NCBI GenBank assembly: GCA_964634225.1 | Contig: CAZWIB010000001.1 | Location: 1-32,603, forward strand | DNA length: 32,603 nucleotides | Reading direction: 5' to 3' | Source of the DNA: Candidatus Woesearchaeota archaeon | Lineage (GTDB): Archaea; Nanobdellota; Nanobdellia; Pacearchaeales; GW2011-AR1 | In this document: positions 1 through 32,603 of the stretch, piece after piece | How positions within the stretch are numbered: the first letter of the stretch is position 1 | Layout: the number at the start of each line of letters is the position of its first letter | Notes under the pieces: model-generated | The model's input: the letters and a program-made list of their open reading frames with translations, nothing else | What the model was told of the DNA's origin: nothing | The model's database searches: none | Made by a program: the position numbers and the translations under genes

Positions 1-1
1 A

Positions 2-1456
2 GAAGATGGGACTTTGAATATTAAAGGATATGAAGGTTTGAAGATTAAGGGAGCAAGGAAAAAGATTCTTGAGGATTTAAAGAAAAAAAATTTGATTAAA
101 AAACAAGAAGAAATAAGTCATGTAGTTAATGTTCATGACAAATGTGGAACGCCTATAGAATTTTTGACAACAGAACAATGGTTTATCAAACTTTTAGATA
201 AGAAAAAAGAATTAATTAAGCAAGGTAGAAAAGTTAAATGGTATCCTGAATTTATGCGTAAGAGGTATGAAAATTGGGTTAATGGTTTAGAATGGGATTG
301 GAGTATTTCAAGAGAAAGACATTTTGGAGTTCCTATTCCTGTTTGGGAATGTGAAAATTGTAAAGAAATAATTTTGCCAGATGAAAAAGAATTACCTGTT
401 GATCCATTACAAACTAAAAAAATTTGTCCACTTTGTCAAAAAGTTGCTAAAGGAGAACCAAGAGTTTTAGATACTTGGGCAACTTCTTCAGTTACACCTC
501 AAATAGTAGATGGATTAGTTAAAAATAAAATTGGTTTACCTTTTTCTTTGAGACCTCAAGCACATGATATAATTAGAACGTGGGCTTTTTACACTATTTT
601 AAAATCTTATCTGCATGAAAAAGAAATTCCTTGGAAAGACATCATGGTTTCTGGTTATGTTACTTTAGGCGGAAAAAAAATGTCTAAGAGTAAAGGAACT
701 GGAATTCAACCTAAGAAAATTTTAGAAGAATATGGTGCAGATGCTTTACGATTTTGGGCTGCTGGCAGTAAACTAGGAAATGATTTGAATTATCAAGAAA
801 AGGATTTGGTTACCGGAACAAAATTCATTAATAAATTGTTGAATGCCTCTAAATTTGTTTTTATGAATTTGAAAGGATATAAAAATCAGAAACCAAAGAA
901 ATTGGAAGAATTAGATAAATTATTTTTAGAAAAATTAAATTCTTTAATTAAGACTTGTACTGAGAATTTTTTGAAATATGAATATTCAAGAGTTAAGCAA
1001 GATGTTGAGCAGTTTTTTTGGAATGATTTTTGTGATAATTATTTAGAGATTGTTAAGAAAAGAGTTTATCAAGGAAAAGGAAATAAGAAATTATCTGCGC
1101 AGTATACTTTGTATAATTCTTTGTTAAATATATTAAAAATAATAGCTCCCATTATGCCTTTTATTACAGAAGAAATTTATCAAGAACATTTTAAAGAAAA
1201 GGAAAAATCAATTCATATTTCTAAATGGCCTGAATTTAAGAAAGAAAAAGATTTTGAAAGTTTGAATTATCTTTATGACCTTGTTTCTAAAATTAGACAA
1301 GAAAAATCAAAAGCACAAAAATCTATGAATACAGAAATTGTTTTAACATTGGAAAAAGAAGTTTTAGATAAAGTTTTGGATGTGATTGAAGATTTACAAG
1401 ATGTTACAAACGCAAAAGAGATAAAGGAAGGAAATTTTAAAGTGGAGTTTGAATAA
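2..1456 (+). CDS. valS: Valyl-tRNA synthetase, C-terminal ~485 aa (5' end outside the window)
   Basis: The frame is open to the window edge; TTG at 14 is only the ORF-finder start. Class-I KMSKS loop (KKMSKSKG). Zn knuckles CENC...CPLC followed by LDTWATSS. GADALRFW, and FWNDFCDNYLEIVKKR, which is ValRS-like rather than Ile/LeuRS-like. Confidence 0.85.
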   Translation, partial: EDGTLNIKGYEGLKIKGARKKILEDLKKKNLIKKQEEISHVVNVHDKCGTPIEFLTTEQWFIKLLDKKKELIKQGRKVKWYPEFMRKRYENWVNGLEWDWSISRERHFGVPIPVWECENCKEIILPDEKELPVDPLQTKKICPLCQKVAKGEPRVLDTWATSSVTPQIVDGLVKNKIGLPFSLRPQAHDIIRTWAFYTILKSYLHEKEIPWKDIMVSGYVTLGGKKMSKSKGTGIQPKKILEEYGADALRFWAAGSKLGNDLNYQEKDLVTGTKFINKLLNASKFVFMNLKGYKNQKPKKLEELDKLFLEKLNSLIKTCTENFLKYEYSRVKQDVEQFFWNDFCDNYLEIVKKRVYQGKGNKKLSAQYTLYNSLLNILKIIAPIMPFITEEIYQEHFKEKEKSIHISKWPEFKKEKDFESLNYLYDLVSKIRQEKSKAQKSMNTEIVLTLEKEVLDKVLDVIEDLQDVTNAKEIKEGNFKVEFE

Positions 1457-1457
1457 A

Positions 1458-2543
1458 ATGATATTAACAAAAGACGAACTAGAAGAAACTATTGAAGAAC
1501 TTAAACAACACAAAGGTAAAGCTACAGAATTGATTACTGTTTATATCTCTGAAGGATATGATGTGAATACTGTTCAGAAACAATTAGAGGCAGAAAAATC
1601 AACTTCAAAAAACATCAAATCAACTTCAACAAGAAAAAATGTTACAGAAGCTTTAGAGAAAATTGTTAGGCATTTGAAAGAATTTAAGAAAACTCCTGAA
1701 CATGGAATAGCTATTTTTTGCGGAAATGTTGCTAAGACTGAAGGCCAAAGTGATTTGAAATTATGGAGTGTTGAACCTCCGTTACCTTTGAAAGTTAGAT
1801 TATATAGATGTGATAAAGAATTTGTTTTAGAGCCTCTTGAAGAACAATTAGAGGTTGAAGAGATTTATGGTTTATTAGTTATGGATAGAAAGGAAGCAAC
1901 AATTGGAGTTTTAGAAGGGAAGAGGGTTGAAATACTTCAAAAAATGACTTCTGGAATTCCTGGTAAAGTAAAAGCTGGAGGGCAATCAGCCCAGAGATTC
2001 CATAGAATTACGGAAGGTTTGACAAGAGATTTTTACAAAAGAATTGCTGATGAAATGAAAAAAGAGTTTTTTGAAAATCCCAAGTTAAAAGGAATTATTA
2101 TTGGGGGTCCAATTCCAACTAAGGATGAATTTGTAGATGGAGAGTATTTAACTACAAAACTTCAGGAAAAAATTATTGGAAGATTAGATATTGGTGGAAG
2201 TGATGAATCTGGAATAAAAGAACTTGTTAAGAAGGCAGAAGATATTTTAGCTAGTCAAGAAATTATCCATGAGAAAAAAATTTTAGAACGATTCTTTGAG
2301 ATTTTAGGTAAAAATCCTGGTAAGGCAGTTTACAAAGAAAAAGATTTGAAAAAAGCATTAGAATATGGTGCTGTTGATGTTTTGATTTTATCTAAAGATT
2401 TAGATAAAACTCTTGCAAAAGAATTAAAGCAAGTAGGGAAAGATATTGATTCTACTATTGAAATAGTTTCAACAGAAACAGAAGAAGGAAAACAGTTTTC
2501 TAACTTATCTGGTATGGGTGCTATTTTGAGATATAAGATTTAG
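1458..2543 (+). CDS. prf1: Peptide chain release factor aRF1
   Basis: NIKS (KNIKST), YxCxxxF (LYRCDKEF) and GGQ (AGGQSAQRF) motifs. ATG 1458 lies 1 nt after the valS stop; the ORF-finder TTG at 1449 overlaps valS and is less likely. Confidence 0.9.
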   Translation: MILTKDELEETIEELKQHKGKATELITVYISEGYDVNTVQKQLEAEKSTSKNIKSTSTRKNVTEALEKIVRHLKEFKKTPEHGIAIFCGNVAKTEGQSDLKLWSVEPPLPLKVRLYRCDKEFVLEPLEEQLEVEEIYGLLVMDRKEATIGVLEGKRVEILQKMTSGIPGKVKAGGQSAQRFHRITEGLTRDFYKRIADEMKKEFFENPKLKGIIIGGPIPTKDEFVDGEYLTTKLQEKIIGRLDIGGSDESGIKELVKKAEDILASQEIIHEKKILERFFEILGKNPGKAVYKEKDLKKALEYGAVDVLILSKDLDKTLAKELKQVGKDIDSTIEIVSTETEEGKQFSNLSGMGAILRYKI

Positions 2544-3046
2544 AAATAAAAATGAAACCAATTTGGCAAAGTTCCTGAATTTTCACAATGATAAACCTTA
2601 TGAATTACTTGGTTAAATCTATATTTTAAGTTTAAATTATTTTCTTTTATTAATTCTTTATTTTGCTTGCTTATGAATAAGTAAGGGGGTTTGAATTCAG
2701 TTGGTTTTTGTCCAAAACACTTTTCAAATTCAGATATTCCTTGATTAAGTTCTTCTTGTGAAATATTTTCTCTTTTGAATTCTCTATAAGTATGTTTGAT
2801 TCCATGCATACCAAGAGTTTTATTTAATGATAAAAGATATTCACATACTTCTGGATTTTCTGAAATTGGTTGATTATTAAAAAGAGGAATTACCCAAAGA
2901 ATGTCCACTTTGTCTAAAAGTTTTTGTTCACAAGGAATTTCAGGAGAAACATCATCTATTTCTCTTGGACTTAAAAGTCTAGTAAGAAATAGAATTAAAA
3001 TTAAGATAATTATGACAATTAAAAGGATTTTAACATTCTTTTTCAC
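2540..3046 (-). CDS. Membrane-anchored DUF2334 / polysaccharide-deacetylase-like protein
   Basis: N-terminal TM helix, then IDDVSP, WVIPLF, LGMHGIKHTYREF and FKPPYLFIS blocks resembling the DUF2334 pattern (hDvsP ... VIP ... lHGytH..EF ... fvpP). GTG start. A TATA-like box at 3068-3075 lies 29 nt upstream. Confidence 0.5.
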   Translation of the reverse strand: MKKNVKILLIVIIILILILFLTRLLSPREIDDVSPEIPCEQKLLDKVDILWVIPLFNNQPISENPEVCEYLLSLNKTLGMHGIKHTYREFKRENISQEELNQGISEFEKCFGQKPTEFKPPYLFISKQNKELIKENNLNLKYRFNQVIHKVYHCENSGTLPNWFHFYF

Positions 3047-3067
3047 AATATAACTAGATTAATCAAT

Positions 3068-3075
3068 TTTTTAAA
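3068..3075. promoter_or_regulatory. Shared bidirectional TATA-like box (TTTTTAAA) for divergent genes 3046(-) and 3097(+)
   Basis: The 50-nt spacer holds one A/T box. Its two edges lie exactly 29 nt from each start codon (3097-3068=29; 3075-3046=29). Confidence 0.5.
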
Positions 3076-3096
3076 CTTATTTTACTCCTTTAATTT

Positions 3097-3633
3097 ATGC
3101 AAAGCAAGACTATTGAAGAAATAGAGGGTGTAAAACAAAAAGAAGATTTGAAGAGTCTTGAAGCTATTTTCTTTGTCTCTGGAAAGTTTTTGAATATGCA
3201 GGAATTGATTGCCCTTACCGATTTAAATCCTGTTATTCTGCGTGATTTAATTGATAGATTAAAAGATAAGTATTCAAAGGAAGATTCTGCAATTGAAATT
3301 GTTGAAAAAAATGGGATGTGGAAAATGGATGTTCGTCAAGAATATTCTTATATAGTAAACAGATTAGCAGCTGGTAGGTCAGAATTCACTAAAGCAGAAC
3401 AAGAAACATTAGCAATTATTGCATTTAAACAACCAATGAAACAATCTATTATAATCAAGATTAGAGGAAATAAGGCATATGATCATATAAAGAAATTTAG
3501 TGATTTGGGATTAATAAAGAAAAAGAAACAAGGACATACTTTTGAATTAAGTTTAAGTGATGATTTTTATGATTATTTTAATGTTGCTGATGCTTCTAAC
3601 CCATTACAAGAATCTTTAAAAGAAAACGAATAG
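3097..3633 (+). CDS. scpB: Segregation and condensation protein B (ScpB)
   Basis: LEAIFFVSGKFL..., EQETLAIIAFKQPM...II.IRG and GLIKKK.. blocks match the two winged-helix ScpB pattern (lEAlLF ... LEtLAiIAYkQPiT...I..IRG). Confidence 0.75.
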   Translation: MQSKTIEEIEGVKQKEDLKSLEAIFFVSGKFLNMQELIALTDLNPVILRDLIDRLKDKYSKEDSAIEIVEKNGMWKMDVRQEYSYIVNRLAAGRSEFTKAEQETLAIIAFKQPMKQSIIIKIRGNKAYDHIKKFSDLGLIKKKKQGHTFELSLSDDFYDYFNVADASNPLQESLKENE

Positions 3634-3643
3634 GATATTTATT

Positions 3644-4873
3644 ATGGACTTTATCTCAATTGTATTTTTAGTATATTCATTTATTGCATTTTATTTTCTA
3701 TTCTTATTTCTATTAACTTATTATCAAAATAAGAAAGAATTTCATAGTGTTCCCCCTATTACTAAAGAATATTCTTTGAGTATTGTTATTCCTTGTTGGA
3801 ATGAAGAGAAATCCATTGGAGCTACAATAGAAAATCTTTTGAAAGAAGGATATAAAGGATTAAAGAAAATAATTGTGGTTGATCATGGAAGTACAGATAA
3901 TTCTTATAAAATTATAAAAGCCTATGCAAAAAAATATTCTCGTGTAATGGTTGTTAAGTGTCCAAGAAAATGGAAAAATGCAGCAGAAGCAAAAAATTAC
4001 GGTGCGAAATTTGCCAAAACTGATTTAGTTGGTTTTACTGATGCAGATTCTTTTCCTGAAAAAGGCGCTATAGCAAAAATGATTGGATTTTTTGATGATA
4101 TAAAAGTTGGGGCTGTTACATCTACTGTTTTAGTTAAAAATAGAAATAATTTTATTTTAAAACTTCAATCAATTGAATATAAAGTTATTAAATTTTCGAG
4201 AAAACTTTTAGAATTTTTAGATGCTATTTATGTTACTCCTGGTCCTTTAGCTCTTTATCGTAAAACTGCTTTTGATAAAGTTAAAGGTTTTGATGTTAAT
4301 AATTTGACAGAAGATATTGAAATTACTTGGAATCTGCAATATCATAAATATAAAGTTAAAATGTCTGTTCCATCAAGAGTTTATTGTGTTTCTCCTCATA
4401 GAGTTAAAGGATGGATTAATCAAAGGAATAGATGGAATATTGGGGGGTTACAAACTATTAATAAATATAAGAAAACTTTTATGAGAAAAGGAATTCTTGG
4501 GGCTTTTATTTTGCCTTTTTTTATTTTGTCTTGGTTGGTTGGTTTATTTGGTATTTTTATTTTAGGTTATAGAATTTTTAGATTCTTTCTTTTAAACTAT
4601 CTTTCTACTAGTTATTCTATTCAGGCTCAAACGGCTGTTCTTAGTTTAAACGACGTTAATCTAGCCTTAAGTGCTTTGGTGTTTTTTGGTTTAATTGTAT
4701 TTTTCTTTAGTTTGTTTTATACTATTCTTGCATTATCTAATGTAAGAGAGAAACAATATAGGAGAGAAAACTGGTTTAGTGTTGGTTTTTATATGATCTT
4801 TTATCTGCTTGTATACCCGATAATTTTAATAATGTCCCTTTACAAGTTCTTAAAGGGAGATCTTAAATGGTAA
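3644..4873 (+). CDS. Processive family-2 glycosyltransferase (NodC / PgaC-IcaA / chitin- or cellulose-synthase-like)
   Basis: N-terminal TM. GT-A core with DHGSTDNS, DAD (FTDADSF), TED (LTEDIEITW) and the Q(R/Q)xRW signature (QRNRW), followed by about four C-terminal TM helices. Confidence 0.85.
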   Translation: MDFISIVFLVYSFIAFYFLFLFLLTYYQNKKEFHSVPPITKEYSLSIVIPCWNEEKSIGATIENLLKEGYKGLKKIIVVDHGSTDNSYKIIKAYAKKYSRVMVVKCPRKWKNAAEAKNYGAKFAKTDLVGFTDADSFPEKGAIAKMIGFFDDIKVGAVTSTVLVKNRNNFILKLQSIEYKVIKFSRKLLEFLDAIYVTPGPLALYRKTAFDKVKGFDVNNLTEDIEITWNLQYHKYKVKMSVPSRVYCVSPHRVKGWINQRNRWNIGGLQTINKYKKTFMRKGILGAFILPFFILSWLVGLFGIFILGYRIFRFFLLNYLSTSYSIQAQTAVLSLNDVNLALSALVFFGLIVFFFSLFYTILALSNVREKQYRRENWFSVGFYMIFYLLVYPIILIMSLYKFLKGDLKW

Positions 4874-4932
4874 ATCTATGCTCAAAAAATCTATAAATAG
4901 ATTTTGGCTAAAATATTTATAAAAAATTAAAA

Positions 4933-5589
4933 ATGTTAGAAAATAAAAAACGTGTCTTTTGGGAAGCTTTAATCTTAACTGTTTTAATCTTTGTGTTGGG
5001 TTTTTTAATAGGAATTCTTTTTGAAGATAAGCGAGTAGATATTATCCAAGATTATTATGTTGCATCTGAAAATTCTTTAATGGATGTTATTGCTTTGAAT
5101 AATTTTGCTAGTTTAAACAATATTAGTTGTGACGCTTTAATTAATTCCAATGTTGATTTTGCAAATCGTATTTATTGGGAGGCAAAGACTTTGGAGGATT
5201 ATGAAGATTCTGGTAAAATTACAGATAATATGGCAACAGAACATAAAAAGTATGATATAATGAGAACTTTCTTATGGATAAATACTATGAAAACTGATGA
5301 AATATGTGAAAATGATGTCCACACAGTTGTTTATGTATATAATTATGATACGGATGAATTAACTGAAAAAGCTCTTAATGGTGTTTGGTCTAAAATTCTT
5401 AATGATTTGAAAGGAAGTTATGGAGATGGGGTTATTTTGATTCCTGTGGCGGTTGATAGTGGGGTGACTTCTTTACAATCTATATTAGATAATTTTGAAA
5501 TTTCTACATATCCTGTGTTAATTATTGATAATGAATACGTGCTTGAAGAATTAACTTCAGTTGAGGATATTGAAGGGTATTTTTCTTAA
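4933..5589 (+). CDS. Hypothetical membrane-anchored protein
   Basis: Long ORF with one N-terminal TM helix (ALILTVLIFVLGFLIGILF). No motif recognised. Confidence 0.55.
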   Translation: MLENKKRVFWEALILTVLIFVLGFLIGILFEDKRVDIIQDYYVASENSLMDVIALNNFASLNNISCDALINSNVDFANRIYWEAKTLEDYEDSGKITDNMATEHKKYDIMRTFLWINTMKTDEICENDVHTVVYVYNYDTDELTEKALNGVWSKILNDLKGSYGDGVILIPVAVDSGVTSLQSILDNFEISTYPVLIIDNEYVLEELTSVEDIEGYFS

Positions 5590-5641
5590 TCTATATTCTA
5601 GCATAGAAATATTAAAAAAAGCCTTTTTATTCTGCTTTCTT

Positions 5642-6484
5642 ATGGAATGTTTCATCTGTGGAGTTAAAGGTGAGAAAACTATGCTCTTTGGAGCTATTGT
5701 AAGGGAAGGAGTTGTAAAAATTTGTGAAAGTTGTTCTATTAATGAAAATATACCTATTGTAAAAAGAATAACTGATTTACAACTTAAAGAATCTGAAAAG
5801 AACCAGACAGTTTATGAAAAATTGTCTAAAATGGCTGGATTAGATCCTAAGGAGCATAAAGCTAAATTTGGAAGTGGTGTTGAAAGATTAGAACAACAAA
5901 ACCAGAGTTTGAGAAAGGTTGTTGAGGAAAGGCAAGAATTGTCTTTTCCTAATCTAAAAAAAGTTGAAGTAAATTCTAAAGATGATTTAATCCATAATTA
6001 TCACTGGGCGATTTTTAAAGCTAGAAGGGCTAGGAGATTAACTCAAAAACAGCTTGCAGAAGCTATTTCGGAATCGGAGGCTTCAGTTAAGTTAGTTGAA
6101 AGAGGTATTCTTCCTGATAATTATCAAGCCTTCATAAAGAAGATTCAGACTTATTTGGGAGTGACTATTCTTACCAAACCTGTTAAACAAGAATTGAGTT
6201 TTGATGATAATTCAAAGGGGTTGACTGTTTCAGATTTAAATGAGATGGAAGAAAAAGCAGAAGTTCCATATTGGAAAAAGAAATTTGGTTTTCTTTATAA
6301 GAAAAGAGAACAAAGATTAGAAGAATTAGACGAAGAAATGCCTGTTGAAGAAATTAAGCCAGCAAAAGAAGGAGAAGATGTTGATGTGGAAGAAATTAAA
6401 AAAGTTTTAAATTCTAAACAAGAATCTGATAGGGGTGAATTAAGCCAAGAAGATATGGATAAGATTCTTTTTGAGGATAAATAA
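5642..6484 (+). CDS. MBF1-like transcription factor: N-terminal zinc ribbon, XRE-type HTH and a long acidic tail
   Basis: MECFICG...ICESC forms a CxxC..CxxC ribbon. HTH RRARRLTQKQLAEAISESEASVKLVERG. C-terminal ~90 aa rich in E/D. Start moved from the ORF-finder 5561 to the ATG at 5642, which directly precedes the ribbon. Confidence 0.6.
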   Translation: MECFICGVKGEKTMLFGAIVREGVVKICESCSINENIPIVKRITDLQLKESEKNQTVYEKLSKMAGLDPKEHKAKFGSGVERLEQQNQSLRKVVEERQELSFPNLKKVEVNSKDDLIHNYHWAIFKARRARRLTQKQLAEAISESEASVKLVERGILPDNYQAFIKKIQTYLGVTILTKPVKQELSFDDNSKGLTVSDLNEMEEKAEVPYWKKKFGFLYKKREQRLEELDEEMPVEEIKPAKEGEDVDVEEIKKVLNSKQESDRGELSQEDMDKILFEDK

Positions 6485-6539
6485 GAAGTTTTTTAGGCCT
6501 CACTTATTGAAGTTCAACATATAAACTTTACAAGTAAAC

Positions 6540-6547
6540 TTTATAAA
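6540..6547 (+). promoter_or_regulatory. TATA box (TTTATAAA) of rpoL
   Basis: The 5' edge is exactly 29 nt upstream of ATG 6569. Confidence 0.55.
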
Positions 6548-6568
6548 CTAATTTTAGATTAAATTAAT

Positions 6569-6826
6569 ATGAATATTAAAATCCTAGAACAAGAAAAGGA
6601 TTCTATTAAAGTTGAGATTGATAGTTTGACAATTGCAGAAATTTTAAGGGTTTATTTAAATAAAAATTCTAGTGTTAGTTTTGCTGCTTGGAGAAGAAAT
6701 CATCCTACTGAAAATCCTATTCTTTCTGTGAAAGCAAAGAATCCTAAAAAAGTAATCAAAGATGCTGTATCTACTATTACAAAAGATTTAGATAAAGTCT
6801 CAAAGGATTTTTCTGGATTGAAGTAG
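6569..6826 (+). CDS. rpoL: DNA-directed RNA polymerase subunit L (Rpo11)
   Basis: 85 aa. MNIKILEQEKDSIKVEI...VSFAAWRRNHP...ILSVKAK matches the RpoL pattern (kI.ile..kn.l.l.i ... V.fAaY...HP). Confidence 0.75.
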   Translation: MNIKILEQEKDSIKVEIDSLTIAEILRVYLNKNSSVSFAAWRRNHPTENPILSVKAKNPKKVIKDAVSTITKDLDKVSKDFSGLK

Positions 6827-6865
6827 TATAATAATTCTTATTAAGGTTGTTTATAGTTTATTTTT

Positions 6866-7255
6866 ATGAAGAGAGCAATTAATTTGGCAGATATAAATCA
6901 AGATGGATTACTTATAGTAAAAAATAAAAATGTTTGGATTTTGCCAGGGGGTAAACCTGAAAAGGGAGAATCTGATTTAAAATGTTTATATCGGGAATTA
7001 AAAGAAGAGCTGTCTGTTCGTCGTAGAAGAGTTACTATTCATACTTGTTATGATGTTTTTGTAGATAAGACTCTTTATCCAAATGAAGATTTAGAAGCAA
7101 AGGTTTATTTTGGGAGTATAAAAGGTTCTCTTGATCCTAAAAATGAAATTTCAGATTATGCTTGGGTTAGAAAAGATAATATGGATAAATATAATCTTTC
7201 TTTTATTACTAAGAAAATAATAAATTCTTTGATTAAAGTTAAATATTTAAAATGA
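6866..7255 (+). CDS. NUDIX hydrolase
   Basis: Nudix box GKPEKGESDLKCLYRELKEELSV (Gx5Ex7REUxEExGU, with the last G replaced by S). ATGA overlap with radB. Confidence 0.8.
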   Translation: MKRAINLADINQDGLLIVKNKNVWILPGGKPEKGESDLKCLYRELKEELSVRRRRVTIHTCYDVFVDKTLYPNEDLEAKVYFGSIKGSLDPKNEISDYAWVRKDNMDKYNLSFITKKIINSLIKVKYLK

Positions 7256-7971
7256 GGATTTCAACTGGAAGTTTTGATTTAAACAAATGGCTTGAAGGGG
7301 GTTATGAAAAGGATATTATTACTATGATTGCTGGGCCTCCTGGTTCTGGGAAGACTAATTTTTGTATTCTTGGTGCTTGTAGTCAATCTAGGCAGAATAA
7401 GAAAGTTATTTTTATAGATACTGAAGGAGGATTTTCTATTGAAAGGGTGAGACAAATTGTTGGAGATAAATGTGATAAGATTTTAAAAAATATTTTTTTA
7501 TTGAATTCTACGAGTTTTGAGGAACAGAGAAAATGTTTTAGTCAATTATTAATGAAATTGAAAAAAGAACAAATTGGTTTGATTATTGTTGATGGTATGG
7601 CTATGTCCTATAGATTAGAATTAGGTGATGCTATTCAATCTAAAGATGAGTTGAAGATTAAAAATATTAATCGAGAAGCTGCAAGGCAAATGAGAATTTT
7701 GTCCGAGATTTCTAGAAAACAAAAAATACCTGTTTTAATAACTAATCAAGTTTATGATTCATTTGTTTCAAATGATGATTGGAAAAAAGGCATTAAGGGA
7801 GAAGTGAATATTGTTGGAGGTGATTTGTTTAAATATTGGAGTAAATGTATAATTGAATTAAAAAGTGATAGAGGCCGTAGAGCTATTTTGTTGAAACATA
7901 GGAGTTTGAAAGAAAAAGAAATGAGTTTTGAGATTAAGAATGAGGGAATATTCCGTAAAAGGTGGTTGTGA
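7252..7971 (+). CDS. radB: RecA-superfamily recombinase RadB
   Basis: 239 aa with no N-terminal HhH domain. Walker A GPPGSGKT, Walker B LIIVDG. GGYEKDIITMIAG resembles the GG.e.G.iT motif of RadA/RadB. Confidence 0.7.
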   Translation: MRISTGSFDLNKWLEGGYEKDIITMIAGPPGSGKTNFCILGACSQSRQNKKVIFIDTEGGFSIERVRQIVGDKCDKILKNIFLLNSTSFEEQRKCFSQLLMKLKKEQIGLIIVDGMAMSYRLELGDAIQSKDELKIKNINREAARQMRILSEISRKQKIPVLITNQVYDSFVSNDDWKKGIKGEVNIVGGDLFKYWSKCIIELKSDRGRRAILLKHRSLKEKEMSFEIKNEGIFRKRWL

Positions 7972-8034
7972 TGCAATATTCCATGGATATAAATCCATAC
8001 ATGATTTACATAAAGGAATATTCCGTAAAAGGTG
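7945..8034. repeat. Perfect 20-bp direct repeat GGAATATTCCGTAAAAGGTG (7945-7964 and 8015-8034) flanking a 50-bp spacer
   Basis: Read directly from the sequence. Each copy starts with the 10-bp palindrome GGAATATTCC. A third near-copy, GCAATATTCC, sits at 7972-7981. An ATGGAT-ataa-ATCCAT inverted repeat sits at 7983-7998. Copy 1 encodes the last residues of RadB. Confidence 0.9.
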
Positions 8035-8053
8035 CATCTAGAGTATAGATTTA

Positions 8054-8061
8054 TTTTTAAA
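8054..8061 (+). promoter_or_regulatory. TATA-like box (TTTTTAAA) for the CDS starting at 8083
   Basis: Lies 29 nt upstream of ATG 8083. This supports 8083 over the ORF-finder GTG at 8032. Confidence 0.45.
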
Positions 8062-8082
8062 TTAATTTTTTTAAGAAATAAT

Positions 8083-8757
8083 ATGAGAAAACAATCTTTA
8101 AAAAAAATAAGAAGAAATTCATACATTGATTTGGGTGAGCTTTGTAAAGATTTCAACATAGCCTTATTTGATAATTCCTCTCTTTGGGGAATTTTAGAAC
8201 GTGATTATAAGTTTAAAAAAGGAGAATTAGGGGAAGCATATTTGAGAAAGGAAAAAGATATTCTTTTATATTTTTACAAGAATATCTCTAATTTCTCTCA
8301 GATATATTTAACAGAAAAGATATTTAAGGAAGGAAGAGAAAAAGAAAAAAAGAAAAGAAAACCTGTTGGTTTAAAAAGATTTAAGGGTCATAATCCCCAT
8401 ACAAAATATCAAAATGCAAAACATTCTGTTAAAAAAATAAAAAAAAGATTTTTAAAAGAAATAAAAAATAAAAATAGAATAATAATTTTAGAAGATTGCG
8501 AAAAGAAACTTTATAATGAATTTTTTTACAAGCATAAAAATTTAGTGAAACAGAATGATTTAAGTGTGCCTGATTATGATTTTTTAATTACTGGAGTAGT
8601 TTTAAGTTTAAAAAGAAAAAACACAGCAATTGTGACAAATGATTTTCCCTTGCTTCGTTCATATGAATTAATTATTAAAGAAAGAAAAATTAGTCCAACA
8701 AGGTGTGGAGCATTTATACATGCAAAACAAGGTCTTTTCTTAAAATATAGAATATAA
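8083..8757 (+). CDS. Hypothetical basic protein, possibly a PIN-like nuclease fold
   Basis: IALFDNSSL near the N-terminus and AIVTNDFPLL near the C-terminus resemble the first and last acidic motifs of PIN domains. A Lys-rich insert lies between them. Weak call. Confidence 0.35.
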   Translation: MRKQSLKKIRRNSYIDLGELCKDFNIALFDNSSLWGILERDYKFKKGELGEAYLRKEKDILLYFYKNISNFSQIYLTEKIFKEGREKEKKKRKPVGLKRFKGHNPHTKYQNAKHSVKKIKKRFLKEIKNKNRIIILEDCEKKLYNEFFYKHKNLVKQNDLSVPDYDFLITGVVLSLKRKNTAIVTNDFPLLRSYELIIKERKISPTRCGAFIHAKQGLFLKYRI

Positions 8758-8762
8758 ATTCA

Positions 8763-8770
8763 TATAAAGT
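8763..8770 (+). promoter_or_regulatory. TATA-like box (TATAAAGT) for the NreA-like gene
   Basis: Lies 29 nt upstream of ATG 8792. Confidence 0.45.
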
Positions 8771-8791
8771 ATAGTTTCTTTAGTGTATTAA

Positions 8792-9997
8792 ATGGGTGAT
8801 TTGAAATTTGAGGTGATTAAAAAGATAGCTGAAACTAATTTTAAAGTCAAAGATTTAAGTAAAATCTACAAAGTTGATTCTCTTTCACCTCCAAGTGTTT
8901 TTATTGGTTCTAAATTAAGATACCCTGAAGTTAATGTTGGTATTTTGAGTCCTTTGGAAAGAGATGAAGAGGCTTGGTTGTATGATGATGAGAAATACTG
9001 GGCAAAGCATAATTTTGAAATTAAGCATGTTCTTTATTTGAGAAATAGTTTATTGAATTCTCGTTTTAGAACAAAAGTTACTGATGCACGAATGAATAAA
9101 AAATTTCTTGATATTTCTAAGAATGTTGCAATTGCATCTAAGCCAGTTGATGTTGAGATTGGATTAAAAAACAGAGTTCAGGTTGGGAGAGACAAAGACA
9201 AGGTTTTAACTCCCTTGGGGATGAGTGCTAATTTAGAAAGAGCTAAAATTGTTGGAAATGTAAAAATTGATAAACATGTTGATAAAGTTGTTAATGATGA
9301 ACTTAAGGCCTCTGAAAGTGTAGATATTTTATATAAAAAAAATTTTGATGAATATTTTTTAAGTAAAGTTTTGAGTGTTGGTGTTTTGGGTTTGAAAAAA
9401 GACCGTAGGTTGGTTCCTACGCGTTGGAGCATTACTGCTACTGATGATATGATTGGAAAGCGGTTATTAAAAAATGTAAGAGATTATCCATGGATTGAGA
9501 ATTTTGAATTATTTTATGGGGAGTTTATGGGAAATCAATATGTTATTTTGATGTTTCCAAATGTTTGGAGTTTTGAATTGTTTGAATTGTATTTGCCTGG
9601 AAGTTCATGGAACCCTTCTAAAGAACTTAAGGCTTCAACTGACAGTGAAACTTATTCTGGGAGAAAGAAATATGCATTTAATACTGCTGGAGGTTATTAT
9701 GCTACCAGATTACCTATTTTGAAATATTTAGATTCTATAAAGAAACAAGCAACTGTTGTTGTGGTTAGAATTGAAACTCCTTCTTATTGGACTGCCCTTG
9801 GTGTTTGGGTTGTTCGTGAGTCTGTTAAGAAAGCGTTGGAGAAAAAAATGAAGTTTGATTCTAAAATTGAATTGCTCACAGGAGCTAAAAAAATTTCTAA
9901 AGTGAAATATAAATTTGATGTTGGAAATATTTTGAAAAGAAGTAAATTATTGAATGAGATTAGTTTTCAAAAGAATTTGAGGGATTGGCTGTCTTAG
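8792..9997 (+). CDS. nreA: Archaeal Nre-family (NreA-like) DNA-repair-associated protein with a C-terminal PIP box
   Basis: SPPSVFIGSKLRYPEVNVGILSP matches the sPPsvFvG..gYP.VnvGpl block of Nre proteins. About 400 aa. C-terminus QKNLRDWL fits the Qxx(L/I/M)xx(F/W/Y)(F/W/Y/L) PCNA-interaction motif. Confidence 0.6.
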   Translation: MGDLKFEVIKKIAETNFKVKDLSKIYKVDSLSPPSVFIGSKLRYPEVNVGILSPLERDEEAWLYDDEKYWAKHNFEIKHVLYLRNSLLNSRFRTKVTDARMNKKFLDISKNVAIASKPVDVEIGLKNRVQVGRDKDKVLTPLGMSANLERAKIVGNVKIDKHVDKVVNDELKASESVDILYKKNFDEYFLSKVLSVGVLGLKKDRRLVPTRWSITATDDMIGKRLLKNVRDYPWIENFELFYGEFMGNQYVILMFPNVWSFELFELYLPGSSWNPSKELKASTDSETYSGRKKYAFNTAGGYYATRLPILKYLDSIKKQATVVVVRIETPSYWTALGVWVVRESVKKALEKKMKFDSKIELLTGAKKISKVKYKFDVGNILKRSKLLNEISFQKNLRDWLS

Positions 9998-10044
9998 AAA
10001 AGTATTAAAAGAGTTGTTTCTAATTAATATAAAGGAGGTTGAAA

Positions 10045-10281
10045 ATGGCTAAAAGTAAATGTAACTGTAATTCTGGTTTTATTCTGCTTGCTATGGTTTT
10101 ATTTGCAGTTGGTGTTTATTTCCTTGTTTTAGGATTTATGTCTCAAACTACCAGCGGAGCAGGTTGGAATATGTGGGATTGGAACGCTATGTTACTCTAT
10201 TTAATTGGTTTTGTGGTATTTGGATTAGGAAAGTGGACTAAGTGGAGTGGATGTTCTGATTGTAAAGTACACACGAAATAA
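10045..10281 (+). CDS. Small two-TM membrane protein with terminal Cys pairs
   Basis: GGAGG at 10033-10037, 7 nt upstream of ATG 10045; the ORF-finder TTG at 10039 is less likely. CNC near the N-terminus, CSDC near the C-terminus, and two hydrophobic helices. Confidence 0.6.
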   Translation: MAKSKCNCNSGFILLAMVLFAVGVYFLVLGFMSQTTSGAGWNMWDWNAMLLYLIGFVVFGLGKWTKWSGCSDCKVHTK

Positions 10282-10282
10282 A

Positions 10283-10305
10283 TTTTTTATAATTTTTATT
10301 TTTTT
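10283..10305 (+). terminator. Oligo-T runs (T6, T5, T7) after the 10045-10281 CDS
   Basis: Archaeal terminators are oligo-T tracts. Three runs occur within 23 nt, right after the stop codon. Confidence 0.4.
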
Positions 10306-10310
10306 AAGAA

Positions 10311-11054
10311 TTATTTTAACTTATAAACAGCATTTACATATGCTGTAACATCTTGTCCTGAAGGTGTTATGCTTGTTGCTGCTTCTCTTGCAATTTCCAT
10401 GTTTCCGCCTGCTTCTGCAAAATCATAGGCTCTTATTGGATAATAATTAAAATCATTTAAAGAAACAGATTTAAGTTTTCCTACTTTTTTGTTAAATCCT
10501 TCTGCTATTGCTTCTGCCTTTATTCTTGCATCTGATGCTGCAAGTTTGATTGCTTCTGCTTTGTATTCTTGTTCTAGCTCATCACTTAATTCAAAATTAA
10601 TGTAACTAATTCCTGTTCCTGCATTTGTTCCCGCATCAATTAAATCACCTATTAGATTTATTTGTTCTGTTGATAATTCAATTTTTAATGAATGAGTTGC
10701 TTTGTATCCTATTAATTCTTGTTTTCCACTATTCCAATTATATTCTGGGTAGATGTTGAAGTTTTGAGTTTCTAATTCTGATTCAATTCCTAATAATGCT
10801 ACTTGATCTCTTAATTCATTTACTATGTTTGTGTTTAGATCTTCTGCTTCTTTTGATGTTTCTCCTTGTGTCTCAACATTATAGAAAAGCGTGATTAAAT
10901 CTGGAGTCACTTCTATTGTTGCTTGTCCGCTTACTTGGATATCATCTCCTGAAGAAGGAATAAATGATTTTATTGTGAAAATTGTTATTAATGTTAAGAT
11001 AATTATTGCTGCAACAATAATTAATGTTATTTGTACTGAAGATTTTAGTTTCAT
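10311..11054 (-). CDS. SIMPL-domain (DUF541) membrane-anchored protein
   Basis: N-terminal TM. GYKATHSLKIEL and EAIKLAASDARIKAEAIAEGFNKKVGKLKSVS blocks are typical of SIMPL/DUF541. Start placed at ATG 11054 (MKLKSS), 1 nt after the stop of the small upstream ORF; in-frame alternatives are 11069 and 11093. Confidence 0.7.
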   Translation of the reverse strand: MKLKSSVQITLIIVAAIIILTLITIFTIKSFIPSSGDDIQVSGQATIEVTPDLITLFYNVETQGETSKEAEDLNTNIVNELRDQVALLGIESELETQNFNIYPEYNWNSGKQELIGYKATHSLKIELSTEQINLIGDLIDAGTNAGTGISYINFELSDELEQEYKAEAIKLAASDARIKAEAIAEGFNKKVGKLKSVSLNDFNYYPIRAYDFAEAGGNMEIAREAATSITPSGQDVTAYVNAVYKLK

Positions 11055-11055
11055 T

Positions 11056-11193
11056 TTATTTATATTCATATGTTTTTCTTCTTCTGTATACAAAAATTAA
11101 ATACAAAAGCCCTACTGGAAGGAATATTATTAACCAAAAGATTAGCCAGAATAAACTTCCTGATTTTTCCACCCTTACTTTTCTTCTCGCCAT
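11056..11193 (-). CDS. Unlisted 45-aa membrane protein, PLDc_N-like (MARRKVRVEKSGSLFWLIFWLIIFLPVGLLYLIFVYRRRKTYEYK)
   Basis: Translated by hand; it is below the ORF-track size cutoff. W..I....P.G...Y..F..RRR resembles the small PLD-nuclease N-terminal membrane domain. The start is 29 nt from the A/T box at 11215-11223. The stop is 1 nt before the SIMPL ATG. Confidence 0.5.
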   Translation of the reverse strand: MARRKVRVEKSGSLFWLIFWLIIFLPVGLLYLIFVYRRRKTYEYK

Positions 11194-11214
11194 TATATAA
11201 TATAATGAAATAAA

Positions 11215-11223
11215 CTTTTTAAG
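11215..11223. promoter_or_regulatory. Shared bidirectional A/T box (CTTTTTAAG) for 11193(-) and 11245(+)
   Basis: 11245-11216=29 and 11222-11193=29. Same geometry as the 3068-3075 box. Confidence 0.45.
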
Positions 11224-11244
11224 TGTTAGGTTGTCAAAAATATA

Positions 11245-12159
11245 ATGAAAAAATTAGTTTCTGCTTTGGTTCCTTTGTTATTTCTTCCTTTTGCAAGTTC
11301 TTCTCAGAATTTGGAAAAATTTGAAGATTATGTTCCTAGAGCTAGTTCAAAATTAGATGATACTTTTAACAAATATTATAAGTATTTTGCAACAGAGGTA
11401 GAAACTTGGAAGAGGGCTTATCTTTTAGATTCTACAAAATCTTTATGGTGTCTAAGAAATACAATGGAGATTTATGATACTCTTCCCACTCCAACTAAAG
11501 AAAGGAGCGAAATTGTTTATGATTCTCTTTATGCGGCTTATGGTGAAGACAGAAAAGATAAAACTTTTGTAATTCTTACTGGAAGAAGAGGTAAAACAAA
11601 ACGGGCTTTGGAAAGGGCATTTAGTCCTGTTAACAATTATTTGGAAAATTTTGCTTATAGTTTATTGGAAAATGATCTTCCAACTTCTTTAGCTGCTCTT
11701 CCTTTTATTGAGAGTGGGTTTAGAAATGATGCTAGTTCTTGGGCTGGGGCTGTTGGGATGTGGCAATTTATGCCTGAAACAGCAAGACGTTGTGGTTTGA
11801 AAGTTACTAAATGGAAAGATGAAAGAAAAGATCCTGAGATAGCTATAGGGGGGACTATTAATTATTTTAAAAGAGCTTATAAAAAATTTGGTGAAGACAA
11901 TCATGTTTTGGCTTTGGTTTCTTATAATACTGGAATGGGTAATCCAAATTTTAAAAATCATGAAACTAGAAATGATATAGCCATTATAATGGATTTGAAT
12001 TGGGTTCCTAGGCAATATATTCCTTCTTTTCTTGCTATGTTAAAAATTGCAAAAAATCCTTGTAAGTATGATCTTGATATTGATTTTAATAAAGGTCTTG
12101 AAAAGCATTATTATATTGATTTTAGAAAAAATAGTTTGGAATTTTATTTTTCTGAGTAA
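11245..12159 (+). CDS. Secreted lytic transglycosylase (SLT domain, GH23)
   Basis: Signal peptide MKKLVSALVPLLFLPFASSS. Catalytic block LPFIESGFRNDASSWAGAVGMWQFMPETARRCGL (ES ... S.aGA.GlmQfmp.Ta) and LALVSYNTGMGN (AYNaG). Confidence 0.8.
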   Translation: MKKLVSALVPLLFLPFASSSQNLEKFEDYVPRASSKLDDTFNKYYKYFATEVETWKRAYLLDSTKSLWCLRNTMEIYDTLPTPTKERSEIVYDSLYAAYGEDRKDKTFVILTGRRGKTKRALERAFSPVNNYLENFAYSLLENDLPTSLAALPFIESGFRNDASSWAGAVGMWQFMPETARRCGLKVTKWKDERKDPEIAIGGTINYFKRAYKKFGEDNHVLALVSYNTGMGNPNFKNHETRNDIAIIMDLNWVPRQYIPSFLAMLKIAKNPCKYDLDIDFNKGLEKHYYIDFRKNSLEFYFSE

Positions 12160-12186
12160 ATTTGTTCTTTTTAGTAGTCCTAAGCA

Positions 12187-12194
12187 TTTAAATA
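12187..12194 (+). promoter_or_regulatory. TATA box (TTTAAATA) for the CDS at 12216
   Basis: Lies 29 nt upstream of ATG 12216. Confidence 0.55.
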
Positions 12195-12215
12195 TATTTT
12201 AAAGATTGTTTTTTT

Positions 12216-12497
12216 ATGGAAGGGGAAAAAGTGTTGACTGTTCGGGAACGAGCATACATTTTAGATAAGATTGGGGGTACTGATTTTTTTGTTGAAGAGT
12301 TTGGACAGCTTGATGAAATGGTAGAAAAAGAATTGGTTGTTTCTATTTTTAGGAAGCTTGAGTTGACTTATCGTTTTCCAACTTCTTCTAAGTATTTTCA
12401 ATTGAAACATCTTAATTTTACAGAAGAACAAGCAAAAGAAGCATTAGGAGATTTGGAAGAGTTTAAGCAAATGTTTGAAGAAGCTTTGGAGGCTTAG
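12216..12497 (+). CDS. Hypothetical acidic protein (93 aa)
   Basis: ORF with a canonical promoter spacing. No motif recognised. Confidence 0.5.
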   Translation: MEGEKVLTVRERAYILDKIGGTDFFVEEFGQLDEMVEKELVVSIFRKLELTYRFPTSSKYFQLKHLNFTEEQAKEALGDLEEFKQMFEEALEA

Positions 12498-12710
12498 GAT
12501 TATCCCAAAAAAAGAAGAAAAGTTATAAAAGTAAAGAATAATAAAATATTGTGTGGAAGATATAACCCAACAAATCTCAATTTTTGTAGCAAATGCAAAG
12601 AACAATGGTTCTATATCTGGAATAATAAAAAATAATTTAAATAGTCAACGAACCAAAAACAGTTAAATAAAAAAAAATAAAAAATTCACCTCTAAATTTA
12701 GACCTTAAAA

Positions 12711-12983
12711 TTATCTCCTGTTAAAGTCTCTTCTTGGTCTTTCTTCCATTGGTTTTGCTTCAGAAACCTTAAGTTCTCGACCTTCAACTTCTTTTCCGTT
12801 CATTTCTGAAATTGCTTTGTTAGCAGCAGCATCATCGTCAATTGTCACGAAACCGAATCCCTTAGATCTTCCTGAAAACTTGTCCTTAATTAGTGTTACT
12901 TCCGATGTTTCATGACCTTCGAAAAGCTTCTTCAAACCTTCTTCGTCAACACTCCAAGGCAAATTACCTACATATATCTTCAT
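12711..12983 (-). CDS. Single-RRM RNA-binding protein (bacterial Rbp-like)
   Basis: RNP2 IYVGNL and RNP1 KGFGFVT in a 90-aa protein with a basic tail. GGAGG (complement of 12990-12994) lies 6 nt upstream of the ATG. Confidence 0.85.
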   Translation of the reverse strand: MKIYVGNLPWSVDEEGLKKLFEGHETSEVTLIKDKFSGRSKGFGFVTIDDDAAANKAISEMNGKEVEGRELKVSEAKPMEERPRRDFNRR

Positions 12984-13075
12984 TTTGTCCTCCTTACATT
13001 CATTTAAGAATTAACTACTTGACTCCATTTTATCTAATATCTTTACTTAACCACTCCTTCTTTTAAACCTTTTGA

Positions 13076-13393
13076 TTAATAATTAAATCTTTTTTCATAT
13101 GTTTTGTGATCCATCCATTCTAAAAGAACAGATAAAATAGAAATCTTGCTATCTTTAACTGTATAAATAAGTCTCCAAGCTCCAGGCAAGTTATATTTCC
13201 ATAAGTTTGTTAATTTTCCAAATTTTTTTGGATACTCTTTAGGAATTAGTCTTTTTGGAATTTGTATCCCACAAAAAGCATTTTCTTTCAAATTATTTAA
13301 AGCCTTATCTAATTGTTTCTTTAAATCTTTATCTTCAATACAATCAAATTCTTTTTTAAGTTTTGAATTTCCAAATACAACATCACTTTTCAT
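13076..13393 (-). CDS. RelE/ParE-superfamily toxin-like protein
   Basis: C-terminal half NLWKYNLPGAWRLIYTVKDSKISILSVLLEWMDHKTYEKRF fits the RelE/StbE pattern (l.g..yRliY.i.d..i.il.v..H..Y.r). ATGA overlap with the upstream gene. Confidence 0.6.
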   Translation of the reverse strand: MKSDVVFGNSKLKKEFDCIEDKDLKKQLDKALNNLKENAFCGIQIPKRLIPKEYPKKFGKLTNLWKYNLPGAWRLIYTVKDSKISILSVLLEWMDHKTYEKRFNY

Positions 13394-13668
13394 TTAGATT
13401 TTCTCCAAAACAAATCTTTTCTTTTTAAATATCTCTCAACCCCTTCAGGATCCCAAATCCACCCTATTTTTCCTTCTGTATCAACTGCGATTTTTCTAGA
13501 ATAAAGGAGATAATCAATAATTACAGAAAAAGTTTGATACATCATTTTTTTAGGAAGCTTTTGCCATAGTTGCTTTTTTTTGAATTCTCCGCTAGTATCA
13601 TAAATTAATTTTTCAACCATTAAAACACTGTCTAATCTTGGATAATGTAAAATTTTTTGTACATTCAT
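13390..13668 (-). CDS. Putative cognate antitoxin or partner (92 aa, fold not recognised, possibly winged helix)
   Basis: Lies upstream of, and 4-nt overlapped (ATGA) with, the RelE-like gene. Its own TATA box is at 13690-13697. Confidence 0.45.
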   Translation of the reverse strand: MNVQKILHYPRLDSVLMVEKLIYDTSGEFKKKQLWQKLPKKMMYQTFSVIIDYLLYSRKIAVDTEGKIGWIWDPEGVERYLKRKDLFWRKSK

Positions 13669-13689
13669 AGTTATATAAACTTATATACC

Positions 13690-13697
13690 TTTATAAA
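13690..13697 (-). promoter_or_regulatory. TATA box (TTTATAAA) for the toxin-antitoxin-like pair
   Basis: The 5' edge on the minus strand (13697) is 29 nt from ATG 13668. Confidence 0.5.
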
Positions 13698-13702
13698 TGT
13701 TT

Positions 13703-16030
13703 TTATTTAGAACTATTTTGAGCAGCCTCAGCCCTTTTCTTAACCCATTCTTCATTTGTTTTACATTCAGGATTCCAACAGAAAATCCATGGCTTTCTGT
13801 TTCTTGCTAATCTCATTAACATTGGATATCCACATTCTTCACAAACTTTATCTGTTTTCTTAATAACTCCATTTGGTGGTAAACTAAAAGTATTAGTACA
13901 ATCAGGATAAGCATTACATGCAACAAAGAACCTTTTATTCTTTTTAGAATAAGTAATTCCTAAATAACCTTTACCACATTTAGGACATTTAATTAACTGA
14001 TTTTCTATTTTTTGTTGTTCTCTGAATTTAAGATTAGCATCAACTAATTCCGAACCAATTTTCTTTTCATTTTTCTCAAAATCTTTTCCAATATTGGTAA
14101 TTGTTTTTTTAGCTTTCTCAATTATTTTTGTTTCTTGTTTCTTCAAATCTTTTTTCTCCTTTTTCTCCTGAATCTTTTCTAAATCTTCTTCAAAAGATCT
14201 TGTTAATTTTTCATCAATAATAATTGGAGAATATCTTTCTAAAGTTTCAATTAAAGAAATTCCTAAAGGAGTAGCTTTAATACTTTGACCTTCAACATAA
14301 CCTCTATCATAAAGTGTTTCTAATATGGAAGACCTAGTAGCTTTTGTTCCTAGATTTCTTTTTTCCAAACCAGAAATAATTGAAGCAGGAGAAAATCTTT
14401 TTGGAGGTTGTGTTTCTTTTTCCTCAGTCCTTGAATCTAAAATATCAACTTCTCCATTAACATCTGGAATCTTTTCTTCTTTCATTTTAGATGGATAAAT
14501 TTCTAACCAAGCTTTCTTACGAACAACTTGGCCTCGAACAGAAAACTTCAAATCATCAACTACGGCACTTACTGTTTTATTATCCATAATAGCGGCATCA
14601 CAAAATAAACTCAAGAATCTTTTAACAATTAACTTGTACACTTTATCTTCATCACCAGATAATATTTGCTTATTGCCTGTAGGATATATTGAAGGGTGAG
14701 CAGCATCAACTTTTTTACCTTCAACCGGAGTTTTCCTTGTAATTAATTTTTCAACATTAAATTCTTCTGCTAATTGTTTTAATATTTTATCATAACCAAT
14801 TTCTTTTGGTAATTTCTGTGAAGAAGTTCTTGGATAAGAAATTAAACCTGCTAAATACAAAGATTGAGCTACTTGTAAAGTATTTTTAGGAGTAATTCCA
14901 TAGAATTTATACGCCTCTGTTTGCAATGTAGTTAAATTAAAAGGAGGCAAAGGCTCTAATTTCATTTCTCTTTTTTTAGTTTCTGCTTTTGCTTTTTTTC
15001 CCTTTAAATCTTTAAACTTCTCTAATTCTTTTTTATCAAACAAATCTTTATTGTGTTTTAACTCTAAACCCTTGATTCCATCATCTATTGTGATGAAAGC
15101 TTGCCAATATGTTTCTGGTTTAAATTTCAAAATCGCTTTTTCTTTTTCAACAACCATATTCAAAGCAGGACCTTGAACTCTTCCAATTGACATTATCTTA
15201 AACTTTCCAGTTGTTTTTACAGCATTCATTAGAGCTCTTGATAAGTTAATACCATAAAACCAATCTAAATAGTGTCTTGTTTCACCTGCAATTGCTGAAC
15301 CCCAATTAATATGTGCCATTTTATCCTCATATGCTTTGTTTAATTCAATTTTAGTTAATGTAGAGAACTTCATTCTTGAAGCATCTTCTTGATTACAAAT
15401 ATATTTCATTACATTCATTCCAATAACCTCACCTTCAATATCATAATCTGTTGCAATTGTCAAACTTTTAGCACCTTTTACTAATTTTAAGATTGTATCA
15501 TAATATCTTTTTGTAAAATCTCTTTTTCTTGCAAGATAATTTGGAGCCCAAGAAATATCAAAGACTGGAACTTCTGTTCCTTTTTCATTTTGTTTTAATG
15601 TAAATAAATGTCCTACTGCACAAGCAACCATTAATTTTTTGCCATTTCTATCTACTTCATAATAAGGAACTTTGTTCAAGTTTTTTTGAACCGCCTTACC
15701 AAGAGCATTAGCAATTTTTAATGCTGCTTGCGGTTTTTCTGTTATAACCAGTTCATATCCAGATGCTTTTAAGCTAACTTTTGGCACTGTATATTTTACA
15801 GTTGTTTTTTTAGCTGTTTTTTTCTTCTTTTTTCTGGATTTCTTTTTACCTTTAGATTCTATTTTTTCAACTTGTTTTTTTTCTTTTACTGGTTTTTCTG
15901 TTATTTTCTTCAAGGTATCAACTGAATCTTTGACTTCCTTTTCAGTTGCATATTTTACATCTTTTTCATCAACTGTGAAGTTACTTTCAGCAGCCTTGTC
16001 TTCATTTGATTTTTTTAGTTTTTTAGGCAT
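13703..16030 (-). CDS. topA: Type IA DNA topoisomerase (Topo I/III-like) with a Lys-rich N-terminal extension and C-terminal zinc ribbons
   Basis: Toprim LVITEKPQAA and TDYDIEGEVIG. Active-site GLISYPRTSSQ (YPRT). Ribbons CPKC...CNAYPDC and CEEC...CWNPEC. The first ~90 aa are K/E-rich. Confidence 0.85.
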   Translation of the reverse strand: MPKKLKKSNEDKAAESNFTVDEKDVKYATEKEVKDSVDTLKKITEKPVKEKKQVEKIESKGKKKSRKKKKKTAKKTTVKYTVPKVSLKASGYELVITEKPQAALKIANALGKAVQKNLNKVPYYEVDRNGKKLMVACAVGHLFTLKQNEKGTEVPVFDISWAPNYLARKRDFTKRYYDTILKLVKGAKSLTIATDYDIEGEVIGMNVMKYICNQEDASRMKFSTLTKIELNKAYEDKMAHINWGSAIAGETRHYLDWFYGINLSRALMNAVKTTGKFKIMSIGRVQGPALNMVVEKEKAILKFKPETYWQAFITIDDGIKGLELKHNKDLFDKKELEKFKDLKGKKAKAETKKREMKLEPLPPFNLTTLQTEAYKFYGITPKNTLQVAQSLYLAGLISYPRTSSQKLPKEIGYDKILKQLAEEFNVEKLITRKTPVEGKKVDAAHPSIYPTGNKQILSGDEDKVYKLIVKRFLSLFCDAAIMDNKTVSAVVDDLKFSVRGQVVRKKAWLEIYPSKMKEEKIPDVNGEVDILDSRTEEKETQPPKRFSPASIISGLEKRNLGTKATRSSILETLYDRGYVEGQSIKATPLGISLIETLERYSPIIIDEKLTRSFEEDLEKIQEKKEKKDLKKQETKIIEKAKKTITNIGKDFEKNEKKIGSELVDANLKFREQQKIENQLIKCPKCGKGYLGITYSKKNKRFFVACNAYPDCTNTFSLPPNGVIKKTDKVCEECGYPMLMRLARNRKPWIFCWNPECKTNEEWVKKRAEAAQNSSK

Positions 16031-16077
16031 TTTATTTAGAAAAAGGGCGTTTTGGAGGTTTTTATAGGTTTTTCTTA

Positions 16078-16692
16078 TTAAATTTCAAAAATTATAGGTT
16101 TTTTAGCAACATTTATTATCCTTGTTTTTCCAATTTGTTCTTCAATTCCACCTATTTCATGAATATGTCCACTTAAGACTAAATCTGGTTTAAATTTTTC
16201 AATTGCTTTTTTTACTGCTTTTGAAGTTCCAAATCCTAATTTATGTGCAATTCCTCCTTCATGGGTTGCGTGAGTTACCATTATTTTCTTTTTCATATTT
16301 TTTATTTTATCATGGCCTTGTTCTAGTGCTTTAAGGATTTCTTTATCTCCTGTCCAAAACGGGCCCACCTTTGGATCATATCCTGCACCAAAAATTCCTA
16401 AATCATTTTCTTTTATTCCAGCACCATGAATATTTTTTACATTAGGATATGCTTGAGCTAAAAAATCTATTGTTGGAGTTGCTTCATGGTTTCCAGGAAC
16501 CAATAATACTTTTTTATGAACTTTAGTAAACGGGCCTATTAGATCTTTTACTGATTGATCTAACAATGTTATGTCTCCTGGAATTATTACTAGGTCTACT
16601 TTTTCATCTTTTGCCTTTTGTGCTAGTTTTTTTACTAAACCAGTGTCTCCATGAATATCTCCAATGGCCATTATTTTTGTTTTCTTCGTCAT
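16078..16692 (-). CDS. Metallophosphoesterase (calcineurin-like, MJ0936/YfcE type)
   Basis: GDIHGD, PGDIT, GNHE, THATHEG and GHIH motifs in the canonical order. Confidence 0.8.
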   Translation of the reverse strand: MTKKTKIMAIGDIHGDTGLVKKLAQKAKDEKVDLVIIPGDITLLDQSVKDLIGPFTKVHKKVLLVPGNHEATPTIDFLAQAYPNVKNIHGAGIKENDLGIFGAGYDPKVGPFWTGDKEILKALEQGHDKIKNMKKKIMVTHATHEGGIAHKLGFGTSKAVKKAIEKFKPDLVLSGHIHEIGGIEEQIGKTRIINVAKKPIIFEI

Positions 16693-16759
16693 GGTATAAA
16701 TATAAATGATTAGTTAATAAGGGTTTTGTTATATATTTTACTAAATAACCGTTGCTATT

Positions 16760-16781
16760 TTCACTAAACAGTTGTAGTGAA
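16760..16781. promoter_or_regulatory. Inverted repeat TTCACTA-n8-TAGTGAA in the divergent spacer upstream of the small wHTH gene
   Basis: Two 7-bp perfect arms at 16760-16766 and 16775-16781. Candidate operator; no functional evidence. Confidence 0.3.
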
Positions 16782-16858
16782 TTTTAATATATATGTTTCA
16801 ATACATTTAAAAGTAAAATATTGTCTCAATATATACATTAAATTGAACATATCTAAAA

Positions 16859-17125
16859 ATGAAAGACAATTTTGATATCTTTTTCAGAAGGAAGCCGGCC
16901 TTGATGCTAGTCTCTTTGAAAAAGAATACAAGGATGAGATATGGTAGTATTTTGGCTAAGGAAGTAGATTGTACTTATAGCCACGCAGTAAAGATTCTGC
17001 AAACATTGGAAGTGCTTAGATTAGTGGATTTTGAGAAACGAGGAAGAATAAAGATTATTAAGCTGACTAAGAAAGGCCAAGAAGTTGCAGACGCAATTGA
17101 AGATATTCAAAAATTGATTAAGTAG
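16859..17125 (+). CDS. Small winged-helix DNA-binding protein (MarR/ArsR-like)
   Basis: 88 aa. YGSILAKEVDCTYSHAVKILQTLEVLRLVDFEKRGRIKIIKLTKKG shows the HTH, beta-wing and helix pattern. Confidence 0.6.
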   Translation: MKDNFDIFFRRKPALMLVSLKKNTRMRYGSILAKEVDCTYSHAVKILQTLEVLRLVDFEKRGRIKIIKLTKKGQEVADAIEDIQKLIK

Positions 17126-17251
17126 GTTCATGAAAAGATTCATGGCCTTGTCAATAACTGACAAGAGGTGATTGCTACTTAATATCCCTGAAATGAGAGA
17201 AGACAATTAGTTTTAGAAGATTTTAAAAATATTTTATATTTAGTATTTATA

Positions 17252-17446
17252 ATGGTTCTTCAATATAAGAAAAAGAGTTCTAATAAATGGAAAGATTATC
17301 CGGGGAAAGATAAAATCGAAGGAAATGTTAAAGATTATGATTTTAGATTATTGAGTGAAAATAGAAAAAAAGTTTTAGCTGAAAAAGGATCTTATGATAA
17401 AGTTATGAAACGGTTTAGACAGATTGAATTTTTTAAACATAGGTAA
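17252..17446 (+). CDS. Hypothetical small basic protein (64 aa)
   Basis: ORF with TTTTAAAA at 17221-17228, about 31 nt upstream. No motif recognised. Confidence 0.4.
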   Translation: MVLQYKKKSSNKWKDYPGKDKIEGNVKDYDFRLLSENRKKVLAEKGSYDKVMKRFRQIEFFKHR

Positions 17447-17476
17447 TTTTAAAAGTATTTTTTGTTTTATTTATTA

Positions 17477-17779
17477 ATGGCTTATCAAAGTATTAAATTT
17501 GATCCTTTAACTGAAGAAGAGATTAAAGAAAGAGCTAAGGAATCTAAAGAAGAAATGCAAGAAGTTTTAGAATGGGAAAAGGAAGAGCAAAAGAAATTAA
17601 AGAATTCTAAAACTCCTCAAGCACAAGGAGCTGCCAAGAGGGCTTTGAAAAAGGTTGCAAGGAGAATTAATACTGTTAAGGGAAATATTTTATATTGGGA
17701 TTTAAGAGTTAAAGGTCAAAGTCATTTTCGTGCTAATCTTGAGAGGCATGAGTTATGGGATCAGTTGAAGAATGAATGA
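17477..17779 (+). CDS. Hypothetical K/E-rich protein (100 aa)
   Basis: ATG 17477 lies 30 nt downstream of TTTTAAAA (17447-17454); the ORF-finder TTG at 17462 is unlikely. The stop codon overlaps the 3' end of the convergent tRNA by 3 nt. Confidence 0.45.
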   Translation: MAYQSIKFDPLTEEEIKERAKESKEEMQEVLEWEKEEQKKLKNSKTPQAQGAAKRALKKVARRINTVKGNILYWDLRVKGQSHFRANLERHELWDQLKNE

Positions 17780-17850
17780 CCCCGACGGGATTTGAACCCG
17801 CGACACCGTGATTAAGAGTCACGTGCTCTACCAGACTGAGCTACGGAGTC
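17777..17850 (-). tRNA. tRNA-Lys (anticodon CUU), 74 nt, no encoded CCA
   Basis: The reverse complement folds by hand into a cloverleaf: acceptor GACUCCG/CGGGGUC, D arm GCUC-AGUCUGGUA-GAGC, anticodon arm CGUGA-CUCUUAA-UCACG, variable loop GUGUC, T arm GCGGG-UUCAAAU-CCCGU, discriminator A. Confidence 0.93.
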
Positions 17851-17941
17851 TCGAAAATTTTATTTTTCTCGCTCTGATACAAATCGACATAGTCATTTGC
17901 ATAGAGTCATATAAGTTATTAGAAATATTTGTTTAAAAGAT

Positions 17942-18250
17942 TTATCTATATTCTCTCCAAGTATGGTCACACTTAACACATCTAAAGAATTTTGTTTCTG
18001 CCTCATCTGAAGCTCGAGTTTGAACTGTCCAGAAATATGCTTTTTCATTGTCACATTTTTTACATTTTTCATTAACTATTGGATGAACTCCATGAGTTTC
18101 TTTTGTTACTACAACACCTTCATTTTTTTCTTCAATTTTTTCAGAAGTCTTTAAAACCATTTTACCTTTAGAAGAATAATTACATCTTGGGCATCCAGCG
18201 TTTTTCTTTTTTTGAACTAATATTGCTCCACATTTAGGGCAGAATTCCAT
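17942..18250 (-). CDS. tfs: Transcription factor S (TFS / RpoM-like)
   Basis: N-terminal ribbon CPKC...CPRC. C-terminal TFIIS-type ribbon CKKC...QTRASDEAETKFFRCVKC with the acidic DE hairpin. Confidence 0.85.
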   Translation of the reverse strand: MEFCPKCGAILVQKKKNAGCPRCNYSSKGKMVLKTSEKIEEKNEGVVVTKETHGVHPIVNEKCKKCDNEKAYFWTVQTRASDEAETKFFRCVKCDHTWREYR

Positions 18251-18271
18251 CTTATGAGTTAAGTATTTTTA

Positions 18272-18279
18272 TTTAAAAA
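18272..18279 (-). promoter_or_regulatory. TATA-like box (TTTTTAAA on the minus strand) of tfs
   Basis: The 5' edge (18279) is 29 nt from ATG 18250. Confidence 0.5.
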
Positions 18280-18287
18280 TGTTGTGA

Positions 18288-18914
18288 TTATCTCTCTTTA
18301 CAAAACCCTCTTTCAGATTCAGGCCTTAAATGTTCATAAAAGATTAATTTTCCCCATCCAAGCGAAGGAGCTAATCTAAACACGGCTTTTCCAATAAGCT
18401 GTTCTTGTTTAATATTTATTTCAGAACTTAATTGCCCGTTATTATTGTCGCCCATTGTTGAAAATAGATATTCTCCATTTTCATGTTTTATCTCAACAAT
18501 TCTGTGGATTATAGGATTTTTTTGTCCTCCATCAAAAATTATTACATCTCCTACCTCTAGTTTTTCTGGTTTTTTCCCTACAATAAATAAGATATCCCCT
18601 TTACTAAAGCCTCTTTTGAAATTAAATTCTTTAAATTCGTTTATGTCAAATGAATATTTGTTTTCATGTCTATCCTGCCAAGAATCATAATTTGAAAATA
18701 CATTTCCTTTGTGATGCATACTACAAGATTCTACTATTGCCAATGGAAGAGAAGTTCCTGTTGCTAGATTTAATACTGGAAAGAAAATAAATTTTATTAT
18801 AACAAATATAAATATAATTGAGATTATCCATCCCTTGAAACTTTCATCTTTCCAAACAACAAACCAAAACTTCTTCCAAAATTTTTTCCAATCCTCTTTT
18901 TTCATTTTATTCAT
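18288..18914 (-). CDS. Signal peptidase I, archaeal/eukaryal Sec11 type
   Basis: N-terminal TM. Ser box VESCSMHH (S.SM), GDVIIF, His box IIHRIVE, and TMGDNN. Confidence 0.75.
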   Translation of the reverse strand: MNKMKKEDWKKFWKKFWFVVWKDESFKGWIISIIFIFVIIKFIFFPVLNLATGTSLPLAIVESCSMHHKGNVFSNYDSWQDRHENKYSFDINEFKEFNFKRGFSKGDILFIVGKKPEKLEVGDVIIFDGGQKNPIIHRIVEIKHENGEYLFSTMGDNNNGQLSSEINIKQEQLIGKAVFRLAPSLGWGKLIFYEHLRPESERGFCKER

Positions 18915-18974
18915 AAAATGGATAGGCCAAGTTTACTTGAGCCTTTTCATAAGTAGAAAATGATTTATTAGTTT

Positions 18975-19985
18975 TTAATTGTTATCTTTCTTATAATATT
19001 TTTTCATTATTTCTTTACTACTAAAGTTAGTTATAATCATAAATCCAATTCCAGTTACAATTAAGTTTCTTATTCTTACTATTAAACTAAATATTAATCC
19101 TAAACCTACACCTTTTTTTAAGAGTGCAAAAAGTCCTGAAGATCCTCCTTCTTGGAATCCTAAACCTGCTGGAACAGGAATAAAACTAGCTATGCCAAAT
19201 ACAATGTGGATTAAAATTATTTCCATTAGAGAACCATTAATGCCTAAAGCTAATAGTAAAAATTTAAATTCTAATATACCAAATACAATTACAATACAAT
19301 AAATTAAAAAACTAAGAATAAATTCTTTTTTATGATATTTAAAGAATTTTTCCATTCTTTCTTCAATATCCTTTATTAAATTCAAACTTTTTTTGAATCT
19401 CCTGAATTTATAGAATCTAAGAAAATTGAAAAGGGTGGTAAATGGTCCTTTCCCTTTTATTGTCCAATAGTATATGAAGAATAACAATAGGAAACAAATT
19501 ATTATTAAAGTAAATAAAATAACTTTTGTTTTTGTGCCGACTCCTGGAACTAGGAAAAGTAGAAAAAATCCAACAAGAGATACTAATCCTATACCTAAGA
19601 GTTCTATGAATTTGTCAATTACAACACTTGATCCTCCCGTTTTTAGAGGGACTTTGTGTTCTTTGTGCATCATGTATGTCTTTAATGGCTCTCCTCCAAC
19701 TCTTGCACTTGGGGTTACATGAGAAACAGCAAAACCAGCTACAGTATATCTAAGAACATCTAAAAAGGGAACTTTGTATTTGTAAGTTTTAAGAATGAAT
19801 TTTAGCTTTATTGCTAAAAAAGAAATTCCAAATAGTGCAAAAATAAGATAGGGGATTAAAAATATTGGTTGAGACTGTTCATAGGCTTTTCTAAGAGATT
19901 CAGGACCAAGAAACCAGATAATAACCCCAAATACTAAGATTCCAACTAACCAAGATATTATTGTAGTTAATCTTTTTCGCTTCAT
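18975..19985 (-). CDS. Flippase-like / lysylphosphatidylglycerol-synthase-TM family membrane protein
   Basis: About 8 TM helices and the TPSARVGGEPLKTYMM motif (tP...GGe..r) typical of the LPG_synthase_TM / TIGR00374 family. Confidence 0.55.
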   Translation of the reverse strand: MKRKRLTTIISWLVGILVFGVIIWFLGPESLRKAYEQSQPIFLIPYLIFALFGISFLAIKLKFILKTYKYKVPFLDVLRYTVAGFAVSHVTPSARVGGEPLKTYMMHKEHKVPLKTGGSSVVIDKFIELLGIGLVSLVGFFLLFLVPGVGTKTKVILFTLIIICFLLLFFIYYWTIKGKGPFTTLFNFLRFYKFRRFKKSLNLIKDIEERMEKFFKYHKKEFILSFLIYCIVIVFGILEFKFLLLALGINGSLMEIILIHIVFGIASFIPVPAGLGFQEGGSSGLFALLKKGVGLGLIFSLIVRIRNLIVTGIGFMIITNFSSKEIMKKYYKKDNN

Positions 19986-20012
19986 CCTCTTTTAATTTTG
20001 AAAAAAAAGAAT

Positions 20013-20020
20013 TATTTAAA
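20013..20020 (-). promoter_or_regulatory. TATA box (TTTAAATA on the minus strand) for the 19985 gene
   Basis: Complement of TATTTAAA. The 5' edge is 35 nt from ATG 19985. Confidence 0.45.
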
Positions 20021-20040
20021 GGTGTTGGAGAACCCAAACA

Positions 20041-20048
20041 TTTAAATA
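20041..20048 (+). promoter_or_regulatory. TATA box (TTTAAATA) of the AbrB-like/cdc48 gene pair
   Basis: Embedded in the 17-mer AAACATTTAAATAGTAT (20036-20052), which is identical to 27386-27402. Unlike most genes here, the first plausible start (20118 or 20142) lies 77-101 nt downstream. Confidence 0.5.
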
Positions 20049-20103
20049 GTATACATTTTATGTGTATACACCAAGATATACACATCTTGACCTCTTTTCA
20101 CTA

Positions 20104-20124
20104 GCCACATTCTATGAATGTGGC
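20104..20124 (+). promoter_or_regulatory. Hairpin or inverted repeat GCCACATT-ctatg-AATGTGGC in the leader of the AbrB-like gene
   Basis: 8-bp perfect arms read directly from the sequence. Confidence 0.4.
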
Positions 20125-20141
20125 AACATACTCACGAAAAA

Positions 20142-20498
20142 ATGGCAGACATATTTGACAACAAGATTTTATGCAAAAAGTGCGACTCAGAAATGAAAGC
20201 ATCTGAGATTTCTAAAAATGGTTTTATGATAAGAATAAAAATTTGTCCTAAATGTAAAGAAAAATTAATCCACCCTTTTGATGAATCAGAATACAAAAAA
20301 TTTATAAATCTAAAAAACAAGGAATTTAGAGTTAAAATGAGGCTTGTTGGAAATAGCTATGCAGTTTCTATTCCTAAAGAAATAGTTCATTTTATGAATG
20401 AGCAAAAAAAAGCAATGGATGAAATGGTTAAATTATGTTTTGAAGATTTTGATAGATTAAGTTTAAATTTTAATGAATTAAAAAGGAGAAAATTATAA
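20142..20498 (+). CDS. Zinc-ribbon plus AbrB/SpoVT-like (swapped-hairpin) domain protein
   Basis: CKKC...CPKC ribbon, then RLVGNSYAVSIPKEIVHFM (the vG.s..v.iPk.i pattern of AbrB/MazE). Start taken at MADIF (20142); ATG 20118 is an in-frame alternative. The stop overlaps the cdc48 ATG (TAATG). Confidence 0.55.
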   Translation: MADIFDNKILCKKCDSEMKASEISKNGFMIRIKICPKCKEKLIHPFDESEYKKFINLKNKEFRVKMRLVGNSYAVSIPKEIVHFMNEQKKAMDEMVKLCFEDFDRLSLNFNELKRRKL

Positions 20499-22807
20499 TG
20501 GCTGAAAAAGAAATTCAATTAAATGTTGTTGAAGCAATGCAGGATGATGTTTACAAAGGTATAGCAAGAATAGATACTTCTATTATGAAAGAATTAGGAA
20601 TTGACAGGGGAGATGTTATAATTATTAAAGGAAATAGAGAAACAGTTGCAATTGCAGACAGAGCTTATCCTTCTGATGTAGGTGAAAAAATTATACGTAT
20701 TGATGGTATTTTAAGAAGAAACGCAAGAACAGGTATTGGAGATATTGTTAAGATTTCTAAAGCAACCATTAAAGAAGCAAAGAAAATTACTCTTGCTCCC
20801 GCACAAAAAGGAATTATGGTTCAGGCAGATTCTAATGTTTTAAGAAGAGGACTTTTAGGAAGAACTGTTGTTAAAGGAGATTTAGTTATTCTTGGAGGCG
20901 TTCATAGAAGAAAAGATTTACTATCTGATGAATTTGGAGATGAATTTGAAGGCATGCTTGGAAATATGTTAGGGAATATGGGTCTTGGAAATTTAGGAGG
21001 AGGAATTACTCAAATTAAATTTGTTATTGTAAATTCTACTCCTGCGCAACCAGTTATTATTACAGAAAATACAGAAATTGTTTTAAATCCTAAAGCTGTT
21101 GATGTTGCTGAAGAAGATTTTTCAGGAATTAATTATGAAGATATTGGTGGTTTACAAGAAGAAATTAAAAAAATTAGAGAAATGGTTGAAATTCCAATTA
21201 AACATCCAGAAATTTTCCAGAGATTAGGTGTTGAATCTCCAAAAGGAGTTTTATTACACGGTCCTCCTGGAACTGGTAAAACTTTATTAGCTAAAGCTGT
21301 TGCAAATGAATCAGAAGCCCATTTTATTTTATTAAATGGTCCTGAAATTATGTCGAAGTTTTATGGAGAGTCAGAAAAAAAGATTAGAGATCTTTTCGAT
21401 GATGCGGAAAAGAATGCACCTTCAATTATTTTTATTGATGAAATTGATGCTATTGCTCCTAAAAGAGAAGATGTTGGGGGAGAAGTAGAAAGAAGAGTTG
21501 TTTCACAATTATTAGCTATGATGGATGGTTTGAAAAATCGTGGTAAAGTTATTGTTATTGGTGCAACTAATAGACCTAATGCTCTTGATCCTGCTTTAAG
21601 ACGTCCAGGTAGATTTGATAGAGAAATTGAAATTTCTGTTCCAGATAAAAAAGGAAGAGAAGCTATTTTGAAAATTCATACTCGTGGAATGCCTTTAACA
21701 AAAGATGTTAAATTAGATGTACTTTCTTCTATTACTCATGGTTTTGTTGGAGCTGATTTAGAATCTTTAACTAAAGAAGCTGCTATGGGTGTTTTGAGAA
21801 AACTATTACCCCAAATGAAACTAGATGAAGAAGAAAAAATACCTGAACATTTATTAGATAAATTAAAGATTAAACATGCTGATTTTACAGATGCCTTGAA
21901 GAATGTAAGACCTTCTGCAATGAGAGAAGTTTTAGTTGAAACACCTAATGTAAATTGGGAAGATGTTGGAGGTTTGGATGATGTTAAACAAGAATTAAAA
22001 GAAGCTGTTGAATGGCCAATGAAATATCCGGATTCATTTAAGAGAATGGGTATTAGACCCTCTAAAGGTATATTATTGTATGGTCCTCCTGGAACTGGTA
22101 AAACTTTATTAGCTAAAGCTGTTGCAAAAGAATCAGAAGCAAATTTTATTCAAGTTAAAGGACCTTCTTTGTTAAGTATGTGGGTTGGTAAATCAGAAGA
22201 AGGGATGAGAAAAGTGTTTGAGAGAGCAAGACAGGTTTCTCCTTGTGTTATTTTCTTTGATGAAGTTGATTCTCTTGCAGGTAAGAGAGGAATGGAACAA
22301 GGAACTAAAGTTACTGAAAGAGTTTTAAATCAAATGTTATCTGAAATGGATGGTCTTGAAGATATGAGTGATATTTTAGTTGTTGCTGCAACAAATAGAC
22401 CTGATATGCTTGATCCTGCTTTATTGAGACCTGGAAGATTTGATAGGATTTTATTAGTTAATGCTCCAAATGAAAAAGGAAGAGAAGCTATTTTGAAAAT
22501 TCATACTGAACCTATGCCAGTTGGTAAAGATAAGAAAGAGAAAGAAAAACTTGTTAAATCTTTTGCCAAATTAACTGAAGGTTATACTGGTGCTGATTTA
22601 GAAGCATTTGTTAGGGAAGCTGCTATGCTTGCTTTAAGAGAGAATGTTAATTCTGAAAAAGTTAAGAAAAAACATTTTGATGAAGCTTTAAAGAAGATTA
22701 AACCAAGTGTGACTTCAAGCACAATTAAAGTGTATAAGAAAGTTAAAGAACAATTCTTGAAATCTGTTAAAGCAGATGTTCCTAATGAAGGCAGTTATTT
22801 AGGATAA
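20498..22807 (+). CDS. cdc48: Cdc48/VAT/p97-type AAA+ ATPase
   Basis: VAT-N-like N-domain (GIARID...GDVIIIKG). Two AAA modules, each with [15 protein letters not shown] Walker A, a DEID/DEVD Walker B and ATNRP...[12 protein letters not shown]. Confidence 0.92.
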
Positions 22808-22812
22808 TAATT

Positions 22813-22820
22813 CTTAAAAA
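22813..22820 (+). promoter_or_regulatory. TATA-like box (CTTAAAAA) for the tandem DnaA-C-like gene
   Basis: Lies 29 nt upstream of ATG 22842. T7 and T6 runs sit between the box and the ATG and could also terminate cdc48 transcripts. Confidence 0.4.
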
Positions 22821-22841
22821 GACTCTTTTTTTAGATTTTTT

Positions 22842-23666
22842 ATGGTTGAGATTTTACAAGATATTCTAATATCTAGAGCTAATGAATATGAATTTGAAAT
22901 AGAACCAAAACATAAAGAAAGATTAGAAGAAGTTTTAGAATCAGTATTAAATGTTTTAAATAATGTAGCTAATCATTTTGATATACCTGCAGAAGATTTA
23001 GTTAAAAAAACTCGTAAGGCTGAAATAAAATTACCGCGTCAAATATGTCATTATCAAAATACTGAAGATAATAAAAGAATTTTTGATGGAGATGAATATT
23101 ATGGATTAACAGGGAAATTATATTGTATGAATCGTGCAAATATAATACATAACTATGAATTAGTAAATTTTCAAAGAGGGGAAAAAACACCAGAAGGAAA
23201 GACAATTAGAGAAGTGTTGAATTTGTTTAATTCCTCTGGACTTATAACTAAATCAAATAAATATAACCCAATAAACTTAGAAAAAGATGAGCCTCTTTCA
23301 AGAATAGAATTGGATCTTAAAGATCCACTATTTCTCCAAAAAGCAGACCATGTTTGTGAAGTAGTAGCAAAATATTTTGGCGTTCCTAAAGAAGATTTTT
23401 TTGGTGAAGAGGGAGAAAAGAAATATAATCAGAAACATGATATACTTTTTCCAAAGCAAATATGCCATTATGAAATTTCTGAAGAAAATCTGAAAATTTT
23501 TGGTCACATAAATTGGCTATTAACAGCAAAATATTTTGGTGTGAAGGATGGAAAAATAAGACATGGTCATAAAAATATAGCATCTTGGAAAGATTTACCT
23601 ACGTTAGAAGGCAAAAAAATTAGAGAATTATTCGCTTTATTGAAAAATGGTTCTACTCAGTCGTAA
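22842..23666 (+). CDS. Protein with two tandem DnaA domain-IV-like (Bac_DnaA_C-like) helix-turn-helix modules
   Basis: Module 1 (aa ~35-130): VANHFDIPAEDLVKKTRKAEIKLPRQICHY...NRANIIHNYELV. Module 2 (aa ~170-270): VAKYFGVPKEDFFG...ILFPKQICHY...AKYFGVKDGKIRHGHKNI. Compare the DnaA domain IV pattern va.yfgv...dl.sk.R...ia.PRQiAMYL...IG..FGgRDHtTVlHA..KI. Confidence 0.55.
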   Translation: MVEILQDILISRANEYEFEIEPKHKERLEEVLESVLNVLNNVANHFDIPAEDLVKKTRKAEIKLPRQICHYQNTEDNKRIFDGDEYYGLTGKLYCMNRANIIHNYELVNFQRGEKTPEGKTIREVLNLFNSSGLITKSNKYNPINLEKDEPLSRIELDLKDPLFLQKADHVCEVVAKYFGVPKEDFFGEEGEKKYNQKHDILFPKQICHYEISEENLKIFGHINWLLTAKYFGVKDGKIRHGHKNIASWKDLPTLEGKKIRELFALLKNGSTQS

Positions 23667-24528
23667 TTTTAATTTCTTCATCAATTAAAATAGTATGTTC
23701 TGCTTGTGCTACAATTCCGCCGCTTACCTCAACTAATTGTTCATAATGGTGTAAATTCCCATTTCTTTCTAATTCTCTTAATGCCAATCTTGCTTTGTTC
23801 CCAAATTTTTTTATAAGCCATCTAGAACAAAAAGGTAAGTTAACATATTCATCAGAAAGATATTCCAATACTTCTCGTGCTAAAGGGCTTCTAACATTTT
23901 TTGGATCAATTAAAGCGTAAATCCCAGATGGTTTTTTATCTTTTACTCTTCCTGAACCATTTGTTGAAAAAGGTTCAATTGCATACAACCCTTTTTTTAT
24001 TTTATCTGTTCTTTTGTCATCAATATTTGGAATTGTCAATCCTGCATGTAAATCATATTCCCCAATTTCATGTCCTGACAAATTAATTATTGGAGAAAAT
24101 CCTTTAGATTCTATTGTTTCTTGAACTGCTTTTCCAATTTCACTTGTTGTAACACCTTCTTTTATTGTTTTTATTGCATTTTCAAGAGCTGCTTCAGCAA
24201 CTTGAATTAATTTTTTATTTTCTTCTGAATTTTCTAAGTCCATAGAAAAAGCAGTATCTGCTATCCAACCATCAACATGAACTCCTAAATCTATTTTTAA
24301 TAATCCATGAGCTTTTGATTCATCGTTTGGAGAAGGGGTATAATGTGCTGCATTTTCATTTATTGAAAGGTTTGTTGGAAAAGCAGGTTTTCCTCCTAAT
24401 TCAATTATTTTTGCTTCTATTTTTTCTGCAATTTCTAAAAGAGAAACATCTTTTTTAATAATTGATTTGGCATACGCTTTGACTTGGGAGGCAATTTTTC
24501 CTGCTTGTAATATTTTTTCTTTATCCAT
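23653..24528 (-). CDS. map: Methionine aminopeptidase, type 2 (archaeal)
   Basis: NENAAHYTP, DLGVHVDGWIADTA, SGHEIG, IEPFST and AEHTILI metal-ligand blocks. 14-nt convergent overlap with the preceding CDS. Confidence 0.88.
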   Translation of the reverse strand: MDKEKILQAGKIASQVKAYAKSIIKKDVSLLEIAEKIEAKIIELGGKPAFPTNLSINENAAHYTPSPNDESKAHGLLKIDLGVHVDGWIADTAFSMDLENSEENKKLIQVAEAALENAIKTIKEGVTTSEIGKAVQETIESKGFSPIINLSGHEIGEYDLHAGLTIPNIDDKRTDKIKKGLYAIEPFSTNGSGRVKDKKPSGIYALIDPKNVRSPLAREVLEYLSDEYVNLPFCSRWLIKKFGNKARLALRELERNGNLHHYEQLVEVSGGIVAQAEHTILIDEEIKITTE

Positions 24529-24549
24529 ATCATAAATAGGGGAATTAGG

Positions 24550-24557
24550 GTTTAAAG
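24550..24557 (-). promoter_or_regulatory. TATA-like box (CTTTAAAC on the minus strand) of map
   Basis: The 5' edge (24557) is 29 nt from ATG 24528. Confidence 0.45.
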
Positions 24558-24764
24558 AAATTTGGTTAGATTAAGTTGTATATATGTAGTAGTTACAAAT
24601 ATAAAATTTTAAATAGTTTTGAATACTATGTTTTTTTGTGAGAAATATTTATTCAATAAATGAATCACAAAAAAGGTATAAGGGAATTTCTAAATTAAAT
24701 GTTGCAATTGCTGTAAAAGGTGCATGGTGTCTTAATTCGCGAATCAACTTTTTTGTTTTACCAC

Positions 24765-27305
24765 TTAAAATTCCCCTAAAGTCATTTGTTTTTTTCCTTC
24801 AATAATTTCCTTTATATCAAGATTAAAAACTTGAAAAATGTTTTCAACTGCAGGTAAAATCTGCCTTTCCAAATAATATTGAATATCATATTCTCCTTTT
24901 TCTGTTGGAAGTTTTACTTTATCTCTAACTAATTTTTTCTTATCTTTTGTTTCTGCAATATAATATTCAATTAAATTCCCTTGAGTTACTGGAGTTTCTT
25001 GTTCAATCATCTTTTTAGCAGCTATAACATGTGGAGAAATAGCCTTGTATTCTGAAATTGGTTTTTTTAATTGAGTTCTAATTATTAATTCTTTTATATC
25101 AATTTTTCTTTGCCTTATTTTTTTAGCTACATCTTTAACATATTCCAATGCTTTTTTTTCATTTCCATCTTTAAGAATCTGCCTTATTACATAATCTTGC
25201 ATTTTTCTTGACAAAGCACACCAATCTCTTCTTACTGTTTCAAATCCTCTTATTTTTAAACCATTCTTTTTATTAAGAAGAGCATATTTCTTTTTTGCAC
25301 CTACTTTTCCAGCTCTTGTTGTAACCCACAAACCTCTTTTATAAAAATCTTCTAGTTCTAAATGCATGATTCCCGGAAGTTCTGAATTTAATTTACTTAA
25401 CAATTTTTTAATATCACTTTCTTTTTTCTTATTCATTAAAAAACCAACTGAATCAGTATCACCAAATATAACTTCATATTTTAATTTCTTTATTTTTTCA
25501 ATTATTTCTTTGTTGTATTTTCTTACGAACGCTAAAATTGATGCAGAAGTTTCTAAGGAATAGTATCTTGCTCCAAAAAAACCAATATACCCATGAACAG
25601 AAGCAGATAACACCTTGAAGGCATTACTTCTTGCTTTAGTTATAACATTTGGATTTTTTTTGTATTCTGCTTTGTATTTTTTTCTTTTTTCAAAAATATC
25701 CCTTAATAGTTCAGGAAAAAATCCTGGTTTTTTAGAGAAATAAAATTTCTTTTTCTTTCCTTTTAATTCTAATTCTGGGGATGCAAATGCATTTTTTTCT
25801 TTTTTTTCTAATAAAGTATCTTTTGAAAGATTATGAGTTATAATAATACTTGTATGCATTGAAGCAAAATCAAAAATTGCTATTTTTTCGTAAAGTCCGG
25901 GAGTTGGTTGATAAACAAAAGCACCTTCTACTCCTCCGCTTGATCTTCTTTCACTTATTTCATTATAACCGGGTCTTCTTTCTGGAATTTCATTGAATTT
26001 TTCTAAATTATGTAAGATATAAGATTCAACATATTTTGAGAGTCCAGCTCTTGATACATCAAAGGATGGTTCTTTTATTACTTTTGAAAACTCTAATAAA
26101 TCTGGCCAGAATTTTTCAAATAAATTTAAAGTTAAAACAGAATCATGCAAGTTATATTCATAGTATTTTTCCCATTCGGTTATTTGTGAAGAGTGTTTGT
26201 GTTCGAAACTTTTTTTAGAATCTCCTAAAAATTCTTTTGCGACTTCATTAAGTGTTAAGGTTTCTGATTCCATGTATTGAGCATAAGCTGTTCTTATAAA
26301 TTTTAAGAGATCTATGTGCACTATTCCATCTATTTTACCTTTCATTTCTCTTCCTCTTGAAAATTTTGGTTGGGATCCGTCTAGTCCTAATGAAAGTTTT
26401 ACTTTGTGTTTATCTGCTCTTGCTTTTAGATAAGGTAAATCAAATCCATCTGAAAAATATCCAACTAAGAAATCAGGAGATACTTTTTTTACATATTCTG
26501 TAAATTTTTCTAAGAGTTCTGCTTCATCTTTAACATATTCTACATAAGCGAAAGAGCCCCTTGTTTCTTTCGCGCTATCTCCTCGAAGCGCGGAAGGGCG
26601 ACTTTTTTCTTTGCCTCTGCCTAAAGTCGCACGGTTTTTTTCTGATCTCTTCCAAGTTATAACTTTTTTAAAATTATCAGAAACAAGAGAAACCATAAGT
26701 ATTTCACCTTCACCTATTTTTAATTCATCACATTCTATATCATAAGCGAGAGCTTTTGGTTTGAAAGATTTTTTTATTTCTTTGGAAGATTCTAGTTTTA
26801 TACAAAAATCAACATCTAAAGCCATATCAATTCCTCCGAATTCTTGAGAATTGTGAAGCACTTCACCTTGTATTTCATACCAAGTTAAAGGATTAATCTT
26901 TTTCTCCATTATGTAATGAGTTATGTATCCTAAATCATATCCTCTTCTCTTTTCTATTTCTGGCAATCCAAGTTTGTCTGCAATATCATGTAAATCTTTG
27001 TAATTTGTTGCAAAAACTTTTAGGGCTTGAACTTTTTTTCCTAAGAATTTTTTGTCTTTTAATTCAACTTTTTCAACTTTTGTTTTTCTTCCTTTTACGT
27101 CTAACTTTATTTTTTCTATTTTTTTGATTAGTGCTTTGGTTTTTTTATCACCTAATTTTGGTTTTAATATTGCCCATAAGTAAACATCACAAGAATCAAT
27201 TATGCAAACTCGTTTTCCTTTGTCATCTCTGCCTATTATTTTTGCATAGTTTTTACCTTCAAAATCAAAGTAATTGTAATCTATTGGAATGAATGAAGTT
27301 TTCAT
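24765..27305 (-). CDS. polB: Family-B DNA polymerase (PolB) with a C-terminal PIP-like box
   Basis: Exo I LAYDIECD, Exo II GYFSDGFDLPYL, Exo III YNLHDSVLT. Motif A FDFASMHTSIIITHNLSKDT, motif B KVLSASVHGYIGF, motif C VIFGDTDSV. C-terminus QMTLGEF. Confidence 0.92.
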   Translation of the reverse strand: MKTSFIPIDYNYFDFEGKNYAKIIGRDDKGKRVCIIDSCDVYLWAILKPKLGDKKTKALIKKIEKIKLDVKGRKTKVEKVELKDKKFLGKKVQALKVFATNYKDLHDIADKLGLPEIEKRRGYDLGYITHYIMEKKINPLTWYEIQGEVLHNSQEFGGIDMALDVDFCIKLESSKEIKKSFKPKALAYDIECDELKIGEGEILMVSLVSDNFKKVITWKRSEKNRATLGRGKEKSRPSALRGDSAKETRGSFAYVEYVKDEAELLEKFTEYVKKVSPDFLVGYFSDGFDLPYLKARADKHKVKLSLGLDGSQPKFSRGREMKGKIDGIVHIDLLKFIRTAYAQYMESETLTLNEVAKEFLGDSKKSFEHKHSSQITEWEKYYEYNLHDSVLTLNLFEKFWPDLLEFSKVIKEPSFDVSRAGLSKYVESYILHNLEKFNEIPERRPGYNEISERRSSGGVEGAFVYQPTPGLYEKIAIFDFASMHTSIIITHNLSKDTLLEKKEKNAFASPELELKGKKKKFYFSKKPGFFPELLRDIFEKRKKYKAEYKKNPNVITKARSNAFKVLSASVHGYIGFFGARYYSLETSASILAFVRKYNKEIIEKIKKLKYEVIFGDTDSVGFLMNKKKESDIKKLLSKLNSELPGIMHLELEDFYKRGLWVTTRAGKVGAKKKYALLNKKNGLKIRGFETVRRDWCALSRKMQDYVIRQILKDGNEKKALEYVKDVAKKIRQRKIDIKELIIRTQLKKPISEYKAISPHVIAAKKMIEQETPVTQGNLIEYYIAETKDKKKLVRDKVKLPTEKGEYDIQYYLERQILPAVENIFQVFNLDIKEIIEGKKQMTLGEF
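26548..26645 (-). other. GC-rich in-frame insertion with three stem-loops inside polB (aa ~221-252)
   Basis: Hand count gives about 55% G+C over 26548-26634, versus about 30% background. Arms: GCGAAAGA/TCTTTCGC, CGCGCT/AGCGCG and GCGACTTT/AAAGTCGC. Codons CGT, CGC, CGA and GCG are otherwise rare in the window. Confidence 0.7.
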
Positions 27306-27390
27306 ATAATAATATGTTTAGAAGACTTTTTATATTTTTTATAAACTTTACTATTTGTCACCACTACTTAGGTAATACATTATAGAAACA

Positions 27391-27398
27391 TTTAAATA
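27391..27398 (+). promoter_or_regulatory. TATA box (TTTAAATA) for the CDS at 27420
   Basis: Lies 29 nt upstream of ATG 27420, within the 17-mer shared with 20036-20052. Confidence 0.55.
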
Positions 27399-27419
27399 GT
27401 ATTTGTACTTAAATATAGT

Positions 27420-27803
27420 ATGAATAAAGCAACTTTAGAAACATCTTGTGATGAATATTTTCCAGATATGGAATTAATCGGTTCTGGAAATACTGATTAT
27501 GGTCATAATCTTGCTGATGCAATTTTAAATCAAAGAGAACAAGAAGATTTAGAAAAAAGAGCAAATTTAGCCTATGATTTAGATTTTGTTGATGAAGTTA
27601 AAAAATTAGGAATTAATATGAATGATTATTATTCTGATTTAGAAGCTAAGCAAAAATTAATTAGAAAACACAAGGGATATACTTTACTTAATGGAGAAGG
27701 AAAAGAAAAGAAAACTTTAGCTCAATGTTCAAGAAATAGTCAACTTGGAAGAGCTTTTCAAAACATGTATAATGCTTCTTGTAAAAAAATTAATGCTTCA
27801 TAG
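27420..27803 (+). CDS. Hypothetical protein (127 aa)
   Basis: ORF with canonical promoter spacing. No motif recognised. Confidence 0.5.
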   Translation: MNKATLETSCDEYFPDMELIGSGNTDYGHNLADAILNQREQEDLEKRANLAYDLDFVDEVKKLGINMNDYYSDLEAKQKLIRKHKGYTLLNGEGKEKKTLAQCSRNSQLGRAFQNMYNASCKKINAS

Positions 27804-27837
27804 TTAATTATTTATATTTCTATTTTATTACAATTTT

Positions 27838-28875
27838 ATGGGATTAAACATAAGAGAAATCATTCCAAGAAAAGATATTGAGATATCAGATTTAAGAGAA
27901 AAAATTGTCTGTGTGGATGCATTTAACACATTATACCAATTTTTATCTACAATTCGACAACCAGATGGAACTCCTTTAATGGATAATAAAAAAAGAGTGA
28001 CTAGTCATTTATCTGGATTTTTATATAGAAATGTTAGTTTGCTTTCTGAAGGTATTAAATTAGTTTATGTTTTTGATGGAAAGCCTCCGGCATTAAAGGC
28101 AAAGATCCATAAAAAAAGAAAGGGAGCAAGAGATACGGCCAAAGAAAGATACGAAAGTGCTAAACAGGAGGCAGATTTTGAAAAAATGAAGAGATATGGC
28201 AGTCAATTGTTGAGATTAGATGATGAAATGATAGAAGAAAGCAAAGAATTATTAGAAGCCTTGGGAATTCCTGCGATTCAAGCTCCTTCAGAAGGAGAGG
28301 CAGAAGCTGCTTATTTGTCCAAGAAGAACGAAGTTTATGCTGCAGTTAGTCAAGATTATGATAGTTTGCTTTTTGGTGCCCCATTACTTGTAAGAAATTT
28401 GACTTTGGCTAAAAGGAAGAAAACTTATACAGGTTATGTTGAGATTAAACCAGAACTTATTGAATTACAAAAAGTTTTGAATAATTTGGGAATTAATTTA
28501 GATCAATTGATTTGTTTGGGGATTTTAGTTGGAACAGATTATAATCCAAAAGGTATTCCTGGAATTGGTCAGAAAAGAGCTTTAGAAATTGTTAAGAAAT
28601 TTAGAACACCTGTGAGAATTTTTGAAGAAGTTAAACAAAGAATTAGAAGTTTACCTGATGAAGATCAATTTGATTGGCAAGAAGTTTTTGAATTATTTCA
28701 TAAACCAGATGTAAAAGATTTTGATTTTGAATTTAAAGAAATTGATGAAGATAAGATTAAAGAGATTTTAGTTAAAAGACATGATTTTTCAGAAGAAAGA
28801 GTTCAGAAACAAATTGATAAATTGAATGAAATTAAAGAAAAGAATAAACAAAAAGGATTAGATAAGTGGTTTTAG
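27838..28875 (+). CDS. fen1: Flap endonuclease 1 (FEN1)
   Basis: N-domain MGLNIREII...VCVDAFNTLYQFLSTIRQPDGTPLMD. I-domain APSEGEAEAAYL...SQDYDSLLFG. H3TH GTDYNPKGIPGIGQKRA. C-terminal PIP box QKGLDKWF. Confidence 0.92.
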   Translation: MGLNIREIIPRKDIEISDLREKIVCVDAFNTLYQFLSTIRQPDGTPLMDNKKRVTSHLSGFLYRNVSLLSEGIKLVYVFDGKPPALKAKIHKKRKGARDTAKERYESAKQEADFEKMKRYGSQLLRLDDEMIEESKELLEALGIPAIQAPSEGEAEAAYLSKKNEVYAAVSQDYDSLLFGAPLLVRNLTLAKRKKTYTGYVEIKPELIELQKVLNNLGINLDQLICLGILVGTDYNPKGIPGIGQKRALEIVKKFRTPVRIFEEVKQRIRSLPDEDQFDWQEVFELFHKPDVKDFDFEFKEIDEDKIKEILVKRHDFSEERVQKQIDKLNEIKEKNKQKGLDKWF

Positions 28876-28878
28876 GTT

Positions 28879-29697
28879 TTATCTATGGGGGGGCAATAAT
28901 CTATCTGGTCTTGTGATTCTTCTTCTTGCAACCTTTGTTCTCTTTCTTCTATTTGCATCTCTTATTCTTCTCATTGCTCTTCTTTCTCTTGCTAATCTTT
29001 TTCTCCTTATTTTTGATATGTTTTTAGCTCTTCTTCTAATTTCTCTTTCTCTTATTACTGGAGGTCTATATCTTCTAGGTTCTCTTTCTCTTATTACTGG
29101 AGGTCTATATCTTCTAGGTTCTCTTTCTCTTATTACTGGAGATCTATATCTTCTAGGTTCTCTACTTCTTTGCCACGGAATACTTCCTATTCTAGGTTTT
29201 CTGAATTGAAGTAAAAGTCCGATTACTAAAAATATAATTCCAATATAAAGGAAAATATTTTTTTCATAAACTAGATTTGTGAAACTTGTTATAATTGATA
29301 ATATTCCCAAGACCATTAATACTACTCCAAAACCCCATCTTACTATAAAATAGACAATTCCTGCTAAAAACAAAATGGTTAGTATTGTTGGTAAATAATC
29401 TCCTAAAAAGAAACTTCCTGTATCAAAACTACCCATGTTTACATCAAAATTTGAAGTTGCTATACCATATACTGCAAATAACGAAAGTACTAAACTGATT
29501 ACTACTTTTGTTCCTTGATTTTCTCTGAATACTGTTCGTCCTAATATGAAATTCAATAATGCAAAAAATACTACAAATATTCCTCCATAAACAAATAAAG
29601 AAGAATCAAAATATCCTCCGAATCCACCAAGAAATTGTGCGCTTACAAGACCAATTAAGAATATACCCATAATTAATGCTAATATGCCTCTTTTCAT
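28879..29697 (-). CDS. Multi-pass membrane protein with an Arg-rich C-terminal tail containing 13-aa tandem repeats
   Basis: Signal/TM plus about 5 further TM helices. The tail reads ...REPRRYRSPVIRE REPRRYRPPVIRE REPRRYRPPVIRE REIRRRAKN...RRKRTKVARRRITR. A TATA box at 29719-29726 lies 29 nt from the ATG. Confidence 0.65.
   Translation of the reverse strand: MKRGILALIMGIFLIGLVSAQFLGGFGGYFDSSLFVYGGIFVVFFALLNFILGRTVFRENQGTKVVISLVLSLFAVYGIATSNFDVNMGSFDTGSFFLGDYLPTILTILFLAGIVYFIVRWGFGVVLMVLGILSIITSFTNLVYEKNIFLYIGIIFLVIGLLLQFRKPRIGSIPWQRSREPRRYRSPVIREREPRRYRPPVIREREPRRYRPPVIREREIRRRAKNISKIRRKRLARERRAMRRIRDANRRKRTKVARRRITRPDRLLPPHR
29042..29158. repeat. 39-bp tandem repeat x3 (units 29042-29080, 29081-29119, 29120-29158), flanked by degenerate partial copies
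   Basis: Units 1 and 2 are identical. Unit 3 differs at one base (G to A), which changes Pro to Ser. In frame within CDS 28879-29697. Confidence 0.92.
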
Positions 29698-29718
29698 AAT
29701 TTAATTAGATTAAAGTTT

Positions 29719-29726
29719 TTTATAAA
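29719..29726 (-). promoter_or_regulatory. TATA box (TTTATAAA) for 29697(-)
   Basis: 29726-29697=29. Confidence 0.5.
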
Positions 29727-29748
29727 GGTATCTTTGATAAGGACAATA

Positions 29749-29756
29749 TTTATAAA
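29749..29756 (+). promoter_or_regulatory. TATA box (TTTATAAA) for 29778(+)
   Basis: 29778-29749=29. Confidence 0.5.
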
Positions 29757-29777
29757 TATAAGAATGGTTTAAGAAAT

Positions 29778-30599
29778 ATGAAAAAGAAAAGGGGAAAGAA
29801 GACTATTAACTCTAAAAAAAGTAAAAATATGGATAAATTAGCCGTTATTGCTATTGGTATTTTTGTTTTGGCTTCTCTCTTTTTAATTCCTTTAAGTGGT
29901 TCACCAGAAATCACTGGTCAACAAGTTCAACAGGTTCAAGGAGGAAGTAGTTTTATAGGAGATTTGTTTTCTAATTGGAGTACTGGAAATGTTGATACTA
30001 ATATAGCAAAATATATTTTCTTTTTTATTTTAATACTTCTTATTTTTAGTATTTTGAACTTCACTGGAGTTCCAGATCACCCTGCTGTTCAGTGGATTTT
30101 AGCTATTTTAGTTGGTTTTTTATCTACAGCATTTATTACTCCAGATGAAATTTTTACAATTTTAACTGCATATACTGCTTTGGGTTTTACTTTAAGTATA
30201 ATTCTTCCTTTTGCAATATTAATCTTAGCTTCTTCAGCCATGTTATCCCCAATAAGAAAATCAGGTAGGCGTGTAATAACCCAAGTTAGCAGGATCACTA
30301 TTGGAAAAATTATGTTGAATATTCTTTTATGGTTTGCCTTTACTCTTGTTATGTTTTACAAACTTATTGTTGGATATGGGCAAGGGGTTAGTCCAACATC
30401 ATGGATGGGTATTTTAATTTTAGTTGTTACTGTAGTTTGTCTTGGATTCCTTATTTTCCATAGAAAATTTAGAAATTGGGTTATGAGAATAGGGATGGAA
30501 ATAAAAGCATGGGAGATTAGATTTGCACAATCAGCTGCTCAAGAAGCAGGACATCTTGCTGATGCTATGAACGAGGGCAGGAGAGTAACAGGCCCATAA
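29778..30599 (+). CDS. Multi-pass membrane protein, probable distant paralogue of the divergent 28879-29697 gene
   Basis: Same layout as its neighbour: basic N-terminus or signal anchor, a Gly-rich segment (GGSSFIGDLF versus GGFGGYFDSSLF), a TM helix ending in LNF(T/I)G, then further TM helices. Confidence 0.6.
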   Translation: MKKKRGKKTINSKKSKNMDKLAVIAIGIFVLASLFLIPLSGSPEITGQQVQQVQGGSSFIGDLFSNWSTGNVDTNIAKYIFFFILILLIFSILNFTGVPDHPAVQWILAILVGFLSTAFITPDEIFTILTAYTALGFTLSIILPFAILILASSAMLSPIRKSGRRVITQVSRITIGKIMLNILLWFAFTLVMFYKLIVGYGQGVSPTSWMGILILVVTVVCLGFLIFHRKFRNWVMRIGMEIKAWEIRFAQSAAQEAGHLADAMNEGRRVTGP

Positions 30600-30636
30600 T
30601 AAGTATTAATTTTAAAGTAGTTACAACTTAGAAACC

Positions 30637-30644
30637 TTTATAAA
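30637..30644 (+). promoter_or_regulatory. TATA box (TTTATAAA) for 30666(+)
   Basis: 30666-30637=29. Confidence 0.5.
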
Positions 30645-30665
30645 TCTAGATTTGATTCTATTTTT

Positions 30666-31634
30666 ATGAAATCTAATGAAAATAAGGATAATCAAAACAA
30701 GAAACGTCTTGGTAAAAAAGGTCTTATAGGATTGATAGCTGGAAGTATTACAGTATTAGGATTTGGTATTTGGGGCCTTTCAAATATTGGTGATTCAGAT
30801 AATGAAACTCAAAATGAATTAAGAAACATTAATATTTCTGATAATGAAGTTAAAAGTGAAGTAAGAAACATTGGTACTTCTAATAATGAAGCAAGATTTA
30901 AACCAGGATATGAAACTGTGATAGCAGAAGATAAATATGTACGGGGAGTAGAAATAAATTATACTGAAAATAAAAAAGATGGTTGGAATTGGATGCAACT
31001 TGAACTTGGCGGCCAATTAGTTGATATTTGGAAAAAAAATGGATCTAATCTTGAATGGAATAAATCATATTCAAAATTACCTAAATTTGAAGCAATAGAT
31101 AGTTTGATAATCAATGGAGAAGTATTTACTCCAAAAGATGTTAATTCTGATAATATTAAATCATGTTATGCTGGTAAGAAGTTAAAAGAAGCTAGTGATC
31201 TTTATCATATTTATAGAACAATTATTTGGACAGATGCAAGAAACGAGTATTTTAGATATATAGATGGAATGAGTAATGGTCATAATGGTTTAAATGAAGT
31301 TATTGCTAGAGCTCCTGAATATGAAATGGATACACTAAAACATAGAATAAAAATAAAAGATATGACTCCTAAAATTGGAAAAGCTAAAACCAAAAGGGAG
31401 CAAAAAAATGAAAACATAGTTAGGGCTGAAAAAGCAATAAATAACGCAGATCAAATGTTTGAATCTATTAAAAACGATTCCTCATATGCAGATTCAGATG
31501 TTCAAGTTGTTTATGGCTTATTAGATCAAGCGAGATATTTTCTTACAACTAAAGATAGTGTAATTAACCAAAAATTAGAAAACTATTTAGGTCGAATGGA
31601 TGAAATGCTTGATGAGCAAAGTTCAAATAAATAA
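30666..31634 (+). CDS. Hypothetical N-terminally anchored (probably extracellular) protein
   Basis: One TM helix (LIGLIAGSITVLGFGIWGL). Imperfect 14-aa duplication ELRNINISDNEVKS / EVRNIGTSNNEARF. No known domain recognised. Confidence 0.55.
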   Translation: MKSNENKDNQNKKRLGKKGLIGLIAGSITVLGFGIWGLSNIGDSDNETQNELRNINISDNEVKSEVRNIGTSNNEARFKPGYETVIAEDKYVRGVEINYTENKKDGWNWMQLELGGQLVDIWKKNGSNLEWNKSYSKLPKFEAIDSLIINGEVFTPKDVNSDNIKSCYAGKKLKEASDLYHIYRTIIWTDARNEYFRYIDGMSNGHNGLNEVIARAPEYEMDTLKHRIKIKDMTPKIGKAKTKREQKNENIVRAEKAINNADQMFESIKNDSSYADSDVQVVYGLLDQARYFLTTKDSVINQKLENYLGRMDEMLDEQSSNK

Positions 31635-31680
31635 TATTAGTTTCCTAAAGAAATTTAAACTATTTTATATTAAATCTTAT

Positions 31681-32460
31681 ATGTCAAATCAAAGGGCTTT
31701 TAATGTTCTTGGAAATATTGCTATTGTAAATTTTCCTTTTGAGACCAAACAAAATACTAAGAAAGAATTTGCTAAAGAGATTTTGAAAAAGAATCCAGCA
31801 ATAAAAACTGTTTTAGAAAAATCTGGAATTTTTAAGGGAAGATTGAGAAAGATGCAAACAAAACATCTTGCTGGTAAAAAAAATAAAGAAGTTTTGTATA
31901 AAGAAAATAATTGTGTGTTTAGATTTAATGTTGATACAACTTATTTCTCACCAAGATTAAGTAATGAGAGAAAAGAAATTGCTTCTAAGATTAAAAAAAA
32001 TGATGAAGTTTTAGTTATGTTTGCTGGTGTTAGCCCTTTTTCAATTGTTATTGCAAAAAATTCTAAAGCTAAAAAAGTTTTTTCAAATGAAATTAATAAA
32101 AAAGCAAATAAATATGCTGAATTAAATATTGAATTAAACAAAGTTAAAGATAAAGTTGATTTGATTCCTGGTGATATTAAGAAAACTGCATTAAAACTTA
32201 AAAAGAAATTTAATGTAATTGTTATGCCTAGACCAAAATTAAGAGCTACTTTTTTGAAAGAAGCATTTATGTTATCTAAAAGAAAAACTAGAATTTATTA
32301 TTATGGTTTTTGTAAAGTTGGTGAAGAAGATAAAATTATTGAAAAAATTAAAAAAGAAGCAAAAAAATTTAAAAAAAGAATTAAAATTTTAAACATCAGC
32401 AAAGCCGGGGAAATAGCTCCTTATAAAATCAGGCTCAGAGTTGATTTCAGAATCTTGTGA
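31681..32460 (+). CDS. trm5: tRNA (guanine37-N1)-methyltransferase Trm5 / Taw2 (Met-10 family)
   Basis: FNVLGNIAIVNFP, ENNCVFRFNVDTTYFSPRLSNERKEI and EVLVMFAGVSPFSIVIAK (SAM-binding DmFAGvGpF-like), plus VIVMPRP. ATG 31681 lies 29 nt downstream of AATTTAAA (31652-31659); the ORF-finder start at 31600 overlaps the previous gene. Confidence 0.7.
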   Translation: MSNQRAFNVLGNIAIVNFPFETKQNTKKEFAKEILKKNPAIKTVLEKSGIFKGRLRKMQTKHLAGKKNKEVLYKENNCVFRFNVDTTYFSPRLSNERKEIASKIKKNDEVLVMFAGVSPFSIVIAKNSKAKKVFSNEINKKANKYAELNIELNKVKDKVDLIPGDIKKTALKLKKKFNVIVMPRPKLRATFLKEAFMLSKRKTRIYYYGFCKVGEEDKIIEKIKKEAKKFKKRIKILNISKAGEIAPYKIRLRVDFRIL

Positions 32461-32603
32461 GTTCTTTTTTCCATTCAAATTGTTTGATATTACTTTTTGT
32501 TTTCCCATAATTCCTGGAAATTCTCTATTAAGAAGATAAACATTTTCCAAATCTACCCACTGAGTTTTTAAATTAACATGATACCCTTTGTCATCCAATC
32601 TTT
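32389..32603 (-). CDS. C-terminal fragment of an unidentified CDS that begins beyond the window end
   Basis: The minus-strand frame is open to the window edge; the listed start is a TTG. It overlaps the trm5 3' end by 72 nt, so its reality or true stop is uncertain. Confidence 0.3.
   Translation of the reverse strand, partial: RLDDKGYHVNLKTQWVDLENVYLLNREFPGIMGKQKVISNNLNGKKNSQDSEINSEPDFIRSYFPGFADV

Follow-up and report, generated by a model that had tools for sequence, protein, structure and literature searches.

A family B DNA polymerase gene of a Woesearchaeota archaeon holds, in frame, what is probably one copy of a structured interspersed repeat

The stretch of DNA analysed here (the window, 32,603 nucleotides from a Candidatus Woesearchaeota archaeon) carries a family B DNA polymerase gene (PolB) whose product matches the KOD, 9N, Tgo and Pfu PolB structures (E ~1e-100) and is 65-77% identical to its orthologues in related genomes. 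Within this gene lies a GC-rich insert, the parts of which are as follows.

24765..27305, minus strand: PolB, host of the insert (ORF, 846 aa)
26550..26630, minus strand: extra piece relative to empty PolB orthologues, 81 nt or 27 codons, A226-F252, ATLGRGKEKSRPSALRGDSAKETRGSF (protein alignments)
26547..26632, minus strand: repeat core, 86 nt (covariance model R1, 94.5 bits, E 2.6e-21, model positions 1-88)
26598..26630, minus strand: helix 1, GCGACUUU/AAAGUCGC, 8 bp (sequence and covariation)
26594..26597, minus strand: pseudoknot 5' strand CCUU, directly after helix 1, pairing with AAGG in the helix 3 loop
26571..26592, minus strand: helix 2, CGCGCU/AGCGCG, loop UCGAGGAGAU (long subtype only, weakly supported)
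26548..26573, minus strand: helix 3, GCGAAAGA/UCUUUCGC, loop AACAAGGGGC (sequence and covariation)
26548-26555 / 26566-26573: stem a, in helix 3, GCGAAAGA / TCTTTCGC
26571-26576 / 26587-26592: stem b, in helix 2, CGCGCT / AGCGCG
26598-26605 / 26623-26630: stem c, in helix 1, GCGACTTT / AAAGTCGC

Stems a to c are the three stem-loops described in a first-pass annotation of this DNA, and every coordinate given there is exact. The same annotation had put the G+C content of the segment at about 55% by hand count; the enrichment over background is real, although the measured value at 26548-26645 is 51.0%, against 28.9% across the 429-kb genome. When the window was scanned with a 98-nt sliding window, patches of at least 48% G+C appeared only at tRNA-Lys (17728-17879) and in PolB (26533-26657), the latter being, as first noted, the only one outside a tRNA. 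The ORF translation likewise bears out that the segment keeps the reading frame and contains no stop. The spacing between VITWK and YVEYV, described as unusually long, is 32 residues as opposed to three in KOD-type PolB, where query residues 184-220 align with chain residues 136-175 and query 253 onward with chain 179 onward. Not all of the roughly 32 residues first counted as extra are so, however: 27 codons are extra, while SEKNR belongs to the native linker, and protein alignments place 8 residues between W and YVEY in empty PolBs and 35 in this one. Structure modelling, another suggestion of that annotation, places the insert in a disordered loop, with residues 225-251 as coil (pLDDT about 30, <50) flanked by well-modelled strands in the AlphaFold model. 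The insert would thus be translated as a disordered loop on the exonuclease-domain hairpin between the VITWK and YVEYV strands, in a polymerase that appears otherwise intact and that probably tolerates it without harm.

None of the 30 PolB orthologues that 40 related genomes yielded has the segment, a comparison that the first-pass annotation had proposed. Elsewhere, the same site is filled in many PolBs, by copies either intact or decayed, and in the tree these occupied PolBs are interleaved with PolBs keeping a clean 8-residue linker. An equivalent insert is present at this site in independent JGI, Logan and NCBI assemblies, which argues against an assembly artefact; a metagenome search for an empty-site allele of this PolB, using a pattern from both flanks, returned 0 matches. 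In the closest pair, nucleotide conservation is 89% for the PolB-embedded copies and 76-79% for the flanking PolB codons, and the embedded copies keep their fold through compensatory changes.

Further copies, which had also been suggested as worth seeking, exist both in this genome and well beyond it. The same repeat of about 85 nt (~80-88 nt across the family) was found in 44 of the 151 sampled genera of this archaeon's family and in none of the other 107, and its sequence and fold recur at over 130 further sites, spread over about 45 genomes, with at least 27-29 matches per genome in the three genomes G335, G339 and G378, counts that lie close to the limit of 29 candidates scored for each genome. 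This genome, whose assembly is 75% complete, has two copies only; the second (contig C18, 9369-9457) lies within a LigD-phosphoesterase-like ORF and resembles the PolB copy in DNA, though it is partly read in a different frame. Copies at different sites of the same genome have identities of 0.8-0.97, as compared with 0.53-0.78 for copies at the same site in other genera. Scanning 185,579 species genomes with a pattern yielded 98 stretches, about 86 of them in MAGs of Woese-, Pace- and Nanoarchaeota and about 12 elsewhere, the latter equalling the estimated number of chance matches; the family is thus essentially confined to these DPANN archaea. Our literature searches found no published description of it. 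Nor did Rfam 15 contain a family overlapping the element at E <= 10 (region 26300-26900), or one matching it at E <= 1 in four other copy-bearing loci. The Rfam matches seen in copy-bearing loci are to tRNA and rRNA and provide context only.

The repeat goes beyond a simple palindrome. Its sense strand has a pseudoknotted fold whose pairs covary, composed of two well-supported hairpins, a weaker third and the pseudoknot, with compensatory changes in all of them. Across 121 copies, 90.7% of the cells of the whole fold are paired versus 44-57% in slid controls, and both sides have changed in 22 of the 24 pairs. Helix 1, which closes a 17-nt loop with an SD-like GAGG (family consensus CGGAGGCAA), shows such both-side changes in 8/8 pairs and has 98.9% of its cells paired. 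For helix 3 the figures are 6/7 pairs and 90.2%, and its loop contains the AAGG (26559-26562) that is both SD-like and the 3' strand of the pseudoknot. The pseudoknot itself, whose pairs were left out of the covariance model, is paired in 92% of cells, with one pair alternating between CG (58 copies) and GC (32 copies). Helix 2 is paired in 70.5% of cells, and its 3' strand is absent from about half of the copies. Abundant G.U pairs identify the structured strand as the PolB sense strand. Single-sequence folding energy was also considered as evidence of structure, but is not unusual on that strand (z = -0.35), and the argument for structure is therefore built on the covariation seen between copies. 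The possibility of a small antisense RNA gene opposite PolB, hinted at by a plus-strand hairpin followed by a T run (z = -2.1), was rejected because the G.U pairs fix the sense strand and the T run is not general.

The copies occupy several kinds of position, the commonest being immediately 5' of start codons: in 45 of 136 copies the host ATG is at position -1 or 0 counted from where the element ends 3'. The genes downstream are diverse (rpS3Ae, L24e, L44e, PheRS beta, SRP54, TBP, DNA ligase, RFC, RNase HII, Mre11, HerA and SMC), and the same gene sites, namely those of rpS3Ae, PheRS beta, HerA, TBP, ligase, GINS and PolB, are occupied in different genera. Fourteen of the 136 copies lie in frame inside ORFs, among them PolB, an NPPY methyltransferase, an RsmB-like and an ERCC4-like ORF. 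All 14 are in sense orientation, with no antisense copy in an ORF; all three element frames are used, and the spans of 84, 87, 90 or 93 nt keep the host frame and contain no stop codons. Other copies form tandem arrays of up to five, away from gene starts, which in genome G335 consist of an 83-nt element alternating with a 38-nt hairpin; others have an antisense orientation inside tRNA introns, tRNA trailers and a 16S-tRNA spacer. In the four tRNA introns that contain a copy, the copy is antisense and just part of the intron, and the splice motif is formed by the tRNA and the intron ends, not by the element.

On this evidence the insert is probably a copy of a small, non-coding, multi-copy interspersed repeat specific to Pacearchaeota/Woesearchaeota-type Nanoarchaeota. 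The first-pass annotation had likened it to a foreign palindromic element that landed in frame, as Rickettsia palindromic elements (RPEs) do, a view that has gained from its absence in the orthologues, its recurrence elsewhere and the other copies embedded in ORFs. We envisage that the repeat spreads, or is homogenized, at the DNA level by mobility or gene conversion, and that it is transcribed within host RNAs, where the sense strand would fold as hairpin 1, pseudoknot, optional hairpin 2 and hairpin 3. Its sequence seems built so that insertion harms little. The consensus sense strand is stop-free in all frames, so that a copy within a gene would be read through as about 27-30 extra residues, and an SD-like GGGG(U) lies 8-10 nt upstream of the element's 3' end, so that a copy directly before an ATG could act as an mRNA leader.

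Several observations speak against this explanation, one being that this genome, in its 75% complete assembly, has no more than two copies. No regular target-site duplication of fixed length exists among the 136 copies. Flanking direct repeats scoring >=11 accompany 18 of the 136, versus 3 in controls, mostly in arrays or at the GINS locus; a long target-site duplication was rejected as a general hallmark, being seen only at the GINS locus and at loci L040 and L085. Flanking repeats of 20-40 nt occur occasionally. Nor are clear terminal inverted repeats evident in the copies, which have a loose 5'-TG...CA-3' alone or, in some subtypes, loose 5'-(N)TGCGA...TCGCA-3' ends that are not kept in subtypes with GUGGUAUC stems. 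Among the five high-copy genomes, a Y1 transposase (PF01797) is present in two, a reverse transcriptase (PF00078) in three and TnpB (PF07282), above cut-off, in none, while G335, which has the most copies, lacks all three; with so inconsistent a presence, none of these three families makes a clear partner for the repeat. The occupation of the same gene sites in different genera, the exact abutment to ATG, and the PolB-embedded copies that keep their fold and are conserved at least as well as the flanking codons are explained no less well by a host function than by pure selfishness.

It is possible, though we consider it doubtful, that the repeat is mainly a cis-regulatory RNA of the host, a leader in which the pseudoknot (CCCUU with AAGGG) would mask the SD-like GGGG(U), which lies 8-10 nt upstream of the start codon. 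The modulator might be a short leaderless uORF reading through the element, a protein or a small molecule, and such a leader could coordinate the translation of replication, repair and translation genes, the PolB copy being kept for its action in the mRNA. The abutment of a third of the copies to a host ATG, the covarying pseudoknot, the recurrence across genera of the same served genes, which are information-processing genes, and the conserved fold inside PolB are what such a role would predict. So are the hairpin loops, whose GGAGG, GAGGAG and AAGGGG are complementary to CCUCC, the 3' end of 16S as read in locus L038, and the upstream ATG open into the core, seen in 25 of 40 leader copies where shuffles give an expectation of 10.7. 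A conserved leader peptide was rejected, as these uORFs enter the core in all three frames. Yet tandem arrays away from gene starts, antisense copies in tRNA introns, trailers and the spacer, and in-ORF copies in every frame do not suit a leader; neither do the 107 genera without the repeat and the decayed remnants in PolB. Copies are, moreover, more alike within a genome than at the same gene in different genera, and the genes served have no one pathway in common, other than the functions that make up such tiny genomes anyway.

At a similarly low level of expectation, the repeat might be a self-spreading translation-start cassette targeted to gene starts, or an RNA signal acting in cis throughout the genome, on which the cell has come to depend. 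If so, the targets would be tRNA 5' ends and, in leaderless mRNAs, the start codons, the pseudoknot, SD-like loops and leaderless uORF would govern how ribosomes load at dozens of genes for replication and translation, and selection on the RNA fold would persist even within the PolB coding sequence.

We regard it as very improbable that the insert is an RNA-level intron, of bulge-helix-bulge or other type, removed from the PolB mRNA to give a protein without the loop. Copies do occur inside four tRNA introns, and DPANN splicing endonucleases are permissive. But those copies are antisense and partial, with splice motifs made by the tRNA and intron ends, and the element's own ends form local hairpins and do not pair with each other. 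Furthermore, a bulge-helix-bulge intron is under no constraint of length modulo 3 or of stop codons, whereas all 14 in-ORF spans, and all PolB-embedded copies seen, are stop-free multiples of three, in whichever of the three frames they are used; such frame-keeping, unneeded under splicing, is a signature of translation. The alternative raised in the first-pass annotation, a bulge-helix-bulge intron or embedded structured RNA, therefore finds no support, and we infer that the insert is translated rather than spliced. Finally, linker length in the exonuclease-domain hairpin does vary among PolBs, but the family census, with the same nucleotide sequence and fold at so many other places, already contradicts the idea that the patch is a lineage-specific protein loop that evolved at this site, or the product of a faulty or chimeric assembly. 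The similarity is at the DNA level and crosses reading frames, and independent assemblies share the PolB insert, so that the idea can hardly be entertained.

If the repeat reading holds, even the smallest archaeal genomes (0.4-1.2 Mb) host a successful family of structured repeats, which enter essential genes such as that of a replicative polymerase without breaking them. Owing to its exact placement at start codons and tRNA 5' ends, stop-free sense strand, SD-like loops and covarying pseudoknot, the family would offer a tractable case for studying the way in which a selfish repeat turns into a translation signal or passes for one. Such inserts also inflate protein lengths and create false lineage-specific indels, and in DPANN MAGs both gene callers and phylogenetic markers based on indels can be led astray by them.

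Several known systems invite comparison. Like the REP/BIME, ERIC and Correia (NEMIS) elements, the DPANN repeat is structured, transcribed and interspersed, with stems kept by compensatory change; all are found either as single copies or in mosaic tandem arrays and can affect the expression of neighbouring genes, and the G335 arrays in particular resemble a BIME mosaic. REPs, however, are extragenic hairpins of 20-40 nt tied to RAYT transposases, whereas the DPANN repeat, despite its arrays, is about 85 nt long with three helices and a pseudoknot, enters ORFs, and is accompanied by a Y1 transposase in only 2/5 high-copy genomes. Correia elements, for their part, show well-defined inverted ends together with a TA duplication, no equivalent of which was found here. 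Archaeal MITEs are, like our repeat, non-autonomous, short and multi-copy, and at 80-88 nt and at least 27-29 matches in the top genomes it fits their general description (short, <300 bp, non-coding, multi-copy); the known archaeal MITEs have terminal inverted repeats matching a resident IS and make target duplications, neither of which is evident in the DPANN repeat. Sulfolobus SM elements and those of Halobacterium and Haloquadratum are listed in a review that names no DPANN example (PMC10969869).

With the SAM-II and preQ1-II riboswitches the repeat shares an H-type pseudoknot whose 3' strand is a purine-rich ribosome-binding stretch before the start codon, and its covarying fold next to the ATG is what is expected of a cis-regulatory leader. 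Riboswitch classes serve one pathway with few copies per genome, and lack the arrays, ORF entry and antisense tRNA-intron copies of the DPANN repeat, which has neither one coherent gene set nor leader contexts alone. The transposed tRNA introns of Thermoproteales, reportedly described by Fujishima et al. in 2010, are comparable in that related short sequences are shared by several tRNA introns and by other parts of archaeal genomes, but the DPANN intron copies are antisense passengers in longer introns, and the in-gene copies behave as translated.

A close parallel may be drawn with the RPEs, described in summary as in-frame repeats in unrelated protein genes (Ogata et al., 2000, as summarised in PMC10969869). 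Both families are small, hairpin-forming and multi-copy, in reduced genomes of host-dependent cells, and lie in frame within unrelated genes (14/136 copies here), where they are read as extra peptide seemingly compatible with the protein fold. The DPANN repeat differs in being archaeal and shorter (~85 versus ~100-150 nt), in having a covarying pseudoknot and SD-like loops, and in being commonest exactly before start codons, RPEs being inside genes. The likeness, drawn from descriptions and for a family found in DPANN only, would be one of functional analogy and not of membership, and in that sense the repeat would be an archaeal equivalent, and a rare one, of the RPEs.

The segment at 26548-26645 of the window, singled out in the first-pass annotation as a GC-rich patch, lies within the gene for the family B DNA polymerase (PolB), whose sense strand is the minus strand of the window. 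The features concerned are:

24765..27305, minus strand: PolB gene, an ORF of 846 aa
26550-26630, minus strand: extra piece of 27 codons (A226-F252), as judged against PolBs with a clean 8-residue W-YVEY linker
28879-29697, minus strand: ORF of 272 aa with several hydrophobic segments

The patch is as distinct as first described, with 51% G+C against 28.9% for the source genome (G000), and is the sole non-tRNA stretch of the window to reach at least 48% G+C in a 98-nt sliding window. Its three stem-loops are present base for base and the segment is indeed in frame and open, while the sense-strand folding energy of the region as a single sequence is ordinary (z = -0.35), such that folding energy by itself is no proof of structure. 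Where the two conserved blocks had been said to be about 5 residues apart in characterized archaeal PolBs and about 32 here, alignment to solved structures of the KOD/9N type (chain 136-175 corresponding to query 184-220, chain 179 onward to query 253 onward) gives 32 residues here versus 3 in KOD. Six-frame searches recovered PolB in 38 of 40 related genomes, with the match split into query 1-224 and 253-846 in nearly all of them, and the orthologue alignment proposed at first pass found the segment in none of 30 aligned PolBs from related genomes. In an AlphaFold model (40-sequence alignment, mean pLDDT 79), residues 225-251 have a pLDDT of ~30 and lack secondary structure, and are bracketed by well-modelled strands at 212-217 and 255-257; from this and from the frame-keeping of in-ORF copies described below, the insert is read as a translated, disordered surface loop. 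Elsewhere in the window, the 272-aa ORF at 28879-29697 has an arginine/proline-rich tail with three tandem copies of REPRRYR(S/P)PVIRE, and is overlapped by a 98-aa antisense ORF.

The insert is one copy of a structured repeat family of ~85 nt (hereafter 'the element'; loop UCGGAGGCAAU), and the further copies for which a search had been suggested occur both in G000 and in other genera. The G000 genome (429 kb, 22 contigs, 75% complete) has one other copy, outside the window (C18:9369-9457; locus L002/L063 about 1423-1589), which sits in frame and in the same orientation within a 177-aa LigD 3'-phosphoesterase-like ORF (HHASHLHWDLRLE), towards its 5' end; this gene likewise bears a copy in genome G068 (L035). 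Given these two hosts, both G000 copies are within DNA replication or repair genes. They share 86% identity across the first hairpin, which each gene translates in a frame of its own (RATLGRGKEKSR versus ARLSAEAKKKSR), so that the likeness is one of DNA and not of protein. When 301 genomes of the order were searched at the DNA level, near full-length copies turned up at unrelated loci in other genera (74-96% identity). A covariance model derived from 14 copies detected the element in 44 of the 151 genera sampled within the family, with at least 27-29 matches each in genomes G335, G339 and G378. A degenerate pattern run against 185,579 species, each represented by a single genome, matched 98 stretches, ~86 of them in MAGs labelled Woesearchaeota, Pacearchaeota, Nanoarchaeota or Nanoarchaeia; the remaining dozen or so are scattered bacteria and equal the estimated number of chance matches. 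No Rfam family matches the element.

Across 121 copies, standard pairs fill 90.7% of cells, a share that drops to 44-57% once the 3' partners are shifted along by 1-3 columns, and 22 of 24 pairs show changes on both sides. By component, the cells paired are as follows, the values for helices 1-3 being somewhat inflated because these helices were part of the model to which the copies were aligned:

Helix 1, 8 bp: 98.9% paired; at one pair, for example, 63 copies have UA and 56 have AU
Helix 2, limited to the long subtype: 70.5% paired
Helix 3, 7 bp: 90.2% paired
Pseudoknot, formed by the CCUU that follows helix 1 and the AAGG of the helix 3 loop: 92% paired; at one pair, 58 copies have CG and 32 have GC

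The pseudoknot was left out of the covariance model, and its pairing thus constitutes independent support for it. Since many of the pairs are G.U, and would be A.C mismatches on the opposite strand, the strand under constraint is the PolB sense strand. The loops bear GGAGG, GAGGAG and AAGGGG, complementary to the 3' end of 16S rRNA (...GGAUCACCUCCU, read in locus L038).

Positions were classified for 136 distinct copies from about 45 genomes, and 45 of these are followed by the host ATG of a long ORF, at an offset from the element 3' end of -1 in 26 copies and 0 in 15, with four elsewhere. The genes behind these leader copies include rpS3Ae, L24e, L44e, L37Ae-like, PheRS beta, SRP54, TBP, DNA ligase, RFC, RNase HII, Mre11, HerA and SMC, and the same genes are served again in different genera. 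tRNA genes are contacted by eight of 121 copies: two sense copies abut tRNA 5' ends without a gap, two antisense copies abut 3' ends, and four antisense copies make up the bulk of unusually long tRNA introns (89-104 nt; tRNA genes at L060:1421-1596, L052:1434-1608, L102:662-823 and L130:2866-3035). In these introns the anticodon arm, together with the two ends of the intron, makes the splice motif, and the element is an antisense passenger. One antisense copy lies in a 16S-tRNA-Ala spacer. The Nanoarchaeota UBA9966 assembly G335 (DUKY01) has tandem arrays (L119:218-783, L114:2209-2657, L116, L120; period ~121 nt) in which a conserved 38-nt hairpin (GCACGACAACATCAATTTCAAAAAACATAATTGTCGTGC) separates successive 83-nt elements, up to five in number; these resemble a BIME mosaic and, more loosely, an array of repeats and spacers, but the spacers are near-identical among themselves. 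Upstream of a GINS-like gene (MITYNDIYEAARKERY...) an antisense element occurs in five genera (L050, L093, L081 with two copies, L152, L118), closed by a short inverted repeat and bordered by a direct duplication (31-40 nt) of the codons that begin the gene. Most differences between the upstream partial copy and the true gene start fall at third positions of codons.

That copies abut ATGs and tRNA 5' ends so exactly suggests either gene-start targeting or strong selection for leader-capable positions. Upstream ATGs open into the core in 25 of 40 leader copies versus 10.7 in shuffled controls, often encoding MK.K(I/L)N, and many cores are preceded at 14-47 nt by a short AT-rich arm beginning with ATG (ATGAAAAATAAAATAAAT; L037, L094, L145, L109, L151), whose (A/T)TAAAT motif is always a multiple of three from the ATG (a dozen copies, by eye). 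TATA-like boxes occur ~43 nt ahead of the core in many copies (by eye), ~26 nt upstream of this arm, a placement that would put transcription start near the upstream ATG. Together, the ATG arm, the in-phase motif and these boxes suggest a candidate leaderless uORF reading into the element. We consider it unlikely that the element serves, or has come to serve, as a signal for translational control, but this reading is kept alive by the abutments, the open upstream ATGs and the TATA-like boxes, and is compatible with, not exclusive of, that of a mobile repeat. As to how a mobile repeat might move, we found no consistent transposase partner, and the element copies yielded neither clear inverted ends nor a regular target duplication. 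In genome G005 a Y1 (IS200/IS605-type) transposase gene (C110:8119-8472) lies ~1.4 kb from a copy (C110:9911-9995). Y1 genes occur in only two of five high-copy genomes, and therefore no link to the element is shown.

Within ORFs we find 14 of the 136 copies, all sense, stop-free and spanning 84, 87, 90 or 93 nt, with all three element frames in use; no antisense in-frame copy occurs among the 136. Five further copies with long open frames on either side proved to be leader or array copies between two genes. Splicing would demand none of these regularities, which are what selection on translation would be expected to produce. Among the hosts, each occupied at one and the same site in two genera, are PolB (G000, G335), an NPPY methyltransferase, an RsmB-like methyltransferase and an ERCC4-like nuclease.

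A protein search recovered many metagenomic PolBs with an insert at exactly the PolB site of G000, ranging from apparently intact (P0001: ATLGRGNKKSRPSELRGESARETRGSLA) to shortened or decayed (for example, P0013, where the covariance model match is gone), while others are empty, with an 8-residue linker. Nine insert-bearing PolB DNAs retain the full fold, in long and short subtypes, with compensatory changes in the stem (GCGAC/GUCGC, GCGGC/GCCGC, GUGAC/GUCAC) and the pseudoknot (CCCUU/AAGGG versus CCGUU/AGCGG). At the nucleotide level, conservation of the element equals or exceeds that of the 300 nt of PolB codons on its flanks (89% versus 76-79% between G000 and P0001; mean of 45 pairs, 77% versus 72-75%). 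In a FastTree phylogeny with the insert masked, read for topology only and from a sample enriched for insert-bearers, empty and occupied PolBs are interleaved and the sister of the window's PolB is empty. The site is also empty in the nearest G000 orthologues of the genome sample (74-76% identity), and the G335 PolB (71%) has a copy of G335's own subtype. Copies at different sites within a genome share identities of 0.8-0.97, as compared with 0.53-0.78 for same-site copies in other genera, and the nearest neighbour is in the same genome for 59 of 120 copies versus 13 expected. The interleaved tree, empty near relatives and within-genome likeness point to one of three histories, namely recurrent insertion at shared sites, precise loss, or gene conversion between copies, and each of these is a DNA-level process typical of interspersed repeats. 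Some PolB orthologues are ~1215-1243 aa long with intein or LAGLIDADG domains (PF14528, PF14890; P0049, P0077, P0099, P0116, P0119 and the G017 and G031 PolBs), so that, across lineages, this gene harbours inserts of two unrelated kinds.

We found no description of this family in the literature, and none of the examples in a review of prokaryotic MITEs comes from DPANN archaea (PMC10969869). The element is a small structured interspersed repeat. Its nearest functional counterpart is the Rickettsia palindromic element, which likewise enters many genes of a reduced genome in frame (PMC10969869), and the resemblance drawn at first pass has gained support from the copies elsewhere, the 14 in-ORF copies and the empty relatives; we intend an analogy and do not claim membership. 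The same applies to REP/BIME, ERIC and Correia elements, which offer parallels in being structured, arrayed and expression-affecting. Beyond these parallels, the pseudoknot, SD-like loops, exact start-codon placement and stop-free sense strand are unusual traits that deserve experiment.
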